Virus record (IMG/VR): IMGVR_UViG_2799112420_000002
Coordinates: 1,598-65,597 of that record
Origin: a virus
Lineage: Duplodnaviria; Caudoviricetes
Reading direction: 5' to 3' (one strand)
Length of the DNA: 64,000 nucleotides
Shown here: one piece after another, positions 1 to 64,000 of the stretch
Numbering within the stretch: the stretch's first letter is position 1
Layout: each line of letters begins with the position of its first letter
Made by a program: the position numbers and the translations under genes
The notes under the pieces: model-generated
Told to the model about the DNA's origin: nothing
Seen by the model: the letters and a program-made list of their open reading frames with translations, nothing else
Database searches by the model: none

Positions 1-134
1 TCAACAGGTGTTTTGGAAATCTTTTCGATAATTGTATCCAGCCCGAGGTCATGCAGAACGGTTTCTGGAACCTCATGGTAATTATCAAAGTTCCGGTTCG
101 GGAAGAGAATGCTCAGCGGTTCGTTCGTACTCAT
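1..134 (-). CDS. Partial host gene (5' end), possibly a MutS-domain family protein
   Basis: Reading frame from ATG at 134 runs off the window (MSTNEPLSILFPNRNFDNYHEVPETVLHDLGLDTII...). It lies outside the att site. The family guess rests on the N-terminal pattern only. Confidence 0.35.
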   Translation of the reverse strand, partial: MSTNEPLSILFPNRNFDNYHEVPETVLHDLGLDTIIEKISKTPV

Positions 135-270
135 GCGATAGCTACACCTTTCAAAGCTTTTGCCGGGGTCGGCGGAAATGAGAGTTGCTGAAAAAGAACA
201 TATGAAACAGTAATATCAGATTCCATCTTACACGTTTCATGCCGAAAAGCAAGCAAGACTTGTAAAAAAG

Positions 271-303
271 AAACAAAAAACGGAAGTGGATTTTCCACTT
301 CCG
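271..303 (-). terminator. Rho-independent terminator downstream of the tRNA fragment
   Basis: Perfect 10-bp stem CGGAAGTGGA-ttt-TCCACTTCCG (281-303), followed on the minus strand by a T-rich tract. Confidence 0.75.
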
Positions 304-306
304 AAC

Positions 307-349
307 GTCTGGGTGAGAAGATTCGAACTTCCGGCCTCTTGAACCCCAT
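307..349 (-). tRNA. 3' fragment of tRNA-Pro(GGG); prophage attachment site (displaced tRNA half)
   Basis: Minus strand reads ATGGGGT-TCAAG-AGGCC-GGAAG-TTCGAAT-CTTC-TCACCCAGAC: anticodon loop with GGG, T-arm and 3' acceptor strand. No intact D-arm or 5' acceptor strand upstream. It abuts the integrase 3' end. Confidence 0.85.
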
Positions 350-376
350 TTAAGGCACTACATGAACCGCAAACGC

Positions 377-1621
377 TTATTTGTCAACGTGTACACGCTT
401 CGAGATTTTGCTCTGCATATCATTTTGCATATGAAAGACCTTCCGATTGAGGTTTTTGACGGTCCTCTTAACCCGGTCCTCCGGAGGATGATCATAGATC
501 CGGAGGATCATTTTTTCATCCGCGTGGCCCATCCATAAAATGGCTAATTTGATATCGACACCGGCGTCTCTGAGCATGGTGCAGTAGCTGTGCCTGAGGT
601 CATGGGGCCGGATCGTGACTTTTTTCCATTCGCGCAGCCGGTACGCCTCTGCGTCATTAGGATCTTTGCGGTACCTGCGCTGGTATTCCTTCCATTCCTC
701 CGGATGGTCCTGGATCCATTCTTTGGTTTTGTGGAACCATCTCCGCTGGGAGCAGCCGTTGATGTGCGCTTCCAACTGCATCTTGTAATGATTCCACATG
801 GACCGCCAGGAGCTGGACGTCATGGTTTCCACCTGCTTCATAGGGCAGATCATGCCGTGCTGATCCTTCAGTTCTTTCTCCAGGATGTCCAGCAGCGGGA
901 TTTCCCGCTTTCCGGCTTCCGTCTTTGGATCTGACTCTATTCCTTTGTTTCCTTCAAAATGGATCGCTGTTCTGACGGAGATGATATCCCGTTCGAAGTC
1001 GACATTATCATCAATGTTGAAAGCCATTGCCTCGCCGCGCCGGAGCCCGGCATAGCGCATCAGGAGCACCGCCAGCCGCAGGTCCGCAGGGCAGTTGAGT
1101 ATCAGGTCATCCTCTTCTTTGGACAGGGCTCTGTGGGTCCCTGATGTGCCGTCATGCGGCTGCGCACCCTTTGCGCGACACGGATTGAATTTGACAACGC
1201 GGTCCTCGATCGCACAGTCCCACATATCAACATAGAGCATCCGTGCCTTTCGGATCGTACTGGCCGACTGGCCCAGGAAGAGGTTGTACACGTCCTTGAT
1301 GTCTGACGGCGTGACGTCCTTCATCGGAATGCTGCCGATCTTCGATACAAGTTTGTTCAGATAGTTCTTGTATGAGTTGTACGTGTTCGTAGCCACAGAG
1401 GCCTTGTGCACCGGGAGCCAGTCGTAGGCATACTCAAACACCGTGGTAGGAGATTCGATGTAATCGCCGCCTTCCATGGCATCCTTATAAGCCTTCCGCA
1501 TGGCCAGCGCTTCTTTTTCATCATAGGACATGAACTGCTTTCCCTTATAGACAGCGCAGTATCTCCCGTCTTTGCGCTGCTTCAGGTGCTGTTGTTTTTC
1601 GCGCGGCATTGTGGAATCCAC
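377..1621 (-). CDS. int: Phage tyrosine integrase
   Basis: Catalytic motifs AGLRRGE, HDLRH, GHADEKM and IY; adjacent to the att site. Start may be ATG at 1609. Confidence 0.95.
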   Translation of the reverse strand: MDSTMPREKQQHLKQRKDGRYCAVYKGKQFMSYDEKEALAMRKAYKDAMEGGDYIESPTTVFEYAYDWLPVHKASVATNTYNSYKNYLNKLVSKIGSIPMKDVTPSDIKDVYNLFLGQSASTIRKARMLYVDMWDCAIEDRVVKFNPCRAKGAQPHDGTSGTHRALSKEEDDLILNCPADLRLAVLLMRYAGLRRGEAMAFNIDDNVDFERDIISVRTAIHFEGNKGIESDPKTEAGKREIPLLDILEKELKDQHGMICPMKQVETMTSSSWRSMWNHYKMQLEAHINGCSQRRWFHKTKEWIQDHPEEWKEYQRRYRKDPNDAEAYRLREWKKVTIRPHDLRHSYCTMLRDAGVDIKLAILWMGHADEKMILRIYDHPPEDRVKRTVKNLNRKVFHMQNDMQSKISKRVHVDK

Positions 1622-1647
1622 TCCTGTTCCGATACATCATGTTGTTG

Positions 1648-1676
1648 TTGACAACAAAAATTCGAAGTACTATTAT
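1648..1676 (+). promoter_or_regulatory. Sigma-A promoter for a putative ~55-nt RNA
   Basis: TTGACA (1648-1653), 17-bp spacer, TATTAT (1671-1676). Confidence 0.7.
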
Positions 1677-1681
1677 TTAAT

Positions 1682-1736
1682 TACTGCATCACCTCGTCCC
1701 GCATGAAGGCTTGCCTGATTGCGGGCCTTTTTATTT
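1682..1736 (+). ncRNA. Putative small RNA antisense to the hicA ribosome-binding site
   Basis: Lies between the promoter at 1648 and the terminator at 1706-1736. Bases 1684-1697 are complementary at 13/14 positions to 1786-1799 (hicA SD region). Confidence 0.45.
1706..1736 (+). terminator. Rho-independent terminator
   Basis: Stem AAGGCTTGC/GCGGGCCTT (with G-U pairs) followed by TTTATTT. Confidence 0.6.
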
Positions 1737-1739
1737 CCC

Positions 1740-1768
1740 TTGACAATACGTATTATACGTGTTAAGAT
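1740..1768 (+). promoter_or_regulatory. hicAB promoter with palindromic operator
   Basis: TTGACA, 17-bp spacer, TAAGAT. The spacer holds the inverted repeat ACGTA-TTA-TACGT (1748-1760), a likely HicB autorepression site. Confidence 0.75.
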
Positions 1769-1800
1769 ACATACAGCCAGATGAAACGAGGTGACGCAGA

Positions 1801-1986
1801 ATGGTTTTAACTGGCAAACAACTTGTGAAGCGACTGCTGGAAGAGGGGTGGATGCTGGACAGGATCTCCGGAAGCCATTACATCATGGTTAAGGGCGAGA
1901 AGACGATCTCGGTTCCCGTCCATGGCAACAAGGATCTTCCGCAAGGTCTGCTAAACAAGTTACTTAAGCAGGCGGGCCTCACCTGA
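1801..1986 (+). CDS. hicA: HicA mRNA interferase toxin
   Basis: 61 aa with the GSHYIM..VPVHG.KDL..GLL..LLKQAGL signature. Confidence 0.92.
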   Translation: MVLTGKQLVKRLLEEGWMLDRISGSHYIMVKGEKTISVPVHGNKDLPQGLLNKLLKQAGLT

Positions 1987-2022
1987 GGCCCGGTCCTGCA
2001 CATCATAAAAGGAGGTATCCTG

Positions 2023-2400
2023 ATGAAAACTGCGTATCCCGCTGTTGTGCATGAAGAAAACGGTTCGTTCTGGGTCGAGTTTCCAGATCTGGAAGGCTGC
2101 TTCAGCGAAGGAGGGACAATAGCGGACGCAATCTCCAATGCCGCGGATGCTCTGGGCGGGTTTCTTTGCTCCTTAATGGACAGAGGCATCGAAGCTCCGA
2201 AAGCGTCGGACGCAAAGGAGATCGACCCTGAAGGTGGCTTTGCGACCATCATTGTCACCGATCCGCTTTCCTACAAAAGAAGCACCAGATCCGTGAAGAA
2301 GACTCTGACTATTCCGGAATGGCTGAACGATGAAGCTGAAAAGCGTCACGTCAACTTCTCGTCAGTCCTGCAAAAAGCCTTAATCGCCATCATTCAATGA
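2023..2400 (+). CDS. hicB: HicB antitoxin
   Basis: YPAVV...FWVEFPDLEGCFSEG N-terminal domain and C-terminal RHH (KKTLTIPEWLN); follows hicA. Confidence 0.92.
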   Translation: MKTAYPAVVHEENGSFWVEFPDLEGCFSEGGTIADAISNAADALGGFLCSLMDRGIEAPKASDAKEIDPEGGFATIIVTDPLSYKRSTRSVKKTLTIPEWLNDEAEKRHVNFSSVLQKALIAIIQ

Positions 2401-2413
2401 CCCGGCCCCTTAC

Positions 2414-2446
2414 GCCGTCCCTGATCAGGGACGGCATTTTTCTTTT
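2414..2446 (+). terminator. Terminator between the convergent hicB and cI genes
   Basis: Perfect 22-bp palindrome GCCGTCCCTGATCAGGGACGGC followed by a T tract. Confidence 0.75.
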
Positions 2447-2462
2447 GGGTCCGGAAGTCGGA

Positions 2463-2885
2463 TTATTTTCCCTGGCTTCCGGTTTCTTTCAATAATAATG
2501 TATCTTCTCTTAATGCCGCCGAGACCTTTTCGACTATCCTATCTTCCATTGCTTCCAGATAGGCAGTCTGCTCCTGGGTAAATGGTGGCTTTTTGGTCGG
2601 TTTGAAATCTCTGGGCTGCTCAGCGGCTTTTTCGTTCTGGTGGATTACTTCATTATATTGTACAGGCGCGATGTGATCCGGATAACCTTCCGGAATAGGA
2701 GCAAGCCCGACAACGCAGTCAATAGAAACGCCAAAAATCCTCGACAGCTGGATAGCCGTCTCGAGAGATGGAGTTTTCTTTTCGCTTTCCCACTCGCTGA
2801 TCGATGCTTGCTTAGATCCGAGCCTGTTTGCCACATCTTCCTGACTTAGATGCGCTCGTTTACGGAGTTCCTTCATATTATTCAC
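2463..2885 (-). CDS. CI-like Xre/HTH_3 repressor, no S24 peptidase domain
   Basis: N-terminal HTH (LSQEDVANRLG...SISEWES); divergent from a cro-like gene. Confidence 0.85.
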   Translation of the reverse strand: MNNMKELRKRAHLSQEDVANRLGSKQASISEWESEKKTPSLETAIQLSRIFGVSIDCVVGLAPIPEGYPDHIAPVQYNEVIHQNEKAAEQPRDFKPTKKPPFTQEQTAYLEAMEDRIVEKVSAALREDTLLLKETGSQGK

Positions 2886-2906
2886 TCAAATCACCTACAT
2901 AATTAT

Positions 2907-3000
2907 ATAGCTCACAGCAATAATAAAGCAAGATAAAAAAATATAGGGAAATGCTATTGACAGTACCATAGTAAAATGCTATATTATAGCAGGACACTAT
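2907..3000. promoter_or_regulatory. Lysis/lysogeny switch: four ATAG-N7-CTAT operators and a rightward promoter
   Basis: Operators at 2907-2921 (1 mismatch), 2943-2957, 2968-2982 and 2986-3000. TTGACA (2957-2962), 17-bp spacer, TATATT (2980-2985). Confidence 0.8.
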
Positions 3001-3017
3001 GAAAGGAGGAAAACAGA

Positions 3018-3224
3018 ATGATCAATGCGCGGGAAATCCGGAAGCAGAGAGGGCTGAAGCAGTGCGAGCTCGCTCGCATGGTAGGTCTTGAGCAGGGCAG
3101 TCTTTCTGACATCGAAAACGAGAAGAAAAATCCGAGCTTCGATGTTCTGATTCGTCTGGCCCTGGCGCTCGATTGCTCCCTGGATGAGCTTGTGGATGTG
3201 AAGTCACATCCCGCTGCTTCCTAA
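3018..3224 (+). CDS. Cro-like HTH regulator
   Basis: 68-aa Xre HTH (LKQCELARMVGLEQGSLSDIEN). Confidence 0.85.
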   Translation: MINAREIRKQRGLKQCELARMVGLEQGSLSDIENEKKNPSFDVLIRLALALDCSLDELVDVKSHPAAS

Positions 3225-3254
3225 TTAAAAATACGACAAAAAGAGGGTATCAAA

Positions 3255-3713
3255 ATGGCTGTATTTTCAGGAATGGACCTGCGCAACTGGCGAAATTCGA
3301 AGAATATCAGCGCAGAAGAGCTGGGGATGCGGATAGGCTACGATGCCTCGACGATCTACCGCATTGAAAAAGAAGTGCAGACGCCGGGCCCCAAGGAAAT
3401 GATGCTGATCTGCGACGCGCTCGGAGACAGATCCAAGTGGGATGCCTGGATGCGGACCGTTTATCCGGAAAGCTACGGAAGAATGGTCCCGGAGCCGGTT
3501 CCTTACGGACTGGAAGGATCCATCCTGACGTTGAAAAGCGAGATGAAGGATCTGAAAGGCCTGATGCAGGAAACGATCCGGGACGGCGCGGACGGAAAGA
3601 TTGACAGCGTCATGTTGCGGGAGAAGCTGCTGAAGGAGCTGACAGAGCTCATGAGCGCGGCCCAGGGCATGATCCAGCTGCTGACGGAAAGGAGCGGTGG
3701 AAATGGCGCTTAG
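3255..3713 (+). CDS. Xre-HTH phage regulatory protein with helical C-terminal domain
   Basis: N-terminal HTH (SAEELGMRIGYDASTIYRIEK); C-terminus contains DGKID. Confidence 0.7.
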   Translation: MAVFSGMDLRNWRNSKNISAEELGMRIGYDASTIYRIEKEVQTPGPKEMMLICDALGDRSKWDAWMRTVYPESYGRMVPEPVPYGLEGSILTLKSEMKDLKGLMQETIRDGADGKIDSVMLREKLLKELTELMSAAQGMIQLLTERSGGNGA

Positions 3714-3954
3714 AAAGCTGTACTTCGTGGATGACGTCGTTGAGAGGTACCGCTGCGGATCCAAGGATACAGCCAGGCGGTACATGCGGCAGATGGGCGC
3801 TAAAGGATGTCCGCTCTTCGTTACGGAGGAAATGATCACCGAATGGGAGGACAGCAAGCGGGAGAAAGAGGTAGAAGCTCCAACTCCGAAGAAACGCAAG
3901 CGCCGCAAGCTGCTTCCGAGCGAGATGATAATCCCCGGCCGGAAGGTTGGGTAA
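3697..3954 (+). CDS. Small basic protein, excisionase/HTH-like
   Basis: 85 aa; winged-HTH-like N-terminus, Lys/Arg-rich tail, early-operon position. Confidence 0.45.
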   Translation: MEMALRKLYFVDDVVERYRCGSKDTARRYMRQMGAKGCPLFVTEEMITEWEDSKREKEVEAPTPKKRKRRKLLPSEMIIPGRKVG

Positions 3955-3975
3955 TTGAATAAGGAGGGTATCAAG

Positions 3976-4281
3976 ATGGGCTACGTGATTGAGAAGGGCA
4001 CGATCCAGTGGGCACGGAAGCGGGTCCAGCAGCTGCAGGAAGCCAGGCTGGAAATTGGAAACGCGGTCGACAGAGCGGAAAGCATTCCGACGGATCTGAG
4101 AGGCGGGGCGCTGCTGATGGATGATCAGCCGGACTCCGACGTGATGCGTTCATTCGCGGATGACTACGATAAGCTGAACAAACAGCTGCAGAAGGCGTTC
4201 TCCGGAATGGAAAAGGATCTGAAAGCGCTCCGGACCGGAATCCGGAAGTACGAGGAGGCCAGTCATGACTATGATTCCTGA
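3976..4281 (+). CDS. Hypothetical coiled-coil protein
   Basis: Strong RBS before ATG at 3976. Confidence 0.6.
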   Translation: MGYVIEKGTIQWARKRVQQLQEARLEIGNAVDRAESIPTDLRGGALLMDDQPDSDVMRSFADDYDKLNKQLQKAFSGMEKDLKALRTGIRKYEEASHDYDS

Positions 4282-4477
4282 CGCGCCATGGATCCGGGAT
4301 GCGGAACTGAACGGAGTTCCCGCGGACGATCCGATCATCTGCCCCTGCTGTGGGGCCGAAGCTGAGAGGTTTTTCTTCTACAACGGCGGGACTGACATTA
4401 TCGGATGCGACAGCTGCATCGAAAGCAAGGACGCATGGGAAGTAGAGATTGAAAAGGAGGACCGTGACTATGACTAA
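4265..4477 (+). CDS. Small CxxC zinc-ribbon protein
   Basis: CPCCG and CDSC motifs; overlaps its neighbours in operon fashion. Confidence 0.65.
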   Translation: MTMIPDAPWIRDAELNGVPADDPIICPCCGAEAERFFFYNGGTDIIGCDSCIESKDAWEVEIEKEDRDYD

Positions 4478-4643
4478 CGTTGGACGCTACTGGGACTGCC
4501 CGGCACACATCAAGATCCGCGGGAACCACAGGACATTCCGTCAGTGGTTGCTCCGGAAGTTCTTCCGGCCGGTGGAATATCCGGATCTTCTGATGATCAG
4601 TGATTATCATCCTGCCTACTATCCGTCCGGATATAAAAAGTGA
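4470..4643 (+). CDS. Hypothetical protein
   Basis: AAGGAGG RBS precedes ATG at 4470. Confidence 0.5.
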   Translation: MTNVGRYWDCPAHIKIRGNHRTFRQWLLRKFFRPVEYPDLLMISDYHPAYYPSGYKK

Positions 4644-4749
4644 CCTCCGGAGCGGGCACTCCGGAGATCGAGGTCAATCGAGGGTATCAATTGGACCAAG
4701 GTTATTATAACCGGTTTCCCGGTTAAAAACAAGAAGGAGGGTATCAAAA

Positions 4750-5646
4750 TTGGAAAACGAGCTGATTATTGTCAAGCAGCTGCCGGTGATCGAGGATCAG
4801 CTGGCCGCAGTCAAGGCGAGCATTACTGAGCGGGTCAATCAGGCGCTCTCCCTGGTCTGCACGGAAGAAACCTACAAGGATGTGAAGAAGGTCCGCTCCG
4901 ATCTGAATAAGGAATACGCGGAGCTGGAGACCAGGAGGAAGGAAGTCAAGGCCGCGGTCATGGCTCCCTATGAGAAATTCGAGGCAGTTTACAAGGACTG
5001 TGCCGGAGATCTGTACAAGGACGCTGATCTGAAGCTGAAGCAGAAGATCGCTGAAGTGGAAAACGGCCTGCGGAAGCAGAAGGAAGAAAAGCTCCTGGAT
5101 TGGTTCAACGAGTATCGCGAGAGCAACGGAATCGAAGCTGACTTTGTGGCCTTCGATGACACCGGGATCAAGGTTGGCCTGACGGACAGCCTCACCAGTC
5201 TGAAGAAGCGGGCCAAAGATTTCCTGGACCACATCGTGGATGACCTGAAGGCGATCGCTACTCATGAGGACCGCGACGAGATCATGACGGAGTACAGGCG
5301 TGGATACAATCTGGGTGTTTCCATGTCGACTGTCGCAGCCCGCCACAAGGCGATTGAGGACGCCAGGAAAGCCAGGGAGGAAGCGGAAGCCCGCCGGAAG
5401 GCCCAGGAGGAACAGCAGAAGTCCCTCGAGGCCGTGATTGCTGCTCAGGTTGCGCAGGAGGCCCCGGTTGCTGCTCCTGTGACCGTGGAGGTCGTAGAGT
5501 CCGTCCCGGAAGTGAGCCCTGTTCCTGAGGCTCCTGTGACCGAAAAAACGTATTCCACTTCATTCAGAGTTACCGGAACGCTGGAAAAGCTGAAGGCGCT
5601 GAAAGCGTTCCTGGTGGAAGGAGGCTATGAATATGAGCAGCTCTAA
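4750..5646 (+). CDS. DUF1351-like coiled-coil phage protein
   Basis: Helical 298 aa ending in LKAFLVEGGYEY; upstream of recT. Confidence 0.75.
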   Translation: MENELIIVKQLPVIEDQLAAVKASITERVNQALSLVCTEETYKDVKKVRSDLNKEYAELETRRKEVKAAVMAPYEKFEAVYKDCAGDLYKDADLKLKQKIAEVENGLRKQKEEKLLDWFNEYRESNGIEADFVAFDDTGIKVGLTDSLTSLKKRAKDFLDHIVDDLKAIATHEDRDEIMTEYRRGYNLGVSMSTVAARHKAIEDARKAREEAEARRKAQEEQQKSLEAVIAAQVAQEAPVAAPVTVEVVESVPEVSPVPEAPVTEKTYSTSFRVTGTLEKLKALKAFLVEGGYEYEQL

Positions 5647-6601
5647 CATTGTCGCCCAGAAGCAGCGCTTCTCTGTCGCGATCACGACGGACAGCTACAA
5701 AAAGCTGATCAACAACACGCTGCAGGACCCTGCCCGCGCTCAGCGGTTCGTTGCTTCCATCACTTCCGCAGTGGCCGTGAATCCGGCCCTGCAGGAGTGC
5801 ACCCCGCCGACCATTATCGCTGGTGCGCTCCTGGGAGAGAGCCTGAACCTCTCTCCCTCTCCGCAGCTGGGTCAGTACTATCTGGTGCCCTTTAAGACGA
5901 AAGTAAAGGGACCCGACGGGAAGCAGCTGTATCAGACCGACGCGGCCGGGAACAAGGTCCTGGACGCGAATGGAAAATGGATTCCGATCACCGAGTCCCG
6001 CGCTCAGTTTGTCCTCGGATATAAAGGTTATATCCAGCTGGCGATCCGGAGCGGGCAGTATTCCGATATAGATGTAATGGAAATCCGGGAGGGAGAGTAC
6101 CTCGGAAAGGATCCGCAGACCGGAAAGCCCCGCTTCCTGTTCATTGAGGACGATGAGCTCAGAGATAAGCTTCCGGTTGTTGGATATATGGCGTATTTCG
6201 AGTATCTCAACGGATTCCGGAAAGTTATGTACTGGTCCAAGGAAAAGATGATGGCCCATGCGGACAACTTTTCTGCGGCATTCAGCGCGGAGGCTTACAA
6301 ACGGATCCAGGCCGGTGAAGTCTCTGACCAGGACATGTGGAAGTATTCCAGCTTCTGGTACAAGAACTTCGATGACATGGCAAAGAAGACGCTGCTGCGG
6401 CAGCTGATCTCCCGCTGGGGAATCATGTCCATCGAGATGCAGCGCGGATATGTTGGAGACTCCAACTTCATCCAGGTTGAAAACGGCGAATTCGTGAATG
6501 TACCGGAGGAGCGTGTGGAGGGGCTGCAGCCTCAGCCCCGGGAGGAAGCGCCCGCTGCTCCGACAGCACAGGCCGAGAGCGTTAACCTTGCGGATCTGTG
6601 A
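5627..6601 (+). CDS. recT: RecT-family single-strand annealing protein
   Basis: LSPSPQLGQYYLVPF, AQFVLGYKGYIQLAIRSGQY and MAKKTLLRQL motifs. Confidence 0.9.
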   Translation: MNMSSSNIVAQKQRFSVAITTDSYKKLINNTLQDPARAQRFVASITSAVAVNPALQECTPPTIIAGALLGESLNLSPSPQLGQYYLVPFKTKVKGPDGKQLYQTDAAGNKVLDANGKWIPITESRAQFVLGYKGYIQLAIRSGQYSDIDVMEIREGEYLGKDPQTGKPRFLFIEDDELRDKLPVVGYMAYFEYLNGFRKVMYWSKEKMMAHADNFSAAFSAEAYKRIQAGEVSDQDMWKYSSFWYKNFDDMAKKTLLRQLISRWGIMSIEMQRGYVGDSNFIQVENGEFVNVPEERVEGLQPQPREEAPAAPTAQAESVNLADL

Positions 6602-7281
6602 TTGATTATCAAATCCTCTCCACGGGATCCTCCGGGAACGCCGTAATCGTCAACAAGGCTGTGCTGATCGATTGCGGCGTCCCGTACAGGGCCGTGGAGC
6701 CCTTCATTAAGGACCTGAAGCTAATCCTGCTGACGCACATCCATGGAGACCACTTCAAGGCATCCACGATCCGGAAGATTGCCGCAGAACGACCGCTGAT
6801 CCGGTTTGGTGCCCCTGAGTGGCTGATCATGCCGCTCAGGGATGCCGGGGTCAGTCTGAAGCAGGTGCTTCTTCTGAAGCCAGGATTCCGGTACAGCATG
6901 GGGATCTGTGACGTGATCCCAGTCCCGCTGGTCCATGACGTTCCGAATCAGGGATACAAGATCCATTTCCCAGGCGGGAAGATGATTTACGCAACGGATA
7001 CGGTCAACATGAATGGGATCACGGCTGAGAACTTTGACCTGTACATGGTCGAGGCCAACTACGGAGACGAGGAAATCCAGCAGCGGATCAATGATAAAAA
7101 GGCCAGCGGAGAGTACATCTACGAGAAGCGCGTACTGAAGACCCATTTATCCCGGGAGAAATGTAACGACTGGATCTACCGAAACGCAGGTCCGCAGAGT
7201 GAGATCATTTACCTGCACGGTCACAGGGAGGACGAGACGGATGCAGCAAGCGATGATAGGGGAGCTGAAGGGGCTGTCTAA
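6598..7281 (+). CDS. MBL-fold metallo-hydrolase (phage exonuclease partner of RecT)
   Basis: STGSSGNA, THIHGDH, HDV, TDT, EANY and THLS motifs. Confidence 0.88.
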   Translation: MIDYQILSTGSSGNAVIVNKAVLIDCGVPYRAVEPFIKDLKLILLTHIHGDHFKASTIRKIAAERPLIRFGAPEWLIMPLRDAGVSLKQVLLLKPGFRYSMGICDVIPVPLVHDVPNQGYKIHFPGGKMIYATDTVNMNGITAENFDLYMVEANYGDEEIQQRINDKKASGEYIYEKRVLKTHLSREKCNDWIYRNAGPQSEIIYLHGHREDETDAASDDRGAEGAV

Positions 7282-7822
7282 AGACTTCGACGGCCGCCAG
7301 ATCATCTCTGTTGCTGTCCAGGCTGACTTCCGGGAAGAGTACGACGATCTCAAGGATGGGAAAGTGACCGTCGTTATCAAGAAATACCGAAAAGGCCGAA
7401 GCCTCGATGCGAACGCAATGGCGTGGAGTCTCATAAACCAGATCGCAGCCAAACTGCAGGAAAAGGAGCCGAGGCACGGATGGACTCCGGAGGAAGTGTA
7501 TCGGACGGCAATAAGGGACGTCGCAGGAGCTTGTACAGTGCACTGCGTTCCGGATGATCAGATCCAGCAGTTTATAGAGGACTGGCAAAGCCTGGGAATA
7601 GGATTCCAGGTCGAAACATTTCCCAGCCGGATTGATGGCTGCACGAACGCAAAATTCTGGAAGGGATCCCACCTGTACGACACGCAGCAAATGTCTACAC
7701 TAATCAACATTCTTATCCAGGAGGCCGAGCAGCAGGGTATACATACGATCACAGACAAGGAGATCCAGAAAAAGCTCGAAGGGTGGCAGAAGGCGTATGA
7801 CAAGAAGCATTCTCCAGGATGA
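7241..7822 (+). CDS. NinB/Orf-like recombination protein
   Basis: RSLDANAMAW and YDTQQMSTLI..LIQEAEQQGI patterns. Confidence 0.6.
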   Translation: MQQAMIGELKGLSKDFDGRQIISVAVQADFREEYDDLKDGKVTVVIKKYRKGRSLDANAMAWSLINQIAAKLQEKEPRHGWTPEEVYRTAIRDVAGACTVHCVPDDQIQQFIEDWQSLGIGFQVETFPSRIDGCTNAKFWKGSHLYDTQQMSTLINILIQEAEQQGIHTITDKEIQKKLEGWQKAYDKKHSPG

Positions 7823-8075
7823 AAAAGTCTGCTACCTGTGTCCCAGGTCCTTTGGGCTTGAAAAGCATCACATTCTATCAGGGGTGGCCAACAGAAGGCT
7901 GTCTGAAAAGTACGGTCTCTGGGTCTACCTCTGCCAGGAACATCACACAGGAAAGAAGGGAGCGCAGTATGAGAAAGATCTGAACCGGTTGCTGAAGCAG
8001 CAAGCACAGATAGCGTTTGAAGCCATTCACGGTCACGATCTGTGGATGAAGGTTTTTCGAAAAAACTATTTATGA
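7797..8075 (+). CDS. Small HNH-like Zn-binding phage protein
   Basis: CYLC...HHI...VYLC.EHH. Confidence 0.6.
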   Translation: MTRSILQDEKVCYLCPRSFGLEKHHILSGVANRRLSEKYGLWVYLCQEHHTGKKGAQYEKDLNRLLKQQAQIAFEAIHGHDLWMKVFRKNYL

Positions 8076-8090
8076 AGAGAGGGTATCAAA

Positions 8091-8741
8091 ATGGAAAAGA
8101 AGATTCTGAAGGTCCGCGTCACGATGTTCGAAGAGATCCTTGGAACCGCAAGCGCAAATCCGGAAATCCACGAGGAGTTTATCGCCAGTAAAGCGCCGGA
8201 CGCTCCCAGCCGGGAGGAAGAGGTCGCCGCGATCGGCGCGGAGGAAGTGTTCGAGAAGGGCATGACGGTGTTCCCGCGGGGCGCGGATGGAAAGCCCATC
8301 GCCTGGGATTATCAATGGAAAGGTTTCTTCAAGGACGCCTGTGCGGCTCTGCGGAAGGTGCCGAAGAGCGAGTGCGGAAAGATCAAAGCCTATAAAAAAG
8401 AGATCGATGGCTTAATTTTTCCGGAACCCAGGATGATTCCGATCAAGTTTGACGGCGAAATTGGCATCTGCCAGCGTCCTCTGCGCGGCCAGACGGCCCA
8501 GGGCGAGCGGATCGCGCTGGCGAGCTCTGAGAGCATTCCCGCGGGCGCTACGATGGAGTTCACAATCAAGCTGCTTCTCCCGGATCACGAGAAGGCCGTT
8601 CTTGAAATGCTGGACTATGGTCAGCTGCGTGGATTTGGTCAGTGGAGAAACAGCGGGAAAGGCCGTTTCTGGTTTGAGGCATGGGATGAAAACGGAAAGC
8701 TGATCTCCAGCAATCTTCCCGCTGATGAAGCCGCTTCGTAA
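8091..8741 (+). CDS. Stand-alone Cas7/RAMP-like protein
   Basis: N-terminal beta strand KVRVTMFEEILGT, RAMP-type helix P.AWDYQWKGFFKDAC, and C-terminal glycine loop GQLRGFGQWRNSGKGRF. No other cas gene in the window. Confidence 0.75.
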   Translation: MEKKILKVRVTMFEEILGTASANPEIHEEFIASKAPDAPSREEEVAAIGAEEVFEKGMTVFPRGADGKPIAWDYQWKGFFKDACAALRKVPKSECGKIKAYKKEIDGLIFPEPRMIPIKFDGEIGICQRPLRGQTAQGERIALASSESIPAGATMEFTIKLLLPDHEKAVLEMLDYGQLRGFGQWRNSGKGRFWFEAWDENGKLISSNLPADEAAS

Positions 8742-8763
8742 CGGACAAGCTCGGCTTCCTTTT

Positions 8764-9330
8764 GAAGGGCATGGGAGCGGCACGGACGAGTTCCGAGCTG
8801 CGGTGGCAGAGTACAGAGCAGTCAGCCCAGCGCAGATAGGCCGGGAAGGGAGCTGCTGAGGCACGGAAGCGAAGCAAACGGAGATGCGGCGGCACAGCGC
8901 CGGATCGAAGGGCCGGGATTCGCACAGCAGCGGAATGGAAAAGATCAGGAATGGACAGCACCGGCATGGAAGCGCAGGGCAGGGATCAGCAATGGATGAG
9001 CGGGGCCTATCATCGCAAAGCACCGGAAGAGTGAGGAGAGGCATAGTACCGGATGAAAAGGAAGAGGAGAGAACCGCATAGAGCTGCACGGGGCGACGAG
9101 AAGCTGGGTATTGAAAAGAAAAGGAGATGCGATGAGCGGACCAGCGTGGGAATAGCTCAGTTGGGATACGCTGGGAATCGAAAAGATCAGTTGCGGAAAA
9201 GCGTGGAAGGGCATCGTGCGGCATAGGAGTGCTGTGAACAGAAATGGAAAGGAGAGGCGGCTCAAAGACATGAGACGAAACGGATCTGCATGGTGCAGAA
9301 AGGATGCGCTGGGTAAAGCGTAGGTTAATG
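8764..9330 (+). repeat. Non-coding pentamer-periodic array, (G-N-W-N-N)n, putative guide-RNA array
   Basis: G every 5 nt in long runs, e.g. 8825-8865 (9 consecutive), 8892-8937 (10), 9150-9195 (10), 9196-9256 (13), 9283-9323 (9). Phase slips are mostly +1 at GG doublets. Confidence 0.85.
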
Positions 9331-9355
9331 GAAATAATACTGTAGGAGTAGGCCA

Positions 9356-10072
9356 ATGAAAGAGTGGTTCAAAGCTCAGAAGAGTTGGGGTGCAGCGATT
9401 CAGAGCCTTTCCGATGTCGAAGTGGGACGTCTGATGAAAGCAGTGTGGCATTACGCTACTACTGGTGAGCAGAGGGATCTTTCTGGAGGAGAAAAGGTGA
9501 TCTTCGCTTTAATCACAATGGAGCTGAGCCAAAATGAGGCTAAGGATGCTTTGATATCAAAGAAGCGATCGGAGGCTGGTTCACTCGGAGGAAAACAACG
9601 GGTAGCAAATGCAAGCAAATGCTATCAAATTCAAGCAAATGCTACTTTTGCTAAGCAAAATGTAGCAAAAGAATCAAATGCTTCTAATAAAGAAGTAGTA
9701 GTAGAAGTAGTAGAAGACGATAGTAGTTTATTTATCAACAGTGAAGAAGCAGGGATTATACGTAGTGAACATGAGAGAGTACTTGATGCTGCAGAAATAG
9801 CTGGGTTTGATAGAACAGACTACGTAAGGAGTAAGCTGATCGACCTGTATGCAGACAATGGCCTGGAAAAGATGCTGAGCGCTATAGAAGCATGCGCGGA
9901 GCACGGAGCTCCGACCGTCGCGTATCTCAAGGGCGTCCTCAAAGGAGGCCCCAGGAAGCAGAGCCAGAACAAGGCTGTTCCTGCGCAGCAGTACGCGCAG
10001 CGAGACTACTCCGGAGCTGACGAAGAGGCCATGAAGCGGATGCTGGAAATGGCTGAGGAAAACCGCGCATGA
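9356..10072 (+). CDS. Replication initiator (DUF6291-like N-terminus, DnaD-like C-terminus)
   Basis: SLSDVEVGRLMKAVWHYA N-domain; C-domain ...AYLKGVLK; internal iterons. Confidence 0.8.
   Translation: MKEWFKAQKSWGAAIQSLSDVEVGRLMKAVWHYATTGEQRDLSGGEKVIFALITMELSQNEAKDALISKKRSEAGSLGGKQRVANASKCYQIQANATFAKQNVAKESNASNKEVVVEVVEDDSSLFINSEEAGIIRSEHERVLDAAEIAGFDRTDYVRSKLIDLYADNGLEKMLSAIEACAEHGAPTVAYLKGVLKGGPRKQSQNKAVPAQQYAQRDYSGADEEAMKRMLEMAEENRA
9601..9685. repeat. Iterons inside the initiator gene (likely phage ori)
   Basis: AGCAAATGC-like units at 10-bp spacing, plus an inverted TTTTGCT, in AT-rich context. Confidence 0.7.
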
Positions 10073-10440
10073 CGGCCGTGGAAACGCAGTGCGGAACCTG
10101 CGAATACTCGAAGAAGAATGCAGGGAACATGGTCTACTGCATTCTCTTCGGGATTATCATTCACGCCAGGCACACAGGGTGTAAGTATCACAGCGGAGGA
10201 CATGATGAGCAAGTACGGGAACAGGAAAACGACGATGTTCGGATTTACATTCGACAGCAAGCACGAAGCGGAGCGGTATCTGGAGCTTCGGGCCATGGAG
10301 CGGGAGGGAAAAATCATGCACCTGGCCACGCAGGTCCCGTTCGAGCTGATTCCGATGCAGCTGGACAAAAACGGGAAGATTCTGGAGAGACCTACCCGTT
10401 ACATCGCGGACTTCACGTACTGGGTCCGAGACGGAAATGA
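10069..10440 (+). CDS. Cys-rich hypothetical protein; the 3' part overlaps the next gene
   Basis: CGTC..C..C N-terminus, coupled to the initiator stop (ATGA). The long overlap is doubtful. Confidence 0.4.
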   Translation: MTAVETQCGTCEYSKKNAGNMVYCILFGIIIHARHTGCKYHSGGHDEQVREQENDDVRIYIRQQARSGAVSGASGHGAGGKNHAPGHAGPVRADSDAAGQKREDSGETYPLHRGLHVLGPRRK

Positions 10441-10555
10441 CGCCAGCGGTTTCCGGTATGTTGTCGAAGACGCCAAGGGATGTAAAACCGAGGTTTACCG
10501 GCTGAAGAAAAAACTGATGCTGCTGATGCACGGCATCCAGGTGCAGGAGGTTTGA
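10202..10555 (+). CDS. DUF1064-like PD-(D/E)XK nuclease
   Basis: SKYGNRK..FDSKHEAERY...YIADFTY...VVEDAKG. Confidence 0.85.
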   Translation: MMSKYGNRKTTMFGFTFDSKHEAERYLELRAMEREGKIMHLATQVPFELIPMQLDKNGKILERPTRYIADFTYWVRDGNDASGFRYVVEDAKGCKTEVYRLKKKLMLLMHGIQVQEV

Positions 10556-10556
10556 A

Positions 10557-10952
10557 ATGGCAAAGTCGCTGAGGGAAATGAGACGGATGCAAGCGAGGAA
10601 AGACGCGCATCTTGTCCGCATGATGGAAGCCAGCCCGGTTGAAAGGCAGAAGGCGGCGCTCTTCCGGAACGGGATCACGTTCAAGGACGTGGAGACCGAG
10701 AAGAAAGCGGCGTTTTCGGAAGGGCGAAAGCTCGCGGAGGAGTTTTCATTCCACACGATCTATGCAGCCGTTCTGATCACCATGGTAGAGCATCATGGAT
10801 GGGATCCGGACGCGGCTGCGGATCTCCTGCGGGAGATTGATAAACAGGTGGTTCTCTGCGTCGAGGATCAGGATCTGGCCAACGAGGCCTTTGAAAAAAC
10901 GGGGATCCATCTCCAGTGGGATGATCCGATCGAAAGAATACAGGAGGGATGA
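10557..10952 (+). CDS. Hypothetical protein
   Basis: Operon-coupled ORF, 131 aa. Confidence 0.6.
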   Translation: MAKSLREMRRMQARKDAHLVRMMEASPVERQKAALFRNGITFKDVETEKKAAFSEGRKLAEEFSFHTIYAAVLITMVEHHGWDPDAAADLLREIDKQVVLCVEDQDLANEAFEKTGIHLQWDDPIERIQEG

Positions 10953-10955
10953 CTT

Positions 10956-11384
10956 ATCAATAAGCTCACTATCATCGGAAACCTCACCCGCGATCCGGAA
11001 TTGCGGACCACAAGCGCAGGGATCAATGTGTGCTCTTTCTCGGTTGCCGTAAACCGCAGGAAGACGCAGCAGAACCAGGACCCGGGAGCCGACTACTTCA
11101 ACGTGTCTGCATGGCGGCAGCTGGGCGAAAACTGTGCGAAGTGGCTGATCAAGGGGAGAAAAGTGTGTGTTGTTGGTCCCGTAACTGTCCGGATGTACAC
11201 ACGCAATGACGGCACACCCGGCGCGAGTATGGAAGTCACAGCGGAAGATGTCGAGTTTCTGTCATCTGCGCAGGACCGGGAGCAGGATTATCATTCTGAG
11301 CCCGCTGCACCCGCAGCGCAGGAACCGAAGAAAGATTCATCCGGAATGACACCGGTGGACACACCGGATGATCTGCCGTTCTAA
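10956..11384 (+). CDS. ssb: Single-stranded DNA-binding protein (apparent ATC start)
   Basis: (I)NKLTIIGNLTRDPELRTT...DYFNVSAW...C-terminal DDLPF. RBS GGAGGG lies 7 nt before ATC at 10956. Confidence 0.9.
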   Translation: MNKLTIIGNLTRDPELRTTSAGINVCSFSVAVNRRKTQQNQDPGADYFNVSAWRQLGENCAKWLIKGRKVCVVGPVTVRMYTRNDGTPGASMEVTAEDVEFLSSAQDREQDYHSEPAAPAAQEPKKDSSGMTPVDTPDDLPF

Positions 11385-11404
11385 AACTGTTCCGGAGGTA
11401 GGTT

Positions 11405-11905
11405 ATGAGCCCGCAAACACTGACGGAGATACTGAAGAGGTACAGGGTGTCAATCATGAGGTGCATCTATCTGCAGGATCAGCTGAAAATGCTGGACGGG
11501 TTCCTGAGAAAGTGCCAGGGTGAAATGATAGAGGATCAGGTGACCATGAGCCAGGCGATCACCGGCATGCCGCATGGAACGACCGTTGGAGACCCTGTGA
11601 GTCGGCTCGCAATCGACATTGCCTCCGGGGAGATCACACCATTCGTCAAAGAGATCCAGGAGGAAATCCGGCAGGTTAAAGCGGAACTTGAAAAGCTCTC
11701 CGCTGAAGTGCGGACAGTGGAAACTGTCCTGAATGCACTGAACGACCGGGAACGGAAGCTGTTCGAGATGAAAATGATCGACCAGTTTTCATGGCCGGAG
11801 ATCCTGAGCCGGATGAACCGGGAATACAACAACAGCTACTCAAAACGGACCCTGCAGCGGCTCCTGGAACGGGCGATGGATAAAGCGCAGGAAACCGTAC
11901 AGTAA
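11405..11905 (+). CDS. ArpU/RinA-like late transcriptional activator
   Basis: C-terminal sigma-region-4-like HTH (LNDRERKLFEMKMIDQFSWPEI). Confidence 0.65.
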   Translation: MSPQTLTEILKRYRVSIMRCIYLQDQLKMLDGFLRKCQGEMIEDQVTMSQAITGMPHGTTVGDPVSRLAIDIASGEITPFVKEIQEEIRQVKAELEKLSAEVRTVETVLNALNDRERKLFEMKMIDQFSWPEILSRMNREYNNSYSKRTLQRLLERAMDKAQETVQ

Positions 11906-11914
11906 GGAGGAACG

Positions 11915-12295
11915 ATGATGTTTAAGCAAGTGGAACCGAAGAAGCAAAGGCACTGCCCACCGGCCGGAACAGGAGCTTATGTCCGGGTTGCTCCCAGGTT
12001 GATCCTGATTAACAGCGAAGCCGGGCGGCAGTGGGGAAATCATATCACCTGCAATGTGAGTATTGATGCTCCGAATAAGGTGATGGTGTTCTCGCCGGAT
12101 GGACCGTGGAAGCTGTCAACCGTCTGTGAGACGAAACACGCAAAGCGGATTGAGAACCGGACCGCGGTCAACTGTTTCCTGGAGGCGGGCTTTCCGAAGG
12201 GGCTGCTGGGCCATTATCTCCCGTGTCACGTCGGTCTGGACGGGTCGCTGATTGTCAGCCTTATGGTTGATTACGACAAGATCAAGAGCGCATAA
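11915..12295 (+). CDS. Hypothetical protein
   Basis: AGGAGG RBS, 126 aa. Confidence 0.55.
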   Translation: MMFKQVEPKKQRHCPPAGTGAYVRVAPRLILINSEAGRQWGNHITCNVSIDAPNKVMVFSPDGPWKLSTVCETKHAKRIENRTAVNCFLEAGFPKGLLGHYLPCHVGLDGSLIVSLMVDYDKIKSA

Positions 12296-12381
12296 GCGCG
12301 GAAACGGGCAATATAATCCGCGTTTTTGCAGATAATCAGCAAAAACGGCAAATAAAATGTTCGAAATGGAGGGTATCAATC

Positions 12382-12672
12382 ATGAGACTGTTTCCAGCGG
12401 AAAACAAGTGTCCGGAGTGTGGGAAATACTTTTATGCCAGAGATCCATGGGGATACGTCAGGAATGATAAAAAGTACTGTACGTGGACCTGCTTCCGGAA
12501 ACACGACAACCGGAAAGCCCGCTCGGAGGGAAGCAGCAAACGCCTGGGAGAGCGGGAAAAGAAAGAGATCATGGCGCTGCTCAGCGATGGAATGAGTCCG
12601 CAGCGGATCTCTGACATGGTGGGTGTGACAATTCAGGCGGTCATTTACTACCAGAAGAAGATTGGAGCGTGA
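12382..12672 (+). CDS. Zn-finger plus HTH protein
   Basis: CPECG..YCTWTC N-terminus; C-terminal HTH (MSPQRISDMVGVTIQAV). Confidence 0.7.
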   Translation: MRLFPAENKCPECGKYFYARDPWGYVRNDKKYCTWTCFRKHDNRKARSEGSSKRLGEREKKEIMALLSDGMSPQRISDMVGVTIQAVIYYQKKIGA

Positions 12673-13067
12673 TGGAGATGACCAGCCTGGAGCAGAAGCG
12701 CGTCAGGGCGATCAAAGGCTTGGAGTCCTGCATCGAGTCAGAGAAGAATGTGTTCTGTCCGGAGGACTGCCCGTACAGCGATATGTTCGATCAGCGCACC
12801 TGCCAGCAGCATTTGTACGAGGATCTGCTGGAATTGATAAAGCCGCGCATCATGACCCTGGAGGACCTGGTGAACTGGGACGGCGCGTTATGGATTGAAA
12901 CTGGAGACGGCGGCAAATGGGCCATAATTACCGGCACGAACGAGTATGTTGCTTTTATGAATCAGGACGCGTTGCGGTTTGCGCCGTACAGGCTCGAAAC
13001 ATACGGAAAGGAATGGCGCTGCTGGACGAGCCGTCCGCTGGAAGGACAGGAGGTGCCCTGGACGTGA
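12669..13067 (+). CDS. Hypothetical phage protein
   Basis: Coupled ORF ending YGKEWRCWTSRP. Confidence 0.6.
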   Translation: MMEMTSLEQKRVRAIKGLESCIESEKNVFCPEDCPYSDMFDQRTCQQHLYEDLLELIKPRIMTLEDLVNWDGALWIETGDGGKWAIITGTNEYVAFMNQDALRFAPYRLETYGKEWRCWTSRPLEGQEVPWT

Positions 13068-13297
13068 CGCGGGAGGAATACGAAGCTGAACAGAACAGGA
13101 GACGGGCCGATAAAGAAAAGTATCCGTGGATCTGCTACCAGATGTTTGGCTGGCACAACATCCAGTTCCTGACCGAGAAAGAGGCAAAAGAGACGATCCG
13201 GTTCTATAAACTGCAGAAGCATAGGAATGCATGGATCCGGAACGGAAAACAATCAATCCATATGTGCAGGAGGGACGGCAATGAAACCGTTCAGTGA
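13064..13297 (+). CDS. Hypothetical protein
   Basis: GTG start overlapping the previous stop codon. Confidence 0.45.
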   Translation: MTREEYEAEQNRRRADKEKYPWICYQMFGWHNIQFLTEKEAKETIRFYKLQKHRNAWIRNGKQSIHMCRRDGNETVQ

Positions 13298-13616
13298 GAT
13301 CAGGAATGATAATAGGTTCCAGAGCAGGGGCGCTTCCAGTGACGGCGGGGACGGATGGGTGACGATCAAAGGCGCTATCTTCGTGGTGGTTTATTCCAAC
13401 GGCGGCGGTTGGGACCATGTGAGCGTCAGCCATAAGAGCCGGTGCCCAACCTGGGCAGAGATGTGCATCATCAAGGACATCTTCTTCGAAGAGGAAGAGT
13501 GCTGTGTGGAGTATCATCCGGCGAAATCAAACTATGTGAACATCCATCCGAACTGTCTGCACATCTGGAAGCCGCAGAACAGGTCTATTCCGGTTCCACC
13601 AAAGATTTTTGTTTGA
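13281..13616 (+). CDS. Conserved phage protein (WDHVSVS..CPTW.EMC family)
   Basis: GWDHVSVSH..RCPTWAEMC..YHP..YVNIHPNCLHIW. Confidence 0.7.
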   Translation: MKPFSEIRNDNRFQSRGASSDGGDGWVTIKGAIFVVVYSNGGGWDHVSVSHKSRCPTWAEMCIIKDIFFEEEECCVEYHPAKSNYVNIHPNCLHIWKPQNRSIPVPPKIFV

Positions 13617-13632
13617 GAGGGAGGGTATCGAG

Positions 13633-13995
13633 ATGGCCATGAAGGCATATTCCGTTTCGGACGCAAACGGAGACACGGGATACAGTTACATCATTTACGC
13701 TGAAACCAGGGGGAAGGCGATCCGGTACGCTCTGGACCACTGCGACGGGGCTTTCGACTGGTATACATGGACCGAGATGCGGGCGATCAGGGAGCCGAAT
13801 CTGGACCAGTATTATCATGGGAAGCAGGAACTGGACTGGTTCAATGATGCGGACAGGATCATCATGGTGAGATACGCAGGATTTTACTGTTCTTACGAAT
13901 TTGATCCTGAGCCAGGAGAGTGCGAACAATGCCCAGCACACGAATGGTGCGGCCGGTACGAAAGAATGATGGAGGACAGAAAGCATGGTGCATAA
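13633..13995 (+). CDS. Hypothetical phage protein
   Basis: RBS before ATG at 13633; C-terminal Cys cluster. Confidence 0.6.
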   Translation: MAMKAYSVSDANGDTGYSYIIYAETRGKAIRYALDHCDGAFDWYTWTEMRAIREPNLDQYYHGKQELDWFNDADRIIMVRYAGFYCSYEFDPEPGECEQCPAHEWCGRYERMMEDRKHGA

Positions 13996-14293
13996 GATCA
14001 AGATCCTGGATGTCTTTGCGGACGCTGTATGGAGTGGGGAGAAAACCTTCGAGATCCGGATGAACGACCGGAATTATCAAAAAGGCGACATCATCGAATT
14101 CAAGGTTGTTTATGAGACGGCGATTGGGTACCGGGAAAGCTACGGTCACCCGCTCAATGGAGAAAAATACCAGATTACCTACGTACTGTCCGGATGGGGC
14201 ATGAAGGACGGCTACGTTGCATTCGGAATCAGACGGATGCAGAACGACGAAACCGATACACCAAGGAAGAGAAGAGCAAGGCCGGACCCGTAA
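13985..14293 (+). CDS. ASCH/DUF3850-domain protein
   Basis: HKIKI..FADAVWSGEKTFEIRMNDRNYQKGD. Confidence 0.85.
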   Translation: MVHKIKILDVFADAVWSGEKTFEIRMNDRNYQKGDIIEFKVVYETAIGYRESYGHPLNGEKYQITYVLSGWGMKDGYVAFGIRRMQNDETDTPRKRRARPDP

Positions 14294-14320
14294 AGAGGGT
14301 CGTAAAAATCGGGGGTGTAA

Positions 14321-15310
14321 TTGATGGCCATTGATGCAAAGCAGAGCTTTTTGGGCCAGGTCGAGCGCGGATGCGCGGACCGGCTGACAGTAACAGATCT
14401 ATCCGGTCTGATGGGGATCATCAGCGACGTGCTGCAGGGATTCCGAATGGAGGAGCTGCGGATAATAGACGGAACGAGTGAGAACGACGATCTGCTGGAT
14501 GCTTTCATTGCATCCATGAAAATCCAGGGGAGAAGCCCCAAAACGATCGCCAGATACACATACGAGATCGGGAGGTTTATGAAGTTTGCCAAAGTCCAGA
14601 CCAGGCAGGTCAACGTTTACCATATAAGAAACTGGATCACGGCAAACAAAAACAGAGGGCTTCAGGACTCTACGCTTGAGTCTCATCGACAGGTGGTGAG
14701 CGCGTACTTCGGGTGGCTGTTCCGTGAAGGATTGATTGAAAAAAATCCAATGGCGAATGTGGGAGTTATCAAAGTTCCAAAGAAACAGAAAAAGATCTAT
14801 TCAGATATCGACATGGAGAAACTGAACGCAAACGCCAAGACACTGCGAGACAGAGCGATCATTAACTTTTTACGGTCCACCGGATGCCGGATCAGCGAAA
14901 TGACAAGCCTGAACAAGGACAGCGTGGATCTGAACACTTTGGAATGTGTTGTACACGGCAAAGGGAATAAGGATCGAGTTGTGTACCTTGACGAAGTCAC
15001 CGGGATGCTGCTGGAGAAATACCTTAAAAAGCGGAAGGACACAGAGGATCCGCTGTTTATAGGGAAACGGAAAGAGCGCCTGGAACCGGGCGGCGTAAGA
15101 ACGATGCTGAAAACGCTTGGCAAGAAATGCGGTGTGGATCACGTCCATCCGCACAAATTCCGTCGGACGCTGGCGACGGAATTGGCCCGGAAGGGGATGC
15201 AGATCCAGAAGATCGCCGGGCTGCTGGGCCACGAGAAACTTGACACGACGATGAAATACGTAATCAACAACCGCGAGGACATGAAAGCGGATTATCGGAG
15301 GTACGCATGA
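14321..15310 (+). CDS. Second tyrosine recombinase (XerC/D-like)
   Basis: TGCRISE, GKGNKDR, HPHKFRRT, LLGH and TTMKY motifs. Confidence 0.92.
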   Translation: MMAIDAKQSFLGQVERGCADRLTVTDLSGLMGIISDVLQGFRMEELRIIDGTSENDDLLDAFIASMKIQGRSPKTIARYTYEIGRFMKFAKVQTRQVNVYHIRNWITANKNRGLQDSTLESHRQVVSAYFGWLFREGLIEKNPMANVGVIKVPKKQKKIYSDIDMEKLNANAKTLRDRAIINFLRSTGCRISEMTSLNKDSVDLNTLECVVHGKGNKDRVVYLDEVTGMLLEKYLKKRKDTEDPLFIGKRKERLEPGGVRTMLKTLGKKCGVDHVHPHKFRRTLATELARKGMQIQKIAGLLGHEKLDTTMKYVINNREDMKADYRRYA

Positions 15311-15492
15311 TCAAAGACCTGACAAATCTGGTCCAGGCAATCAAATGCTGCAGGAACGAAAACTGCAATAAATGCCCGATGCAGTTGCAGATCTGCGACG
15401 AGTTGTTTGTTGAAATGGTAAGCATACCGGTGGAGCTGCTGAAAATGATCGAAAAAGAACTGGAGCGGGTACAGAAACATGTCACCATGTAA
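15307..15492 (+). CDS. Small Cys-rich hypothetical protein
   Basis: CC..NCNKCP; coupled to the upstream gene. Confidence 0.5.
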   Translation: MIKDLTNLVQAIKCCRNENCNKCPMQLQICDELFVEMVSIPVELLKMIEKELERVQKHVTM

Positions 15493-15661
15493 AGACTGCG
15501 GGAAGCGCTGCGTCGGATGTCACGCGAACTGTGAGGATTATGATGCCTGGAAAGAATCCAGGCGGCCGGGAATTGCTGAAAGGCAGCGGCAACGGGACGC
15601 GGAAAGGTACCTGCTCCAGCGGGTTCAGCATGATATCTGGCGGTACATGCGTCGCCGATAA
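15479..15661 (+). CDS. Small Cys-rich hypothetical protein
   Basis: PCKDC..RCVGCHANCEDY. Confidence 0.6.
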   Translation: MSPCKDCGKRCVGCHANCEDYDAWKESRRPGIAERQRQRDAERYLLQRVQHDIWRYMRRR

Positions 15662-15679
15662 ATGAACAAATAAGCGTGA

Positions 15680-15916
15680 ATGGTGGTGAGGAAAATGTAC
15701 GATGAACACATCCAGATGATAAATGATTGGTTCAAGCAACACGATGATTACGGAACGTATCACGTAGATGACGAATATGCTGTACGGATTGGCGATATGC
15801 GTGAGTTCAGAGATTTGATTGCCGAGATACCAGATCTTATTTATATTCCGTGCGACTTTGGAACAGAAGGAATATTCTTCACAACTGAGGATTTAAACAA
15901 AGCGAGGTATTACTGA
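15680..15916 (+). CDS. Hypothetical protein
   Basis: Acidic 78 aa in an AT-richer segment. Confidence 0.5.
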   Translation: MVVRKMYDEHIQMINDWFKQHDDYGTYHVDDEYAVRIGDMREFRDLIAEIPDLIYIPCDFGTEGIFFTTEDLNKARYY

Positions 15917-16323
15917 TGAAATACATAGCAGTCTTTGATATTCCTGATGATTATGGCATTGGATGCGCTTTGGCGAAGGTTTGCAAAAAGGACAAATACC
16001 CACGGTGCGACAGCGATTTTGAAAACGCTTATGCACAGGTAGAACCATTGTCAAACGTAAACGCAGAAGTCCTTGAACGGTTTAATACGGTGGATAGAGT
16101 GCTTGCAGATTTGGGGCTTCAGAATGCCTATGATATGCCGAGTTTCTGGTACAACAACGGGAAAGATTACAAGGTCATTGATACGAAGTACCACAAAGGA
16201 TATATGCAAGCATTGGCAGATGTGGAAAAGGAAATCAGATCACAATTTGGATTTGCGGAACGTGACAATGTTTTAGGCGGTTATTATCCGGCTGGCGATG
16301 TGCAACTTAAAGGCGGTGATTGA
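15916..16323 (+). CDS. Hypothetical protein
   Basis: Coupled ORF, 135 aa. Confidence 0.55.
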   Translation: MKYIAVFDIPDDYGIGCALAKVCKKDKYPRCDSDFENAYAQVEPLSNVNAEVLERFNTVDRVLADLGLQNAYDMPSFWYNNGKDYKVIDTKYHKGYMQALADVEKEIRSQFGFAERDNVLGGYYPAGDVQLKGGD

Positions 16324-16593
16324 ATGACAGAAAAATCGTTAAATAACTACTTTAGAAAATTTACAAAAAGCAGAGATGAAGCCTTTACACGGTTTGTACT
16401 TTATGATGATTGGGATGCTGTGCTGAAGCATTTCAAAAAGTACGGTCTGGATATACCGCCAAAGGAAAGAGAAACAGTAGCAAAAGCCGGAGTGTTAAAA
16501 GCTGTGCAAGAGTGTACAAAAATTCCGGTTGAAGTAAAAGCTGAAGCGGCAAAAAAGTGCATTTTGTTGGGATTCAGACCAACTATGTTCTAA
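16324..16593 (+). CDS. Hypothetical protein
   Basis: Coupled ORF with RBS GGCGGTGA. Confidence 0.55.
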   Translation: MTEKSLNNYFRKFTKSRDEAFTRFVLYDDWDAVLKHFKKYGLDIPPKERETVAKAGVLKAVQECTKIPVEVKAEAAKKCILLGFRPTMF

Positions 16594-16623
16594 TTTAAAG
16601 GCAACAATTCGAGCGAACTGGAA

Positions 16624-16833
16624 GTGATGAAAATGGCTAAATTGCCAGATGGTCATGTATTTATTTACAAACCGAAGCGAACAAAAATAGAAATTGAGGA
16701 GCATGAACTGGTTATGTGCAAGAACTGCAAGCATCGTGACCCGGAAGATCACAAATGCGACCATCATTGGCATGCATATAGTCCTCTTCCAGTTGATGAT
16801 GACTTCTGGTGTAGATATGGGGAGAAGAAGTAG
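16624..16833 (+). CDS. Small Cys-rich hypothetical protein
   Basis: VMCKNCKH...DDDFWCRYGE. Confidence 0.55.
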   Translation: MMKMAKLPDGHVFIYKPKRTKIEIEEHELVMCKNCKHRDPEDHKCDHHWHAYSPLPVDDDFWCRYGEKK

Positions 16834-16835
16834 AA

Positions 16836-17177
16836 ATGAAACTTGAAGCAGGAAAAGAAATGGACAGAAAATGTGTATTGGATTGGCTAAACGAAGTTTT
16901 TGTTACACCGAGTTTATCCTACAGCGAATATACAGACGAGGAAATAAGAATATTTGCACATGATGCGTTGGTTTTGCTGAAAGAGCAGGAAGCGGATAAA
17001 AACAAGTATGAATACAAATACGACCACACAGACTGCCTGTGGTATGGAAGTGGCAATTGCCCGTCAACGTGTTCTCAATATCGTGACGGATGGAATGATG
17101 CGATGGATTATATCTTTAAGGATGGAAAAGGATATCAACCGTATAGAAGGTCGGTGAAATTGGATGACAATGCTTGA
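16836..17177 (+). CDS. Hypothetical protein
   Basis: ORF 113 aa. Confidence 0.5.
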   Translation: MKLEAGKEMDRKCVLDWLNEVFVTPSLSYSEYTDEEIRIFAHDALVLLKEQEADKNKYEYKYDHTDCLWYGSGNCPSTCSQYRDGWNDAMDYIFKDGKGYQPYRRSVKLDDNA

Positions 17178-17331
17178 ATATCTCGAATTTCTTGATCAAG
17201 GATGTCCATATTCCAAGAATGGCAAATGCGAACTATGCAAGCAATTGTATATCCGATGCGATGGAGAAAGATTCATCAATTGCTATGAATTTGAACATTC
17301 AGAAATCGGGAAGGACGTGAAAGTGGAATGA
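17170..17331 (+). CDS. Small Cys-rich hypothetical protein (53 aa, below the ORF-track cutoff)
   Basis: MLEYLEFLDQGCPYSKNGKCELCK...; overlaps both neighbours. Confidence 0.45.
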   Translation: MLEYLEFLDQGCPYSKNGKCELCKQLYIRCDGERFINCYEFEHSEIGKDVKVE

Positions 17332-17777
17332 AGGGCAAACAGCTGGCATTCGACTCCGCATTGCAGGATCTGGACCGGTACGAGCTGGAGCAGGAAAAGC
17401 GGGAAACGGACGCGATCCGGGACCGGCTGGACACGAAATACGAACGTGCGGATTACTGGAAACTGCGGAACATGGAATACCCGGAGGGCAGTGTGGTGAT
17501 CATCGCGCAGAACCTTTTCCGGGACGGGCATTACAAATGGCACTTTTACCGGACGGTGATGACCTATCACCCGAAGGGCATGGAATCCTGCAGGGCATTC
17601 TTCGTGGAGGCCAGGAACGATGAATTCCCGGAGAGACCACCATGGGCAGATACGGTCGGGCATGAGGGCGAGCCGAGGGACATCGACTTTTATCCGAGCA
17701 TGATTCACTGGTTTACGGGCGAGGTTGTCGAGCCGGTAAAGACCTGGCACATGAAGGATTGGGAGAGATTTATATGA
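17328..17777 (+). CDS. Hypothetical protein
   Basis: Coupled ORF, 149 aa. Confidence 0.55.
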   Translation: MKGKQLAFDSALQDLDRYELEQEKRETDAIRDRLDTKYERADYWKLRNMEYPEGSVVIIAQNLFRDGHYKWHFYRTVMTYHPKGMESCRAFFVEARNDEFPERPPWADTVGHEGEPRDIDFYPSMIHWFTGEVVEPVKTWHMKDWERFI

Positions 17778-18106
17778 GCGAGCTGATCAGAAGGTTTGAG
17801 ACGGCCACGAAGTTAGCAGCGGCTGCGAAACGGGGACTGACGCAGATTCCGACGATGGACGCACAGGCGTTGTTGCTGATGCTCCATGGGATGACAAAGG
17901 TTTACTGTGCGGATACCAGCTGCAAGTTCAATAATGATAAAGGCGTATGCACACAAAAGAGCATTGCTCTCAGCTGGCATTCCGTTGTGACGGTCAATGA
18001 CGGTCGCCAGGAATTCAGCCGGTGCAAAACCTATGAGAAGTCCGAAGTGTTCGAGAAAATTGAGGAGTTCATGGCAGAACATCCGTTTATACCGGAGGGA
18101 AAATGA
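17774..18106 (+). CDS. Hypothetical protein with a Cys cluster
   Basis: CADTSCKFN..GVC. Confidence 0.55.
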   Translation: MSELIRRFETATKLAAAAKRGLTQIPTMDAQALLLMLHGMTKVYCADTSCKFNNDKGVCTQKSIALSWHSVVTVNDGRQEFSRCKTYEKSEVFEKIEEFMAEHPFIPEGK

Positions 18107-18360
18107 AAGCCAGTAAATGCGAAAAGTGTAGCTGTTTTGAGTGGTTACTTTCCTACTGGCGAGGAGAGAGCGGGGGAAGAATGAAAGGACGGCTGCGGAA
18201 AAAACTCCTGAAAAAAGCCTGGACGGAGATAGCCGTGAAACTCCCGGCAGTCCTTCCGACCAGGAAGATCAGAGAGCAATGGGTTTCGCTGAACGTCAAC
18301 TTCCTGATGAAGGACAGGCGAAACGCGAAACGGAGGAAGAAATCCGGAGGTGCCAAATGA
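18103..18360 (+). CDS. Basic hypothetical protein
   Basis: Coupled ORF; true start may be 18181. Confidence 0.45.
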   Translation: MKASKCEKCSCFEWLLSYWRGESGGRMKGRLRKKLLKKAWTEIAVKLPAVLPTRKIREQWVSLNVNFLMKDRRNAKRRKKSGGAK

Positions 18361-18656
18361 GTTTTATCCCGAACGACATACAGTGCTTCTGGTGCGGCGG
18401 GCACATGAAGCGCGGAACGTGCTTTTCGAGCTTTACCATAAACCATGTCACGTACTTCTGCGAAGACTGCGGAGCTGTTTCTCATTTCGCCGTGAACAAT
18501 GAAAGGACGATCAGCTCCGTCGAAGTCATGTACAAGACCAACAGCGAGAAGCCGGACAAGGTCCATGGAGGCACGACGATCCAGCTGGATCCAAAGAGAA
18601 AAAAGTCCTCGGGGGGGGGCAGTTGGAATTCTCCCGGGGCAAATGAGCATAGATGA
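18357..18656 (+). CDS. Zn-ribbon protein, possibly frameshifted at a G9 tract
   Basis: CFWCGG..CEDCG motifs; G9 at 18611-18619. Confidence 0.55.
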   Translation: MSFIPNDIQCFWCGGHMKRGTCFSSFTINHVTYFCEDCGAVSHFAVNNERTISSVEVMYKTNSEKPDKVHGGTTIQLDPKRKKSSGGGSWNSPGANEHR

Positions 18657-18676
18657 TTTTATAGGAGGGAAACACA

Positions 18677-19000
18677 ATGACGCTGGATGAGTACCAAAAA
18701 TACGCGAACCGGACCTGTAACCTGGGGCTGGATAAGCAGCAGATGCTGCAACACGCGCTCTTCGAGATGTGCAGCGAGCTGGGCGAGATCCACAGTTTTT
18801 TTCAAAAACAGTACCAGGGGCACAAGATCGACGAGTACGATCTGAAGCTCGAGGTTGGAGATCTGATGTGGGGAATCGCGGAATTCTGCTATGCCAACGA
18901 CTGGTCCATGGAAGAAATAGCGGAAATGAACATTGAGAAGCTGAAAAAGCGCTATCCGGAGGGATTCACCACCGAGAGATCTGTTCACAGGGAGGAGTAA
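18677..19000 (+). CDS. MazG-like nucleotide pyrophosphohydrolase
   Basis: EYQ..A.RT, ELGE, EVGDLMW, NIEKLKKRYPEGF. Confidence 0.88.
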   Translation: MTLDEYQKYANRTCNLGLDKQQMLQHALFEMCSELGEIHSFFQKQYQGHKIDEYDLKLEVGDLMWGIAEFCYANDWSMEEIAEMNIEKLKKRYPEGFTTERSVHREE

Positions 19001-19002
19001 CC

Positions 19003-19578
19003 ATGAAAAGGTCCATGAAGCAGCGAAGCTTTGGGAAAGGCGAAATGCCGAACATCGCGACTCAGTGCATGAAGGAGATCTACAACGGCCGGGACGTGAT
19101 CAATTTCCTGATTCAAAGAGGCAGCACAGATCCGATCAACGAGTGGTATGACATCCGGCGCTGGATCAAAAGCAACGATCCGACCAGCTACGCCAGCATA
19201 CCAATGAACCTGAGGCTGGAGCTGCCGGTGCATAATGATAATCCGGCAGAAGAAAAGAAGGAGGAAGTCAAAGTGGAGACCGTAGAAGAACCGACAGAGA
19301 ATTTCGAATCTGCCTTAGTGAAGAAGAAACCAGGAAGAAAGCCGAAGCAGAAGGAACCGATAGATGTTGCTGTGCAGTTAAAGCGCTACGATGAGCCGAA
19401 AATCATCTCCCGGGTCCATATCGACTCCGTAACCGGCAATGCAGCGAAATACGAATGGTGCGATGCCAAGATTAAGATCACGGCCAATGACGCATGCGGT
19501 GAAATGATCATCGACTACAGTGCACTCAAGGACATGCTGGAGGAGCTCCCGGAGGTTATAGACTTGCTCGGAAGGTGA
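19003..19578 (+). CDS. Hypothetical protein
   Basis: GGAGGAG RBS, 191 aa. Confidence 0.6.
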   Translation: MKRSMKQRSFGKGEMPNIATQCMKEIYNGRDVINFLIQRGSTDPINEWYDIRRWIKSNDPTSYASIPMNLRLELPVHNDNPAEEKKEEVKVETVEEPTENFESALVKKKPGRKPKQKEPIDVAVQLKRYDEPKIISRVHIDSVTGNAAKYEWCDAKIKITANDACGEMIIDYSALKDMLEELPEVIDLLGR

Positions 19579-19638
19579 TTTGGCACAATTTTGGCACACT
19601 TTTGTCCTATTGACAGCCGTTTTTTGGTGTGGTATGAT
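19579..19638 (+). promoter_or_regulatory. Putative late/packaging-operon promoter with 11-bp tandem repeats upstream
   Basis: TTTGGCACAAT and TTTGGCACACT (19579-19600); TTGACA (19610-19615), 17-bp spacer, TG-N-TATGAT (19633-19638). Confidence 0.7.
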
Positions 19639-19668
19639 ACACTCAAGGAAAGTTGTAAGAGAGTACCG

Positions 19669-19703
19669 AAACCGTCCTGCAGACCGCAGGGCGGTTTTCT
19701 TTT
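19669..19703 (+). terminator. Terminator-like hairpin just after the late promoter
   Basis: AAACCGTCCTGC-agacc-GCAGGGCGGTTT followed by TCTTTT. Confidence 0.6.
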
Positions 19704-19721
19704 GCAGCCGAGGAGGAAAAC

Positions 19722-20621
19722 ATGAATAAGCAGGAGATTGTCTACCTGCCGGTCAGCAAACTGAAGCCGTACAAGAACAATCCCCGGAAGATCTCAGCCC
19801 AGGCCGTGGACGCGGTGTGCCAGGCGATACATGACGTCGGCTTTAGGAGGCCGCTGGACGTCCGTCCGGATATGACGCTGATCAACGGTCACACCCGCCT
19901 TAAGGCCGCAAAGAAGCTCGGCCTGAAGGAAGTACCGTGCATAATCTGCACAGACCTGGACGATGAAAGGATCCGGAAGTGGCGGTTGGAGGATAACAAG
20001 ACCGGCGAATATTCATCCTGGGATGCCGACAAGCTGAAAGCAGAGATCGCGGACCTGGATTTCGGAAACGCGGATTTCTTCCCGTTCGACTTTGAAACAG
20101 ACACGGAGAAGAAAAAGCGCTGGGAAGAATCCAAGGCCCTGTGTGATCTGAAGGACCGGACAGCGCTCCACAAAGCCGGGGATCTGTATTATCAATCCCT
20201 GATGAAAGTGGGAAAGACCGGCCAGCCTCTGGCAGAGATCAAGAACAAGGGAAACACCTGGATGTTCGCAGACATGGCGCTGGAGTTTATCCGGGCTACG
20301 CTGGGAGAGAACCTGAGCGCGGGAGACTGGTGCATCGTCACAACACCCAGGCGGCGGCACAGTAACGGATTTCACTTTGCAACGGCCATCTGCCAGATCA
20401 TGGCAGACGCTCTGCAGATCCCGTTCTACAAAGACGCAGTTACCTGCATCAATCACAACCGGGTCAGTCCGATCTTCGAACTGAAGATCAACCCGCAGCA
20501 GAAGAACGTGATCCTCTACGATGATATTCTGACTACTGGCTGCACACTAAAGGCCACGAGGGACCTGCTGATCGAGGCGGGATACACAGTTGTTAATCTG
20601 ATCTCCGTCGACAATCACTGA
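19722..20621 (+). CDS. ParB/Srx-N domain fused to a type I phosphoribosyltransferase (ComF-like) domain
   Basis: LKPYKNNPR..GF..P..INGHTRL.AA N-domain; C-terminal PRPP-binding loop VILYDDILTTGCTL. Confidence 0.8.
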   Translation: MNKQEIVYLPVSKLKPYKNNPRKISAQAVDAVCQAIHDVGFRRPLDVRPDMTLINGHTRLKAAKKLGLKEVPCIICTDLDDERIRKWRLEDNKTGEYSSWDADKLKAEIADLDFGNADFFPFDFETDTEKKKRWEESKALCDLKDRTALHKAGDLYYQSLMKVGKTGQPLAEIKNKGNTWMFADMALEFIRATLGENLSAGDWCIVTTPRRRHSNGFHFATAICQIMADALQIPFYKDAVTCINHNRVSPIFELKINPQQKNVILYDDILTTGCTLKATRDLLIEAGYTVVNLISVDNH

Positions 20622-20635
20622 AGGAGGATGAGACC

Positions 20636-21214
20636 ATGGCAACAAAAAAGACAAGTCCTCCGGAAGAGGCAGGGAAGCCTGTCAAGAGGACGGTCAAGAA
20701 GCAGACGCCAAAGAAATCAACGGCTCCAGCGAAAAAGACGTCTCCGAAGAAGGAGCCAGTCAAGAAAACTGTCAAGAAGCCGGAAACGCCTCCAGTGGTG
20801 CAGAATGATAATCCGCAAGCGGATCAAAAGAAACCGCGCCCGAGGTCACCAAGGAACGGAGTGGAGCTGCCTATTGGTAAACCCTTCCAAGCAGGGGAAC
20901 AAGCGCGGGAACGGGGACGCAAGGGCGGGATCAGATCCGCACAGGTAAAGAAGGAGCGCAAGACGCTCCGGGAGGAGCTGCTGGCGCTGCTCCAGATCAC
21001 GTCCAAGGACTCAGAAGGTAAAGAGCACACCCAGCAGGAACATATCTCGGCAGCACTGATCAAAGAAGCCCGGAGCGGAAACGTCCGGGCTTTTGAAACA
21101 ATCCGGGACACGATAGGCGAAAAGGCACCGGAGCGGATTGAAGCCCAGGTGGCCGGACCGAAGTTCGAGAGCCTGGATGAAGCCTTCTCAAAGATGACCG
21201 GTGATGCGCAGTGA
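20636..21214 (+). CDS. Terminase small subunit (putative)
   Basis: Lys-rich N-terminus, RGRKGGIRSA, AFETIRDTIGEK; directly before terL. Confidence 0.75.
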   Translation: MATKKTSPPEEAGKPVKRTVKKQTPKKSTAPAKKTSPKKEPVKKTVKKPETPPVVQNDNPQADQKKPRPRSPRNGVELPIGKPFQAGEQARERGRKGGIRSAQVKKERKTLREELLALLQITSKDSEGKEHTQQEHISAALIKEARSGNVRAFETIRDTIGEKAPERIEAQVAGPKFESLDEAFSKMTGDAQ

Positions 21215-22455
21215 CAGAGCAAGAGAAAGCGGCATGGTTCATCCAGCACCCGGTTGCGTTATGCCATCAGCTCGGTTACAAGCAGATGACAGAAATGCAC
21301 GGCAGATGGATCGTGAACATGGTCAACGGCACCGAGGACATGACGCTGCAAGCTCACCGCGGATCCTATAAGACAACGTGCCTGGGGGTGGCCATCGCAT
21401 TGATGATGGTCCGATTCAGGGATAAGAACATTATCTTCCTGCGGAAAACAGACACGGACGTTATCGAGGTTATCAAGAATGTAGACCGGATTCTGAATGA
21501 GCCGGTTTTCAGGGAGATATGTGAGGCGTTGACGGGAAAGCCGCTTGAAGTGGTACGGTCCACGGCGAGCGAAATCGTCACCAACTACTACTGTGCACCC
21601 AGGGGAGCGCCGCAGCTCCTGGGCATTGGTATTTCCGGATCCCTGACCGGTAAACACGCCGATCGTGTGATCACGGACGATATTATCAATCTGAAGGACC
21701 GCGTCTCCCAGGCAGAACGGGAGCACACCAAGGCCGTATATCAGGAGCTGCAGAACGTCCGGAACCCTGGTGGTCGGATGATCAACACCGGGACGCCATG
21801 GCACAAGGATGACGCGTTTGCGCTGATGCCGCCCGCGGAGGTTTGGGACTATAAGCGGACCGGCATGCTGAGCGATGAAAAGATCGCTGAGCTTCGTCGG
21901 AGCATGACGCCGTCACTGTTTGCGGCCAACTACGAGCTTCGGCACATTGCGGAAGCCGGTGCACTGTTCACAAAGGCACCGGAATACTTCGATGACGAGG
22001 AGCTGATCCTGGACGGCATGAGCCATATCGACGCCGCCTACGGCGGTGAGGACAGCACAGCGTTCACCTGCGCAAAGCGGAAGGGAGACATGATCTACAT
22101 GTACGGTCGGATCTGGCACGGGCATGTGGACACGGTCATGGATCTGATCATCGCAGACGCGCAGCGCTTCCGCTGTTTTCCGATCTACTGCGAGCGGAAC
22201 GCTGACAAGGGATATCTCAAAAAAGAGCTGTTCCGTCGGGGAATCTTCTCTACCGGCTACGACGAGAAAGAAAACAAGTACGTTAAGATTGCAACGTTCC
22301 TCCGGAAATGGTGGCCGAACATTCTTTGGCACCCGCAGACAGACCCGGAGTACCTGGAAGAAATCCTGGATTATACGATTCAGGCCCAGCACGATGACGC
22401 GCCGGACAGCGCTGCTTGTGCTTGCAGAATCCTGGATAAAGGACTTTTTGGATAA
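21211..22455 (+). CDS. Terminase large subunit
   Basis: Walker A-like HRGSYKTT, Walker B VITDDI, NTGTPWH, nuclease HIDAAYGG and HDDAPDS. Confidence 0.92.
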   Translation: MTEQEKAAWFIQHPVALCHQLGYKQMTEMHGRWIVNMVNGTEDMTLQAHRGSYKTTCLGVAIALMMVRFRDKNIIFLRKTDTDVIEVIKNVDRILNEPVFREICEALTGKPLEVVRSTASEIVTNYYCAPRGAPQLLGIGISGSLTGKHADRVITDDIINLKDRVSQAEREHTKAVYQELQNVRNPGGRMINTGTPWHKDDAFALMPPAEVWDYKRTGMLSDEKIAELRRSMTPSLFAANYELRHIAEAGALFTKAPEYFDDEELILDGMSHIDAAYGGEDSTAFTCAKRKGDMIYMYGRIWHGHVDTVMDLIIADAQRFRCFPIYCERNADKGYLKKELFRRGIFSTGYDEKENKYVKIATFLRKWWPNILWHPQTDPEYLEEILDYTIQAQHDDAPDSAACACRILDKGLFG

Positions 22456-22470
22456 AGGAGAGTGAGCCGC

Positions 22471-25257
22471 ATGGCGAAAAAGCGCAGACCTGCAACAGGG
22501 ACCGTCCAGCAGACGGCTCCGCTGCAGAAAAAACAGACCCCAGAGATTCGCCGTGCGGTTGACGGCTTTATCAATACACTGGCCTACCTGGGAGAAGCGT
22601 CGGAACTGAATAAGGCAAACGACTACGAACGGCATTCGATCACACACGACTATGAAACGCTGACGGTTATGTACCGTGAAAACTGGCTCGCGAAACGGAT
22701 CATCGATACGCCTTGCGAGGATATGACCCGGGCATGGTACACAGTTTCCTCCGAGCTTGAACAGGATAAACTGGACGAGCTGGCAAAACTGGAAGCGAAG
22801 CACAATATCAAGCAGGAAGTCACGAACATGCTGCGCTGGGCGCGTCTGTACGGCGGCGCTGCGGCTGTGATGGTCATAAAAGGCCAGGAAGACATGCTGG
22901 ATCAGCCGATGGATTACGACACGCTGATGCCTGGTTGCTTCCGGGGCCTTATCGTTGTGGACCGGATCAGGGGCCTGTATCCGTCGCTGGAACTGGAAGA
23001 CGATATGGATGATCCTGAATTCGGTTATCCGCGATATTACGACGTTGTGCTGGACGATACAACCGGCGAGACGCTGCGGATCCATCACAGTCGGATGCTG
23101 ATGGCCAGAGGCCGGATGCTGCCGATTCAGGAAGAAATCAACGAAGAATACTGGGGAGCCAGTGAAATCGAGCACGTATACGAAGAGCTTCAGAAACGGA
23201 ACGCTACCAGCGCCAACATCGCGCAGCTGGTCTTCCAGGCGAACGTATCAGCCATGCGCATCGGAAACTTCGGCGAAGCGCTGGCGATGGGCACCGAGGA
23301 ACAGAAGCGCAAGGTGATGGAGTCCATCTTCAACGTGAACCGGATCAAAAACAGCTTCGGTCTCCTGCTGATGGGCAATGAAGACAGCTACGAACAGCAT
23401 CCGTACTCATTCGCCGGAATCGCGGAGGTTTACGAGTCCTTCATGATGGACATGGCCGGTGCGGCTGAGATCCCGGCCACAAAGCTGTTTGGTCGGTCGC
23501 CTCAGGGCATGAACGCTACCGGCGAGTCCGACATGAAGAACTATTATGAGATGCTGGCACAGCTGCAGGAGCGGAACCTCCGTCCCGCAATGGAGAAGCT
23601 GCTGCCGGTAATGGCCATGAGCCTCTGGGGCATGATTCCGGAAGACATGGAGATCGTGTTCGAACCTCTGATGACCACGACACCGGACCAAAGAGCGGAT
23701 ATCATGACCAAACAGGCCGGAGCGATCATCCAGGCGTTCAGCGCCGGATTGATCTCACAGAAAACAGCGCTGCTTGAGCTGCAGGAACAGGGCAAATCAA
23801 TCGGAGCCTGGACGAATATCACCGATGAGGACATTGAGAACGCCGACGATGAGGTTGACAGCGGTGAAGGGATGGAAGATCCGATGGGCATGATGGGCCC
23901 GGGAGGACCTGGAGCGGGTGGAATGCCTCCGGAAGGCGCTACACCGCCGGAAGAGGGACAACCGATGCCAGAGCAGCCGATGCCTGAGCAGGAAGAATCC
24001 CCGGAAGCCGAGCAGCCTGAACAGGATGAAGAAATAGATCTGGACAAGGTCCATGAGCTTAAAGAGCGGATCCATCGGATTCTCGAGGAAGGCAAGGAAG
24101 AAACCGAAGACGGCGGTCCCGGAAGCGGCCCAAGGCCCGGGTACCATAAAAACGGAACGAACCTGATTGAACGGGCGAAGTTCATCGCCAATCCGACGGC
24201 CGGGATGCCTGAAGTAAAGTCGGCTCCGCGGACAAAGGCCAGCGTGAACCAGGCAAACCGGGAGCGCGAGCAATGGTCAAATCTCACGCTGCATCAGAAG
24301 GTTGCCGGAAACGCCCAGCAGGAGCGGCACATGCGGAAGATGAAGCGCCAGGTCATGAAGGCCGCAGCCAAGGGTGATCTGGAAACGGCTCGCGCAATCG
24401 TGAAAAAGAACCGGCACTACTGGTCGAATGATCCGGAAAGCACCCAGAAGGTCCAGAGCGAAACCCTGAAGCGGCAGAGAGCTGTGAAAAGCGGATTTCT
24501 GAATGATCTGATCGGATCCGTGAAGCGCTTCCTCTCCGGAGACGCGGAATGGAACGAGGGAGATCATCCGCGTGGACAGCCCGGGAACGCTGGCCAGTTC
24601 GCACCGAAAGGCGGCGGCAGCTCAGAATCTTCGAAAAACGAAGAAAATTCGTCCTCTGGAACGGTTGCTAATAGTCCGCAAGCGGGATATAATAAAGCAG
24701 AGTCTCCGAAACAGTCTTTCACAAAGACGGTTGCGAAGAAATTCCGGGAGACGTTCCATGCTGCGAAGGCCGCAGTTGCAAAGGACCGTCCGCAGGATGC
24801 ATGGCGCGTAGACAGCACATACACGGATAACGATTACGAACACATGGACTGTTTCACAACACAAGGTGGATCAGCGGTCGCTGTCCATGATGGAGATATT
24901 GTCAGTGTGTGCGCAAACCCAAATGACAAGACAACCAGAGGGCGAGACCTTCTGTCTCATGCGGTTAGCATGGGTGGAAAGAAGCTGGATGCTTTCGGAA
25001 AGCTCTACGGCTTTTACATCAAAAACGGGTTCGAGCCCGTGAGCTGGTGCGAATTCGATGAGAACTACGCGCCGGATGGCTGGACAAAGGGCAGAGACGA
25101 TCCAGAACCGGTCATCTTCTTTAAATACACCGGCCGCAGCCGCGATGAGATTGCGAATGATTTCGGAAACGACCACTATGAGTACGTGAAGCGCGTCGAT
25201 GCCAGCGCGGATTATGACGCCGCAAAGGAAGTCAGAGACAAAAGCCTGAAAGGATGA
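22471..25257 (+). CDS. DUF1073-type portal protein with a ~440-aa C-terminal extension ending in a GNAT-like domain
   Basis: Portal core (YRENWLAKRIID, WARLYGG, IPATKLFG.SP.G.NATGESD), Pro/Glu linker, DGGPGSG and DAEW..HPRG..GQF motifs, GNAT-like LL.HA..GG..LD..GFY.K.GF. Confidence 0.85.
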   Translation: MAKKRRPATGTVQQTAPLQKKQTPEIRRAVDGFINTLAYLGEASELNKANDYERHSITHDYETLTVMYRENWLAKRIIDTPCEDMTRAWYTVSSELEQDKLDELAKLEAKHNIKQEVTNMLRWARLYGGAAAVMVIKGQEDMLDQPMDYDTLMPGCFRGLIVVDRIRGLYPSLELEDDMDDPEFGYPRYYDVVLDDTTGETLRIHHSRMLMARGRMLPIQEEINEEYWGASEIEHVYEELQKRNATSANIAQLVFQANVSAMRIGNFGEALAMGTEEQKRKVMESIFNVNRIKNSFGLLLMGNEDSYEQHPYSFAGIAEVYESFMMDMAGAAEIPATKLFGRSPQGMNATGESDMKNYYEMLAQLQERNLRPAMEKLLPVMAMSLWGMIPEDMEIVFEPLMTTTPDQRADIMTKQAGAIIQAFSAGLISQKTALLELQEQGKSIGAWTNITDEDIENADDEVDSGEGMEDPMGMMGPGGPGAGGMPPEGATPPEEGQPMPEQPMPEQEESPEAEQPEQDEEIDLDKVHELKERIHRILEEGKEETEDGGPGSGPRPGYHKNGTNLIERAKFIANPTAGMPEVKSAPRTKASVNQANREREQWSNLTLHQKVAGNAQQERHMRKMKRQVMKAAAKGDLETARAIVKKNRHYWSNDPESTQKVQSETLKRQRAVKSGFLNDLIGSVKRFLSGDAEWNEGDHPRGQPGNAGQFAPKGGGSSESSKNEENSSSGTVANSPQAGYNKAESPKQSFTKTVAKKFRETFHAAKAAVAKDRPQDAWRVDSTYTDNDYEHMDCFTTQGGSAVAVHDGDIVSVCANPNDKTTRGRDLLSHAVSMGGKKLDAFGKLYGFYIKNGFEPVSWCEFDENYAPDGWTKGRDDPEPVIFFKYTGRSRDEIANDFGNDHYEYVKRVDASADYDAAKEVRDKSLKG
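24665..24693 (+). promoter_or_regulatory. Promoter embedded in the portal coding sequence
   Basis: TTGCTA, 17-bp spacer, TATAAT. Spacer ATAGTCCGCAAGCGGGA matches the promoters at 32261 and 60568. Confidence 0.65.
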
Positions 25258-25496
25258 TCAGCATGGCGACTTATTCCCAGTTCTACGATGCCGTCAGGGA
25301 GAACGTCAAGCAGCGCGTTGCTCGTTTTGGCGAGCCGGAAGCGGTGGTGGATGAATTTCTGAAAGCAGAGGAAGAACAGATCAAAGGCGAATACCGTCAT
25401 TACACAGAAGACGAAGTTCCGGATGGAATGACACCGGAAGCGTTTCTGAAATCCTGCATCGAGAGCATATCCTACTGCCTCGAGATGTGTTTCTGA
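25254..25496 (+). CDS. Small acidic protein, putative immunity partner of the portal C-terminal domain
   Basis: 80 aa, overlaps the portal stop codon, followed by a terminator. Confidence 0.55.
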   Translation: MISMATYSQFYDAVRENVKQRVARFGEPEAVVDEFLKAEEEQIKGEYRHYTEDEVPDGMTPEAFLKSCIESISYCLEMCF

Positions 25497-25515
25497 TACC
25501 AAAACAACAACCGAG

Positions 25516-25546
25516 AAGCTCGACAGTTCGCTGCCGGGCTTTTCTT
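25516..25546 (+). terminator. Rho-independent terminator
   Basis: AAGCTCGACAG-ttcg-CTGCCGGGCTT followed by TTCTT. Confidence 0.65.
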
Positions 25547-25559
25547 ATACCTTAAAACA

Positions 25560-25775
25560 GCCCCAGCCAGATCCGGGTGTTCTTCTTCCTCCGGCACCTG
25601 TGAAATGGTGCGTCAGCGGGGAGGCTGGGGCCTGGTAAGCCTGAAGCCCGCCCAGTTGCCTGTCTGGGCCTTTATGTGGTGCGCAACGGAAATTGTCGAC
25701 AGCGACTTTCTTCATGTTTCAGATACCTCCTGATCATATATGCGCTTAAATGGGCACGAATTCCTGTGCCAGCCA
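25560..25775 (+). ncRNA. Candidate structured non-coding element upstream of muF
   Basis: Nested stems GCCCCAGCC/GGCTGGGGC (25560-25631), GCACC/GGTGC, GCCCAG/CTGGGC and GGCAC/GTGCC; no convincing ORF. Confidence 0.35.
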
Positions 25776-25796
25776 CATTTCAAAGGGAGTGATCGG

Positions 25797-26633
25797 ATGC
25801 CGAGCGTCAGCAAGCACGAAGAGCGAAGGTTCTGGAAGGACCTGTGCAAGCTCTTCAACGGTCTGTTGGATGCCGTAAAAGAAAGAGGGTCCTCCGCGCT
25901 GACGGAAGATGGCCCGGAATTCAGGCAGCTCATGCAATCAGATCGAATGAGCCAGTTCCTCAACAGAATCGTCGGAAGAATGGTACGGACGCAGCGGAAA
26001 GTGAGCGCCAACTCCTGGAGAGAGGCAGCATCAAAATCCACAAACGGACAGGAGCTTTTTAATCTGATCTCCGGAGAGATGAATGGTCCAGTCGGAGCAC
26101 GTGTGCAGCAGCTCATTGCCGAAAATGCCGCGTTTATCAAAACGCTGCCGGAGCAGTGGGCGAAATACGTCACACAGTATGCTTCCCGGGAGGCGCTGAA
26201 GGGCAAACGGCCGGAAGCGGTCGAAGCGGAGCTCAGGAAGATCATACCGGAGCACATGGCGAAAAACCTGAAATGCATCGCCAGAACGGAATGCGCAAAG
26301 GCGAATGCGGCCATTGTACAGGCGAGAGCGGAAAACTGCGGAATCCGGGCGTACATCTGGCGCTGCGTGAAGGATGAACGATCCAGAGACTCACACAGGG
26401 GAATGGACGGGATTCTGGTCTTCTATGATGATCCACCAAATCCGGAAGCATTATTCGGTGGAGAAAAGCCATACGGGAGCTATCATGCGGGGAACACGTT
26501 CAACTGCAGATGCTACCAGGAGCCAGTAATAGACATTTCATATCTTCCGGACGTCCTGTTGGTTCATGACCACGGAGCGATCCGGAGGATGACAAAGGGC
26601 CAAATTATGAAAGGATTCGGGAAAATAGCGTAA
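25797..26633 (+). CDS. MuF / SPP1 gp7-like minor head protein, short form without a toxin domain
   Basis: IARTE.AKAN, YIWRCVKDERSRDSH, HAGNTFNCRC motifs. Confidence 0.9.
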   Translation: MPSVSKHEERRFWKDLCKLFNGLLDAVKERGSSALTEDGPEFRQLMQSDRMSQFLNRIVGRMVRTQRKVSANSWREAASKSTNGQELFNLISGEMNGPVGARVQQLIAENAAFIKTLPEQWAKYVTQYASREALKGKRPEAVEAELRKIIPEHMAKNLKCIARTECAKANAAIVQARAENCGIRAYIWRCVKDERSRDSHRGMDGILVFYDDPPNPEALFGGEKPYGSYHAGNTFNCRCYQEPVIDISYLPDVLLVHDHGAIRRMTKGQIMKGFGKIA

Positions 26634-26645
26634 GGGGGTGGCCGG

Positions 26646-28286
26646 ATGAGCGCAGGGAAAGTATTTCGCGGGATCATGAAACTCCTGGGGAAAGATGAGG
26701 CTCTCCGGCTGGCGAATCGTATCCTGAATCTTGATGGAGGTCCTGGATCTGGAAACTTTGGACATAAAGGAAGACCGGGGAAGGTCGGCGGCAGTGGAGA
26801 AGGCGGTGGATCCGCGTTCAGAACACAGAGCGCTTCCGGAGCCTATATCGGTATTCAGAAAGCTGCAGCCTTCCAGGGAATTAAGAAGATCGCGCAAAAG
26901 TCGAAGAATGCAAAAGATTTCATCGACAGTCTTGATAAGAAACAGCGTGACATGGTCGCAGCGCAGCACAGGCAGTCCGGGACGAAGGAACGAATCATGG
27001 ACTATGTGGAGCGCATGCGGCAGCTGATGTGCTCTCAGAAACCAGAAAAGACGGTTCCGTTTAAGATGGTTGAAGGGAAGGACATCTCAGAAACGGCCGA
27101 ATGGGACGGGAAGACCTACACGGAGCCGAAATTCGGACAGGTGATCGATACCGAGATCGAACACGCGATTGTCCAGCAGGGCTTTAATGGACCGCCGAAG
27201 GTTGTTTCCCAGGAAGAGATCCTGGACATCATCGAAAAACATCCGGAAATGCCGGTTCTGTTTCGGTCCTATGCGGCCCTGGGGGATGAAGCGGTTCAGG
27301 CGTTTGACGATATGCTGGAAAACGGCGAATGGTACGTAGACTGCTCGAATGGCGGTGCGCAATACGGGCAAGGCATGTACTGCGCTGGCGTATACGGGAG
27401 CTCCGATTACAGCGGAGCGCTTGAGGAAATGCGGCATTACAGGCATGTTTCAATGAAAAACGCGAGAGCCAGATGGTGCCCGCAGCTGGCAGATGATGAG
27501 GATCGGATAAATGTGGACGGAAAAGCGGTTGTATTCCGTCAGGCCGACATGAAGAAAACTGAGGAAGCAAAACCTCCGGAGGCTGCTGAAGTTGTTGCGA
27601 TGGTAAAATCATCGTGGACAACGGAAACGGTGAAGGGATATTTCCTGCCGATGGATCCGGAAGACCCGGACAGCCCTTTGGAATTCACATACTACAGCGA
27701 CGATGAAGGCCACAACACCATTCCAGCAGACAAGGTTCCATACTGGGGACCGATCAGCCGGACAGAAACGCCTCCTGCAGCGTCCGCTTCTACGCGCATG
27801 ATGACACTGGATCCCAGCTCGAAGATCATTGCCTACAAAGATTTGCTTGAAATCAGGAGAAAGTCGGAAAACATCATCAGAGAAAACAAGAGAAGAGAAG
27901 CAGAAGAGGCAGATCAGTTCTTTGGCAAAGAGCTTACAGATGATGCTACATGCGAGCGGATACTGTACAGGACAATGATGGGAAGGGGAACGGGAGATCT
28001 GAGCCCTGAAGCAATAAAAAAGGTCCTCGCATGGAAGGAAAGCCACAAGGATCGGTTGGAAGAAATAAAAAAATTCGCAGAGCTGCAAGCTGAAAAAACT
28101 GACAAGGCCCGCGAAGAAGCGAAAAAATACGAAAGGTTCAGCAACATGGATCCAGGTGTGCTTGCGACGTATCTCGGATATGACGCGATCAACGCGGAAG
28201 GCCATGGATCAACGAACAGCTACACGGTCGTTCTGAACAGGACAAAGCTGATTCTCAGCCAATCCAGACTGGACGTAGCGTCTTAA
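26646..28286 (+). CDS. Putative head-cargo protein with an ADP-ribosyltransferase-like domain
   Basis: 29-aa leader, then DGGPGSGNFGHKGRPGKVGGSG; LFRSY...YGQGMY...GYDAI...YTVVLNRT pattern. The ART assignment is inference. Confidence 0.6.
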   Translation: MSAGKVFRGIMKLLGKDEALRLANRILNLDGGPGSGNFGHKGRPGKVGGSGEGGGSAFRTQSASGAYIGIQKAAAFQGIKKIAQKSKNAKDFIDSLDKKQRDMVAAQHRQSGTKERIMDYVERMRQLMCSQKPEKTVPFKMVEGKDISETAEWDGKTYTEPKFGQVIDTEIEHAIVQQGFNGPPKVVSQEEILDIIEKHPEMPVLFRSYAALGDEAVQAFDDMLENGEWYVDCSNGGAQYGQGMYCAGVYGSSDYSGALEEMRHYRHVSMKNARARWCPQLADDEDRINVDGKAVVFRQADMKKTEEAKPPEAAEVVAMVKSSWTTETVKGYFLPMDPEDPDSPLEFTYYSDDEGHNTIPADKVPYWGPISRTETPPAASASTRMMTLDPSSKIIAYKDLLEIRRKSENIIRENKRREAEEADQFFGKELTDDATCERILYRTMMGRGTGDLSPEAIKKVLAWKESHKDRLEEIKKFAELQAEKTDKAREEAKKYERFSNMDPGVLATYLGYDAINAEGHGSTNSYTVVLNRTKLILSQSRLDVAS

Positions 28287-28302
28287 GAAAGAAGGTGGAC
28301 AG

Positions 28303-30360
28303 ATGAAATTCAGCAGGAACCCTGAATCCGGCCAGCTGGAGATCTATACGGATGAAGGCGTTTACCTGGGAGTCATGTCCACCATGGGTGATGACATCGG
28401 AGAAAGATCCGCAGAGGACGGAGGCCCGGGCTCCGGCAATTATGGTCACAAAGGCCGTCCCGGGAAAGTTGGAGGATCCGGCCCTGGCGGCGGGAAGCAG
28501 TACCGAGGCGGCAGATCTGACATTGGCTATTATAACAGTCGGAAAGACTGGCTGAACGGGCTGCAGGGAGAACGGCAGCATGAAGCGGTCCGGAAAATTG
28601 CGAACGCGAAGAAGGATTATGAGGCGAAGCTTGCTGCAAAGCAGAAGATCGAACAGCTTCGCAATCGAGGATTCCTCACACACGCGGAAGCAGAAGAGAG
28701 GATCAAAGAAGGGAAGCTCGAAAAAGTCAGGGAAGGGATGACCCCGGAAGAGTACATTCTGACAGCTGGAAACCGCAGCGACCGCCAGGATATGCTGAGT
28801 ATGATGAAGGAGGCAAGGACCTGGGACGAAACCAAACAGCGACTGGTCAACGAGAACCTTTCCGACGATGAAAAGAAGATCTATCAGGCTATCAGGGAAG
28901 CGGATCTGGAAAAAGTTGACGTTCCGACCGGTGCAAGGGTTATGGACGTCATGACGCTGCTTGAGGCGAAGGCCATGGGTATTATAGAATCCGAAATTGA
29001 TGTGCCGGATGATATCCAGTATATCATCGGAACAAAAGAAGCCCCAGCGCCTCCGAAACCGAAAATCCCGCAGAATTCAGACGAAAACAACGCCTGGCTG
29101 GAAGGACAGCCGCAGGAAAAACAGGATTACATTCTTGGCATCGTCAGAGGCCTTGGGATCAACCCACAGGCTTTTGGCGGCGATATTGCCATGAATTACG
29201 CTGAAAAGCGGATGATGATGGACGTCTGGAACGGAAACGAAAAAGCAATATGGGAATGCAGACGTTATCTCGATGCGAAAGATGGAATGCTCGGAACGAA
29301 CTTCTTTAAGCAGTGCCAGGAAGCCGCGGATCCGAACAGCGCATCAAACATCGGAAACCTCGGAGACAAGCCTTCGATTATTATGAGTATGTTCCTGGAA
29401 TCTCTCGCAGACGAACAGCGGGAAGACAACCCGGCAACCTACGTTTCTTCGCATGGAGACATCCTGGAGTCCGGATTCCTGCATGATAAAGACGTCCCAA
29501 AGTCGGCAAAAGCCGCTTATCTGCAGCTGAAGGCCATTGCGCTTGGACAAGAGACGTATGCGGTCCGTCCGGATGATGTAGCCAAAGAGCTGCATAAGTA
29601 CATGAACGAGCGGAAGCGGATCCGTCAGGAGGAAAAAGAATTCGGTCCGAAGCGAAAAGCCTTCAAACAGGATCGCGAGAAGCGCCAGAAGGAATACTCA
29701 AACGCAAAGAACGCCACAGAGGTCGGAGACGCGATGCGGAAGAGCGGCATGTTCAGAAATGGCGCGAAAACTGAGCTGAAAAAAGTAAGCCTGGAATGCG
29801 CGAAGGAAGTCGCTACCGCGTACGAAAACGTCATGGATAAATACCCGTTCCTGATCGGCCAGCTGAACGGAATTGATGAAGGGGAAACAGCCAACAGCTC
29901 AACATACGCCTCCTGCAACATGACTTTCGGCGGGAAGGTATCTCTGAACGCTCATGACAGGTATTTCGGAAACCTGAACAGTTTGCTGTCAACCTACAGC
30001 GAAGACGTGAGGACAGGATATCATCCGGCCGGAACAAACGGAACTTCCGTTATTACGCATGAAATCGGACACGCGCTGGACGGCTATCTGTCTCAGCGAG
30101 GCGTAAATGGTGCCAGACTCCTCAGCACAGACGCAAATGCTTTCTCTGGTATTTTAAGGCGAAGCGTGTTAAAATCATTGAAGATGACAAAAGCATCCGT
30201 AAGAACAGAACTCAGCCGATACGCGGAAAAGAACGCATACGAGTGGTTCGCAGAGTGTTTCGCGGAAGCCATGACATCGGAAAATCCGAGGCCTATGGCC
30301 AAGGAAATGATGCGTCAGCTGGACGAGATTCTGAAGAAGGAGGGGCTGATCAGTGCCTGA
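28303..30360 (+). CDS. Putative head-cargo protein with a C-terminal zincin metallopeptidase domain
   Basis: 38-aa leader, then DGGPGSGNYGHKGRPGKVGGSG; HEIGH ... SRYA..N.YEWFAECF. Confidence 0.75.
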   Translation: MKFSRNPESGQLEIYTDEGVYLGVMSTMGDDIGERSAEDGGPGSGNYGHKGRPGKVGGSGPGGGKQYRGGRSDIGYYNSRKDWLNGLQGERQHEAVRKIANAKKDYEAKLAAKQKIEQLRNRGFLTHAEAEERIKEGKLEKVREGMTPEEYILTAGNRSDRQDMLSMMKEARTWDETKQRLVNENLSDDEKKIYQAIREADLEKVDVPTGARVMDVMTLLEAKAMGIIESEIDVPDDIQYIIGTKEAPAPPKPKIPQNSDENNAWLEGQPQEKQDYILGIVRGLGINPQAFGGDIAMNYAEKRMMMDVWNGNEKAIWECRRYLDAKDGMLGTNFFKQCQEAADPNSASNIGNLGDKPSIIMSMFLESLADEQREDNPATYVSSHGDILESGFLHDKDVPKSAKAAYLQLKAIALGQETYAVRPDDVAKELHKYMNERKRIRQEEKEFGPKRKAFKQDREKRQKEYSNAKNATEVGDAMRKSGMFRNGAKTELKKVSLECAKEVATAYENVMDKYPFLIGQLNGIDEGETANSSTYASCNMTFGGKVSLNAHDRYFGNLNSLLSTYSEDVRTGYHPAGTNGTSVITHEIGHALDGYLSQRGVNGARLLSTDANAFSGILRRSVLKSLKMTKASVRTELSRYAEKNAYEWFAECFAEAMTSENPRPMAKEMMRQLDEILKKEGLISA

Positions 30361-30571
30361 TTACTACAAACAGTATTGTGATTGGATTGACTGGTCCGTG
30401 TACGACGGGCTCTCTCCTGAAGAGTCTGACGAGCTGGAAGCGGAGCATGTGGAAAAGTATGGACTGAATCACGTTCTCAGGCCAGACGCGCCGAAAGAGG
30501 CCGTAGAAGCTTGGGAAATGGATGCAATTCAGACGCGCAAGGCCAGACAGGCCGGTGAAATCATCAACTGA
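30353..30571 (+). CDS. Small acidic protein, putative immunity protein
   Basis: 72 aa, overlaps the peptidase stop codon; LRPDAPKEAVEAWE; followed by a terminator. Confidence 0.55.
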   Translation: MPDYYKQYCDWIDWSVYDGLSPEESDELEAEHVEKYGLNHVLRPDAPKEAVEAWEMDAIQTRKARQAGEIIN

Positions 30572-30584
30572 TAACGGATAATAC

Positions 30585-30620
30585 ATAAAAGCCCGACACG
30601 CTGCAGTGCCGGGCTTTTAT
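30585..30620 (+). terminator. Rho-independent terminator (possibly bidirectional)
   Basis: ATAAAAGCCCGACAC/GTGCCGGGCTTTTAT. Confidence 0.7.
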
Positions 30621-30644
30621 CATGCCCAAAGGAGGGGTGAAGCA

Positions 30645-32264
30645 TTGAGCGATAAATACATCAGAATGCTACGAAAACTTGCTTTAGACCGAAGTCTGAA
30701 TTCCGGAACAGCGGAAAAGCTCCTGAAAATGCACACGCGGGACGCAGAATTCGTTGAGAGCGAGCACCCGCGCGGAAAAGGCGGGAAGTTCGTCAAGAAA
30801 GGATCCGGATCATATTCTGGAGGCGGGAGCTCTTCCGGGAAATCCGAGGGAGGTCAAATAGGGTATAAACCTTTTAGTTTTGGCCAGAAGAAGCAAGAAC
30901 TCAAAGTGAATAAACGTCCGGAAGAAAAGGAAGAGCGGAAGTGGTACGATCCGGAGGCTCAGTGGGAGCGGCATAAACAGGCAGAGAAGGTTCAGGTTGT
31001 CGATCCGCAGGGGAATCCGGTCAATTGGAACCCGAGCACAGAATATAACCGGGGCCCTGTCGGTAGTACTACAAGCGGAAAATGGTCATTGACAGGGAAG
31101 AAAACGCCCGAGGAGCTGGAGGAACTGAACAGGGTCGCAAAGGAACAAGGATTTGCGAACTATGAGCACATGCGTCTGTGCGCAAAAGGGCTTGCGAATC
31201 CGAGGGACAAGTATCCCAGGCTTCCGGACAGCGATGGCGTAGTAAGCGCGGTCCGAGCGCAGAAAATCACCAAAGCCGGTGACAAGTCCATGCAGCATAA
31301 GGTTTCGGAGATGGATTCCGGCAAACGGTTTGCACCAAAACCCGGAGAGATGCGCGAAGGAAATAAGTTTGCTGAAGGATCCGCTTTCAACAATCCAAAG
31401 ACCGGCAGACCGTCCAAAGAGCTGACCAAAGGCACCGGAGCAACGAAGCTCAGTGTTGATGACCTTTATAAAGAGAAAAGACCGAAAGACAGACATACGA
31501 TCAATCAGTACCTGGATGACAATGGAAACCTGACGCCAGAACGAGAAGAACTTCACGCCCAGTCGGTTGAGAATATCTTTGCTGGTAAAAAACCGAAAGG
31601 TCCTGGTGAAAAGAAAACATTCACCATGTTTGGAGGCGGGTCCGCTGCCGGGAAAGGCGGTTTGAGCGATCCGAAAAGGTGCAAAAACTTCCAGAGCAGC
31701 TTCTTTGCGAGCGGTACGCCAGACAAGGATAAAACAGCGACAATCGATCCGGACGAACTGAAGAAGGATATTCCGGAGTATCGGGAGATGCAGGAGACAG
31801 ATCCGGATCATGCGGCCGCTGTTGCTCATGAAGAAAGCTCTGCGCTTGCTAAGCGTGCTATGCAAGCTGCTTTTGACAACGGATATGACTGCACGCTGGA
31901 TGGAACCGGAGACGGGTCTGTTGAAAGTGTAAAAAAGAAGATTCAACAGGCCAGAGATGCTGGATACGAGGTTAACGCATGTTACGTGACCTGTCCGACA
32001 GAAATGGCCGTGGAGCGGTCCATAGAGCGTGGGAAAAGGACAAAGCGCAACGTTCCACTGGAAGCTGTTCGGAGTATTCACAGCAAGGTTTCTCATATCT
32101 TCCCGAAGGTTGCCAGCGAGTTTGATCATGTGGCACTGTTCGACACTTCCAAAGATGGAAAGCCAGTGCTGATTGCAGAATGTCAGCGCGGTGGAGAGAT
32201 CGACATTAAAAACCAGGAGCTTTGGGACGCATTCATCGCCAAAGATCATGAAACGGATGATTGA
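30645..32264 (+). CDS. Putative head-cargo protein with a C-terminal zeta-toxin-like P-loop kinase
   Basis: TTG start after GGAGGGG; 32-aa leader, then DAEFVESEHPRGKGGKF; GGGSAAGK, IDPDELK, HEES, TLDGT. Confidence 0.8.
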   Translation: MSDKYIRMLRKLALDRSLNSGTAEKLLKMHTRDAEFVESEHPRGKGGKFVKKGSGSYSGGGSSSGKSEGGQIGYKPFSFGQKKQELKVNKRPEEKEERKWYDPEAQWERHKQAEKVQVVDPQGNPVNWNPSTEYNRGPVGSTTSGKWSLTGKKTPEELEELNRVAKEQGFANYEHMRLCAKGLANPRDKYPRLPDSDGVVSAVRAQKITKAGDKSMQHKVSEMDSGKRFAPKPGEMREGNKFAEGSAFNNPKTGRPSKELTKGTGATKLSVDDLYKEKRPKDRHTINQYLDDNGNLTPEREELHAQSVENIFAGKKPKGPGEKKTFTMFGGGSAAGKGGLSDPKRCKNFQSSFFASGTPDKDKTATIDPDELKKDIPEYREMQETDPDHAAAVAHEESSALAKRAMQAAFDNGYDCTLDGTGDGSVESVKKKIQQARDAGYEVNACYVTCPTEMAVERSIERGKRTKRNVPLEAVRSIHSKVSHIFPKVASEFDHVALFDTSKDGKPVLIAECQRGGEIDIKNQELWDAFIAKDHETDD

Positions 32265-32289
32265 CATTAGTCCGTTAACGGTATATAAT
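32261..32289 (+). promoter_or_regulatory. Consensus sigma-A promoter overlapping the zeta stop codon
   Basis: TTGACA, 17-bp spacer, TATAAT; spacer TTAGTCCGTTAACGGTA. Confidence 0.85.
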
Positions 32290-32311
32290 TAAAGCGGAGG
32301 AGGTGGGCAAG

Positions 32312-32491
32312 ATGCTGAATGAACACGATATGGTTTCGCTGGTGCAGTGCGCAGCGGACCGAGATGAAGAATCCGCGAAGAATTTCGGTCCGGAAGGCGT
32401 AAAATTCTACAATGAACTTGTCAAACAGATGGAAGAGGACAAGAAAAACGGTGTAAAATGCACATACTCGATTCCGTCAAGTTTAGACTAA
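32312..32491 (+). CDS. Small protein, putative antitoxin/immunity for the zeta-like kinase
   Basis: Own promoter, GGAGGAGG RBS and terminator; 59 aa. Confidence 0.6.
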   Translation: MLNEHDMVSLVQCAADRDEESAKNFGPEGVKFYNELVKQMEEDKKNGVKCTYSIPSSLD

Positions 32492-32508
32492 CCGAATAAT
32501 ACGCTTCT

Positions 32509-32541
32509 AAGCGTCCTGGAAAAAACCAGGGCGCTTTTCTT
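32509..32541 (+). terminator. Rho-independent terminator
   Basis: AAGCGTCCTGG-aaaaaa-CCAGGGCGCTT followed by TTCTT. Confidence 0.75.
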
Positions 32542-32569
32542 ATGCAAAAAAACGAAAGGAGAATGCAAG

Positions 32570-32842
32570 ATGGCTTCCGTTGATACTACTGCTGCAATCA
32601 ATAAACTGACTGAAGAAATCAAAAAAATGGCAAAGGCTCAGGGGGCTGGTTTTCCGGAGCCCAAGGCCACCGATCAGGGGAAGGTCCTGATGGTAGACGA
32701 GGAAGGCAACTGGATCCTGGCCGCAATCCCCTCCCAGCTGCCCGCGGTCGAGGCGACGGATGAAGGCAAGGTCCTCATGGTGGACAGCACCGGCGCGTGG
32801 GTGGCTGATGATCTGCCGAGCGACGATACTCCTGGCACGTAA
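32570..32842 (+). CDS. Small protein with two ATD.GKVLMVD..G.W repeats (fibre/decoration-like)
   Basis: Internal duplication of about 24 aa. Confidence 0.55.
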   Translation: MASVDTTAAINKLTEEIKKMAKAQGAGFPEPKATDQGKVLMVDEEGNWILAAIPSQLPAVEATDEGKVLMVDSTGAWVADDLPSDDTPGT

Positions 32843-32858
32843 TGCGAGGTGAAGAACC

Positions 32859-34136
32859 ATGCTGTACTATGCGAGCCGGATATCGGACAACATGTGCAGA
32901 CGGGAGCCGGAAGGCTATCTGTTCTGCCTGAATGTTCCGATTGCCAGGTCCGGCACTCAGGAATATGCCCGGGATGAAATCGGTCAGGACGGGGATGGGC
33001 TCGTGAAGATCTTCCGGCCGGAAGACGAGGTCTTTTCTACCGAGACAATGTCATCTTTTGAGGGCATGCCGGTTACAAACGATCATCCGGATACCGAGGA
33101 AGGCGTAAACATCAAAAACGTGCAGGACCTGTCAAAGGGCCACTGCCAGAATGTACGCCGCGGAACCGGGAAAGACAGGGATCTGCTGATCGCGGACCTT
33201 GTGATCCAGGATGAACGAACAATCAAAGACATCATGGATGGGAAGCGGGAAATATCCTGCGGATACACCTATGAACTCAGCGAAGAAAACGGGAAATATT
33301 TCCAAAGGCAAATACGCGGGAACCACATCGCCATTGTGGACAGAGGGCGAGCCGGTCACCGCGTTTGCATAAAAGACTCTGCCCCAAATAACGAAAGGAG
33401 AAAATCCAACATGCCGAAAACCAAGAAAAATCACGTCGGCATTCTCTCTCGGATGCTGGCAGCTCTGGTAGCGACCGATGCTGAGCCGGAAGTTCTCGAA
33501 GAAGCGGTTGATGCCATCGAAGATATCACCGAAGGCGCTGCCGTCGTGGCTCCCGCTGAACCGGTCGCTCCCGAAGAGAAAACCGAGGACGAAGCCCCCG
33601 CGGATCCCATGGCCGCGATTATGGCCCGCCTGGACAAGCTGGAGGCTGCTGTAGCCGCCAAGGGTGCTGACGAAGAGCCTGAAGAGGAAGTTGATCCTCT
33701 GAAGAAGCTCGAGGATGACCTGGACCAGATGGAGAAACAGGCCGAAGAAGAGCCGGTTACCCCGGATGAAGATCCTGACGAGCAGGAATCCCATTTCGTG
33801 GATCCTGACGAGATCAACGAGCAGGACGAAGACGGCGAGGAACTGGAAGAGGAAGTCGAAGAAGAATCCGTTGACTGCAAGGCCCGTGACGCCATGCGCG
33901 AAGCGATCAAGACCATGCGTCCGTTCCTGTCCAAGCTTCCGAAGGCTGAGCAGAAAAAAGCTTCTGACGCCATGGCCGCTTCCCTGCGGAAAGCCTATGG
34001 AATGCCCGAAAAGGCCACGAGAAATGATTACCTGAAGCTGAAGGGCCGCAAACGGTCCGCTGACAGCGCGAAGGACACTTCCGCGGACCTGGGCAAGTCC
34101 ATTATGGCCAAGCGGAACCCCAACTACAGCAAGTAA
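32859..34136 (+). CDS. DUF2213-type prohead protease/scaffold
   Basis: VPIARSG.Q.Y, PVTNDHP, REISCGY, IRGNHIAIVDRGRAG; acidic scaffold-like C-terminal half. Confidence 0.88.
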   Translation: MLYYASRISDNMCRREPEGYLFCLNVPIARSGTQEYARDEIGQDGDGLVKIFRPEDEVFSTETMSSFEGMPVTNDHPDTEEGVNIKNVQDLSKGHCQNVRRGTGKDRDLLIADLVIQDERTIKDIMDGKREISCGYTYELSEENGKYFQRQIRGNHIAIVDRGRAGHRVCIKDSAPNNERRKSNMPKTKKNHVGILSRMLAALVATDAEPEVLEEAVDAIEDITEGAAVVAPAEPVAPEEKTEDEAPADPMAAIMARLDKLEAAVAAKGADEEPEEEVDPLKKLEDDLDQMEKQAEEEPVTPDEDPDEQESHFVDPDEINEQDEDGEELEEEVEEESVDCKARDAMREAIKTMRPFLSKLPKAEQKKASDAMAASLRKAYGMPEKATRNDYLKLKGRKRSADSAKDTSADLGKSIMAKRNPNYSK

Positions 34137-34151
34137 GAAAGGAGAATCATC

Positions 34152-34616
34152 ATGGCTGGTAAAGTTCTGAAATTTACGAACGGCTATCCCGGAGCGGTAT
34201 CCCGCAGCATCGATGACATCATCGAGAGCTTTGCGAACGGGGAAGCCTCTGATCCGATCCTGTTCGGCGCTCCTGTTGCGCTGAATGCGGGCAAGGTGGT
34301 CAACGTCTCCACCACGTACTATGACGTGATCGGCGTCGCCGTCCGGACCGTGAAGACGGAGGAAACCTATGGCGGCAATGATCCGAAGTACAAGGCGAAG
34401 GATATGGTCGACGTGATCAAGCGCGGTACTGTTGCTATGGTCGTACCCGCTGCGCTGACCGTTGCCGCGGGAGATCCTGTGCACATCGTCAAGGCCACCG
34501 GCGCTCTGGCTAAGGCCGCTGACAGCACCAATACGGTTGCTACCGGCTGGAAGTTCAAGGGACCGAAGGATGACAACAACGTTGTCGAGGTCGTTCTCTG
34601 CGAACGCGCCTTCTAA
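34152..34616 (+). CDS. Head decoration/cement protein
   Basis: GYPGAVSR..FG.PV; located between the protease and the MCP. Confidence 0.75.
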   Translation: MAGKVLKFTNGYPGAVSRSIDDIIESFANGEASDPILFGAPVALNAGKVVNVSTTYYDVIGVAVRTVKTEETYGGNDPKYKAKDMVDVIKRGTVAMVVPAALTVAAGDPVHIVKATGALAKAADSTNTVATGWKFKGPKDDNNVVEVVLCERAF

Positions 34617-34640
34617 TTCTGAGAAAGGAGAACAAACAGT

Positions 34641-35627
34641 ATGAATAAGTTTCCCAAAACGCCCATGCTGGCGAAAGACAGCCGCATCCGGGCAAACGAC
34701 GGCCTTGCCTTCCTGGAAAAGGAACTGGAAAAGGTAGACAGCAAGCTCCTCGAGCCGCTGGACGCTACCCTGTGGCCCCGTGACATGCCCGTGAAGACCG
34801 GCGGCGGTTTCATTGAGAATATCGCTGCGATCGCTGTGGAGTATGCCTCTACCGGCGGCGCTGAAGGCGACGGCAACCTGATGTTCGATAACGCCAATGA
34901 CATCCCCGTCATGCAGGCGAATTTCGACAAGACCATCTGGCGTGTGTTCAACTGGGCCGAGTATTGGACCCTGTCCTACATCCAGAAGGAAAAGTTCAAG
35001 AAGCTGGCCCGGAACGCCGAAGACATCCTGACCAAGGGCATCCACAAGCACTTCGATCAGTTCTGCGATACGAATGTGTACAAAGGATTCACCAAGGTCG
35101 GCACCACTGGTCTGCTGAACAATGCCAATATTACCCGTGCTGACGCGGCCAACAACGCCGCCAACACCAGCAGCGCCTGGGAAGACAAGTCCGCGGATGA
35201 AATCCTGGCTGACGTCAACGACATCCTGTCCAAGGTCTGGGCCGCTAACGAAATGGCCGAAGATGCCCTGCCGAATCACATCCTGATCCCGGTCGAGCAG
35301 TTTGGCTCCATCGTCACCAGGAAAGTCGGTACCACCGGCGATAAGTCCATCCTGACTTACATCCTGGAAAACAATATCACCACCCAGCAGGGCAAAAAGC
35401 TGGTCATTTCTCCCTGCAAGTACTGCAAGGGCATCGGCACCAACAGCGCGGATCGTATGGTCGCGTACATCAACAAGGCCGAAATGGTCGAGTTCGAAAT
35501 GACCGCTCCGCTGCATCGCTGGGAGACCGAGCGCGTGAACCTGTCCTACAAGACTCCGTTCGTCGCTCAGATCTCTGAAGTGAAGTTCAAGTATCCGACT
35601 ACGGTCCGGTACGTGGACGGCATCTGA
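34641..35627 (+). CDS. Major capsid protein (DUF2184/HK97-fold family)
   Basis: DGLAFLEKELE.VD..LLEP, GLLN, ILADVN, LPNHILIP, YPTTVRYVDGI. Confidence 0.9.
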   Translation: MNKFPKTPMLAKDSRIRANDGLAFLEKELEKVDSKLLEPLDATLWPRDMPVKTGGGFIENIAAIAVEYASTGGAEGDGNLMFDNANDIPVMQANFDKTIWRVFNWAEYWTLSYIQKEKFKKLARNAEDILTKGIHKHFDQFCDTNVYKGFTKVGTTGLLNNANITRADAANNAANTSSAWEDKSADEILADVNDILSKVWAANEMAEDALPNHILIPVEQFGSIVTRKVGTTGDKSILTYILENNITTQQGKKLVISPCKYCKGIGTNSADRMVAYINKAEMVEFEMTAPLHRWETERVNLSYKTPFVAQISEVKFKYPTTVRYVDGI

Positions 35628-35633
35628 TTTACC

Positions 35634-35670
35634 ACAGAGAGAGGGGAGCTGTTCCCCTCTCTCTGTTTTC
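35634..35670 (+). terminator. Terminator after the capsid gene
   Basis: 14-bp stem ACAGAGAGAGGGGA/TCCCCTCTCTCTGT followed by TTTC. Confidence 0.8.
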
Positions 35671-35685
35671 AAAAGGAGGATACAA

Positions 35686-36009
35686 ATGGACACTTTTCTG
35701 ATGATCTGCCGCGTCTGCGCTGAATTCAACGGAGGAAAGGGATTCTTTTTCTCGATCACTCCGGTCACCCGGGGCATTTTTGTCCAGGCACCGGCATGGA
35801 TCAAAGAAACCCGCATGTTCAAAGGCCTTCTGGCTGACGGCTCTATCACCATCGGAGTTGAGACCGCTGAAAAGAAGAAGCTCGAGAACGATCCGAACGA
35901 AGGAATCGGCGCTGACGGGAAGGCGGTAAACGAAGCAGAGGATACTCCAGCGGACGAAAAGCCGAAGCAGAAGCGCGGAGGGAAGAAAACCGCGGCTGCA
36001 GCGGAATAA
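35686..36009 (+). CDS. Hypothetical structural protein (paralog 1)
   Basis: QAPAWIKETRMFKGLLADGSI; resembles the next gene. Confidence 0.65.
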   Translation: MDTFLMICRVCAEFNGGKGFFFSITPVTRGIFVQAPAWIKETRMFKGLLADGSITIGVETAEKKKLENDPNEGIGADGKAVNEAEDTPADEKPKQKRGGKKTAAAAE

Positions 36010-36030
36010 CCGCCTCGAAGGGGGACGCCT

Positions 36031-36327
36031 ATGAAAATAACATGCAAAACTCCGGCAGTTTTTGTTTCTCCCGGAATGGTTCTGTTCCAGGTTAAACAGG
36101 AAGACGTCGGAAAAGAGATCGAAGCGCCGGAATGGGTGAAAAATACGCTTATGTATAAGATCCTGGCCGGTGAGGGAAGCATTTTAACCGGTGAATCCGA
36201 AGTAACCGATGAACCTGCTTCCAAAGAAGAACCTGTTACGGAATCGGAAGCTCCGGGGGAAACCAAAGAGCCCGTGAGCGTGGTCGTAAAGAAAACCAGT
36301 CGAAAGAAAAAGGATGATGCAGTGTGA
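36031..36327 (+). CDS. Hypothetical structural protein (paralog 2)
   Basis: EAPEWVKNTLMYKILAGEGSI. Confidence 0.6.
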   Translation: MKITCKTPAVFVSPGMVLFQVKQEDVGKEIEAPEWVKNTLMYKILAGEGSILTGESEVTDEPASKEEPVTESEAPGETKEPVSVVVKKTSRKKKDDAV

Positions 36328-36728
36328 CTGCAAACAGTTTCATCGAGTTCTACCCTCAATTCAAAGTCATTCCTGACGCCGTTCTGGAAGAATATGTAAC
36401 ACAGTCAAACCAGAGGTTTGAGGACTTTCTCGATTCCGCGGAAGAGGCTCGAAGGCTTTATATCGCGCACAAGCTTACTCTGTACGCTCAGACGTTCCTT
36501 CCGGACACCTATGAGCCCGGATCTGTAGTTGGAATGTCAGCTCTGAGGGGTGCTGGCGTAGCAGCTCAGGCACTCAGTAAGAGTGTTGGCGGGGTAAGCG
36601 TGTCCAAGTCGGAAGGATCAGCGATATCCTCAATTTCCGGGTTTGGCGAGTGGAAGCAGACAGCATTCGGTTTACAGTTGATTACGCTGGCGAAGATAAT
36701 AACAGCAGGAGCCCGGTACGTTCCCTGA
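36324..36728 (+). CDS. Head-tail adaptor (DUF4054-like)
   Basis: FIEFYPQF...YIAHKLTL...SKSVGGVSVS...W.QT.FG.Q. Confidence 0.8.
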   Translation: MTANSFIEFYPQFKVIPDAVLEEYVTQSNQRFEDFLDSAEEARRLYIAHKLTLYAQTFLPDTYEPGSVVGMSALRGAGVAAQALSKSVGGVSVSKSEGSAISSISGFGEWKQTAFGLQLITLAKIITAGARYVP

Positions 36729-36741
36729 TGGGGGTGAGTGA

Positions 36742-37236
36742 ATGTTATTCAATGGAGATGTTGTTGTCAAAGAGAACCTGAACATCGTCAAAAATCTTCT
36801 TTTCGGGTTCAAGTTTATATGGGAAAACGAGGTTGTGGTCGGAATCACGGAAGACTCGAACGCATTCCGGGAGAACGGGATCTCGAATTCTCAGCTGCTC
36901 TATCTCCACGAAAACGGAGTACCATCTCACAACATCCCTCCGCGGCCGGTTCTGAAACCGGCGATCTCCCAGGATGGAGTCATGGAGCGCATCGAGGATC
37001 AGATGAAAAAAGGCATGAAGGAAGCGCTGCTGCACGGAAATGTGGATGAAGCCAGGAAATGTTATGAGAAAGCGGGCATGCTGGGCAGAGATGCTTGCAA
37101 GAATTATATCGTTTCCGGCGACAAACTCGCTCCAAACGCGCCTTCCACCATCGAGAAAAAAGGAAGCTCAACTCCTCTGATTGACAAGGCCTCTATGCTG
37201 AATTCAATAACCTATGCTGTCAGAAGAAAGAAGTGA
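36742..37236 (+). CDS. Neck / tail-completion protein
   Basis: HENG...NIPPRPVL, PNAPSTI..KGSS.PLID. Confidence 0.75.
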   Translation: MLFNGDVVVKENLNIVKNLLFGFKFIWENEVVVGITEDSNAFRENGISNSQLLYLHENGVPSHNIPPRPVLKPAISQDGVMERIEDQMKKGMKEALLHGNVDEARKCYEKAGMLGRDACKNYIVSGDKLAPNAPSTIEKKGSSTPLIDKASMLNSITYAVRRKK

Positions 37237-37242
37237 TGAACA

Positions 37243-37611
37243 ATGTTGCTGCCGGATGTAACTGAAATCCTGAATGATCCTGAAGTCGGCGGCGGTGTAG
37301 CTTTCCAGGTAAAAAGGGTCCTGAATGTCAGAACGCTTGGGAGCGTAACGACAACGCCAAAATACTTCAATGTTACGGGAAATATCCAGCCGGAATCGAA
37401 AAGTGTTCAGACGTCCACATCTGAAGACACTTTGAACGAGGGCATTGTTGTCAGAGCGATCTTCGACTTTCAGACTGGAACGAACAATGGCGCTGAATTC
37501 ACCGGGCCGGACGAAATCATCTTCGCCGGTACCAGATGGCGGGTAACGAGCGTTGAAAACTGGTCTGATTGGGGGTTCACTGTAGCCCACGCGACAAAGG
37601 TGATGGGGTGA
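37243..37611 (+). CDS. Head-closure protein (putative)
   Basis: Synteny; PDEIIFAGTRWRV..VENWSDWGF. Confidence 0.6.
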   Translation: MLLPDVTEILNDPEVGGGVAFQVKRVLNVRTLGSVTTTPKYFNVTGNIQPESKSVQTSTSEDTLNEGIVVRAIFDFQTGTNNGAEFTGPDEIIFAGTRWRVTSVENWSDWGFTVAHATKVMG

Positions 37612-37615
37612 TACG

Positions 37616-38158
37616 ATGGCATGGTTTCAGCATGTATCGAACGCCGTTTATACGGCTGCTTGCAGAGCCTTTAACCTTGACCCAGCGAGTCAGGAAGGCC
37701 TTGCAAGATTCGTCCCGGCGTATCTTCCAAACGCGACTACTCCCCAGGCAGACCGGGATGTAAATGTTTGTTATTATGCCGTTTCTGAAAGACAAGGAAC
37801 AGCATGGGATTACACAATGCAGGAAGCAGGAAACAGCAAAATCTCCGTCACAAAGACGATCCCTGTGACCGTCTTGTTCACCTTCTACGGTCCGAACGCG
37901 GATGATGACGCGGAATTTTTCTGGTCTGCATTGCGGATTGACACGGGTTACGGAAGCCCCAGGCAAGTGCTTCGCGGTTCGAGGATCGCGCTGGACGGGA
38001 CTCCGCAAAGACCTGTCTCCATTTTTGAAGTCGAAGGTACTTTCCATAGGCGTAGATGTGACGTCAGAGTGGACCTTAGTTATCTCGATGTCGAGGACAA
38101 GGCCGCTGCAATGGTCACAAGCCCGCCGGATATTACTGCTCGGCTGAATCAAGATTAA
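37616..38158 (+). CDS. Tail terminator / neck protein (putative)
   Basis: Synteny, directly before the sheath gene. Confidence 0.6.
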   Translation: MAWFQHVSNAVYTAACRAFNLDPASQEGLARFVPAYLPNATTPQADRDVNVCYYAVSERQGTAWDYTMQEAGNSKISVTKTIPVTVLFTFYGPNADDDAEFFWSALRIDTGYGSPRQVLRGSRIALDGTPQRPVSIFEVEGTFHRRRCDVRVDLSYLDVEDKAAAMVTSPPDITARLNQD

Positions 38159-38167
38159 CAAGAAAGG

Positions 38168-39310
38168 ATGAAAAGGATGCTTAATATTGATCCTGTAGTA
38201 AAAATCAATGTGGAGGTCGGTGCTGTTACAGTTACCGATGGCGTCTTTGATATCGGAGCTATCATCGGACCGACTTCCGTTACTGGCAAACTGGATTCAA
38301 CGCACCGGTTCAAGGCATATGAGAACATCGCCGCGATGGTGACAGATGGATTTGCCACGACAGATCCTGAGTATCTGGCAGCGCAGAAGTATTTCGGCGT
38401 TTCTCCTGCTCCGAACCGGGTTGTGATCATCCATTATGATGCCACGAGCGAGAGCGATTCTCCCGTGATTGCGCTGGTAGATGCGATCGATAAAGGCGCT
38501 GAATTCTACGGCGTGTATTACATTCCCAAGGCCAGTGAGACGGCTGCGAACATCAAGCTTTACATTGCCGGAATCGCAAGCGCTCTCGAATCCATTCAGC
38601 GTGGCGTCGTGTTCTATGGCGTTGCTGACACGGTTGCGAACGCGATTGCTTCCGGCGGTCTGTTTGATGCCATGGGTGGCACAAAACGTGCTTGCGGCCT
38701 GTATTGCACTTCCAGTGCTGACGATGCTGCTGGTCTGATGGGTGCCGCGATGGGCCTTTCCCGGACGAATCAGAACAGCGTGTTTGCGCTGTGCTACAAG
38801 ACGGTTGCCTCTGCTACCGAGAACGCCATTTCTCAGCAGGAAGTCGAGAGCATTAAGGCCATGAACGCGAATGTGTACGTCCGTCGGACGAGGGCTCGCG
38901 CTTATGTTGAGAATGGTTCGGTTGGTTCTGGCCTCCGTTTTGACGATGTTCTGTATCTGGATCGGATCACGTATGATATCCAGCAGTCCATTTACACGAT
39001 GATCGCGGACAGCCCCGTGAAGCTGCCCCAGGAAGACAGCACCTCGCTGGCGTTCCTGGCTGAAATCGGTGGAATCCTGGACAGCTATTACACCATGGGT
39101 GTTCTGGCAGAAAACGCGTGGAGAGGTCCCGCGATTGGCGGCATCGAGGTTGGCGATATTCTGGAGCATGGCCATGCGGAATTCGCTGAAAGCTTCGATA
39201 CTCAGTCTGTTGCGGATCGGGCCGCTCACAAGGCAATGCCTGTCACCGTCCTGCTGAGTCTGTCCGGCTCTGTTGAGTCCATTGAGATTACGGTCTATGT
39301 GCAGACCTGA
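38168..39310 (+). CDS. Tail sheath protein (DUF3383-like), short form
   Basis: DGF.TTDPEY.AA..YF...P.P; C-terminal sheath domain FDDVLYLD..KLPQ..GAVESIEI-like motifs. Confidence 0.8.
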   Translation: MKRMLNIDPVVKINVEVGAVTVTDGVFDIGAIIGPTSVTGKLDSTHRFKAYENIAAMVTDGFATTDPEYLAAQKYFGVSPAPNRVVIIHYDATSESDSPVIALVDAIDKGAEFYGVYYIPKASETAANIKLYIAGIASALESIQRGVVFYGVADTVANAIASGGLFDAMGGTKRACGLYCTSSADDAAGLMGAAMGLSRTNQNSVFALCYKTVASATENAISQQEVESIKAMNANVYVRRTRARAYVENGSVGSGLRFDDVLYLDRITYDIQQSIYTMIADSPVKLPQEDSTSLAFLAEIGGILDSYYTMGVLAENAWRGPAIGGIEVGDILEHGHAEFAESFDTQSVADRAAHKAMPVTVLLSLSGSVESIEITVYVQT

Positions 39311-39327
39311 TAAGGAGATGAGAAAGA

Positions 39328-39786
39328 ATGGCAAATCCTACGTTTAGTGTCTATTCTCTCGCGGACGTTGAGACCATTATCCAGCATAAGAATGTTGGCA
39401 AGTGCATCCTGTCCAAAGAGGGCGGCGGTCGGATTACGATCAGCTATTCCGGCGATCTGTCCAGCGTTACCACGACCGCGACCGGCTTCCCGGTGATCAA
39501 CAAGCTGGTTGCCAAGAATGGCAGCATCGGTCTTGAAGTCCCTGTGAATTCCAATGCCGATATCTACATGCGGAAATGGTGCAGCTATCTGAAGAAGGCC
39601 AAGACCAGCGAATTCGCGCTGTCCAGGCTGGAGCTCGCGGACAATGCTGCCGGTCGGCGTCTGTCCATGACGGGTGTTGTGCCGCAGAAAGAGCCGGATG
39701 AAGCTTATGATCAGACGGCCGGAAACCGGATGTACAACCTGTTCTTCGCGGAGCTGACTACCACCAGCTTCAAGGCGAAGGCTTAA
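39328..39786 (+). CDS. Tail tube protein (DUF3277-like)
   Basis: YSLADV...G.I.I.Y.GD..NS.AD; follows the sheath gene. Confidence 0.75.
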   Translation: MANPTFSVYSLADVETIIQHKNVGKCILSKEGGGRITISYSGDLSSVTTTATGFPVINKLVAKNGSIGLEVPVNSNADIYMRKWCSYLKKAKTSEFALSRLELADNAAGRRLSMTGVVPQKEPDEAYDQTAGNRMYNLFFAELTTTSFKAKA

Positions 39787-39795
39787 TAATGCCAT

Positions 39796-39828
39796 GCCTC
39801 CCGGAGTCTTTTCCGGGAGGCTGGTTTG
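39796..39828 (+). terminator. Hairpin after the tail tube gene
   Basis: GCCTCCCGGA/TCCGGGAGGC; weak T tract. Confidence 0.5.
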
Positions 39829-39852
39829 GTTTAATTAGGAGGAGGAGAAAAA

Positions 39853-40332
39853 ATGCGGGAAGTAACAAAACAGGTCAAGCATGAAGTAGACGGCGAGGAA
39901 ATGACTTTTCAGGTCCGGAAGATGAATGCCCTGGACGGAAGCTATCTGATGAAATTCTGTGCCGAAAAGCTGATGCCGATCTTCAGCGCGATGAAGGACA
40001 CTTTTAAACCGGTCGGAGAAGACGAGGACGAAGAAGCTGTTGTTCAGGCGCGTACCGCAGAGGTTCTGAATATGATCCCGGTAGCCCTGGCCTCTCTGAG
40101 CCGGAAGGATCTCGCGGAGTTTCAGACAATGTGTCTGAACACCGTTGACGCGCTGCTTCCGGCCGGTTGGCAGCAGATCATGGACGGAAATTCGTTCTGC
40201 GTCGAAGAAATCGAATATGATGCAGGTGCTGCCTTGGTGCTTTGCTATGATGTCCTGGAGTTCAATCTTGGCGGTTTTTTCGGAGGAAAGGGCTTGAGTT
40301 CACTCCTGCCCCAGCAAAGTACGCAGCAGTAA
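39853..40332 (+). CDS. Tail assembly chaperone (G-like)
   Basis: Position between the tube and TMP genes; ends near a slippery site. Confidence 0.75.
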   Translation: MREVTKQVKHEVDGEEMTFQVRKMNALDGSYLMKFCAEKLMPIFSAMKDTFKPVGEDEDEEAVVQARTAEVLNMIPVALASLSRKDLAEFQTMCLNTVDALLPAGWQQIMDGNSFCVEEIEYDAGAALVLCYDVLEFNLGGFFGGKGLSSLLPQQSTQQ

Positions 40333-40496
40333 AGGCAATAAATTTGGATGAATGGGCGTATGCTCCGGTCGCGGCTGGCATGTGGAAACAACATGAGGTG
40401 TGGGACGGAACATACACTTTTGATGACCTGATGGACGCGATAGAGCTGATGCAGGTCAGGAGCGAGAATGAAAGACGCTCTTTAGAACAGAAATAA
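40275..40496 (+). CDS. -1 frameshift extension of the chaperone (GT-like product)
   Basis: T TTT TTC at 40275-40281; the -1 frame is open to TAA at 40494-40496 and encodes ...WAYAPVAAGMWKQHEVWDGTYTFDDLMDAIELM. Confidence 0.75.
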   Translation, partial: FFRRKGLEFTPAPAKYAAVKAINLDEWAYAPVAAGMWKQHEVWDGTYTFDDLMDAIELMQVRSENERRSLEQK

Positions 40497-40508
40497 GGTG
40501 GTGGCAGT

Positions 40509-43500
40509 ATGGCAGATGATGTCTTGCAGGAATTTGTAGTTAAGCTGACAACTCAAATCGACAACCCCGGAATGCAGCAGATCATGAAGTTCCTGGATTC
40601 CAACAAAATAAAAGCGCTTGGTCTTGCATCCGCTCTTACTGCCGCCACTACTGCGGTTTATAAATTCGTAGAGTCCTACACAAAGGAAGAATTATCCCTC
40701 AGGAATCTGGCAAAGCAGAAAAAGAAGAATCTGGAGCAGCTGCGGGCAGAGGAAGCGGCCCTGAAGCAGATGGGCGTTACTCTGAACGATATCAAAAAAG
40801 ATAAAGCGCTGAAGTCCATGTATGATGACCTTGTTAAGTTCAACAAGGAAATGTCATTGCCGAACATGGACCGGGCCATGGAAAAGGTAAATGGGCTCCG
40901 GCTGGCGTTTTACAAGTTCAGATCCGCTGTTTCCTATGTGGTTAAGGCAATCGGCGCTCAGGTCCTGACAAATCTGGAAGCGCCAATTAACAGGATCACA
41001 GGAAAGCTGAATAATGCGGCAAACTGGATCAGGGATAATCTGAATCAGATCGCGGCAAAAGTGGGATCTGTGATCACGGCGTTTGCGAAAGGCATCATTG
41101 GCATTGCGGAAACGTTTGAAAAGATCGGAAAATGGGTAGCGGATCTCCCTGCTGGCATAAAGGCCGCTGGAGCGGCGATTATAGGCGTCATCGGATTGCT
41201 GAATTCCGGACCAATAGGGAAGATCCTGGCAGCAATCACGTTGATTGGTGATATCATCCATGACTATGAGAATTTCCAGTGGAATAAGCAGAACATGGAA
41301 GTTCCGGTCGTGTTCCAGACACCGGACGGCGGGCATACCAGCGACATCAAAAAGGCGCTGATCGGGGAAGATGGAAAGCCGGTCGCGTATCAGGTTCGTG
41401 TTGGGTTTACTCCGATTTGGGAAGCCGTAGACGAGGGCAAGGAAACCGGAGATATCTTCACGGTTATTGGCACGAGACTCACGGAAGCAATGAATAATGC
41501 TTTCCGGGATTACGACCCGTCAACTCTGTTTGGAGGCGGCGAGAATAACGACGGCCTGATTCCAAAGATCACAGCATGGCTCAACAAGCAGGAAAACAAA
41601 GAAATGCTCTCCGACTTTGGCGGTGCGCTTGTTGGCTTTATCACGAGAGGAATAGAGACGGTAGGTGGCACAGCTGGAGGCTTCCTTGCCCAAATCATAG
41701 ACGCAATTTTCGGAGCTGGAACCGCGGACGATACTTTCTGGAATGACGACGGGGGAGCCGGAACAACTCTTGTCGGTGGTTTGGCAGGATTCTTCAAAGG
41801 GTTTGCAGAAAGACTCGCAGATCCAAAGAACAATAAAGGCTTGTGGGATGCTTTTAAAGAAGGAATGAGGGAGTTCTCCATCGGATCTCTTATTTCTGCG
41901 TTCCTGACGGCAATAGAAGAAAACCCGCAAACCGGTTCATATGAAATCAACTGGGAACAGTTCAGAGGATCTCTTACTGCCGTAGGCGGTACGCTCTTTA
42001 ACATGTTCTCTCAGGCGTTGGCATTTGCCGCGCAAGGTGGGTCTACATTGTTTAGTCTCATAGGCAATGCGCTGTCTGATTCCAATTTTACGCAGATTGG
42101 AAGCGTTGACACGTTTATCCAAAAGATCGGAGGAGTTTTCTCAGAATGGGCCAGTGACAAAACATTGATGACCGGCATAACCACATCTGTCGTTACGCTG
42201 TTCTCTGGCGGGAATGTGTTCGAGGCAATCCTTACCGGGATCTTTGGGTCTTTTACAAGCGCGAGAGAAAAAGCCATGAGGCAAGCGCTTGTCAATGCCG
42301 GGAAATATCAGGAAGGGGATCAGAGCCTCGCAAAACTTAGCATTGGTGTGCTGGAGAAAGAATACGAATCGCTGGATGATGAGTTCAAAAGCGATTACTG
42401 GTCGAACATTTTCGGAGACCTTGGCGGCGCTGGAGCAAATCTTGTATCAGGCATTTGGAAAGCCTTGATGGCAGGTGTAAAAGGCGCTGAAAATCTTGCT
42501 GAAGATCTTTGGAAGATGCTGATGCAGACAATTTCGTCTGTGATGGGATTCGATTCTGAAGAAGTTGCGAACAATGTATTTGGCGGTGTTATCGTAAGTA
42601 CAACAGCGGGGACTGTTCTTGGGAAAAACCTATTAACAGGCCTTCTTGCTGGTGTTGCATCTTTTATTACAGGGATAGAAGGCAAAATTGATCCAAACAA
42701 TCCGGAATATAGTGATTTTATTACTGCGGTAAAGACAGAAGCCAAGGGATTCTGGGAACAGATCATGATGATCTGGTACGGCTCCGGCGAAATGGTGGAC
42801 GGGAAATGGGTCGCAAAAAACGAGAATGCCGGTTTGTCTGCTATCTTCAGGGGACTGTTTGGAGAAGACAACGGTGGAATTGGGCAAACGATCCGGGAAG
42901 CTGTCGGAAAGCTTCTTGAGCCTATAAAGCAAGCCATTATCGACGTTTGGGATGACATCTGGCTTGGCGTAGATGAAGGAAATGGGAGAAATGGAGGACT
43001 TAAGGGGTTTGTCGAAAAAATGTTTTCCCTTGATGATCCTGAATCTCTCATTAACAAGGTAATAGCAGGACTCGAGCCCGTCGGGAATGCGATTGTCGAG
43101 TGGTTCAATGGATTATGGATTCGCATTTACAATTCTGGACCGCAGTGGCTGAGAGATGCATTTGGGTTTGCAGGAATAAAAGATCCGAACACTTCTACAT
43201 TGTCTATGGACGAAGAGGGAAATTTTGTACTCACTTCTACAAATGAAAAGAGCAAGGTTCTTACTCCAGAGGAAGCTGCCACAATAAGCGGAATTGACGT
43301 GAATACAAACAATCCCGAAGCTGGCTTTGGAATAGACGAAAAAACGACTTTCAATCTGTCTATAGACGAAAACGACAACATTGTTGGAACAAACGGGAAC
43401 ATATTCACGATGAAAAGACCGTTTGCCGGAACGGATGATTATCTTTACTATAACTGGCACTTGCCAGAAAAGACTAAGGAAGAAAATCAGAGACGCAGAG

Positions 43501-44165
43501 AAAGAAATCAGAGAAAGATAAAAAAACGTGAAGATCTGATGAAATGGGAATCGGATTGGGAGGATCAGATCGATCTTGATTGGTATTCCCAGACAGTACC
43601 AGACGGAGACGGACTCAAGCCGGATGGATACCATGTTCCCGTTAAACCCGATGTGGACACAAAGGAAGTTGATGATCAACTACAAAAAGAGAGATATGAA
43701 ATAAAGGTTTATGGGAAGCTCGAGTTTGATGCTGGCATGGGCGATGACGATAATGGGAGTCTGTCTGGATTTGGAGGAGCCCTTGAGCATGAAGCTCTCG
43801 GCGGCAGGATGGATCATCGGCAGATAGTAGAAGTCGCTGAAGACGGAGCAGAATACATCATTCCTGTGACCAAAACCGAACGCGCTATAAGCCTGATCAT
43901 GCAGATGCTGAATGAAATGGGATCTTCCGCTGTCAGCCGTATCTTTGACGGCCTTGGCATTGGCCAGAGCGGGACCATTGGTGCGAATACAGCCTCTCTG
44001 AGCAGCGCGATGCAGGGCATGACGATCAACAACAACTACAATATTTCTGCTCCGGTGAGCATCAATGTGAATTCCAGCGGGGCGAGTGCTGAAGACATCG
44101 GAACAACGGCTTACAATCTCGCGGAAAGGCATCTCGTGAACACATTGAGAGGAGCGTGGGCATAA
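40509..44165 (+). CDS. Tape measure protein
   Basis: 1218 aa, helical, Gly/Ala-rich; follows the chaperones. Confidence 0.85.
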   Translation: MADDVLQEFVVKLTTQIDNPGMQQIMKFLDSNKIKALGLASALTAATTAVYKFVESYTKEELSLRNLAKQKKKNLEQLRAEEAALKQMGVTLNDIKKDKALKSMYDDLVKFNKEMSLPNMDRAMEKVNGLRLAFYKFRSAVSYVVKAIGAQVLTNLEAPINRITGKLNNAANWIRDNLNQIAAKVGSVITAFAKGIIGIAETFEKIGKWVADLPAGIKAAGAAIIGVIGLLNSGPIGKILAAITLIGDIIHDYENFQWNKQNMEVPVVFQTPDGGHTSDIKKALIGEDGKPVAYQVRVGFTPIWEAVDEGKETGDIFTVIGTRLTEAMNNAFRDYDPSTLFGGGENNDGLIPKITAWLNKQENKEMLSDFGGALVGFITRGIETVGGTAGGFLAQIIDAIFGAGTADDTFWNDDGGAGTTLVGGLAGFFKGFAERLADPKNNKGLWDAFKEGMREFSIGSLISAFLTAIEENPQTGSYEINWEQFRGSLTAVGGTLFNMFSQALAFAAQGGSTLFSLIGNALSDSNFTQIGSVDTFIQKIGGVFSEWASDKTLMTGITTSVVTLFSGGNVFEAILTGIFGSFTSAREKAMRQALVNAGKYQEGDQSLAKLSIGVLEKEYESLDDEFKSDYWSNIFGDLGGAGANLVSGIWKALMAGVKGAENLAEDLWKMLMQTISSVMGFDSEEVANNVFGGVIVSTTAGTVLGKNLLTGLLAGVASFITGIEGKIDPNNPEYSDFITAVKTEAKGFWEQIMMIWYGSGEMVDGKWVAKNENAGLSAIFRGLFGEDNGGIGQTIREAVGKLLEPIKQAIIDVWDDIWLGVDEGNGRNGGLKGFVEKMFSLDDPESLINKVIAGLEPVGNAIVEWFNGLWIRIYNSGPQWLRDAFGFAGIKDPNTSTLSMDEEGNFVLTSTNEKSKVLTPEEAATISGIDVNTNNPEAGFGIDEKTTFNLSIDENDNIVGTNGNIFTMKRPFAGTDDYLYYNWHLPEKTKEENQRRRERNQRKIKKREDLMKWESDWEDQIDLDWYSQTVPDGDGLKPDGYHVPVKPDVDTKEVDDQLQKERYEIKVYGKLEFDAGMGDDDNGSLSGFGGALEHEALGGRMDHRQIVEVAEDGAEYIIPVTKTERAISLIMQMLNEMGSSAVSRIFDGLGIGQSGTIGANTASLSSAMQGMTINNNYNISAPVSINVNSSGASAEDIGTTAYNLAERHLVNTLRGAWA

Positions 44166-45346
44166 TGGAAACGAAACGGTTTTTTTTCGCAAATTTCACA
44201 CTCACATCTCAATGGACCGGCATGAAGATCACAACAACAAGAACAGTAAAAGTCAACAGCCTTTCGCACAATCCTCGCAATCGCATAGACGCTTATAATC
44301 TTTTACTCCATTCAGAGGGCGACGAAGCCATAGTGTATGATGTGTCGTATAAATTCAAAGGACTTCCGACTACGTCAAAAAGGGATGTAACGGTTCAGTA
44401 TTCTCTTCCGTCTGGCGTGAAGATTAAGAGTGCAATCCTTTGGGCAACGATAAGTTCCCCGTACACCGGATGCTCGATCCTGAATGTGAACGGGACCGGA
44501 TTCCTGCAGAAGAGAGGTGGGGAATCCGGTGCTCCGGTTACGCTCTACTCTACATCTGGTGGTTACAGGGCAGTATTTACTTTCCGGGCGAATGGAGATC
44601 CGCATGATGTGAATGGCCGGTCTGTTGGCATAAATTTCAGCAACGTCTATCTGGAGATCATGTATGATGGCGTGACGACGGCAAGTCCGACAAGTCCTGC
44701 TGCTGTACCGAAGCCGCAGACGCCTTCCATACCTACGCCGAAGCCAGATCCTGACTCTGTTTTTGAGGTTCCTCCGCAGAGCGTATGTATTTACGATGAA
44801 ACGACTGGAGGCGTATATCTCTTTGATGGTGTTGTGAAAATTCAGCACACCATGAGTGTGAAACTTGAAGAAGAACCGGACAAGAAAAAGGAAGAATATG
44901 TCAACAACGCCAGAAATGAGCCGGACAAGGTCACTCTGGATGTGGTCATGTCGGATGTTTACAGTTCCGGTGGCACAAAAGCGCGCGAATCCTCGCTGAA
45001 CGCAGCTCAAAGCAGAGCATTCAACGCAGCACAAAAGGCATTGATTGATTCAAGGAGTTCAAGATCTACGCTGGTTTATCAGGTCTTCCATTGGCTGAAA
45101 GAGCAGCGTAGGAGGCTTACGCTGATCACACCGCAGTATATTTACGTGAATATGATTATAACCGGAATGACGGTTACTCAGGATGATTCGTGTCCGTTTG
45201 GCTGGCAAGGGCAGATCACGCTGCAGAGCGCGTATCAGTCTTCCGCGCAGCAGCAGAACAAGACTGGCACCGGGAAACCGACCGAAGTCCAGCCGCCGTC
45301 AGAAGCTATGGTTGCTGGGTTTTCTGGTTTGTTTAGTGGGAGGTGA
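44156..45346 (+). CDS. Dit-like tail/baseplate protein with an extra N-terminal domain and Pro/Thr linker
   Basis: LFDGVVKIQH..NEPDKVTLDVVMSD..TLITP..Y.NM.IT; PTSPAAVPKPQTP linker. Confidence 0.6.
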   Translation: MGIMETKRFFFANFTLTSQWTGMKITTTRTVKVNSLSHNPRNRIDAYNLLLHSEGDEAIVYDVSYKFKGLPTTSKRDVTVQYSLPSGVKIKSAILWATISSPYTGCSILNVNGTGFLQKRGGESGAPVTLYSTSGGYRAVFTFRANGDPHDVNGRSVGINFSNVYLEIMYDGVTTASPTSPAAVPKPQTPSIPTPKPDPDSVFEVPPQSVCIYDETTGGVYLFDGVVKIQHTMSVKLEEEPDKKKEEYVNNARNEPDKVTLDVVMSDVYSSGGTKARESSLNAAQSRAFNAAQKALIDSRSSRSTLVYQVFHWLKEQRRRLTLITPQYIYVNMIITGMTVTQDDSCPFGWQGQITLQSAYQSSAQQQNKTGTGKPTEVQPPSEAMVAGFSGLFSGR

Positions 45347-45693
45347 TCTGCATGATGAAACTGGATATTCATCCTGAGCTTAAGAGCCAGGCGATCATAA
45401 CCTCCATCGAAGTCAAAGGAAATGCGAAGCGGGTCCGGTTTGAGTTTGACTACATGGAAAAGCCAAACAAGTGGTTTATGTCCATTTACAACACTCAAAG
45501 CGGCGAGTCTTATGTGCTGAATGTTCCGCTGGTGGCATCCTATTACGCGAAAAACAATCTGCTTGCTCCGTATGCGTACAAGGATATCGGAGAGGTTGTG
45601 TGTGTTCCGGTTGTTGACGAGCCGTCAAGCGTAGATCCTGAGGGAGAAAACCTTGGTGAGTTTGCCGTGATCTGGGGTGAAGAAATTGCCTGA
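45343..45693 (+). CDS. Small baseplate protein
   Basis: Synteny; W.MSI....VLNVPLV....LL..Y.Y. Confidence 0.6.
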   Translation: MICMMKLDIHPELKSQAIITSIEVKGNAKRVRFEFDYMEKPNKWFMSIYNTQSGESYVLNVPLVASYYAKNNLLAPYAYKDIGEVVCVPVVDEPSSVDPEGENLGEFAVIWGEEIA

Positions 45694-46447
45694 TGATCTG
45701 AGAATACTGAAGGTTTACGCCGACTCCGTACAAATAGCAATAGAAAGCAGAGTCAGGGTGCAGGGCCGCTCAAACATGACCTTGCTCCCTGACTTTTTCG
45801 CGATCGATGTCTACAACATGCCAGACGAGGATCTTGGCAAGGTGCGAAGCAGCAATATCCTCTTTGTGAACGGTCTGGATAATTCAACGATCTGCTATGG
45901 GCAGATAGAGGATATTTTTGTGCGGCCGTCAGAAAGCAATGTGGTCACTACAATTTCGATATCAGATGGCAGCGACTTCTGGAACGCTCAGATTCGCAAA
46001 ACAATCGGCCGCGGGGCCGGAGTCCGGGAGTCTATCAGTGCGATCCTGAAAGGGGCCGTTTTGGGCTCATATTTAGCCGAAAATCCACGTCTGATCCGTG
46101 GGCAGACAATCAGTGGAAAGCAGCCTGAAATCATCCGCAGCTACGCTCAGAGCCTGAATGCGAGGGCTTTTTTGTCTCATGGAGTGCTGCACATTGTAGA
46201 GAAAGGAAAGGCCGAGAACACCGTAATAATCCCAGAAAGCGAACTGATCGAAGAGCCGAGCATAGCAAACGGGGTTTGCATTTTGCAATTAAAGGTCAAA
46301 GGATATGCGGTCGGTTCTATGGCAATTGTCAGAGGAAAGCAGTACAGAATCGCGGCACAGTCCGTTGATGCGGACAATTTCTCAGGCATGTGGAGGACGG
46401 AGCTGATTCTCGTGAATGAGGACATGCTGTCTTGGATGGGAGGCTGA
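45677..46447 (+). CDS. Baseplate hub protein (putative)
   Basis: Synteny; IDVYNM..YGQI..ISDG. Confidence 0.6.
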   Translation: MKKLPDDLRILKVYADSVQIAIESRVRVQGRSNMTLLPDFFAIDVYNMPDEDLGKVRSSNILFVNGLDNSTICYGQIEDIFVRPSESNVVTTISISDGSDFWNAQIRKTIGRGAGVRESISAILKGAVLGSYLAENPRLIRGQTISGKQPEIIRSYAQSLNARAFLSHGVLHIVEKGKAENTVIIPESELIEEPSIANGVCILQLKVKGYAVGSMAIVRGKQYRIAAQSVDADNFSGMWRTELILVNEDMLSWMGG

Positions 46448-46450
46448 GAA

Positions 46451-46957
46451 ATGATACTTGAGGAAGCAATCCAGCAGCCCGGGCAGCGGGAACAGATGCT
46501 GAAGGAATCGGTCATGGAATCGTTGCATGTGGCGATTCCGTGTGAGGTTGTTTCTTACAACGAAACGGACAGAACAATCAGGGCCCAGCCGCTGATCCGC
46601 GGATTCAGAGATCAGGAAAAGCCGCAGGTCTTGGAAGATGTTCCAGTTTTCTTCCCCGGAAATTTCACATTCGATATAACTCCCGGAGACGAGTGTTTGG
46701 TGGTTTTTGCGGATTCGTGCATAGACGGCTGGTTTCAAAACGGAGTGGTTTCAAAACCGCTTACGGCACGAAGACACGATTGGTCGGACGGGTTCGCGCT
46801 GGTTGGGTTTTCCAGCCGGAAAAAGATCGTTCCCGGAATAAACCTGAACGACAAGTTTTCGGAGATAGATGAAAAGTTTGAACACATCGTCAGCGATGTA
46901 ACGGAGATAGCCACAGTGGAAGAGACCCAGGCGATCATTGATGAATACGGGGGGTGA
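46451..46957 (+). CDS. Baseplate spike (Gp138-N-like)
   Basis: LHVAIPCEVVSY..LEDVPV.FP..GDECLVVFADSCID.W..RRHDWSDGFA. Confidence 0.85.
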   Translation: MILEEAIQQPGQREQMLKESVMESLHVAIPCEVVSYNETDRTIRAQPLIRGFRDQEKPQVLEDVPVFFPGNFTFDITPGDECLVVFADSCIDGWFQNGVVSKPLTARRHDWSDGFALVGFSSRKKIVPGINLNDKFSEIDEKFEHIVSDVTEIATVEETQAIIDEYGG

Positions 46958-47331
46958 GTTTCGTGAAGGTCAGGCCGGAAGACGGAAACGGAGACATGAT
47001 GCCGATACAGTCTCTGGATCAGTTGATTGAGGACGCTCCCGCCGTTGCTCAGATCATGAGAAGCAGGGTCCGGTTGGTTCATGGCGAATGGTGGGAGGAT
47101 GAAACATTGGGCTTCAAAGCTCCGCAATTCCTTGTGGACAATGTAAGGCAAGGCAATCTTGGAATGCTGGAGCAGTATATTTCGACATATCTTGCGGGGA
47201 CGCCAGGCGTCGCGCGGATCAGCGACGTGGAGCTTACATTTTCAAATCACAAGCTCCGATATTCGTGCATAGCGACAACGGGGACCGGCGGCAGTGAAGT
47301 TGTGGAGGTGGATCTTAGTGGCATACTTTAG
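46954..47331 (+). CDS. Baseplate wedge, gp25/W-like
   Basis: AVAQIMRSRVRL..GEWW.D..GF. Confidence 0.7.
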   Translation: MSFVKVRPEDGNGDMMPIQSLDQLIEDAPAVAQIMRSRVRLVHGEWWEDETLGFKAPQFLVDNVRQGNLGMLEQYISTYLAGTPGVARISDVELTFSNHKLRYSCIATTGTGGSEVVEVDLSGIL

Positions 47332-48517
47332 TCCGAATATTGACGCGGATGGCATTCATGTTCCGACATACGCGGATGTCATGGATTATCTAATGGAACA
47401 GTACAGAGCCATTTTCGGAGCGGATATCTATCTTGGCGAGGAAACGAAGGACTATCAGCTGCTTTCTATCTTCGCGAAGTGTATTGCGGATTTTGGAGAA
47501 TTGTGTGTGGACAATTATAACAGCCGGAATCCGAATTACGCAGCCGGAAATTCTTTGGACATGCTCCTGCCGCTTGTTTCCATGACACGAAGGGCCGCGA
47601 CATGCTCCACGGCGGTTCTGAAACTCACCGGAACGGAAGGAACCGTAGTACCGGCAAAAAGCAAGGTCATGGACGCAAGCGGTTATCTCTGGGAGACAGA
47701 TGAAGCGGCCGTGATCGGAAGTTCCGGCACAGAGGTTTCGGCGACATGCACATTTCCCGGAATGATCTCCGCTCCTGCCGAAACAATCAGCTCCATTTAT
47801 GATGTCGTTGACGGCTGGAATGGTGCCGTGAATGAAGCGGATGCTGTTGAAGGCAAGGATGCTGAAACGGATGAAGAGGTAAGGGTTCGCCGGAAACAGA
47901 TGGTCGGAATTCTGAACAACGGGACCTATGACGCGCTGATACGGAAGCTGCTGGATGTTTCCGGCGTGGAGTTCGCGGATGTAATAGCGAATGATTCCGG
48001 CTCTACGGATTCTGAAACAGGCGTTCCTGCACACAGCATCTGCTGTCTTGTTCAAGGTGGGGATGAAGCAGATGTTGCAGAGGCGATCTGGAAAGCGAAA
48101 GCGCCCGGCATCGGAACGTCTCACGCGAGTGTTACCGGTGGTAATGCAAAAACCGTTACATACACGGACGATTACGGTCATGCAAATACAGTGAAGTTTG
48201 TCAGGCCTGAAGAGGTGGAGGTTTCTGTCGCTGTGACAATCAAGGCGCTTGCGGGTTATGACAGCACCAGGTGCGAGGAACTGATCCGCGGAGCGATCCG
48301 GCTGTCGATTAACGATATGGGAGTCGGGAAATCCTGGAGCGTCACGATGGCATACAGGGACATCTACAACACTTTCATCGGGGAAGTTTGCCCATTCGTT
48401 ATCAATTCTGTGGTTGGGGATACAGACAATCAGTCACCGAGTTCTACGGAGGTCGTGTGCGCATTTAATCAGATCCTGACCGTAAAAGATGAAGACATAA
48501 CGATCACCGTTGTGTGA
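47318..48517 (+). CDS. Baseplate J-like protein
   Basis: NPNYAAG.SLD, C..PG.I.A, G.DAETDEE.R.R, I...KAPGI.T. Confidence 0.88.
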   Translation: MAYFSPNIDADGIHVPTYADVMDYLMEQYRAIFGADIYLGEETKDYQLLSIFAKCIADFGELCVDNYNSRNPNYAAGNSLDMLLPLVSMTRRAATCSTAVLKLTGTEGTVVPAKSKVMDASGYLWETDEAAVIGSSGTEVSATCTFPGMISAPAETISSIYDVVDGWNGAVNEADAVEGKDAETDEEVRVRRKQMVGILNNGTYDALIRKLLDVSGVEFADVIANDSGSTDSETGVPAHSICCLVQGGDEADVAEAIWKAKAPGIGTSHASVTGGNAKTVTYTDDYGHANTVKFVRPEEVEVSVAVTIKALAGYDSTRCEELIRGAIRLSINDMGVGKSWSVTMAYRDIYNTFIGEVCPFVINSVVGDTDNQSPSSTEVVCAFNQILTVKDEDITITVV

Positions 48518-48527
48518 GGTGAGCGGC

Positions 48528-49199
48528 ATGAATATCGATGAATACAGGGCGTTGGTGACCGGCTCGAATTACGGAGAATACTCTCCGAACCCTGACGAGC
48601 CGGACCAGAGCGATCCTCCGGTTTATCACAAGAACACGGGAAATTATAAATTCGCTGGCGTTCTCGACTCAATCCTTACTCCGGTTTGCGAACAAGGTGT
48701 CGTAGTCGACGGACTCGGCACGGCATTTGACATTCAGAACGCATCTGGAGCGCAGCTGGATGTCATCGGGGAATTGGTAGGGATCAGCAGAATGCTTCCA
48801 TACGCGCCGGAGACTCCGCTTATCGTTGACGGCGAATCGGTATATACTCGCGAAATGACAGACGATGAATACCGGATAATGATCAGGCTGAAGATCTCCA
48901 GGAATGAGTGGGACGGGACGAATGAGGGCGCGGCAAAAATGTATAGGGATGTCTTCAACGATGACGTCCGTATCAATTTTGTTGACAATCAGGACATGAC
49001 CGTTACGTTGAACATTTCCGGCGATTTTTCGACGCGGCAGATTGAGATCCTGAATTTTGTGGATAGTATCCTTATCCCTTCCGGGATTGGAAAAACGGTT
49101 AACGCCATTGGCGGGAAAACAGAGATGAACAATTACTTTGGCGCTGCGATCACGGGAATTGAGTGGATTGACAGCGTAGACTGCGAAGGGGGAGAGTAA
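48528..49199 (+). CDS. Baseplate wedge protein (DUF2612-like)
   Basis: AFDIQNASGAQLDVIGELVG.SR..DDEYR.MIRLKI..N.WDGT. Confidence 0.85.
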   Translation: MNIDEYRALVTGSNYGEYSPNPDEPDQSDPPVYHKNTGNYKFAGVLDSILTPVCEQGVVVDGLGTAFDIQNASGAQLDVIGELVGISRMLPYAPETPLIVDGESVYTREMTDDEYRIMIRLKISRNEWDGTNEGAAKMYRDVFNDDVRINFVDNQDMTVTLNISGDFSTRQIEILNFVDSILIPSGIGKTVNAIGGKTEMNNYFGAAITGIEWIDSVDCEGGE

Positions 49200-49202
49200 A
49201 TC

Positions 49203-51161
49203 GTGAGTTGGTCTGGTGTTGTTACAAATGCTGGCACAAATTTGTTTGCACAGTATGCTTTGGGCGGCATGACGCTCTCTGTTGCGGGAGCGAAGCTTGG
49301 AAAGGCTGTTTCTTCTGAATCCGACAAACATAATGTAACGCAGATGGCAGATTATGTTTGCGACGGATCAATTGTTTCGCAAAGTTCGACTTCTGGCGGG
49401 ATAACGTACAGAATCGAAGCGACGCCGCAGGAATCTTCCTATGCGCTGCATGAAATGGGGCTATATGTAACGGCGACGTCCGGCGGCAGCTCGTCGGATG
49501 TCCTGGTTGCGTATATGTGGGAAAATGATGGCATTCAGATCCCGTCCGCTGCATCGTTCCCTGATTTTGTCTATGTGCTTGCAGCGAACCTTGTGAACAT
49601 CAGCGCAGATATTGAATTCACTGTTGATACGGCCGCTTCCGTTCCATTCTCTCACATTTACAACGGCCTCGACAAGACGGAAGAAGGATACGCGTTGGAT
49701 GCCCGCCAGGGGAAAGCTCTCAAGGACGAAGTTAATATTTTTGAAAGCGGCATGGCGATCTACATTGAAGGGGACGAAGCGCCGGAAACCATCACAGTCG
49801 GAAAGTATCTTCTGATCAGAGGAAACAGCACACTGCCGGATGGCATTTATTGTTCGACAGGTGTCATCGCGAGCGGTGGAAGTGTAACAAGCTCAAAGGT
49901 CAGGGAGGTTACTGGTGGCGTTATAAATGACCTGGACAGCGCTATCGCTGGGAAACTCGTGAAAAAGGCAAAAGTGATCACTCTTACAGGAAGCACATGG
50001 AGCTCTATTTGGGATGCCATCAGCGGGCTTTCCAAGAATGAATGCGGAGTGTTTTATTCCATGAACAATGCGACGTACATACTTTCTGGTCAGGCACGTT
50101 CTGGCGTTTTGTACGGCACAATCGCGAGAATAGATACAGATAAGTTTATCCTCGTTGTTTGCGCAGGAGATACAGGAAGCCATATGCTTATCATAAGAAT
50201 GACCAATGTTTCATCGAGCAGCGCTGGCACGTATTCTGAGTTTGATATTGTAAGCGCTATCTCTGGGAAGGTAGACACGTCCAAAGTTTACAACGGATTG
50301 GACAAAAGCGCTTCTGGTTTTGTGCTGGACGCCCGTCAGGGGAAAGCGTTGAATGACGCAAAGCTCGAAAAAACAAGCGTCTACAATGGTCTTGATAAAG
50401 CGGAAGAAGGGTATGCCCTGGATGCCCGCCAAGGAAAGGCTTTATCAGACGCAAAACTCGACAAGACAAGTGTTTACAACGGACTCGATAAGACAGCAGA
50501 AGGATTCGCTCTTGATGCTCGTCAGGGGGCTGCTCTGAACAATTCAAAAGCGAGTCTCTATAATCTCTCAGAAATCAGCGGAACCTCCGGGAGCGATTGG
50601 CAAGTTCTTTGGGGCGTGCTCAATGGGATTGCGGTTGGAAAGGTTGCCGCGATAAGTCTTTCCGGCCAGGCGTTATCCATGATGTCAGCTGTTTCGTATG
50701 ATCCGGGAACACCTCCATTTAGCGGGACAGTTACGAAAACAGAACAATCTGGAAGCGGGGCGAAATTCAGCTTTATCGTTGCGGATAAAGAAGGAATTGT
50801 ACGCTCTGTTGTGTTTAGTTCTACGAACGGAGTGCAGCCCGATGGAATGACGAATTCTTCTTATGCGGAGAACGTGTACGATCTGAGCAAAATTCAGCAT
50901 CAGGCTATTCACACAACCTCAACCGGAGGGATTGTAACCAATCTGAATTCCGTCAAAATCGGGGAATGGGGGCGAGCCACGTTCAGCAAAGATTACAGTG
51001 GAGTCAGCCCCATTTCTGGAAGCAATACGACGGGGAATTACATTTGTTTCGGGCAGTCTGATGCTTACAAGACGATCATTTTGTTTGCGCAGACTACTGC
51101 ATATTACAACACTTGTTATTCAAATACGTGGCAAGGCTGGAAAACATTTACCGCAACCTAA
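49203..51161 (+). CDS. Tail fibre protein with four YNGLDK..G..LDARQG.AL repeats
   Basis: N-terminal baseplate-attachment region (VVTNAG.NL); C-terminal W.GWK. Confidence 0.8.
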   Translation: MSWSGVVTNAGTNLFAQYALGGMTLSVAGAKLGKAVSSESDKHNVTQMADYVCDGSIVSQSSTSGGITYRIEATPQESSYALHEMGLYVTATSGGSSSDVLVAYMWENDGIQIPSAASFPDFVYVLAANLVNISADIEFTVDTAASVPFSHIYNGLDKTEEGYALDARQGKALKDEVNIFESGMAIYIEGDEAPETITVGKYLLIRGNSTLPDGIYCSTGVIASGGSVTSSKVREVTGGVINDLDSAIAGKLVKKAKVITLTGSTWSSIWDAISGLSKNECGVFYSMNNATYILSGQARSGVLYGTIARIDTDKFILVVCAGDTGSHMLIIRMTNVSSSSAGTYSEFDIVSAISGKVDTSKVYNGLDKSASGFVLDARQGKALNDAKLEKTSVYNGLDKAEEGYALDARQGKALSDAKLDKTSVYNGLDKTAEGFALDARQGAALNNSKASLYNLSEISGTSGSDWQVLWGVLNGIAVGKVAAISLSGQALSMMSAVSYDPGTPPFSGTVTKTEQSGSGAKFSFIVADKEGIVRSVVFSSTNGVQPDGMTNSSYAENVYDLSKIQHQAIHTTSTGGIVTNLNSVKIGEWGRATFSKDYSGVSPISGSNTTGNYICFGQSDAYKTIILFAQTTAYYNTCYSNTWQGWKTFTAT

Positions 51162-51173
51162 GGGAGTGATTGG

Positions 51174-51299
51174 ATGGCTTGGTGGATCTTTTTCCTGGCG
51201 GTAGCCCTTGGAGCAATAAGCGGCAGTGTAATCACTGCCGTTTATTTGTTGGATCACAGCAAGGAAGGCGAGAAGCGGAAATGGTGGGAAGACGAATGA
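51174..51299 (+). CDS. 41-aa single-TM membrane peptide
   Basis: MAWWIFFLAVALGAISGSVITAVYLL..., GGGAG RBS; below the ORF-track cutoff. Confidence 0.5.
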   Translation: MAWWIFFLAVALGAISGSVITAVYLLDHSKEGEKRKWWEDE

Positions 51300-51336
51300 T
51301 GGTCCAAGGACCATAAAATAAAAAGGAAGTGAGACT

Positions 51337-53736
51337 ATGAGAACCGTTACGTATCGGTTGGTGGACCTGCAAAGAAGCCCCGTCATTGCGATAGGTTTTG
51401 TCGGAGAGAATGAGCATACGAGGATTCTTTTCGACTGCCTCAAAATTTTCGAGGAATATCCTGATTCTATTCCAAGCCTCACCGTAAGGCCTCCGGCTGG
51501 AGACACCTACCCGGGCATTGTGGTCCGGGACGGGGATATGGTGATTTGGGATATCATGAATTCGGACCTGATTGTTGAAGGTTATGGCGAGTTGCAGTTG
51601 ACCTTCACATTGGATAATGTTGTGGTTAAAACCTACATTGCCCGGACAAAGATTTTGCGGAGTCTTCTTCCGGTCGGAGAAATACCGACGCCGATTGCAG
51701 ACTGGATCCTCCGCGCCAACACGGTCCTTGGAGAAATTCCGGCAACAATTGAAGCGTCTGCCGACGCTGCGCTGGAAGCCGCGAAGGAAAGTGGCGATTT
51801 CGATGGCGTTGGCATTGTAAAGATTGAAAAAACCGGATCGTCCGGCTTGATTGACACATACACCATTCTGCTGACAGACGGGAATACTTATGAGTTCACC
51901 GTTACGAATGGCGAAGACGGTGAAGATGGATTCTCGCCTGTTGTGACTGTGACAGAAATAACCGGAGGGCATCGGGTTGTCATCACAGATGCCTCCGGGC
52001 CTCACCCGTTCGATGTCATGGATGGGAAAAGCGGGGATGTGATTGACGATGATGCCGGAGCCGGAGCCACAGACAAGACGTGGTCCGCAGACAAGCTTAC
52101 GAGCGAGCTTTCCAATAAAGCCGACAAAACAGATACCGTTCTGAACACCACGCTAAGCAGGGGACGGAAGGCAAATTCAACTGTCGGAACGGGATCGTTC
52201 GCGTTTGGAGATGTGGTGGCTGCATCGGGGCATTATTCGCATGCCGAAGGTGTCGGAAGTTCGAGTGATATACAATACGGTTATAACCATTTAAAAAACG
52301 ACAACAGCATTGGTCGTATTACGTTTTCTGGTTCTCCGGGAGCAAAAGGATATGGTTCTCACGCCGAAGGTTATGCCAGTTTGCCGTATGACAGTTTTGC
52401 TCATGCGGAAGGCTATGCAACTTATGCCGGTGGATATGCAAGCCATGCTGAAGGAAACAGCACTTATGCGAGCGGTGTTGATTCTCATGCGGAAGGTTAT
52501 CAGACAACGGCGAACGGCCAAAATTCTCATGCAGAAGGTTCCGGAACAATAGCAAGCGATGTTGACGCCCATGCCGAAGGGACGTCGACAGTAGCTTCTC
52601 ATCCAGGCGCTCATGCTGAAGGATATAGAACGAGAGCCCTTGATGATCATACTCATTCAGAAGGTGAAAGCACAATAGCCAATAACAATGCTGCTCATGC
52701 TGAAGGATCAGGAACTTATGCAGGAGGTTATGCCGCACATGCCGAAGGCGGAAGATTTGCATCGGGTGACACAAAAGCAATTGACGGCCAAGTTTATCGC
52801 TATGGCGCAACCGGAGGGTATTCTCATTCAGAGGGCACCGACACTATTTCATATGGCCAGAATTCACACGCAGAAGGATCCGGAACGAGCGCTATTGGCG
52901 AAGCAAGCCATACAGAAGGGGCCGGAACGAAGGCAACATCGACAAATGCCCATGCGGAAGGCGCTTCTACGACAGCGAGCGGAACACAGGCTCACGCTGA
53001 AGGGGCAGCCACAACCGCAAGCGGTGTACAATCTCATGCAGAAGGGGTCTCAACGACAGCAAGCGGAACACAGGCTCATGCAGAAGGCAGTGGAACACGA
53101 GCTACAAACGCAAGCGCACATTCCGAAGGATCTGGGACAGAAGCCTCCGGATTATACTCCCATGCCGAAGGCGGCGGAACACACGCAACCGGGGGTGGTT
53201 CCCATTCGGAGGGGGCAAGCACCCACGCGAATGGAGATTTGTCACACGCGGAGGGTAATTCAACATATGCAAACGGTACCGCATCACATGCAGAAGGTTA
53301 TAACACTGTGGCCAACGCTCAGTATTCACATGTGTCCGGGCGTGACAATATACCTGATGATTATACAAAATGGGCAGAGTGGACTGCAAACACAGCTTAT
53401 GCTGTAGGTGACAAAGTCAAGCGCACAACGACTCAGAATAGTGAAACCGTTGTCAAAGGTTATATCTGTAAAATCGCAAACTCTGATTCCTCTTTCAATT
53501 CTTCAAAATGGGATGAGGATTTCTGCATTAACTATGCGGTTATCGTTGGAAATGGTAAATACAACGATCCTTCCAACGCATATTCTCTTGACTGGGACGG
53601 CAACGGACATTTCAAGGGCGATGTGTATGTCGGATGCAATGCCGACGGCACCGGCGGGACGAAACTTAGCATTCCTGAAATTGCAACAACGTCTGAAACA
53701 CAGGCGATTATTACTGAATATGGGGTGAGCGCATGA
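51337..53736 (+). CDS. Receptor-binding fibre: BppU-like N-terminus plus YadA-head-like HAEG repeats
   Basis: About 23 copies of x-H-[AST]-E-G at ~14-aa period (nt ~52230-53340). Confidence 0.8.
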   Translation: MRTVTYRLVDLQRSPVIAIGFVGENEHTRILFDCLKIFEEYPDSIPSLTVRPPAGDTYPGIVVRDGDMVIWDIMNSDLIVEGYGELQLTFTLDNVVVKTYIARTKILRSLLPVGEIPTPIADWILRANTVLGEIPATIEASADAALEAAKESGDFDGVGIVKIEKTGSSGLIDTYTILLTDGNTYEFTVTNGEDGEDGFSPVVTVTEITGGHRVVITDASGPHPFDVMDGKSGDVIDDDAGAGATDKTWSADKLTSELSNKADKTDTVLNTTLSRGRKANSTVGTGSFAFGDVVAASGHYSHAEGVGSSSDIQYGYNHLKNDNSIGRITFSGSPGAKGYGSHAEGYASLPYDSFAHAEGYATYAGGYASHAEGNSTYASGVDSHAEGYQTTANGQNSHAEGSGTIASDVDAHAEGTSTVASHPGAHAEGYRTRALDDHTHSEGESTIANNNAAHAEGSGTYAGGYAAHAEGGRFASGDTKAIDGQVYRYGATGGYSHSEGTDTISYGQNSHAEGSGTSAIGEASHTEGAGTKATSTNAHAEGASTTASGTQAHAEGAATTASGVQSHAEGVSTTASGTQAHAEGSGTRATNASAHSEGSGTEASGLYSHAEGGGTHATGGGSHSEGASTHANGDLSHAEGNSTYANGTASHAEGYNTVANAQYSHVSGRDNIPDDYTKWAEWTANTAYAVGDKVKRTTTQNSETVVKGYICKIANSDSSFNSSKWDEDFCINYAVIVGNGKYNDPSNAYSLDWDGNGHFKGDVYVGCNADGTGGTKLSIPEIATTSETQAIITEYGVSA

Positions 53737-55457
53737 GCATACAGAACGACAAATTGATGAACCTCGCAGACGGAAAGGTTTTGTATGACGATCTGCGCGG
53801 AAGAGTGGAAACTGCGGTTTCTACGTTAAATGGAGCAATAAACGCCAACGCCGATGCCATTTCCGACCTGCAAAAAGGGAAAGCACCGATCATCCTCGAC
53901 ACGGCATCCGGTGCGATTGCGAGTATCCCTGACGGTGCTGACGGTCTGCCTGTTGAGCATCTGATTGTGGGGATTGAGCCTGTTCAGAGCGGTAGTGGCG
54001 ATCCTTCACCGGAGAACGTTCGACCCATCAGCGGATGGACGGGGTGCAACGTTACGATAGCACCTACAACCGACCCGGATGACCCAGACAAGGTTGTGAA
54101 GTCTGTTTCGTGGGCGGACGAAGCCGGAACCGTCTACGGTGGCACGTTGGATGTGACAACGGGCGTGCTGACGGTGGATAAGGTTGGCGTTGATCTTGGC
54201 AATGCAACTTGGTCTGTAAAATCAACTGGAGATACGCATAAATCTGTTTATACCGCTTTGCCGTATGCTTATGTTGGACATCCAAGGTCAGCCGATAATG
54301 TATTTACAGCAATTGCAGAAAAGTACGTTGAATCAGGCTATTATTCTGGGACAAATGACTCAAAAGTAACAAACCCGGATGGTCAAGATATTGGGATTCT
54401 GTACTACTCAAACTCTTCAAATAAAACGCCAAGAACGTTATTTTTAATCATTGACAAAAATGATTCGCCAAGTGGGATACTTGTTTATCGGATTGCAGAA
54501 CCGCAGACCTACCAACTGACCCCTGTCGAAGTATCCACCTTGCTCGGCACTAACAACCTTTACGCCGACACGGGGGATGTGGAGGTGCAGTATCGGGCAG
54601 ACACAGCGTTGTTCATTCAGAAAACAGAGGTTTCAGGCGTTTCGGATGTGCAGGTCAACGGCACGAGCGTAGTCACGGGCGGCGTGGCGAATGTGCCGAT
54701 GGCGGACGCTTCAAATTATGGTGTTGTCAAGATCAAAAATTCTAACGGGGTTATGGTTCATCCTGATAATTGCATCGGAATAAGCAGAGCATCAAACAAT
54801 GATATAAAATCAGGAAATGCAGGATACAATCCGATAGTTCCGACAACGCAACACAGAGCAGTTTTCTATGGATTAGCAACTGCTTCCGGTGATACCACCC
54901 AGAGTAGTTCTTCCAACGCTGTGGGGGTTTACACGCCAGAAGCTTTAAAGTCAATTCGGAAGATGCTGGGCTTGGAGCAGGATTGGGAACTGATTGCGGA
55001 TGTAACTACTACGGAAGATTTGGCAGAAGTATCTGTCAGCACAGATTTGAATGGGCAACCGTTTGAATTGAGCGAGATGTCTACAAGGGTAAGTTTGCCT
55101 CCTACAACGACAGGAACAAAGGATTTTGTTAAAGGGTCAACAATATATAAAACAAAAGCAGGAGTATTAATTACAACCGGGTCCCTTCCATCATTATCGT
55201 ATGCGTCAGCAACGAGTGTTGCATATTTTCAATACGATCACAAAATAATTGATTACTTTATTAATATGTATGCAAGATCCGGCTCAAGTTACAACAATAC
55301 TCAAAATGCCCAAAACTGTTGTTTCCCAGATATGGGAACTAACCAGAGTAGTGCAGTTGCATCATTAAATGGCATAACTTTGAAGCAATATAATGCAACA
55401 TCTACATTAATACCATCCGGGACAAGAATTCAAATCTACGGCAGACGGATCATTTAA
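53733..55457 (+). CDS. Tail fibre / minor structural protein
   Basis: QSGSGDPSPENVRPISGW and VSDVQVNGTSVV.GGVANVP motifs typical of fibre genes. Confidence 0.65.
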   Translation: MSIQNDKLMNLADGKVLYDDLRGRVETAVSTLNGAINANADAISDLQKGKAPIILDTASGAIASIPDGADGLPVEHLIVGIEPVQSGSGDPSPENVRPISGWTGCNVTIAPTTDPDDPDKVVKSVSWADEAGTVYGGTLDVTTGVLTVDKVGVDLGNATWSVKSTGDTHKSVYTALPYAYVGHPRSADNVFTAIAEKYVESGYYSGTNDSKVTNPDGQDIGILYYSNSSNKTPRTLFLIIDKNDSPSGILVYRIAEPQTYQLTPVEVSTLLGTNNLYADTGDVEVQYRADTALFIQKTEVSGVSDVQVNGTSVVTGGVANVPMADASNYGVVKIKNSNGVMVHPDNCIGISRASNNDIKSGNAGYNPIVPTTQHRAVFYGLATASGDTTQSSSSNAVGVYTPEALKSIRKMLGLEQDWELIADVTTTEDLAEVSVSTDLNGQPFELSEMSTRVSLPPTTTGTKDFVKGSTIYKTKAGVLITTGSLPSLSYASATSVAYFQYDHKIIDYFINMYARSGSSYNNTQNAQNCCFPDMGTNQSSAVASLNGITLKQYNATSTLIPSGTRIQIYGRRII

Positions 55458-55477
55458 TGAAAGCGAGGTAAACAACC

Positions 55478-55798
55478 ATGAGAAACATTTTCATCGTAGA
55501 CGCAATCATCGTAGACTCTAACGGCACCATGAACCATCTTTCCGGCTATCCAAAGCCTTTTGACAGCAACTCCTATGACGGAGATGTTGCCAAAGCACGG
55601 AAACGGGCAGACGGTGACTTCAGCGAGGTATACGGAGCCATGTGTAAACGTGATGACCGTCAGATTCAGACCGTCACGCTGACGAACATTTTCGGCGAAT
55701 TGCTCGACCGGAAGAGCATGGGCAATTTCCCGGAACCTGCTCCGACTCCTACGCCGGACGAGAACGAAACGCCGGAAGAACCGTCTGAAGGAGAGTAA
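55478..55798 (+). CDS. Hypothetical protein (possible fibre chaperone)
   Basis: Follows the fibre genes; acidic Pro-rich tail. Confidence 0.55.
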   Translation: MRNIFIVDAIIVDSNGTMNHLSGYPKPFDSNSYDGDVAKARKRADGDFSEVYGAMCKRDDRQIQTVTLTNIFGELLDRKSMGNFPEPAPTPTPDENETPEEPSEGE

Positions 55799-55827
55799 GG
55801 TTCACGTTTAAAGTGACCAATAAACGC

Positions 55828-55859
55828 CAACCTGGTCCCCAAAGACCAGGTTGATTTTT
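55828..55859 (+). terminator. Terminator before the lysis cassette
   Basis: CAACCTGGTC/GACCAGGTTG followed by ATTTTT. Confidence 0.65.
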
Positions 55860-55891
55860 GGGTATAAATAACAGAAAGGGAGTGTTTTTTT

Positions 55892-56341
55892 ATGGAAAAA
55901 ATAGGCGAATGGCTCGGCGGTAACTGGGGCTGGGTCATCGCGGTGTTCTGTGTGTTTTTCGAGGTTGTGCCAATTAAGGTCCATCCGATCAGCTGGGCCC
56001 TCGGATGGTTAGGGAAAAAGCTGACAGGAGACATTCGAAAGGATATAGCAGACCTCCGGAAAGACGTTGACGAGCAGCGGATGTCAAATATCAGGAGCTT
56101 AGTCCTCGACTTTTCCAATTCTTGCTTAAACGGCAAACGACACACGAAAGAAGAGTTTGACCACATCATTGAGGAAAACAAAACATACGAGGAACTTGTA
56201 AAAAAGTACGAGATCCAAAATGAGGTCTATAAGGAAGCATACGCATACATAAAACGCATATACAGAAAGCGCCTGGATAAAAGAGATTTTCTGTCAACGC
56301 CGACCATCGAGATGGACGTTGACGATATAGACGTCGAATGA
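55892..56341 (+). CDS. Holin-like membrane protein
   Basis: N-terminal TM, coiled coil, HTKEEFDHI motif; first gene of the lysis cassette. Confidence 0.55.
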   Translation: MEKIGEWLGGNWGWVIAVFCVFFEVVPIKVHPISWALGWLGKKLTGDIRKDIADLRKDVDEQRMSNIRSLVLDFSNSCLNGKRHTKEEFDHIIEENKTYEELVKKYEIQNEVYKEAYAYIKRIYRKRLDKRDFLSTPTIEMDVDDIDVE

Positions 56342-56350
56342 GGTGATTGC

Positions 56351-56659
56351 ATGCCCGGGAGGAAAGTAGATCCACGGGAACAGTTTTCGAAGCGCCTTGC
56401 CGGTCGAGCGGAATGGTTCTGGTTTCTGTATATGATCCTCCTGGTAGCAGCCATCGTAATCACGCCAGACTCAGCGCTTCCGGCTGTCTATCTGGGGATC
56501 ATGGTAACCGGGGTAATGATCATTTCCGTCCTGGCGTACACAAAGAACTCCATCGACGAGAAATGGTTCTTCTGGGCCGCGGAAATCGCAAAGGCTTTGA
56601 ACAGCAAAAAGGACAAAGATATCTCTGAAACCGACGAGGGCGAGGGAGGTAATGGCTGA
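56351..56659 (+). CDS. Two-TM membrane protein (holin/antiholin candidate)
   Basis: Two hydrophobic segments; directly before the endolysin. Confidence 0.6.
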   Translation: MPGRKVDPREQFSKRLAGRAEWFWFLYMILLVAAIVITPDSALPAVYLGIMVTGVMIISVLAYTKNSIDEKWFFWAAEIAKALNSKKDKDISETDEGEGGNG

Positions 56660-57600
56660 TGCTCAGCATTCCAAAACTTTCGGAATCCGCAAGAGAGTGC
56701 CTGGGTTGGCCGTATGTCAGCCCGGGGACCAATGATCGGAACGGCATTGATTGTTCCGGCCTGTACGTGAAAATGTACCGCGATCAGGGCGCGAGCATCT
56801 ATCACGGTAGCAATACCATCTATCATGAATACTGCTCTGAGACCGGCATGCTGACCAGCGAAAAACAGTTGCAGACAGGCATGGCGGTGTTCAAGCGGAA
56901 AGACTGGACGGATGCCGACAAGGGCAACAAATGGTACGGGAAACAGCCTGGGAACCTGTCTCACGTCGGTTATGTGCTCAGCACGAACCCGCTGCAGATT
57001 ATTCATGCAAGCAGCGCGGCCGGATGCGTGACGATCGACACAAAGATCGGTAAATGGGCGTGCTGGGGCAAACTGAAAGATGTGGACTATGGTTATGATC
57101 CAGGTCCTTCTCCGGATCCAGGTCCATCTCCCGCACCGGAGCCCAGTAAAATCCTGTACACATACGCGGAAAACGGGAAACCGATCAATATGCGGGCAAA
57201 GCCAAACCTCAAGGCTGCGCTTGTGGACAGGGTTCCCGTCGGTCAGGCTGTTACCTGGCTGAAGGAAGACGGATCTGGATGGGCATACATAAAATGGTAT
57301 AGCCGGTACGGGTGGATGCTGGATTGTTACCTGGTAGAGGAAACACCCGGGCCTGTTGAACCGGATCCAGTGCCAGATCCTGTTCCGGGGGCTCCTTCCG
57401 GAGAAATCATGACCGTATGGGCAGAGAACGGCATGCCGGTGAAAATCCGGATGAGGCCGTCGACCAGCTGTAATGTCTGGGAGCGGTTGCCGGTTGGAAC
57501 AAAAGTCGAGCTGATCGAATACGGAACTGACTGGTGCAAAATCACCTATGGGAAATACAGGGGTTGGTACATGATGACCAAATTCCTGAGTCACGGATAA
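56659..57600 (+). CDS. Endolysin: NlpC/P60 peptidase plus two SH3b-like domains
   Basis: GIDCSG, SHVG and IIHAS catalytic motifs; Pro-rich linkers; two N.R.P...W..I...GW/Y.M repeats. Confidence 0.9.
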   Translation: MLSIPKLSESARECLGWPYVSPGTNDRNGIDCSGLYVKMYRDQGASIYHGSNTIYHEYCSETGMLTSEKQLQTGMAVFKRKDWTDADKGNKWYGKQPGNLSHVGYVLSTNPLQIIHASSAAGCVTIDTKIGKWACWGKLKDVDYGYDPGPSPDPGPSPAPEPSKILYTYAENGKPINMRAKPNLKAALVDRVPVGQAVTWLKEDGSGWAYIKWYSRYGWMLDCYLVEETPGPVEPDPVPDPVPGAPSGEIMTVWAENGMPVKIRMRPSTSCNVWERLPVGTKVELIEYGTDWCKITYGKYRGWYMMTKFLSHG

Positions 57601-57620
57601 AGATGAAAGGAGATTTCCAA

Positions 57621-57953
57621 ATGAACATTGATCTTACTCAAATCATCCTGGCCGTCATTGCTCTGATTAGCGCGATTATCACCGGATTTGTGATCCCGCT
57701 GATTAAAAGCAAGCTGAACACGCAGCAGCTGGATGCGCTGAAAGCTGCGGCTAAAATCGCTGTGTACGCTGCGGAACAGATCCATGTTCCGGAAGATTGG
57801 GCGAAGAAAAAGGAAGACGCCCGGAAGTATCTCGCGGAGCTCGGATACGATGTTGACTCCGTTGCTGTGGACGCTGCGATCGAGGCAGCTGTGAAAGAGC
57901 TGAAGATTATCCTGGCCGGAAAGAACCAGAGCCAACCTCCCTTAGCAAGCTGA
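57621..57953 (+). CDS. Phage holin, LL-H family-like
   Basis: N-terminal TM, IPLIKSK..AAKIAVYAAEQI..IEAAV. Confidence 0.8.
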   Translation: MNIDLTQIILAVIALISAIITGFVIPLIKSKLNTQQLDALKAAAKIAVYAAEQIHVPEDWAKKKEDARKYLAELGYDVDSVAVDAAIEAAVKELKIILAGKNQSQPPLAS

Positions 57954-57970
57954 TATAATAGGAAAAGACC

Positions 57971-58002
57971 GCCTCCGGAAAAACCGGAGGCTTTTTCTTT
58001 TT
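57971..58002 (+). terminator. Terminator ending the late operon
   Basis: GCCTCCGG-aaaaa-CCGGAGGC followed by TTTTTCTTTTT. Confidence 0.85.
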
Positions 58003-58006
58003 ATGC

Positions 58007-58035
58007 TTGACATAAAACTATGCGCATAGTATAAT
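58007..58035 (+). promoter_or_regulatory. Consensus promoter with a 14-bp palindromic operator
   Basis: TTGACA, 17-bp spacer, TATAAT; ACTATGCGCATAGT at 58017-58030. Confidence 0.88.
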
Positions 58036-58075
58036 GATCATGGCCCCCTGAGAGGGGCTGGAAGGAGGCTCGGAA

Positions 58076-58255
58076 ATGAGGGAAACGGCAAGGGACCGGA
58101 TCGTTCGCCTGATTAAGATCGCGATCGAGAAAGGCAACTACGACATCATTCGCCGGGCGCTTGACATCGCCTACGACAGCGGAATTGAGTGCGCGATTGA
58201 TGACGCGTGGATCGCAGTCGAGGACGAAGTTTTCTATTTCAACGGAGCATTCTGA
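58076..58255 (+). CDS. Small hypothetical protein (59 aa)
   Basis: AAGGAGG RBS after the promoter and a 5' hairpin. Confidence 0.6.
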   Translation: MRETARDRIVRLIKIAIEKGNYDIIRRALDIAYDSGIECAIDDAWIAVEDEVFYFNGAF

Positions 58256-58271
58256 GAGGAGGACACGCAAA

Positions 58272-58724
58272 ATGATGATGGACAAGAACGGCCGCGAGAT
58301 CCGGACGGGCGATGTGGTGCGCATCTCCGGAGCTTACTTCAAGAGCGACAACGGGCTCTACTTCGTTTCTCATTCTCCGGGAGATCCGTCATGGAACGGA
58401 AATGATTATTCGCTCCGCAAGCTTTGCAAGGACGGACGCGTCAGTGTTACGAAGTACAACGTTTGCTTCTGGCCCATTGTCAGCTACGTCAGCGACCGGG
58501 AGAAGTCAGCGCGGGCACGCGACTGGAACCGGGAGCATGCGGAGATCGAGGTCCTCGACGGGATCAACCGGGATGGGATCCGCGAGTACTTCGAGACCGA
58601 GGCGAATAACCTGCTGCCGTATATGGAAAGGGCAAAATGGGACTGGGGAAAGCACAGCCACTCCTACGTGACCAATCTCAAGATTCACGACCTGTACATG
58701 AAGGTGGCCGCGTCCTGCGGCTGA
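58272..58724 (+). CDS. Hypothetical protein
   Basis: GAGGAGG RBS; DKNGREIRTGDVVRI N-terminus. Confidence 0.65.
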   Translation: MMMDKNGREIRTGDVVRISGAYFKSDNGLYFVSHSPGDPSWNGNDYSLRKLCKDGRVSVTKYNVCFWPIVSYVSDREKSARARDWNREHAEIEVLDGINRDGIREYFETEANNLLPYMERAKWDWGKHSHSYVTNLKIHDLYMKVAASCG

Positions 58725-58737
58725 GAGGAGGATAAAA

Positions 58738-58932
58738 ATGGGATTCAAAGATCTTCACACCGTCCATTCCAGCCGGTTTCATGTGGACATTGACTACTAC
58801 ACCGATGATCTGAGCAGCTATGACGATGGGCACATCAAAATCGCCTGGGGCTGCAGCGCCGATGACGGCCGCGGATACTACATCACATTTGCCGATGGCG
58901 TCTTCGATGACAGCGAGACAGAGGTTGCCTGA
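58738..58932 (+). CDS. Small acidic hypothetical protein
   Basis: GAGGAGG RBS. Confidence 0.55.
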   Translation: MGFKDLHTVHSSRFHVDIDYYTDDLSSYDDGHIKIAWGCSADDGRGYYITFADGVFDDSETEVA

Positions 58933-58945
58933 GAGGAGGATTGCA

Positions 58946-60571
58946 ATGACCGATCTGATGAATATCGTAGAGAGCAAAGAGGCCGGGAGCGGATTCTATC
59001 CGACTCCCGCGCATCTTGTCTGGAAGATGATCAAGAAGATCAATTTCAACTATGTAGACAGCATGCTGGAGCCCAGCGCCGGGAAAGGCGATCTTGCGCT
59101 GCCGGTGATCCAGGCATGGAGGAAATCCGTCAATGACTGGGATAACAGGAAGAATCCGGACATGGACTGCATCGAGATTGATCCGAACCTGCGAGCAATC
59201 CTGAAGGACAAAGGGCTGCGCGTGGTCCATGATGATTTTCTGACTTATCAGACCATGAAACGCTATTCGCTGATCGTCATGAACCCTCCGTTCGAGGATG
59301 CTGCCAGGCACATTCTGAAGGCCATTTCGCTGCTGAAGCCGGAAGGACAGCTGATTGCTCTTTGCAACGCGGAAACGCTGCGGAATCCCTGCACGAACGT
59401 CCGCAGCATGCTTGCTGGCATGCTGAACGGCGCGAGCGTTGATTATCTGGAAGGCGAGTTCCTGGACGCTGAGAGGAAAACGGATGTCTGCACGGCGCTG
59501 ATCTCCTACAAGGCACCTGCGGCAGATCTGAAGGACAGCCTGGTCCTGGAAAACCTCCGGCCCGGACACAAGTACGTTGACATGACTCCGGACGAATCCG
59601 CGGCGCTTACAAAAGCTGATTTTGTGGAGGCGATCATTGACCGGTATAATTACGAGGTCGAGAGCGGCATCCGGCTGATCCGGGAGTACAGAGCCGTCTC
59701 CCACATGATCAATGATACAAAAGGGAACCGCTCCGCGTCAATGAGTCTTACGATGGGCCACAACGAAGCGGCCAGCGAGAACGCCTGGGTAAAGGCCGTC
59801 CGGCACAAGTACTGGTCCATGCTGTTTGAGTCTCCGCAGTTCGTTGCGCAGCTCACCACCAACCTGCAGCAGAATCTTTACGCCAGGGTGACAGAGCTGG
59901 AGGACTACGAGTTTTCCTATTACAATATCAAGGAAATCATGATCCAGATGAACGCGCATGTTTCCGAGGGCGTGGAGAGCACCATCATGGAGTTGTTTGA
60001 CAACTGGACCCGGAAGTGGCACTGGGACGAAAACGCGCAGAACCGGCACTACTTCAACGGATGGAGGACGAATGACGCCTTTGCGGTGAACAAGAAGGTG
60101 ATCATCCCGCTCCGCGCCTATGATTACTGGGGATCGAAAATCTCTCCGGAGTTCCGGGCCTATAACGTCCGGGAGAAGCTGCAGGACATTGAGAAAGTCT
60201 TTAACTACCTTGACGGCGGCAGGACACCGGAAAAGGATCTGAGATCGATCCTGGAAGAGGTCCAGAACACCGGAAACGCTTCGAAGGTTGACAGCAAGTA
60301 CTTTTACCTGACATTCTATAAGAAGGGCACCTGCCACGTCGAATTCAAGAACATGGATCTGCTGGCGAAGTTCAACATCTTTGCAGCCAGGGGAAAGAAC
60401 TGGCTCCCGCCGTCCTTCGGCAAAAAGAAGTACCAGGATCTGAGCCAGGAAGAAAAGCAGACCGTTGATTCCTTCATGGGCGACAAGACCGGGAAGAAGT
60501 ACGACGCCGTGTGTGACCATGCGGATTATTTCCTCCAGGCCGGATCTGACACGCTGAACCTGACAGCTTGA
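58946..60571 (+). CDS. SAM-dependent N6-adenine DNA methyltransferase-like protein with a DUF4942-like C-terminus
   Basis: GFYPTP, MLEPSAGKG, CIEID, DFL, IVMNPPF; C-terminal FYKKGTCHVEF. Confidence 0.85.
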   Translation: MTDLMNIVESKEAGSGFYPTPAHLVWKMIKKINFNYVDSMLEPSAGKGDLALPVIQAWRKSVNDWDNRKNPDMDCIEIDPNLRAILKDKGLRVVHDDFLTYQTMKRYSLIVMNPPFEDAARHILKAISLLKPEGQLIALCNAETLRNPCTNVRSMLAGMLNGASVDYLEGEFLDAERKTDVCTALISYKAPAADLKDSLVLENLRPGHKYVDMTPDESAALTKADFVEAIIDRYNYEVESGIRLIREYRAVSHMINDTKGNRSASMSLTMGHNEAASENAWVKAVRHKYWSMLFESPQFVAQLTTNLQQNLYARVTELEDYEFSYYNIKEIMIQMNAHVSEGVESTIMELFDNWTRKWHWDENAQNRHYFNGWRTNDAFAVNKKVIIPLRAYDYWGSKISPEFRAYNVREKLQDIEKVFNYLDGGRTPEKDLRSILEEVQNTGNASKVDSKYFYLTFYKKGTCHVEFKNMDLLAKFNIFAARGKNWLPPSFGKKKYQDLSQEEKQTVDSFMGDKTGKKYDAVCDHADYFLQAGSDTLNLTA

Positions 60572-60596
60572 CAATAGTCCGGTAACGGGATACAAT
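60568..60596 (+). promoter_or_regulatory. Promoter overlapping the MTase stop codon
   Basis: TTGACA, 17-bp spacer, TACAAT; spacer ATAGTCCGGTAACGGGA. Confidence 0.8.
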
Positions 60597-60610
60597 CTCT
60601 CAAAAGGAGG

Positions 60611-60847
60611 TTGTATCCCGTGGCTCTTATATCAATTAAGGAATACGCCGAGCGGAACGGCATGCAGCATGACAACGTGCGACACAAATGCCTGAGGGGC
60701 TGCTATAAGACCGCACAGAAGATTGGCCGGGACTGGCTGATCGACGAGGACGAAAAGGATCTGGATCACAGGATCCGGTCCGGCGTTTATGTTGGGAAGG
60801 CGAGGAGGCGGTCCGATGAAGGACAAAGCGGACAAAAAGGCGTATGA
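60611..60847 (+). CDS. Small HTH DNA-binding protein
   Basis: ISIKEYAERNG...NVRHKC.RG..TAQKIGRDWLID. Start may be GTG at 60620. Confidence 0.7.
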   Translation: MYPVALISIKEYAERNGMQHDNVRHKCLRGCYKTAQKIGRDWLIDEDEKDLDHRIRSGVYVGKARRRSDEGQSGQKGV

Positions 60848-61007
60848 TATTCAATATGCCAAAGACAATGTTGTCAGGAAGTTCATTCCATTTAATAAGC
60901 AGGTTCCTGAAGACGCCAGGATGCTGGAGCACCTGAACAAGAAAAGCAATGTGACGCGGTACATAAAAGACCTGATTTCAGAGGACATGACAAAGACGGG
61001 GAAATAA
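60816..61007 (+). CDS. Ribbon-helix-helix-like regulator
   Basis: YDIQYAK....IPFN...D..MLEHL....NVTRYIKDLI. Confidence 0.6.
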   Translation: MKDKADKKAYDIQYAKDNVVRKFIPFNKQVPEDARMLEHLNKKSNVTRYIKDLISEDMTKTGK

Positions 61008-61021
61008 CCCCGTCTATTTTT
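60995..61021 (+). terminator. Terminator
   Basis: GACGGGG-aaataa-CCCCGTC followed by TATTTTT. Confidence 0.7.
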
Positions 61022-61042
61022 CTTTATAAATGTAAAAAACTC

Positions 61043-61071
61043 TTGCAAAAACTATGCGCATAGTTTATAAT
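61043..61071 (+). promoter_or_regulatory. Promoter with an 18-bp palindromic operator (same core as at 58017)
   Basis: TTGCAA, 17-bp spacer, TATAAT; AAACTATGCGCATAGTTT at 61049-61066. Confidence 0.85.
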
Positions 61072-61105
61072 TAAACTGTGCCCGGGGTCCGGGCCGGAAG
61101 GAGGA

Positions 61106-61507
61106 TTGCGGATGCGCTACCTGGCGAGCGATGGCTGGCGTAAGATCTCCGAGGACGGTTCCTCTCTGATCACCAGCGTCCTGTTCAATGTCCTGACTGG
61201 TGAGAGCGTCAGTGTCATAACCCGCGATTACGACCGCGAGTGGTGCAATGATGCGGAGGCTTCCGAGTGGTACGATGTGGCGATCGATCACGACGCCCGC
61301 CGCGCCTACTGCCGGAAGAACATGATCATCACGGACGGCTCCCGCGTTCTGGTGGTCAAGGGCCGGAAGATTGAGCCTGGTTACGCTGGGGTTGTCGACC
61401 GGATCCGGAAGGTCCGCGATCGCTACGGCCGCTGGGTTGCGAACTATGTGGTGTTCACCGACGGCAAGGAGACAAACATCGACAACTGCATTCTGATTGC
61501 TGACTGA
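61106..61507 (+). CDS. Hypothetical protein (C-terminal KOW/SH3-like strand pattern)
   Basis: GGAGG RBS; VLVVKGRKIEPG..GVV. Confidence 0.6.
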   Translation: MRMRYLASDGWRKISEDGSSLITSVLFNVLTGESVSVITRDYDREWCNDAEASEWYDVAIDHDARRAYCRKNMIITDGSRVLVVKGRKIEPGYAGVVDRIRKVRDRYGRWVANYVVFTDGKETNIDNCILIAD

Positions 61508-61520
61508 GGAGGGAACGGAA

Positions 61521-61964
61521 ATGACGAACGCGATGATCATTTTCTGGCAGAGCGTGGACCTGATGAACGCCGGTGTGATTGGATCCACCGGCCGGGTCCT
61601 GACGATGGAGCTGCCGGACGGCTCCACTAAGGAGATCCAGGAGCCCGAACCGATTCACACTTTCGCTTGCTGGAAGGGCATGGGGTTCAGCGTGAAGAAA
61701 GGCGAGCATGCGATTGCCCGGTTCCCGATCTGGAAGGGCTCCGAAAAGGTGGTCAAGGACGAAGCCGGGAATGACACCGACGAGAAGAGCCTGACGATGT
61801 TCCGGAAAGAAGCTTGCTTCTTCACCGCTGCCCAGGTTGAGCCGATTGCGGATCGGAAGCCTGGAGACCGCCCGCGCCGCCGCCGCGCTCCGGTTAACCC
61901 GCCGATGGTTCCGGACCTTCCGATTCCGGCTCCTGCGGCCGGATACGGAAGCTGGTTGAGCTGA
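61521..61964 (+). CDS. ArdC-N-like ssDNA-binding domain protein
   Basis: TF.CWK.MG.SVKKGE.A...PIW...F...FF...QVE. Confidence 0.65.
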   Translation: MTNAMIIFWQSVDLMNAGVIGSTGRVLTMELPDGSTKEIQEPEPIHTFACWKGMGFSVKKGEHAIARFPIWKGSEKVVKDEAGNDTDEKSLTMFRKEACFFTAAQVEPIADRKPGDRPRRRRAPVNPPMVPDLPIPAPAAGYGSWLS

Positions 61965-62011
61965 CTGACTGCCGACCCGGGGCGGCTAATCCCCGGGAGA
62001 AGGAGCCCCAG

Positions 62012-62587
62012 ATGGCAAGGACAGATCTCATCAAGTATGTCCGGACGGACAAGAACGGCACAAAGATTTACTTTGATTTCACTTGCCCGCGTTGTGCCGG
62101 ATACGGCGAGGCAGACAAATGGATAAACACCGGAAGGGTTTGCTTCGCTTGCGGCGGCTCTGGCTTGAGAGCCGTCCCAAAGACCGTCAAAGAGTACACT
62201 CCGGAATACTGGGCGAAGCTGGAAGCCAGGCGGCGGGCAAAAGCGGAGAAGAAAGCCGCCGAGAGAGCGAAGTACGAAGCGGAACACGCGGACGAGATCG
62301 CTGCCGAGAGGGCTGAGTACGAACGCAAGACATTCGAGTTCCGGTGCGCTGAACACGGCTGCGGAAAAGACGGAGTTGGGTACGTTCTGACTGGCAGCAC
62401 CTTCAAGATCAAAGAAGAGATTAAGAAGGCTGGCGGCAAGTGGATTTACGGTCGTTGGATCTGCCCGGTCGAGTTCAAGTGCGTTGGAGTCACCGCAAAG
62501 CGGATTGACATTTCCAGCCATGTCAGCACCGGAATGAACACCTGGAAAGATGACGGTTTTGACTTCTATGATGTAATTACGGATTGA
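62012..62587 (+). CDS. Protein with a CxxCxG..CxxCGG zinc finger
   Basis: CPRCAGYG and CFACGGSG. Confidence 0.65.
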   Translation: MARTDLIKYVRTDKNGTKIYFDFTCPRCAGYGEADKWINTGRVCFACGGSGLRAVPKTVKEYTPEYWAKLEARRRAKAEKKAAERAKYEAEHADEIAAERAEYERKTFEFRCAEHGCGKDGVGYVLTGSTFKIKEEIKKAGGKWIYGRWICPVEFKCVGVTAKRIDISSHVSTGMNTWKDDGFDFYDVITD

Positions 62588-62609
62588 CGCCTGATTCCGA
62601 CAGAAAGGA

Positions 62610-62792
62610 TTGATGAGAATGAGGAAGCTCGGAATGATCGTGAATGGCGACAGCGCCTATATTGTTTGCTGGTTTGAAGGGGACCGTATCACGATTCCGG
62701 CAACTGGGACGCTGATCGCGACAAGCACTCGTGACCTTGAAGAGGCGCTAAGAATCTGCAGAAGGAACTTCAGCAATTTCATTGAGTTCTGA
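62610..62792 (+). CDS. Small hypothetical protein
   Basis: AAAGGA RBS. Confidence 0.45.
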   Translation: MMRMRKLGMIVNGDSAYIVCWFEGDRITIPATGTLIATSTRDLEEALRICRRNFSNFIEF

Positions 62793-62848
62793 TCCTGATA
62801 GAATGAGCCCAGCCGCCCGGGCAAAAGGGCGGCAGAAAGGACCTGAAG

Positions 62849-63148
62849 ATGTACGAGCTGGATTATGTTTTCGACGGAGATTTTGAGAGGCCGGTTTACA
62901 GGAAAAAGTTGGTCCGGGCGACTGAGCGCAGCGACATGTACAAGATTGAGCATGCGCTCCGGATGAAGTGCAGCGCAGAGTCCACCAAGTTGTTCCGGCT
63001 CGCCTGGAAGATGGTCCGGCATGGATGCTCCGCTGAGAGCATCGAGAAGTGCCGCAACGAGGCCCGTGCGCTGCATGACGTTGGCGGCATTAACCTCTGG
63101 GAGGTCCTGAATCCCTTCGTTGTCTGGGAATATGCTTTCAAATGCTGA
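62849..63148 (+). CDS. Hypothetical protein
   Basis: Hairpin plus AAAGGA RBS upstream. Confidence 0.55.
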   Translation: MYELDYVFDGDFERPVYRKKLVRATERSDMYKIEHALRMKCSAESTKLFRLAWKMVRHGCSAESIEKCRNEARALHDVGGINLWEVLNPFVVWEYAFKC

Positions 63149-63160
63149 GGAGGTGCGAAG

Positions 63161-63409
63161 ATGACAAGAAGTGCTGCGCTGAACAAAAGCCAGAAGTGGG
63201 TAGAGCTGATCCGGAATTGCTATCCGACCGGGACCAGGGTTGAGTGCGACGGCATGGAGGATATCCGTGCCGTCAGGCCTGGGACCCGCGGGACGATTGT
63301 CAATGTCGATGATGCCGGTCAGATCCATGTTGCTTGGGATAACGGATCTGCTCTGGCGCTGGTTCCCGGGATTGATCATTTTCACTGTGTAGGAGGGGAG
63401 ATCAGATGA
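63161..63409 (+). CDS. DUF4314-like protein
   Basis: YP.GTRVE..M.D...PGTRGT...VDDAGQIHVAWDNGS.LAL.PG.D.F. Confidence 0.85.
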   Translation: MTRSAALNKSQKWVELIRNCYPTGTRVECDGMEDIRAVRPGTRGTIVNVDDAGQIHVAWDNGSALALVPGIDHFHCVGGEIR

Positions 63410-63636
63410 GCTATGTGATTGATAGTGTACAGGGAGAGCACTTTATCGTGAAGCGCGAGCCGGAAGCCGGAATCTATGAGTCCTGGCGGGTAGTGCAGAG
63501 CCTTGGAATGTTCCGGATTGTTCACCGTATCAACGATACGGTCAGCGGCAACTGGAAGCAGACCTATTCAGAGGAGATTTATGAGACGGCCGACTGTGCA
63601 ATTGCGGCATTGAAGGGAGGTCTTGGAATTGATTGA
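63406..63636 (+). CDS. Hypothetical protein
   Basis: Coupled ORF. Confidence 0.5.
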   Translation: MSYVIDSVQGEHFIVKREPEAGIYESWRVVQSLGMFRIVHRINDTVSGNWKQTYSEEIYETADCAIAALKGGLGID

Positions 63637-64000
63637 GAGGTTTACACCAGAAGAGCTGGTCCAGATCCGCAAGGAGCTCAAGGAAATGGACAGGAGCACA
63701 CAGAAGTCGAATCTTCTGTATGAACAGTATGTAAGAGCGATAAATGTTCTGGGAATTAAGAATGACGAAGAGCTGAGTAGGTCCTTTTCGTCCTTCGATG
63801 TCAAGAACGCCATGACGATGCTTTGCGACCATGCATTGAAGAATTACGAGCTGAACCAGAGGAAAAGCCTCCCCAACAAAAGGATTTGGAAACGGACAAG
63901 TTCGATTCCGACAGGGAAGGAGGAGCGGTACCTGGAATGCTACACCAGCCTGGTAGATGTTCTGGAAAAATATTCTGAGTTGTGGTTGGGAAGTGAATGA
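63623..64000 (+). CDS. Hypothetical protein
   Basis: Coupled ORF ending at the last base of the window. Confidence 0.5.
   Translation: MELIERFTPEELVQIRKELKEMDRSTQKSNLLYEQYVRAINVLGIKNDEELSRSFSSFDVKNAMTMLCDHALKNYELNQRKSLPNKRIWKRTSSIPTGKEERYLECYTSLVDVLEKYSELWLGSE

What the first reader, a model, noticed from the sequence alone, without database searches (positions are those of the whole stretch)
8091..9355. Solo Cas7/RAMP-like gene plus a pentamer-periodic RNA array: candidate non-CRISPR RNA-guided system in a prophage
Seen: a 216-aa protein with RAMP/Cas7 hallmarks (first strand KVRVTMFEEILGT, helix YQWKGFFKDAC matching the RAMP 'S.lKG.lR' position, terminal glycine loop GFGQWRNSGKGRF). It is followed directly by ~600 nt with no credible sense-strand gene, in which G recurs every 5 nt. 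No cas1/2/3/5/6/8/10 gene and no repeat-spacer array occurs in the window. The pair sits in the early operon between the recombination genes and the replication initiator. Established: Cas7-family proteins polymerise along RNA with a fixed nucleotide footprint per subunit (6 nt in type I/III CRISPR complexes). Inference: the array is an RNA scaffold with one subunit per pentamer, where the constant G (and W at position 3) anchors the protein and the variable positions encode a gapped target. Possible roles are silencing competing phages/MGEs or host defence genes, or acting as an anti-CRISPR decoy. From memory, and not verifiable here, a recent report described phage Cas7-related 'VIPR' systems with GGY/NN pentamer RNAs. 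If this locus is related, it is a divergent variant, since its consensus is G-N-W-N-N rather than GGY.
Basis: partly seen in the sequence, partly recalled or inferred. Interest (0 to 1): 0.96.

Follow-up and report, generated by a model that had tools for sequence, protein, structure and literature searches.

The report
Prophage VIPR guide-RNA system
A prophage early gene encodes a small CRISPR-like (RAMP/Cas7-fold) protein, and the 590 bases after it are an array of five-base guide-RNA repeats, so this is a member of the phage "VIPR" RNA-guided DNA-silencing systems described in 2026 preprints rather than a new kind of system.

Summary
Window 8091-8741 (+) encodes a 216-aa protein with no Pfam or PHROG match. 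Its model (pLDDT 92) matches only CRISPR RAMPs (Csm3 Z 13.4; Foldseek E 5e-9 to type VII Cas7).

The next ~590 nt (8745-9323) are non-coding. They show the only strong 5-nt G periodicity in the window and in the 3.2-Mb genome (z 8.6).

The tract holds about 115 pentamers of consensus Y-N-N-N-G. They fall into about 17 modules of mostly 5-8 units, separated by one extra G.

All 24 related loci with enough flank carry same-strand arrays beside the gene. The arrays turn over much faster than the gene; G is conserved and the three N positions vary.

The family aligns full-length with the validated SUSP1 Vipr family only at profile-profile level (72%, E 3e-5). The G-loop W-R that holds G2/Y3 in SUSP1 is kept; both G1 contacts are replaced.

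YNNNG repeats are listed in that paper. No target or decoding rule could be established. The scan has met this kind before in other genomes.

The parts
8091..8741 (+). vipr-like gene: 216-aa minimal single-RRM RAMP, with G-loop GFGQWRNSGKGRF at residues 181-193, a beta-hairpin thumb at about 125-149, and a two-helix insert at 24-46
   Evidence: The ORF is. The AF2 model has pLDDT 91.9 and pTM 0.87. Foldseek top hits are all Cas7/Csm3/Cmr4 (E 5e-9). VIA gives Z 13.4 to Csm3 6ae2_B, and ranks 1-32 are all CRISPR RAMPs. The family profile hits type VII Cas7 (E 5.6e-6) and Csm4 (E 1e-3) over the G-loop. hhalign against the SUSP1 Vipr family gives 72%, E 3.3e-5, over 180 columns. The gene is single-copy in the genome.
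8745..9323 (+). vrRNA-type array of about 115 pentamers, consensus Y-N-N-N-G. Modules start at 8745, 8776, 8807, 8826, 8862, 8893, 8934, 8965, 8996, 9027, 9094, 9125, 9151, 9197, 9248 and 9284, with 3-13 pentamers each (mostly 6). Nearly all are separated by a single extra G.
   Evidence: The HMM parses are (the parse starts at 8729, inside the last codons of the gene; the first pentamers are doubtful). There is no Rfam match. The RNA shows no excess folding (z -0.74). No promoter- or terminator-like site lies between the gene and the array. Related arrays vary at P2-P4 (18-21%), less at P1 (11%), and little at G (4%).
9324..9355 (+). short linker carrying the ribosome-binding site of the next gene (DUF6291 replication-organiser-like, 9356-10072); not part of the array
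   Evidence: Sequence. DUF6291 match. The HMM array ends at 9323.
7797..8075 (+). 92-aa Cys/His protein directly upstream (phrog_7566). It was considered as a VIPR accessory gene (vap) but probably belongs to the NinB recombination module.
   Evidence: phrog_7566 matches at E 6e-28, with a weak HNH phrog_589 match at E 0.0055. The gene is found in only about 11 of 26 related loci. It follows NinB closely in most of these loci (overlapping it in several) and is not always next to vipr.

Best explanation
This is a VIPR (Viral Interference Programmable Repeat) system carried in the early operon of an integrated temperate phage.

The 216-aa protein is a Vipr-type minimal RAMP. The intergenic tract is its guide-RNA array.

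Proposed mechanism: the array is read through from the early operon. One protomer binds each pentamer and sequesters the invariant G and the following pyrimidine-like base, using the conserved G-loop W185 and R186 and thumb arginines. The variable bases are presented to pair with DNA of a competing phage or mobile element, and the filament blocks transcription there.

Shown here: the predicted RAMP fold; gene-array linkage across distant relatives; same-strand orientation; a hypervariable array with a fixed G; prophage context without cas genes.

Inferred from the SUSP1 work: transcription, RNP formation, DNA targeting and silencing.

Specific to this clade: only one G is fixed, three positions vary, and one extra G follows every 5-8 pentamers. 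That length is close to one helical turn of the SUSP1 filament (5-6 subunits). The extra G may mark guide boundaries or a per-turn register shift.
For: Fold.

Remote full-length homology to validated Vipr. SUSP1 Vipr was identified at KT454805 28474-29061 with the published residues H17, R138 and D177-W178-R179.

G-loop alignment: GVGDWRPRFGRF in SUSP1 against GFGQWRNSGKGRF here. The W and R that contact G2/Y3 are kept. H17 becomes T19 and D177 becomes Q184, which are the G1 contacts. This matches loss of the first G in the repeat.

Array linkage: all 24 related loci with enough flank, at 43-92% protein identity, carry arrays. Hydrogenobaculum phage 1, at 29% identity, also has a periodic tract next to its homologue.

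Array turnover: genes at 80-87% nt identity share no modules; at 99.7% gene identity 18 of 23 modules are shared.

Substitutions by phase.

Prophage context: integrase, RecT, NinB, SSB, portal, protease and tape measure.

Distribution: the gene is absent from 30 related genomes. There is no Cas1 or Pfam RAMP gene in the assembly.

The paper lists YNNNG/NNNNG repeats and 'staggered' arrays.
Against: Profile-to-sequence searches between this family and the SUSP1 family are not significant in either direction. The family profile does not retrieve PDB 36pp (SUSP1 Vipr), although it does retrieve type VII Cas7.

There is no conserved 3' tail, pseudoknot or ribozyme, and no universal accessory gene.

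No target was found under the SUSP1 one-base-skip rule or nine other rules in the own genome, in 350 kb of related phage DNA, in 401 family genomes, in IMG/VR or in JGI metagenomes.

Expression was not tested.
Confidence: 0.82

Rival explanations
1. It is a separate solo-RAMP lineage that also coats a pentamer RNA but does something other than programmable DNA silencing. Possibilities include an RNA-targeting filament, a decoy that soaks up host type III/VII CRISPR components, or a regulator of the phage's own early genes.
For: The family profile matches type VII Cas7 and Csm4 G-loops (E 5.6e-6 and 1e-3) better than it matches SUSP1 Vipr by the same method. The G-loop has the canonical RAMP length. 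No DNA target was found.
Against: The full-length hhalign match to the Vipr family, the shared helical insert after strand 1, the hypervariable N positions with a fixed G and the YNNNG form listed in the VIPR paper all fit VIPR. The host assembly has no Cas1 or RAMP gene to act as a decoy target. No match was found in the own genome, so self-regulation is unlikely.
Confidence: 0.1
2. The tract is a DNA-level element such as a replication origin, iteron field or recombination hotspot for the neighbouring replication and recombination genes, and its position next to the RAMP gene is incidental.
For: It lies between the recombination genes and the DUF6291 replication-organiser-like gene. No promoter of its own was detected.
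Against: The tract follows the RAMP gene, not the replication gene, in loci with different neighbours. It sits upstream in L003 and on both sides in L019/L020. It is strand-specific and purine-rich. Its sequence is hypervariable apart from the periodic G, which is unlike iterons.
Confidence: 0.04
3. The tract is protein-coding, for example the 314-aa antisense ORF at 8412-9356.
For: A long open frame exists on the minus strand.
Against: Period-5 power dominates period-3 power. There is no Pfam match. The ORF overlaps the vipr gene and is open only because the plus strand is purine-rich. Related arrays are not alignable.
Confidence: 0.01

Closest known systems
VIPR systems (Vipr protein plus vrRNA), bioRxiv 10.64898/2026.04.26.720920 and 10.64898/2026.04.26.720927. 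The studied examples are type II, from Escherichia phage SUSP1 and a Pseudomonas fulva prophage; PDB 36pp is listed as 'SUSP1 Vipr protein'.
   Same: A phage-encoded protein of about 20 kDa with a single-RRM RAMP fold, a G-loop and a thumb. No cas genes. A flanking non-coding array of 5-nt repeats with fixed G and hypervariable N. The G-loop W-R pair is conserved. Gene and array lie on the same strand. No self-target was found.
   Different: The repeat is YNNNG, not YNNGG: three variable positions instead of two, and both G1-contact residues are replaced. There is no 3' tail or pseudoknot. The array is continuous over about 590 nt, with a one-base G slip every 5-8 repeats. SUSP1 vrRNAs show no such slip (lags 25/30 positive, lags 26/31 near zero). 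No universal vap gene was found. Sequence similarity is detectable only profile to profile.
CRISPR Cas7-family RAMPs of type III and type VII (Csm3, Cmr4, type VII Cas7)
   Same: These are the best structural matches (Z 12-13.4; Foldseek E 5e-9). They share the G-loop pattern G-h-G-x5-G-x-G-R-F, and they oligomerise along a guide RNA with a thumb that flips bases.
   Different: Here there is no CRISPR array, no Cas1, Cas10, Cas5, Cas6 or Cas14 partner, and no Pfam RAMPs match. The RNA period is 5 nt, not 6. The gene is in a prophage early operon.

Membership tests
VIPR system | Minimal single-RRM RAMP protein (~20 kDa) with G-loop and thumb | tested here: met
   216 aa. AF2 pLDDT 91.9. Ranks 1-32 of the VIA list are CRISPR RAMPs, Z up to 13.4. 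Foldseek E 5e-9. The G-loop is at 181-193 and a beta-hairpin at 125-149.
VIPR system | Sequence homology to an experimentally validated Vipr (SUSP1) | tested here: inconclusive
   hhalign of family against family gives 72%, E 3.3e-5, over 180 columns; against the single SUSP1 protein it gives 75%, E 2.6e-5. hmmsearch is not significant in either direction. PDB 36pp is not retrieved by this family's profile.
VIPR system | Adjacent non-coding tandem pentamer array with conserved G and hypervariable N positions | tested here: met
   The array is present next to the gene in all 24 related loci with enough flank.
VIPR system | Canonical GGY/NN (YNNGG) repeat | tested here: not met
   In 3164 pooled pentamers, P5 is G, P1 is C50/T25/A21/G3, and P4 (the G1 position) is unconstrained. 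The form is YNNNG, which the paper's methods list as an alternative, so this excludes the canonical type II form, not VIPR.
VIPR system | Phage or prophage location, no cas genes or CRISPR array | tested here: met
   Integrase, portal, protease and tape measure in the window. No Cas1 or Pfam RAMP in the assembly. No CRISPR-like repeats on the contig.
VIPR system | Linked accessory gene (vap) | tested here: inconclusive
   Only the vipr gene and the array are shared by 20 loci. The upstream 92-aa gene tracks NinB rather than vipr.
VIPR system | vrRNA expressed, co-purifies with Vipr, programs DNA binding by a gapped code | not testable with these tools
   Needs small-RNA sequencing, pull-down and binding assays. 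Computational target searches under ten rules gave no enrichment.
VIPR system, type II architecture | Discrete ~100-nt vrRNAs of 9-16 repeats, each capped by a conserved structured 3' tail | tested here: not met
   No repeated tail, no Rfam match, no excess structure. The array is continuous with one-base slips.
CRISPR-Cas Cas7 (type III/VII) | Encoded with other cas genes next to a repeat-spacer array | tested here: not met
CRISPR-Cas Cas7 (type III/VII) | RAMP fold with G-loop | tested here: met
   There is no Pfam PF03787 match.

The most novel reading that the evidence does not exclude
In this YNNNG clade each repeat may read three contiguous target bases with no skipped base, and each 5-8-repeat module ending in the extra G may be a separate short guide aimed at ribosome-binding-site and start-codon regions of rival phages' early genes.

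The lead is one hit. Splicing P2-P4 of the module at 9248-9282 gives a 21-mer that matches 21 of 21 bases at L015:5598-5618. That site is the Shine-Dalgarno sequence plus ATG of a 72-aa gene. The gene is present in four related phages and absent from this prophage and its host.

Spliced modules are also enriched for GGAGG (18 against 6.6 +/- 2.4 in shuffles) and for ATG in the first two triplets.
Probability: 0.1. Interest if true: 0.7.

Novelty: new member of a known kind. Interest (0 to 1): 0.36.

Why it matters
VIPR is a months-old discovery, and only type II systems have been worked out in detail (small-RNA sequencing exists for types III and V).

This locus belongs to a very large clade of gut and rumen Clostridia phages: 6541 clusters at 90% identity and 1703 at 50%. 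Its repeats fix one G instead of two, leave three positions free, and carry a regular one-base slip.

If the decoding rule differs from the published one-base-skip code, the clade would widen the known grammar of non-contiguous RNA-guided DNA recognition. It would also offer an even simpler programmable binder: one protein, with no tail and no accessory gene.

As it stands, this is a solid annotation of a known kind of system.

Tried and rejected
1. Pfam and PHROG scans of the protein gave no match.

2. Rfam on 7500-10000 gave no match, so no hammerhead-interspersed array. TRF found nothing because the pentamers are too divergent.

3. Vap candidate: the 92-aa upstream gene was rejected as a dedicated partner.

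4. Codon test: stop codons in the P2-P4 triplets show only general TAG avoidance, so there is no in-frame codon signal.

5. Target searches:
- Exact gapped k-mers under 40 position/skip rules against 7 Mb of DNA gave no clear excess; the best were about 4 sd, unconvincing across 40 tests.
- For the 15 window modules against the own genome under 10 rules, real and shuffled modules scored the same.
- 325 modules against 350 kb of related phage DNA gave no general excess, apart from one perfect hit under the contiguous-triplet rule. That hit has p of about 0.007 for that rule alone, and about 0.07 after correcting for the ten rules.
- Under the SUSP1 rule, the 13-repeat module gave 0 hits in 401 family genomes with up to 3 mismatches and 0 in JGI metagenomes.
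- In IMG/VR, the 10-repeat module gave 0 hits. The 9-repeat module gave 6 hits (3 distinct sequences) that look like chance: the skipped base falls on codon position 1 of a tail protein in an unrelated AT-rich phage, and neighbouring modules do not extend the match.
- Two further modules spliced under the contiguous-triplet rule gave 0 hits in IMG/VR.

7. A structural comparison with SUSP1 Vipr itself was not possible. PDB 36pp is in the sequence copy, but no such entry appeared among the matches of the two fold searches run.

Full report
**Observation**

The ORF at 8091-8741 (+) encodes 216 aa. The following 614 nt, up to the next start codon at 9356, are purine-rich: G 38%, A 30%. G autocorrelation is 0.34 at lag 5, 0.22 at lag 10 and 0.18 at lag 15. 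Against 1000 dinucleotide-preserving shuffles this gives z = 8.6, and the shuffle maximum is 0.11. Of the 30 highest 150-nt windows of the 64-kb window, 23 lie in 8676-9226, where values reach 0.49; the seven outside reach at most 0.27. In the whole 3.2-Mb assembly it is the only strong tract. Period-5 power exceeds period-3 power in the tract, while flanking genes show the opposite. No ORF in the tract, including a 314-aa antisense frame that is open only because of the purine bias, matches Pfam.

**Anatomy of the tract**

An HMM trained on this and related tracts resolves pentamers with an almost invariant G at the last position.

Pooled over 3164 pentamers from 26 loci:
- P1: C 50%, T 25%, A 21%, G 3%.
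- P2: A 48%.
- P3: A 38%.
- P4: A 35%.
- P5: G.

The unit is therefore Y-N-N-N-G.

The pentamers come in runs of mostly 5-7 units. In eight loci the run-length counts were 4:18, 5:49, 6:38, 7:23 and 8:9. Runs are separated by one extra base, and in 146 of about 165 cases that base is G. This explains why G autocorrelation peaks move from lags 5k to 26/31/36 and then to 57/62/67 in every locus examined. The SUSP1 vrRNA region does not behave this way: lags 25 and 30 give 0.26 and 0.22, and lags 26 and 31 give about 0.

In the window the array runs 8745-9323, with about 115 pentamers in about 17 modules. It has no Rfam match, no repeated tail and no excess secondary structure (z -0.74). No promoter- or terminator-like site separates it from the gene. 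Read-through from the early operon is the simplest assumption, and it is an inference.

**The protein**

There is no Pfam or PHROG match. The family is very large and almost entirely metagenomic: 6541 clusters at 90% identity and 1703 at 50%. ESM Atlas neighbours are 88-98% viral.

A 65-sequence alignment gave an AlphaFold model with pLDDT 91.9. Foldseek against the PDB returns only Cas7-family chains at the top: type VII Cas7, Csm3, Cmr4 and Cas7-11, at E 5e-9 and above. An exhaustive VIA search gives Z 13.4 to Csm3, and ranks 1-32 are all CRISPR RAMPs. The family profile hits the G-loop of type VII Cas7 (E 5.6e-6) and of Csm4 (E 1e-3). The RAMP reading is therefore sound.

**Link to VIPR**

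I located the SUSP1 vipr gene at KT454805 28474-29061 (-). It carries the published residues and is flanked by GGTNN repeats.

hhalign of this family against a 36-sequence SUSP1-family alignment gives 72% probability, E 3.3e-5, over 180 columns spanning both proteins end to end. Against the single SUSP1 protein it gives 75%.

In that alignment the SUSP1 G-loop D177-W178-R179 corresponds to Q184-W185-R186 here, and H17 corresponds to T19. In the SUSP1 structure, W178 and R179 hold G2 and Y3, while H17 and D177 read G1. The retained and lost contacts therefore match the retained G-Y and the lost first G of the repeat. This is inference from an alignment.

Profile-to-sequence searches between the two families are not significant. 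This family's profile does not retrieve PDB 36pp ('SUSP1 Vipr protein'), which the SUSP1-family profile retrieves at E 5e-81. The relationship is remote, and I cannot assign one of the paper's seven types.

**Comparative evidence**

All 24 related loci with enough flank have same-strand arrays beside the gene. These span 43-92% protein identity and come from deer, yak, sheep and other gut or rumen samples. The array is usually immediately downstream. It lies upstream in L003. In the 73-kb phages L019 and L020 it lies on both sides and totals more than 600 pentamers. A 29%-identical homologue in Hydrogenobaculum phage 1 also has a 5-nt G-periodic tract downstream.

Arrays evolve much faster than the gene:

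| Gene nt identity | Array comparison |
|---|---|
| 80-87% | not alignable, no shared modules |
| 93.6% | 71% identical, 4 of 30 modules shared |
| 99.7% | 91% identical, 18 of 23 modules shared |

Substitutions between related arrays, by position:

| Position | Substitution rate |
|---|---|
| G (P5) | 4% |
| extra (slip) G | 7% |
| P1 | 11% |
| P2-P4 | 18-21% |

Only the gene and the array are common to all loci. The upstream 92-aa Cys/His protein (phrog_7566) tracks NinB rather than vipr.

**Context**

The window holds a complete-looking prophage: integrase at 377-1621, then DUF1351, RecT, a metallo-beta-lactamase-fold protein and NinB, then vipr and the array, then DUF6291, DUF1064, SSB and a sigma-like protein, and later portal, protease and tape measure. 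The vipr gene is single-copy in the genome. It was not found in 18 congeneric genomes or in 12 other genomes of the same order. The 88%-complete assembly has no Cas1 or Pfam RAMP gene.

**Targets**

I tried to recover the decoding rule as the paper did. No rule gave an excess of matches over shuffled modules in the own genome or in 350 kb of related phage DNA, and exact k-mers over the 7-Mb set that adds the own genome gave no clear excess either. This agrees with the paper's lack of self-targets but leaves the rule open. Searches with the SUSP1 rule in 401 family genomes, IMG/VR and JGI metagenomes found nothing credible.

There is one lead. Splicing P2-P4 of the module at 9248-9282 gives a 21-mer identical to the Shine-Dalgarno-plus-ATG region of a 72-aa gene in the related phage L015. 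That gene is present in L014, L015, L024 and L025 and is absent from this prophage and its host. Composition-matched decoys give a perfect hit in 1 of 150 sets. That is about 0.07 after correcting for the ten rules tried. Two further modules spliced the same way found nothing in IMG/VR. I treat this as unproven.

**Verdict**

The locus is a VIPR-type system with YNNNG repeats in slip-separated modules. The paper mentions YNNNG/NNNNG repeats and 'staggered arrays' whose vrRNAs overlap by one base. The latter may be this architecture, but the figure is not available to me.

Earlier reports of this scan reached the same family assignment on other genomes. My assignment rests on the tests above.

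Noticed in passing
window 9248-9282; L015:5598-5618: Taking positions 2-4 of each pentamer of this module gives a 21-mer with a perfect match to the ribosome-binding site and start codon of a 72-aa early gene in a related phage. That gene is absent from this prophage and its host. The match is borderline after multiple-testing correction.
   Followed up: partly
all arrays (window 8745-9323 and loci L001-L027): The first pentamer after each extra G has its own consensus, [C/A]-A-[A/T]-[A/G]-G. ATG at positions 2-4 is about three times more frequent in the first two pentamers of a module than later. This may be a processing or nucleation signal.
   Followed up: partly
L019:5795-11670 and L020:6086-11701: Two 73-kb IMG/VR phages carry more than 600 pentamers (about 3 kb) of array in four blocks on both sides of the vipr gene, far more than the other loci.
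   Followed up: no
L034 (Hydrogenobaculum phage 1, KP282676) 3128-3898 and 3826-4680: A 29%-identical homologue in a hot-spring Aquificota phage is also followed by a 5-nt G-periodic tract. The gene-array pair therefore spans very distant hosts.
   Followed up: partly
window 7797-8075: A 92-aa protein with CxxC...HH...N...CxxHH spacing (phrog_7566, weak HNH similarity) directly follows NinB in this window and follows it closely in most related phages that carry it. It is probably a small nuclease of the recombination module.
   Followed up: partly
window 62926-63126: A weak secondary G lag-5 signal (0.21-0.27) lies on the plus strand inside or opposite a 242-aa minus-strand ORF. It is too short for the HMM to call an array.
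   Followed up: no
window 8412-9356 (-): A 314-aa antisense ORF spans the array and the 3' end of vipr. It is an artefact of the purine-rich plus strand and could be miscalled as a gene by annotation pipelines.
   Followed up: yes
PDB sequence copy: Entry 36pp is labelled 'SUSP1 Vipr protein' (202 aa, 6 chains), so a VIPR structure is deposited. No 36pp chain appeared among the matches of either fold search run.
   Followed up: partly

What the first reader, a model, noticed from the sequence alone, without database searches (positions are those of the whole stretch)
8764..9330. Strict 5-nt periodicity with divergent pentamers, not a decayed tandem repeat
Seen, counted by hand: G at exact 5-nt spacing for 9 consecutive units (8825-8865), 10 (8892-8937), 10 (9150-9195), 13 (9196-9256) and 9 (9283-9323). 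The third position is mostly A/T; for example 9196-9255 reads GAAAA GCGTG GAAGG GCATC GTGCG GCATA GGAGT GCTGT GAACA GAAAT GGAAA GGAGA. Positions 2, 4 and 5 vary freely and neighbouring pentamers are rarely identical. Inference: a microsatellite would homogenise all five positions, whereas here mainly the anchor positions are conserved, which suggests selection on register plus information stored in the variable bases. Period 5 is also incompatible with codon structure.
Basis: seen in the sequence. Interest (0 to 1): 0.85.

Follow-up and report, generated by a model that had tools for sequence, protein, structure and literature searches.

The report
Phage VIPR guide-RNA repeat array
The 600-base stretch with a G every five bases is real and is very probably the guide-RNA array of a prophage "VIPR" system, a CRISPR-like RNA-guided DNA-silencing device first described in 2026 preprints, so it is a new example of a known kind.

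Summary
All five claimed G runs are exact. G-G autocorrelation at lag 5 is z=8.3 against dinucleotide shuffles. There are 6 runs of 8 or more Gs, against 0.15 expected.

The phase slips forward by one base every 5-7 units. This gives a Fourier peak at 5.14 nt and no signal at exactly 5.00. About 115 units fill the whole gap 8744-9327. Only position 1 (G) carries real information.

The upstream gene (8091-8741) folds as a minimal Cas7-type RAMP with a glycine-rich loop. All 14 viral contigs that encode a homologue carry the same kind of array on the gene's strand. The array sequences cannot be aligned even where the genes are about 80% identical.

This matches the published VIPR systems: a Vipr RAMP plus pentanucleotide vrRNAs, including NNNNG repeats and staggered arrays. 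The protein aligns end to end with SUSP1 Vipr and shares its G-loop (D/Q)-W-R triad.

This clade has one conserved G per unit, no tail, no conserved accessory gene, and arrays of up to about 4.7 kb per phage. One guide matches a conjugative element in the same genome 18/18 under the published skip rule (P about 0.02). That match is suggestive only.

The scan has met VIPR loci before on other DNA.

The parts
8091..8741 (+). vipr gene: 216-aa minimal Cas7-type RAMP. It has an RRM core, a thumb-like hairpin at about residues 125-143, and a glycine-rich loop GFGQWRNSGKGRF at residues 181-193.
   Evidence: AlphaFold2 model: pTM 0.73. Foldseek top hits are all Cas7-family subunits, E down to 3e-7. 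VIA-align gives Z 11.8 to Csm3 and 10-11 to Cmr4, type VII Cas7 and Csf2. hhalign to SUSP1 Vipr is collinear over 1-198 / 1-192 with E=0.004. No Pfam or PHROG family matches. The family holds 1703 clusters at 50% identity.
8744..9327 (+). vrRNA array: about 115 pentanucleotide units of the G-first form G-H-A-N-N (NNNNG type). A 6-nt GG unit causes a +1 phase slip every 5-7 units.
   Evidence: statistics and segmentation; information content; no RNA secondary structure, z=-0.74; no promoter-like or terminator-like site inside the gap 8742-9355; no Rfam family, no tRNA.
8825..8865 (+). Constant-phase block, 9 Gs.
8892..8937 (+). Constant-phase block, 10 Gs.
9150..9195 (+). Constant-phase block, 10 Gs.
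9196..9256 (+). Constant-phase block, 13 Gs. It is the longest in the array.
   Evidence: Read as a gapped guide, it has no match in 301 genomes of the family.
9277..9322 (+). Last nine units. This is a candidate guide: the two bases 5' of each G match contig C19:31519-31546 at 18/18 positions when every third target base is skipped.
   Evidence: P=0.018 by unit shuffling. The target lies in a SpaA-adhesin gene of a conjugative element.
9356..10072 (+). Next gene downstream (DUF6291, replication-initiator-like). It marks the 3' limit of the gap and is not part of the system.
   Evidence: It is not conserved next to vipr in other loci.

Best explanation
The tract is the guide-RNA (vrRNA) array of a prophage-borne VIPR system, and the gene just upstream (8091-8741) encodes its Vipr protein, a minimal Cas7-like RAMP.

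Inferred by analogy with the characterised SUSP1 system:
- The array is transcribed with vipr.
- Vipr protomers polymerise along the RNA, one per 5-nt unit.
- Each protomer holds the conserved G (and weakly the next one or two bases) with its G-loop and thumb.
- The variable bases are displayed for gapped base pairing to double-stranded DNA of a competing mobile element, which is then silenced in a CRISPRi-like way.

The +1 slips (GG junctions) every 5-7 units probably mark the boundaries of individual short guides of form G(NNNNG)n. This would correspond to the 'staggered arrays' of the preprint.

Shown here: the periodicity, its conservation as a pattern but not as sequence, the link to the gene and its strand, the RAMP fold, and the distant homology to SUSP1 Vipr.

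Inferred only: transcription, processing, RNP formation, which two or three positions pair, and the targets.
For: (1) The periodicity is highly non-random and unique in the genome.

(2) 14 of 14 viral contigs with a homologue of the upstream protein (43-89% identity) have a G-periodic array next to the gene and on its strand. The two roughly 73-kb phages have four arrays each, all on that strand.

(3) DNA similarity to relatives stops at the end of the gene. The arrays are hypervariable, yet G at position 1 is kept at 85-97%.

(4) The protein model matches only Cas7-family RAMPs at the top of two independent structure searches. Weak sequence hits to Cas7 and Cas6 chains point the same way, and the ESM Atlas gave a faint RAMP lead at 0.75, below its own 0.9 reliability line.

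(5) The alignment to SUSP1 Vipr is end to end and collinear, at 25% identity with E=0.004. The G-loop triad D177-W178-R179, which reads the GG in the cryo-EM structure, corresponds to the invariant Q184-W185-R186 here.

(6) The discovery preprint describes phage-borne vipr genes flanked by long intergenic pentanucleotide arrays. It names NNNNG and YNNNG variants and staggered arrays offset by 1 nt. A second group reports 21 non-canonical period-5 clusters next to Vipr-like folds.

(7) My scanner finds the known SUSP1 vrRNAs as a positive control.

(8) The array has no RNA structure beyond shuffles. It has no terminator-like or promoter-like site between it and vipr.

(9) One 9-unit guide matches a co-resident conjugative element 18/18 under the published xNN rule, and the match ends sharply at both sides.
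Against: - Sequence homology to a published Vipr is weak: hhalign probability is 8.5%, and the family profile found nothing in the SUSP1 genome.
- Only one G per unit is conserved, not GGY.
- There is no conserved 3' tail or pseudoknot, and no conserved accessory (vap) gene.
- No expression data exist for this locus.
- No pairing rule is enriched over shuffles. This holds for about 2,800-3,400 units tested against the host genome plus 0.63 Mb of related phage genomes.
- The single perfect hit is only P about 0.02 before correction for the 12 rules tried.
- In that hit the skipped base falls on codon position 1, not on the wobble position favoured in the preprint.
Confidence: 0.88

Rival explanations
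1. The RNA is a scaffold or sponge rather than a set of guides. The RAMP coats a kilobase-scale G-periodic RNA into a long filament. That filament might act as a decoy for host RNA-guided or RNA-sensing defences, or as a store of protein. The variable bases would carry no target information.
For: Arrays are very long and continuous, up to about 4.7 kb per phage, without tails. No target rule is enriched. Blocks of 5-7 units would specify only 10-14 nt under the NN rule.
Against: Positions 3-5 are close to maximal entropy and turn over completely between close relatives. That is expected for guides under diversifying selection, whereas a pure scaffold would tolerate simple repeats. The characterised relatives are guides. 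There is one sharp 18/18 match in a mobile element.
Confidence: 0.07
2. This is a DNA-level element. A G every ~5.15 bp is half a helical turn, so the tract could be a protein-binding array in the replication or recombination module, such as an origin, an iteron field or a RecT/SSB loading zone.
For: In the window the tract sits between recombination genes (RecT, NinB) and replication genes (DUF6291, DUF1064, SSB). The mean period of 5.14-5.2 is close to half of 10.4 bp.
Against: In other phages the neighbours differ, and only the RAMP gene is constant. The G-rich strand is always the sense strand of that gene, 15 of 15 loci, which points to RNA. Arrays of 1-2 kb, several per genome and one of them 13 kb from the gene, do not fit an origin. 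The 5.14 period comes from discrete +1 slips at GG junctions, not from a smooth helical period.
Confidence: 0.03
3. This is a decaying pentanucleotide microsatellite, or a compositional accident of a purine-rich spacer.
For: Tandem Repeats Finder reports no repeat in the tract, as would be true of a badly decayed satellite.
Against: A decayed satellite loses all positions alike. Here one position keeps 1.2-1.8 bits while the others are near 0, and this holds in 15 loci whose arrays share no alignable sequence. Shuffles never reproduce the run statistics.
Confidence: 0.01

Closest known systems
VIPR type II system of Escherichia phage phiSUSP1 (KT454805; vipr 28474-29061 on the minus strand, with vap1 and four vrRNAs). 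Sources: bioRxiv 10.64898/2026.04.26.720920, 10.64898/2026.04.26.720927 and 10.64898/2026.10.15.759431.
   Same: Both are phage-borne. Both have a minimal RAMP of about 200 aa ending in G-x-G-(D/Q)-W-R-...-G-R-F. Both have pentanucleotide repeats on the gene's strand in the flanking intergenic DNA. In both, fixed bases alternate with hypervariable bases, and there is no CRISPR array or cas operon.
   Different: SUSP1 has discrete vrRNAs of about 100 nt, each with 9-16 GGY/NN units and a conserved 3' tail with a pseudoknot, plus a vap1 gene. Here only one G per unit is conserved. The tract is continuous over about 115 units, and up to about 900 units per phage in relatives. It is punctuated by +1 slips, with no tail and no conserved accessory gene. 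The residues that form the Y3 pocket in SUSP1 (E71, M72, C173, V175) are F79, F80, R180 and F182 here.
Non-canonical VIPR arrays: NNNGG, YNNNG and NNNNG repeats and 'staggered arrays' (methods and fig. S18 legend of 10.64898/2026.04.26.720920), and the 21 non-canonical period-5 clusters of 10.64898/2026.10.21.760802.
   Same: A single-G or degenerate pentamer consensus. Contiguous guides are offset by 1 nt. A Vipr-like fold is encoded next to the array.
   Different: The figures and tables were not available to me, so I could not confirm that this clade, or its type number, is among those described.
Class 1 CRISPR backbone: Cas7, Csm3, Cmr4 or Csf2 filament on crRNA.
   Same: The same fold, with RRM, G-loop and thumb. 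One protomer binds per short RNA segment, and bases are flipped periodically.
   Different: The CRISPR period is 6 nt with 5 contiguous pairing bases, the repeats and spacers are long, and adaptation and effector genes are present. Here the period is 5 nt, there are no cas genes, and pairing is presumably gapped.
TRAP binding sites in Bacillus trp leaders: (G/U)AG triplets separated by 2-3 nt.
   Same: RNA with a 5-6-nt period read by an oligomeric protein.
   Different: TRAP sites have only 9-11 repeats and are read by a ring protein of an unrelated fold. This resemblance rests on my own knowledge and was not tested.

Membership tests
VIPR (Vipr protein + vrRNA) | The protein is a RAMP with an RRM core, a glycine-rich loop and a thumb. 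| tested here: met
   Model pTM 0.73. Foldseek gives Cas7-family chains at E 3e-7 to 1e-4. VIA-align gives Z 11.8 / 11.3 / 11.2 / 10.8 to Csm3, Csm3, Cmr4 and type VII Cas7. The G-loop GFGQWRNSGKGRF is invariant in 13 homologues. A conserved, low-confidence hairpin at 125-143 sits in the thumb position.
VIPR (Vipr protein + vrRNA) | Homology to a published Vipr protein. | tested here: inconclusive
   hhalign of the family alignment against SUSP1 Vipr is collinear over the full length, with 25% identity and E=0.004, but probability is only 8.5%. The (D/Q)-W-R triad of the G-loop is shared. A profile search of the SUSP1 genome found nothing. The seed X1U2U4 was not available.
VIPR (Vipr protein + vrRNA) | Tandem pentanucleotide repeats, with fixed and variable positions, lie in the intergenic DNA flanking vipr on its strand. 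| tested here: met
   for the window. 14 of 14 related loci show the same. The consensus is NNNNG / YNNNG rather than YNNGG, which the preprint lists as alternatives.
VIPR (Vipr protein + vrRNA) | Viral or proviral context, with no CRISPR array or cas operon. | tested here: met
   Neighbouring genes are RecT, an MBL-fold protein, NinB, DUF1064 and SSB. Homologues lie on IMG/VR viral contigs and gut phage records. The window has no Rfam CRISPR-DR hit or any other hit. The gene is absent from 60 related genomes.
VIPR (Vipr protein + vrRNA) | An accessory vap gene lies next to vipr. | tested here: not met
   No gene other than vipr is shared by more than 6 of the 15 loci. The preprint says some Vipr genes stand alone, so this is not a universal requirement.
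VIPR type II architecture | Discrete vrRNAs of 9-16 GGY/NN units, each capped by a conserved structured 3' tail. | tested here: not met
   The tract is continuous, with one conserved G per unit. It has no structure beyond shuffles (z=-0.74) and no recurring tail. So it is not type II. It is closer to the 'staggered' arrays.
VIPR (Vipr protein + vrRNA) | The variable dinucleotides match natural DNA targets with one skipped base (xNN). | tested here: inconclusive
   There is one sharp 18/18 match in a co-resident conjugative element (P=0.018). Pooled tests show no enrichment under 15 rules against the host genome plus related loci and 18 rules against the related phage contigs. The 13-unit guide finds nothing in 301 family genomes.
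VIPR (Vipr protein + vrRNA) | The array is transcribed and the RNA co-purifies with Vipr as a filament. | not testable with these tools
   This needs small-RNA sequencing and a pull-down.

The most novel reading that the evidence does not exclude
This stand-alone, single-G clade may not work like the characterised type II system. It has kilobase-scale continuous arrays cut into 5n+1 blocks of about six units, no tail and no vap gene. Six units is about one turn of the published six-subunit binary filament. The clade may use many very short guides, or a different pairing register or code. It may also be aimed at conjugative elements as well as phages, as the one 18/18 match in a co-resident conjugative element hints.
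Probability: 0.25. Interest if true: 0.65.

Novelty: new member of a known kind. Interest (0 to 1): 0.4.

Why it matters
VIPR is a newly described class of RNA-guided DNA recognition, proposed as an ancestor of the CRISPR RAMPs. This locus extends it to a prophage of a ~56% G+C anaerobe-type genome and to a large family of gut and rumen phages, with 1703 protein clusters at 50% identity.

The locus documents an extreme array form that has not been characterised experimentally. It has one conserved G per unit, about 115 units here and up to about 900 per phage, a regular 5n+1 punctuation, and no accessory gene.

If the pairing register and block boundaries of this form were worked out, two questions could be tested. 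One is how little fixed sequence a Vipr filament needs. The other is whether such systems police conjugative elements.

For annotation, the long antisense ORF over the array (8412-9356) should not be called a gene.

Tried and rejected
- **Fourier test at exactly period 5:** no signal, because of the phase slips. I replaced it with autocorrelation and a fine periodogram.
- **Known RNA and DNA matches:** Rfam, tRNA search and blastn of the array against 50,697 phage records found nothing.
- **Other lag-5 signals in the genome (C37, C40):** ordinary coding repeats.
- **Family profile against the SUSP1 genome:** no hit.
- **Target search, host genome plus related loci:** 15 combinations of guide positions and target period gave no enrichment.
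- **Target search, 0.63 Mb of full-length related phage contigs:** 18 combinations gave no enrichment. The only excess (contiguous, period 5) is probably residual array sequence shared by two near-identical phages; I did not inspect those hits.
- **Near-matches of other guides in the conjugative element:** none beyond sub-windows of the one hit.
- **A second perfect hit (16/16):** it lies in secF and spans a dropped 4-nt unit, so I take it as chance.
- **The 13-unit guide in 301 family genomes, with up to 3 mismatches:** none.
- **The 9-unit target pattern in 45 congeners:** one 1-mismatch hit that differs at nearly every skipped base, compatible with chance.
- **Contiguous complementarity of the array to the host genome:** best match is 17 nt, E=0.095.
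- **The tRNA-D-arm-like string at about 9146-9168:** a short match to a common motif and not significant.
- **Supplementary tables of the preprint:** not held, so the VIPR type number could not be assigned.

Full report
**Observation**

The tract fills the 614-nt gap between two + strand genes, 8091-8741 and 9356-10072.

Against 1000 dinucleotide-preserving shuffles:
- G-G coincidence at lag 5 is 136 against 87.3 +/- 5.9 (z=8.3).
- Harmonics appear at lags 10, 15 and 20, and a peak appears at lag 26 instead of 25.
- Six runs of 8 or more Gs occur at spacing 5, against a shuffle mean of 0.15. No other spacing gives any.

A Fourier test at exactly 5.00 fails. The phase always moves forward by one base, so the sharp peak lies at 5.14 nt. 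Dynamic-programming segmentation gives about 120 units: 106 pentamers and 14 hexamers, and the hexamers nearly all begin with GG. The signal is unique in the window and in the 3.2-Mb genome.

Composition on the + strand is G 38%, A 30%, C 19%, T 13%. Only position 1 carries real information (G 96% of pentamers, 1.7 bits). Position 2 avoids G and T. Position 3 is mildly A-rich (0.2 bit). Positions 4 and 5 are free.

**The tract is non-coding and unstructured**
- No period-3 signal.
- No tandem repeat by TRF.
- No Rfam family and no tRNA.
- RNA folding energy is no better than shuffles, z=-0.74.
- No promoter-like or terminator-like site inside the gap.
- The 314-aa antisense ORF 8412-9356 has no family match. 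Long antisense open frames are seen in most arrays because that strand is A-poor.

**Link to a gene**

The upstream 216-aa protein has no Pfam or PHROG family. It ends in a RAMP-type glycine-rich loop.

Fourteen IMG/VR viral contigs encode homologues at 43-89% identity. Every one has a G-periodic tract next to the gene and on its sense strand. Array size ranges from about 0.4 kb to about 1.9 kb. In the two roughly 73-kb phages there are four arrays each, about 4.7 kb in all, and one lies 13 kb from the gene.

DNA similarity between the window and these loci covers 8100-8669 only. The arrays cannot be aligned, yet all keep G at position 1 (85-97%, 1.2-1.8 bits). Position 2 shows a clade-specific bias: A/C, C, or T/C. 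No other gene is conserved beside it.

All arrays share super-periods of 26, 31 and 36 nt. A GG hexamer recurs every 5-7 units. The junction consensus is loose, GCAAN|GGMANH|G.

**The protein**

An AlphaFold2 model built from 13 homologues (pLDDT 77, pTM 0.73) matches only Cas7-family backbone subunits at the top of Foldseek. These are type VII Cas7, Csf2, Csm3, Cmr4 and Cas7-11, with E down to 3e-7. An independent all-against-representatives alignment agrees: Z 11.8 to Csm3, and 10-11 to Cmr4, type VII Cas7 and Csf2. Sequence search of the PDB gave weak Cas6 and Cas7 hits. The family is large, with 1703 clusters at 50% identity at E<=1e-3, and its nearest Atlas clusters are 88-98% viral. It is absent from 60 sampled relatives of the host.

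**What it is**

A literature search found the VIPR preprints. They report the following:
- VIPR systems are phage-encoded minimal RAMPs (Vipr) flanked by long intergenic arrays of pentanucleotide repeats.
- One protomer binds each repeat. In SUSP1 the G-loop D177-W178-R179, H17 and the thumb residue R138 hold GGY, and N4N5 pair with DNA while one target base is skipped.
- The discovery paper lists NNNGG, YNNNG and NNNNG variants, and 'staggered' arrays in which successive vrRNAs are offset by 1 nt.
- A separate study reports 21 non-canonical period-5 clusters next to Vipr-like folds.

I located the SUSP1 locus as a control, and its GGYNN vrRNAs and tails are plain. The window's protein family aligns with SUSP1 Vipr end to end, at 25% identity with hhalign E=0.004. 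The G-loop triad is Q184-W185-R186 here and is invariant. The residues forming the pyrimidine pocket differ, which fits the relaxed positions 2-3 of the repeat.

The tract is therefore a vrRNA array of the single-G, staggered kind. The +1 slips are best read as junctions between guides of form G(NNNNG)n.

**Targets**

Taking the two bases 5' of each G as the guide, and skipping every third target base (the published rule), gives one result. The last nine units (9277-9322) match C19:31519-31546 at 18/18 positions, with no matching in the flanking units. P is 0.018 by 5000 unit shuffles, and 2551 windows from foreign arrays give no such hit.

The site lies in a SpaA-domain adhesin gene. That gene sits in an operon with ParA, ParB, sortase, two more adhesins, DUF3801, VirD4, TrbL and PrgI, which makes it a conjugative element.

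Against this reading:
- Twelve rules were tried.
- The skipped base is codon position 1, not the wobble position.
- No other guide has near-matches there.
- A 16/16 hit in secF shows what chance produces.
- Pooled tests against the host genome and against 0.63 Mb of related phage genomes show no enrichment for any rule.
- The 13-unit guide has no match in 301 genomes of the family.

I rate this target as about 30% likely to be real. The pairing register for this clade remains open.

**Verdict**

The system is of a kind already described in 2026 preprints, and this scan has met it on other DNA at least 15 times.

Features specific to this clade:
- one conserved G per unit;
- 5n+1 blocks;
- kilobase-scale arrays;
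- no tail and no accessory gene;
- a possible target in a conjugative element.

These make it a useful but not a new kind of finding.

Noticed in passing
L007/L008 contigs (handles G005:C1 56199-72490 and G006:C1 25081-41008): Two related phages of about 73 kb each carry four G-periodic arrays on the vipr strand. These total about 4.7 kb, roughly 900 units or about 6% of the genome. One array lies about 13 kb from the gene. In these arrays a conserved GCACA|GGCAAA junction recurs every 26-41 nt.
   Followed up: partly
Own genome contig C19:22000-41000 (locus L018): A conjugative-element gene cluster on the minus strand: DnaB-like helicase, ParA, ParB, sortase, three SpaA-domain adhesins, DUF3801, VirD4/TraG, TrbL/VirB6 and PrgI. 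It holds the only perfect gapped match to the array.
   Followed up: partly
window 8412-9356 (- strand): A 314-aa open frame lies antisense to the end of vipr and to the whole array. It is a composition artefact of the A-poor strand and could be mis-annotated as a gene. Similar antisense open frames occur over most related arrays.
   Followed up: yes
window 9146-9168: The string GGGAATAGCTCAGTTGGGATAC inside the array resembles a tRNA 5' half (D-arm) and stays in the G register. ARAGORN finds no tRNA, and the match to host tRNA genes is no more than about 14 nt, so it is probably coincidence.
   Followed up: yes
window 5627-8075 and 10118-11905: The prophage recombination and replication module around the locus: RecT, an MBL-fold protein, NinB/Orf-like, a Cys-rich 92-aa protein (phrog_7566), DUF1064, SSB and a sigma-like regulator, all on the + strand.
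   Followed up: partly
L010 3998-5014 (viral contig IMGVR_UViG_3300033463_000186): In this locus my mechanical ORF extension ran the vipr frame on into the array (338 aa). A later ORF call ended it at 4630. I did not resolve the discrepancy, and the 338-aa frame is likely an artefact of that extension.
   Followed up: no

What the first reader, a model, noticed from the sequence alone, without database searches (positions are those of the whole stretch)
8805..9283. Higher-order punctuation of the array: +1 phase slips define 5n+1 blocks (possible individual guides)
Seen: the G register advances by one base at GG doublets, at 8805/6, ~8865/6, 8891/2, 8932/3, 8963/4, 8994/5, 9025/6, 9123/4, 9149/50, 9195/6, 9256/7 and 9282/3. 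This gives blocks of 31, 31, 31 (8933-9026), then 26, 46, 61 and 26 nt; many slip sites read (Y/A)GGA. Two other slips differ (about -1 at 8821-8825 and +2 at 9091-9093). Inference: the extra base marks boundaries where a filament ends or the RNA is processed, giving roughly 12-15 guide units of about 6 pentamers, close to Cas7 backbone length in CRISPR complexes.
Basis: partly seen in the sequence, partly recalled or inferred. Interest (0 to 1): 0.7.

Follow-up and report, generated by a model that had tools for sequence, protein, structure and literature searches.

The report
Staggered VIPR guide-RNA array in prophage
The one-base "phase slips" are real and split a five-base repeat array beside a small Cas7-like phage gene into units of about six repeats, which matches the "staggered vrRNA arrays" of the phage VIPR RNA-guided systems described in 2026 preprints, so this is a new member of a known kind.

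Summary
Window 8744-9323 (+) carries G every 5 nt.

It is not chance. In about 100 related phage loci, 1097 of 1129 slips are +1 and unit size peaks at 5-7 pentamers.

The gene just upstream (8091-8741) folds as a minimal Cas7/Csm3-like RAMP. Its family profile aligns with the experimentally studied Vipr protein of Escherichia phage SUSP1. The locus is therefore a VIPR system (bioRxiv 10.64898/2026.04.26.720920). That preprint's Fig. S18 already describes "staggered vrRNA arrays" offset by 1 nt, without experimental confirmation.

New here:
- Units have conserved first and last pentamers.
- Unit size matches the reported six-protomer helical turn.
- Units shuffle as cassettes between related phages.

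I found no target for any unit, and I could not test RNA ends.

This scan met the same system before on other DNA (e1-3992934, e1-3286773). Those notes led me to the papers, which I then checked myself.

Verdict: new member of a known kind, moderate interest.

The parts
8091..8741 (+). vipr gene: 216-aa minimal Cas7/Csm3-like RAMP (P0001)
   Evidence: No Pfam or PHROG hit. AF2 with MSA gives pLDDT 92. Foldseek top hit is type VII Cas7, E 7.5e-9. VIA Z is 12.9 to Csm3. HHalign to SUSP1 Vipr gives 73.5%, E 3e-5.
8744..9323 (+). Staggered pentamer (vrRNA-type) array: about 113 units, consensus G-(A/C)-N-N-N
   Evidence: It starts 3 nt after the vipr stop. No promoter or terminator motif lies between the gene and the array. 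No Rfam hit. RNA fold z is -1.4.
8744..8774 (+). block 1, 6 pentamers + closing G (boundary with block 2 ambiguous: 8774/5 or 8784/5)
8775..8865 (+). block 2, 18 pentamers.
   Evidence: This stretch is conserved in L015.
8866..8891 (+). block 3, 5 pentamers + G
8892..8937 (+). block 4, 9 pentamers + G
8938..8968 (+). block 5, 6 pentamers + G
8969..8994 (+). block 6, 5 pentamers + G
8995..9025 (+). block 7, 6 pentamers + G
9026..9092 (+). block 8, 13 pentamers, closed by GGG (the single +2 slip, 9091-9093)
9093..9123 (+). block 9, 6 pentamers + G
9124..9149 (+). block 10, 5 pentamers + G
9150..9195 (+). block 11, 9 pentamers + G
9196..9256 (+). block 12, 12 pentamers + G
9257..9282 (+). block 13, 5 pentamers + G
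9283..9323 (+). block 14, 8 pentamers + G; periodicity decays before the RBS of the next gene (start 9356)
7797..8075 (+). 92-aa ORF directly upstream of vipr; possible accessory (vap) gene, unproven
   Evidence: Conserved next to vipr only in close relatives (L016, L011, L002). No significant Pfam hit.

Best explanation
The stretch is the guide-RNA array of a prophage VIPR system (Viral Interference Programmable Repeat).

Shown here:
- The gene at 8091-8741 encodes a minimal Cas7-like RAMP of the Vipr kind.
- A same-strand array with G every 5 nt directly follows it.

Taken from the 2026 preprints on a distant relative (type II, phage SUSP1):
- One Vipr protomer binds each pentamer.
- The protomer clamps the conserved G(s) and the following base.
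- It presents variable bases for gapped pairing with double-stranded DNA, silencing rival mobile elements.

Inferred for this array:
- The +1 slips at GG doublets divide the array into abutting units of form G(NNNNG)n, usually n = 5-7.
- The closing G of one unit sits next to the first G of the following unit, in the position that holds the first G of the GGY motif in canonical (type II) repeats. This would be the published '1-nt overlap'.
- Across a junction the protomer spacing becomes 6 nt instead of 5. This breaks the filament register, so each unit carries its own short filament of about one helical turn.
- Whether the RNA is also cut there is unknown.
For: Protein:
- The AF2 model has pLDDT 92.
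- The top 40 structural matches are all CRISPR RAMPs. The best are Csm3 at Z 12.9 and type VII Cas7 at Z 12.4 and Foldseek E 7.5e-9.
- The family profile hits type VII Cas7 and Csm4 through the G-rich loop.
- The profile aligns over 169 columns with SUSP1 Vipr ALH47069 (prob 73.5%, E 3e-5). The G-loop Trp-Arg that clamps G2 and the next base in the cryo-EM paper is conserved.
- Both residues reported to read G1 differ here (H17 aligns with T19; D177 aligns with Q184). This matches the relaxed base at that repeat position.

Array linkage:
- Every related locus I examined (14 + 80 from IMG/VR plus the further loci parsed) has a same-strand array beside the gene.

Punctuation:
- 351/362 and 746/767 slips are +1.
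- Unit size has mode 6 and CV 0.40, against 0.92 for a geometric spacing.
- First and last pentamers of a unit are constrained (GCA.., GCAAA). Inner ones are near maximum entropy.
- The same units recur in different orders in 44 distinct arrays of one phage lineage.
- Homology breakpoints concentrate within -6..+4 nt of junctions, 51% against 28.5% expected.
- A 31-nt indel separates arrays that follow identical vipr genes.

Other:
- Tandem two-domain Vipr fusions exist (P0139, P0171). This fits head-to-tail oligomerisation.

Literature:
- Staggered arrays and relaxed YNNNG/NNNNG repeats are described.
- The binary filament has six-subunit periodicity.
Against: There are no RNA data for this locus or for any staggered array, so unit ends are inferred from DNA alone.

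Units are short. With two fixed end pentamers, only 3-5 repeats are free. Under the published NN code that is 6-10 specified bases, too few for a unique target.

No unit, sliding 7-repeat window or pair of adjacent units matched the host genome or about 100 related phage regions better than shuffled controls. The one apparent excess came from runs of the same dinucleotide (apparently low-complexity sequence) piling up on a few genome sites.

Base composition at variable positions does not differ between units more than within them.

GG also occurs inside units in about 10% of pentamers. A GG alone therefore cannot be the boundary signal.

The sequence link to SUSP1 Vipr is weak. HMMER found nothing in the SUSP1 genome, and only HHalign did. 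No conserved vap gene was identified.
Confidence: 0.7

Rival explanations
1. It is a VIPR array, but the slips are not unit boundaries. One long Vipr filament coats the whole transcript. An extra base about once per helical turn only relieves accumulated strain or keeps the RNA in step with the protein helix. The array then acts as one body, not as 14 guides.
For: Mean spacing of one extra base per roughly 6 protomers equals the six-subunit turn of the binary filament. No terminator, promoter or linker lies between units. No per-unit targets were found, and there is no compositional individuality of units.
Against: A purely geometric need would not give conserved first and last pentamers. It would not give cassette-like reuse of whole units in different orders. 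Unit sizes also range from 4 to 8 and up to 13-18. The preprint's figure legend speaks of individual processed vrRNAs.
Confidence: 0.17
2. It is a DNA-level element, such as a phage replication origin or a protein-wrapping or bending tract. G would recur every half helical turn (mean period about 5.15 bp, about 10.3 bp per two units), next to the DUF6291 replication-type gene.
For: The position lies between the recombination and replication modules. The mean period is close to half a B-DNA turn.
Against: The array follows the vipr gene, not the replication genes. In L006 the neighbours are an integrase-like gene and an unrelated 722-aa ORF. Elsewhere the neighbours also vary. There is strict strand asymmetry with G on the vipr coding strand in all loci. 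The partner protein is an RNA-binding RAMP.
Confidence: 0.04
3. It is a type III toxin-antitoxin-like or sponge arrangement. The RAMP would be an RNase or another harmful protein held in check by its own repeat RNA, with no targeting role.
For: A repeat RNA is encoded next to an RNA-binding protein in a prophage. No targets were found.
Against: Repeat units are degenerate rather than identical folded units, and RNA structure is no stronger than in shuffles. A homologous system was shown experimentally to be an RNA-guided DNA binder. The array lies downstream of the gene, not upstream with a terminator as in ToxIN (own knowledge).
Confidence: 0.04

Closest known systems
VIPR systems with staggered vrRNA arrays and relaxed repeats (bioRxiv 10.64898/2026.04.26.720920, Fig. 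S17-S18 and methods)
   Same: A phage-borne minimal RAMP sits next to a pentanucleotide repeat array. Repeats are of the YNNNG/NNNNG kind. Successive vrRNAs are offset by 1 nt, so the end of one marks the start of the next.
   Different: The preprint gives one representative diagram and no RNA data for this architecture. I could not assign this locus to one of its seven types. The window's second repeat position is A/C rather than pyrimidine. Unit statistics, end pentamers and cassette shuffling are not in the text I could read.
Type II VIPR of Escherichia phage SUSP1 (Vipr ALH47069 + vap1 + four vrRNAs)
   Same: A homologous protein by profile alignment, with a conserved G-loop Trp-Arg. It has 5-nt repeats with conserved G, one protomer per repeat and a six-protomer turn.
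   Different: SUSP1 vrRNAs are separate roughly 100-nt transcripts of 9-16 GGYNN repeats, each capped by a structured 3' tail or pseudoknot. Here there are no tails, only one conserved G, units of mostly 5-7 repeats that directly abut, and no recognisable vap.
Class 1 CRISPR Cas7 backbones (type III Csm3/Cmr4, type VII Cas7)
   Same: The same fold (RRM core, thumb hairpin, G-rich loop). The protein polymerises along a guide RNA and flips bases at a fixed period.
   Different: The period is 5 nt with a base-specific G, not 6 nt without sequence preference. There is no CRISPR repeat-spacer array. No Cas5, large subunit or Cas6 lies beside it. It is phage-encoded.
Type III toxin-antitoxin RNA arrays (ToxI/ToxN)
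   Same: A tandem RNA array lies next to the gene of the protein that binds it. Units are thought to be released at fixed junctions.
   Different: ToxI repeats are identical 36-nt folded units upstream of the toxin. Here units are degenerate, unstructured and of variable length.

Membership tests
VIPR system | Vipr protein: small single-RRM RAMP with G-rich loop, thumb hairpin and helical-bundle insertion, lacking a second RRM | tested here: met
   AF2 model pLDDT 92, with helices 24-48, hairpin 125-149 and a C-terminal G-loop. Best structural matches are Csm3, type VII Cas7 and Cmr4. The G-loop matches type VII Cas7 and Csm4 by profile.
VIPR system | Homology to an experimentally characterised Vipr | tested here: met
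   HHalign of family profile A1 against SUSP1 ALH47069: probability 73.5%, E 3e-5, 169 aligned columns, with G-loop GDWR against GQWR. The link is weak, because an HMMER search of the SUSP1 genome found nothing.
VIPR system | Tandem pentanucleotide repeats with conserved G motif and variable positions next to vipr | tested here: met
   93% G at register sites over about 113 units. Arrays are present beside the gene in every related locus examined.
VIPR system | Encoded in a phage or prophage, without CRISPR array or other cas genes at the locus | tested here: met
   Neighbours are RecT, an MBL-fold protein, NinB/Orf and a DUF6291 replication-type protein. Relatives lie on IMG/VR viral contigs. 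No other repeat array was found at 7000-11000. I did not search the whole window for cas genes.
VIPR system | Accessory vap gene beside vipr | tested here: inconclusive
   The upstream 92-aa ORF is conserved only in close relatives and has no domain hit. Some relatives have a roughly 200-aa ORF between vipr and the array.
VIPR system | vrRNAs expressed and bound by Vipr | not testable with these tools
VIPR system | Variable dinucleotides match natural targets under the 1-nt skip rule | tested here: inconclusive
   No matches above shuffled controls in the host genome or about 100 related phage regions. Exact IMG/VR scans of three long units gave 0, 0 and 6 hits. The 6 hits reduce to 3 distinct sequences in AT-rich phages, at about the rough chance level I estimated. 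Rival-phage databases were barely sampled.
VIPR staggered array | Successive vrRNAs offset by 1 nt with no spacer or tail between them | tested here: met
   12 of 13 slips in the window are +1 at GG. Across relatives 1097 of 1129 are +1.
CRISPR-Cas class 1 | CRISPR repeat-spacer array and multi-subunit effector (Cas5, large subunit) with 6-nt guide periodicity | tested here: not met
   The period is 5 nt, not 6. No repeat-spacer array was found. Neighbouring genes are phage recombination and replication genes.

The most novel reading that the evidence does not exclude
In this very large gut-phage clade, the stagger-delimited units are one-helical-turn mini-filaments with fixed first and last repeats and only 3-5 free repeats. 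Under the published two-bases-per-repeat code, that is too little information to name a unique site. These arrays would then work by a different logic from the studied type II systems. Possibilities are reading three bases per YNNNG repeat, many weak guides acting additively on a rival genome, or unit shuffling as a built-in way to diversify specificity.
Probability: 0.3. Interest if true: 0.7.

Novelty: new member of a known kind. Interest (0 to 1): 0.4.

Why it matters
VIPR systems were proposed in 2026 as phage-borne relatives, possibly ancestors, of CRISPR effectors that read DNA through a gapped code. The staggered architecture is the one array type mentioned there without experimental support.

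This protein family is very large: 1703 clusters at 50% identity and about 6500 at 90%, mostly from gut and rumen samples. This architecture could therefore be among the commoner forms of VIPR in nature.

Three results give concrete, testable predictions for how these arrays are assembled, processed and diversified:
- The 1-nt stagger is near-universal.
- It delimits units of about one filament turn with their own end signals.
- Units move as cassettes.

The results also flag a real puzzle: units look too short for specific targeting under the published code.

Tried and rejected
Known RNA families: an Rfam scan of 8000-10000 at E <= 1 found nothing.

Folded ncRNA: MFE z is -1.4 against shuffles, so no support.

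Own transcription unit: no sigma-70-like promoter or intrinsic terminator flanks the array on the + strand.

Minus-strand ORF 8412-9356 (314 aa): no family hit. I treat it as a by-product of the T-poor top strand.

Contiguous 5-nt-register targets in the host genome: the best was 21/23, against 20/24 for controls.

Gapped targets:
- I tried five choices of read positions and skips of 0-3. The only excess (positions 2-3, skip 1) traced to runs of the same dinucleotide piling up on a few genome sites, with a single full-length match.
- Full-unit matches with up to 1 mismatch were the same as controls.
- Targets continuing across junctions, with or without end pentamers and with gaps of 0-21, gave no signal.

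IMG/VR exact scans for three long units: 0, 0 and 6 hits. The 6 reduce to 3 distinct sequences in AT-rich phages, at about the rough chance level I estimated.

Unit-specific base composition: none at positions 2-4, z 2.8 at position 5.

Literature searches on pentanucleotide periodicity or solo Cas7 found nothing relevant. The VIPR papers were found only after a lead from earlier notes of this scan.

Other attempts:
- The single-sequence AF2 model was useless, pLDDT 39.
- An HMMER search of the SUSP1 genome with the family profile found nothing.

Full report
**The observation**

The sequence between the stop of ORF 8091-8741 and the start of ORF 9356-10072 is purine-rich (G 38%, A 31%, C 19%, T 13%). 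It has a strong 5-nt periodicity of G, with autocorrelation of 0.34, 0.23, 0.18 and 0.16 at lags 5, 10, 15 and 20. In 150-nt windows the lag-5 score is 0.3-0.5 from about 8700 to 9250. The whole-window mean is -0.02 and the sd is 0.09, and no other part of the 64 kb behaves this way. Tandem Repeats Finder does not report the array, because the pentamers are too diverse.

**Phase parse**

I used a Viterbi model with five phases, a background state and equal cost for every slip. It gives 14 blocks between 8744 and 9323 and 13 slips. Twelve slips are +1 and one is +2 (GGG at 9091-9093), and every slip sits at a GG.

- Block lengths are 31, 91, 26, 46, 31, 26, 31, 66, 31, 26, 46, 61, 26 and 41 nt, which is 5n+1 apart from the one that ends at the +2 slip.
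Neighbouring units there begin with GG, so the slip site is ambiguous.
G falls at 8806, 8811, 8816 and 8821, then at 8825. That is a +1 followed by a 4-nt unit.
- The register position is G in 93% of 113 pentamers. Position 2 is A or C in 78%. Positions 3-5 are variable.
- Nine of 13 junctions read GGA.

**The neighbouring gene**

ORF 8091-8741 (216 aa, P0001) has no Pfam or PHROG match. It belongs to a very large unannotated family, with about 6500 clusters at 90% identity and 1703 at 50% identity.

- With a 66-sequence alignment, AlphaFold2 gives a confident model (pLDDT 92, pTM 0.87).
- Foldseek and VIA-align both return only CRISPR RAMPs at the top: Csm3 (Z 12.9), type VII Cas7 (Z 12.4, Foldseek E 7.5e-9), Cmr4, type IV Csf2 and Cas7-11 domains.
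- The family profile also matches type VII Cas7 (E 6e-6) and Csm4 through the C-terminal glycine-rich loop.

**Linkage of gene and array**

- All 14 IMG/VR loci found with P0001 (43-89% identity) carry a same-strand G-period-5 array right after the gene.
- So do 80 further loci from a more distant branch, and every other related locus parsed, including three from other genomes of the same class.
- In most of the loci the array starts about a dozen nt after the tblastn match to the gene ends. A few loci have a roughly 200-aa ORF in between.
- Gene neighbours otherwise vary. They are recombination and replication genes here, and an integrase-like gene in L006.
- L006 and L007 have about 1.8 kb of array upstream and 1.1 kb downstream of the gene.

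**Is the punctuation more than chance?**

- Across these loci, 351 of 362 slips and 746 of 767 slips are +1. Only 9 are -1. The model has no built-in preference.
- Internal unit sizes peak at 5-7 pentamers, with mode 6 (31 nt). The coefficient of variation is 0.40, against 0.92 for randomly placed slips.
- Units have internal anatomy. The first pentamer tends to GCA.. and the last to GCAAA before the closing G (entropy 1.0-1.4 bits). Inner pentamers are near 1.9-2.0 bits at positions 3-5.

**Evolution of the arrays**

- Between phages whose vipr genes are about 80% identical in DNA, the arrays do not align at all.
- At shorter distance the gene-proximal part is shared and the rest is replaced. 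The window and L015 diverge abruptly near 8935. L016 and L017 differ by a 31-nt indel and a swapped segment.
- In one phage lineage, 55 loci carry 44 different arrays built from 173 unit types. The same units recur in different orders and combinations.
- Breakpoints of homology fall within -6..+4 nt of a junction in 51% of cases, against 28.5% for random positions. These counts are not independent, so I treat them as indicative only.

Units therefore behave as cassettes.

**What it is**

Notes from earlier runs of this scan on other genomes named "VIPR" systems. I checked this myself.

The preprint 10.64898/2026.04.26.720920 reports the following:
- Vipr proteins are minimal phage-borne RAMPs.
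- vrRNAs are made of YNNGG pentamer repeats, with relaxed NNNGG, YNNNG and NNNNG variants.
[quoted passage not shown] - Only the ribozyme-interspersed and single-vrRNA architectures were confirmed by sRNA-seq.

The companion cryo-EM preprint 10.64898/2026.04.26.720927 reports the following:
- One protomer binds per repeat.
- The filament is right-handed with six subunits per turn, or five when DNA is bound.
- G1 is read by H17 and D177.
- G2 is held by R138 and W178.
- The next base sits in a pocket with R179.
- The two variable bases pair with DNA while every third target base is skipped.

I located the SUSP1 locus in KT454805. It has two minus-strand genes flanked by GGTNN arrays with hairpin tails. 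I compared its 195-aa protein with my family profile. HHalign gives 73.5% probability and E 3e-5 over 169 columns. The G-loop reads GDWR in SUSP1 and GQWR here.

In that alignment both residues that read G1 are changed in this family (His to Thr, Asp to Gln). The Trp-Arg pair is kept. That agrees with an array in which only one G per repeat is conserved. This last point rests on a modest alignment and only two families.

**How the stagger most likely works (inference)**

Written in the published frame, a unit here is x-G-(Y/M)-N-N. At a junction the closing G of one unit lies immediately before the first G of the next. The next unit therefore starts with a full G-G-(C/A) motif, and the old register loses its in-phase G. 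This is one way to read the published "1-nt overlap".

Protomer spacing across the junction becomes 6 nt instead of 5. That should interrupt the protomer-protomer contacts. The array would then be coated by a string of separate short filaments of about one helical turn each. The conserved first and last pentamers would be their end signals, taking the place of the 3' tail of type II vrRNAs. Tandem two-domain Vipr proteins (P0139, P0171) fit head-to-tail assembly.

Nothing here shows whether the RNA is cut at junctions, or by what. No promoter, terminator or stable fold separates units or sets the array apart from the vipr mRNA. The array is therefore probably made as the 3' part of that transcript.

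**What does not fit yet**

If the first and last pentamers are structural, a typical unit has 3-5 free repeats. Under the published code that is 6-10 read bases, too few to pick a unique site in a 3-Mb host plus phages.

I looked for targets in the host genome (3.2 Mb, 63 contigs), the window and about 100 related phage regions. I tried several codes, with shuffled controls, for whole units, sliding windows and adjacent-unit pairs. Nothing exceeded chance. Exact scans of IMG/VR for three long units gave at most chance-level hits.

This does not argue against targeting of rival phages that are not in my small database. It does leave the guide role of each unit unproven, and it leaves open a different reading rule for this clade.

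**Rivals**

- A single continuous filament with a strain-relief base once per turn explains the mean spacing. It does not explain the conserved unit ends or the cassette behaviour.
- A DNA-level origin or bending element is unlikely. The array tracks the vipr gene and its strand, not the replication genes.
- A toxin-antitoxin-like RNA sponge is not excluded by sequence alone. It has no specific support.

**Limits**

- I could not read the preprint's figures or data tables, so I cannot say which VIPR type this clade belongs to.
- No conserved accessory (vap) gene was identified.

**Verdict**

Comparative evidence supports it, but RNA data do not yet exist.

The locus is a new member of a known, very recently described kind. 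The quantitative picture is an increment on what the preprints state. That picture consists of near-universal +1 slips, one-turn units with end pentamers, cassette shuffling and the puzzle of short guides.

Noticed in passing
L004:3099-3508 (IMG/VR contig 3300021399_000937), upstream of its vipr homologue: A second array of the canonical GGYNN kind, with very long units (29, 31 and 16 pentamers) separated by -2 offsets. It lies on the same strand as, and in addition to, the relaxed +1-staggered array downstream of the gene. So two repeat grammars flank one vipr gene. A 154-aa ORF lies between them.
   Followed up: partly
L006:2206-3998 and 4633-5726; L007 likewise: Exceptionally long arrays, about 1.8 kb upstream and 1.1 kb downstream of the vipr gene, with about 90 units in all. 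A third array lies at the start of the locus. The context is an integrase-like gene rather than a recombination or replication module.
   Followed up: partly
Proteins P0139 (432 aa) and P0171 (458 aa) from the representative search: Natural tandem fusions of two Vipr-like domains in one polypeptide, reminiscent of fused Cas7 repeats in Cas7-11.
   Followed up: no
Protein P0253 (317 aa); P0151 (291 aa): P0253 has a PLD-like nuclease domain (PF13091, NgoFVII-like) fused in front of a partial Vipr domain. P0151 has a Big_2 domain fused behind a Vipr domain. These are single examples, so assembly chimeras are not excluded.
   Followed up: no
L028, L073, L092: about 626-1257 nt after the vipr start: In a few relatives a roughly 200-aa ORF sits between vipr and the array. 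It is a candidate accessory (vap) gene that is absent from the window.
   Followed up: no
window 6598-7281: A metallo-beta-lactamase-fold protein lies two genes upstream of vipr, between RecT and a NinB/Orf-like gene. Type VII CRISPR effectors pair Cas7 with an MBL/beta-CASP nuclease (own knowledge). However, this ORF had no BLAST match in the other loci sampled, though an MBL-fold gene is called upstream of vipr in close relative L017. It is probably part of the recombination module.
   Followed up: partly
window 9604-9727, inside ORF 9356-10072 (DUF6291): Short tandem repeats of periods 10/20 and 12 nt lie within the replication-type gene (AGCAAATGCA x3.9; AGAAGTAGTAGT x3). They could be iteron-like origin repeats inside the initiator gene.
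   Followed up: no
window 8935 / L015:2220: The array of a 97%-identical vipr relative (L015) matches the window's array for the first ~190 nt. It then diverges abruptly, about 60 nt before that assembly contig ends. Array assemblies may often break here.
   Followed up: partly
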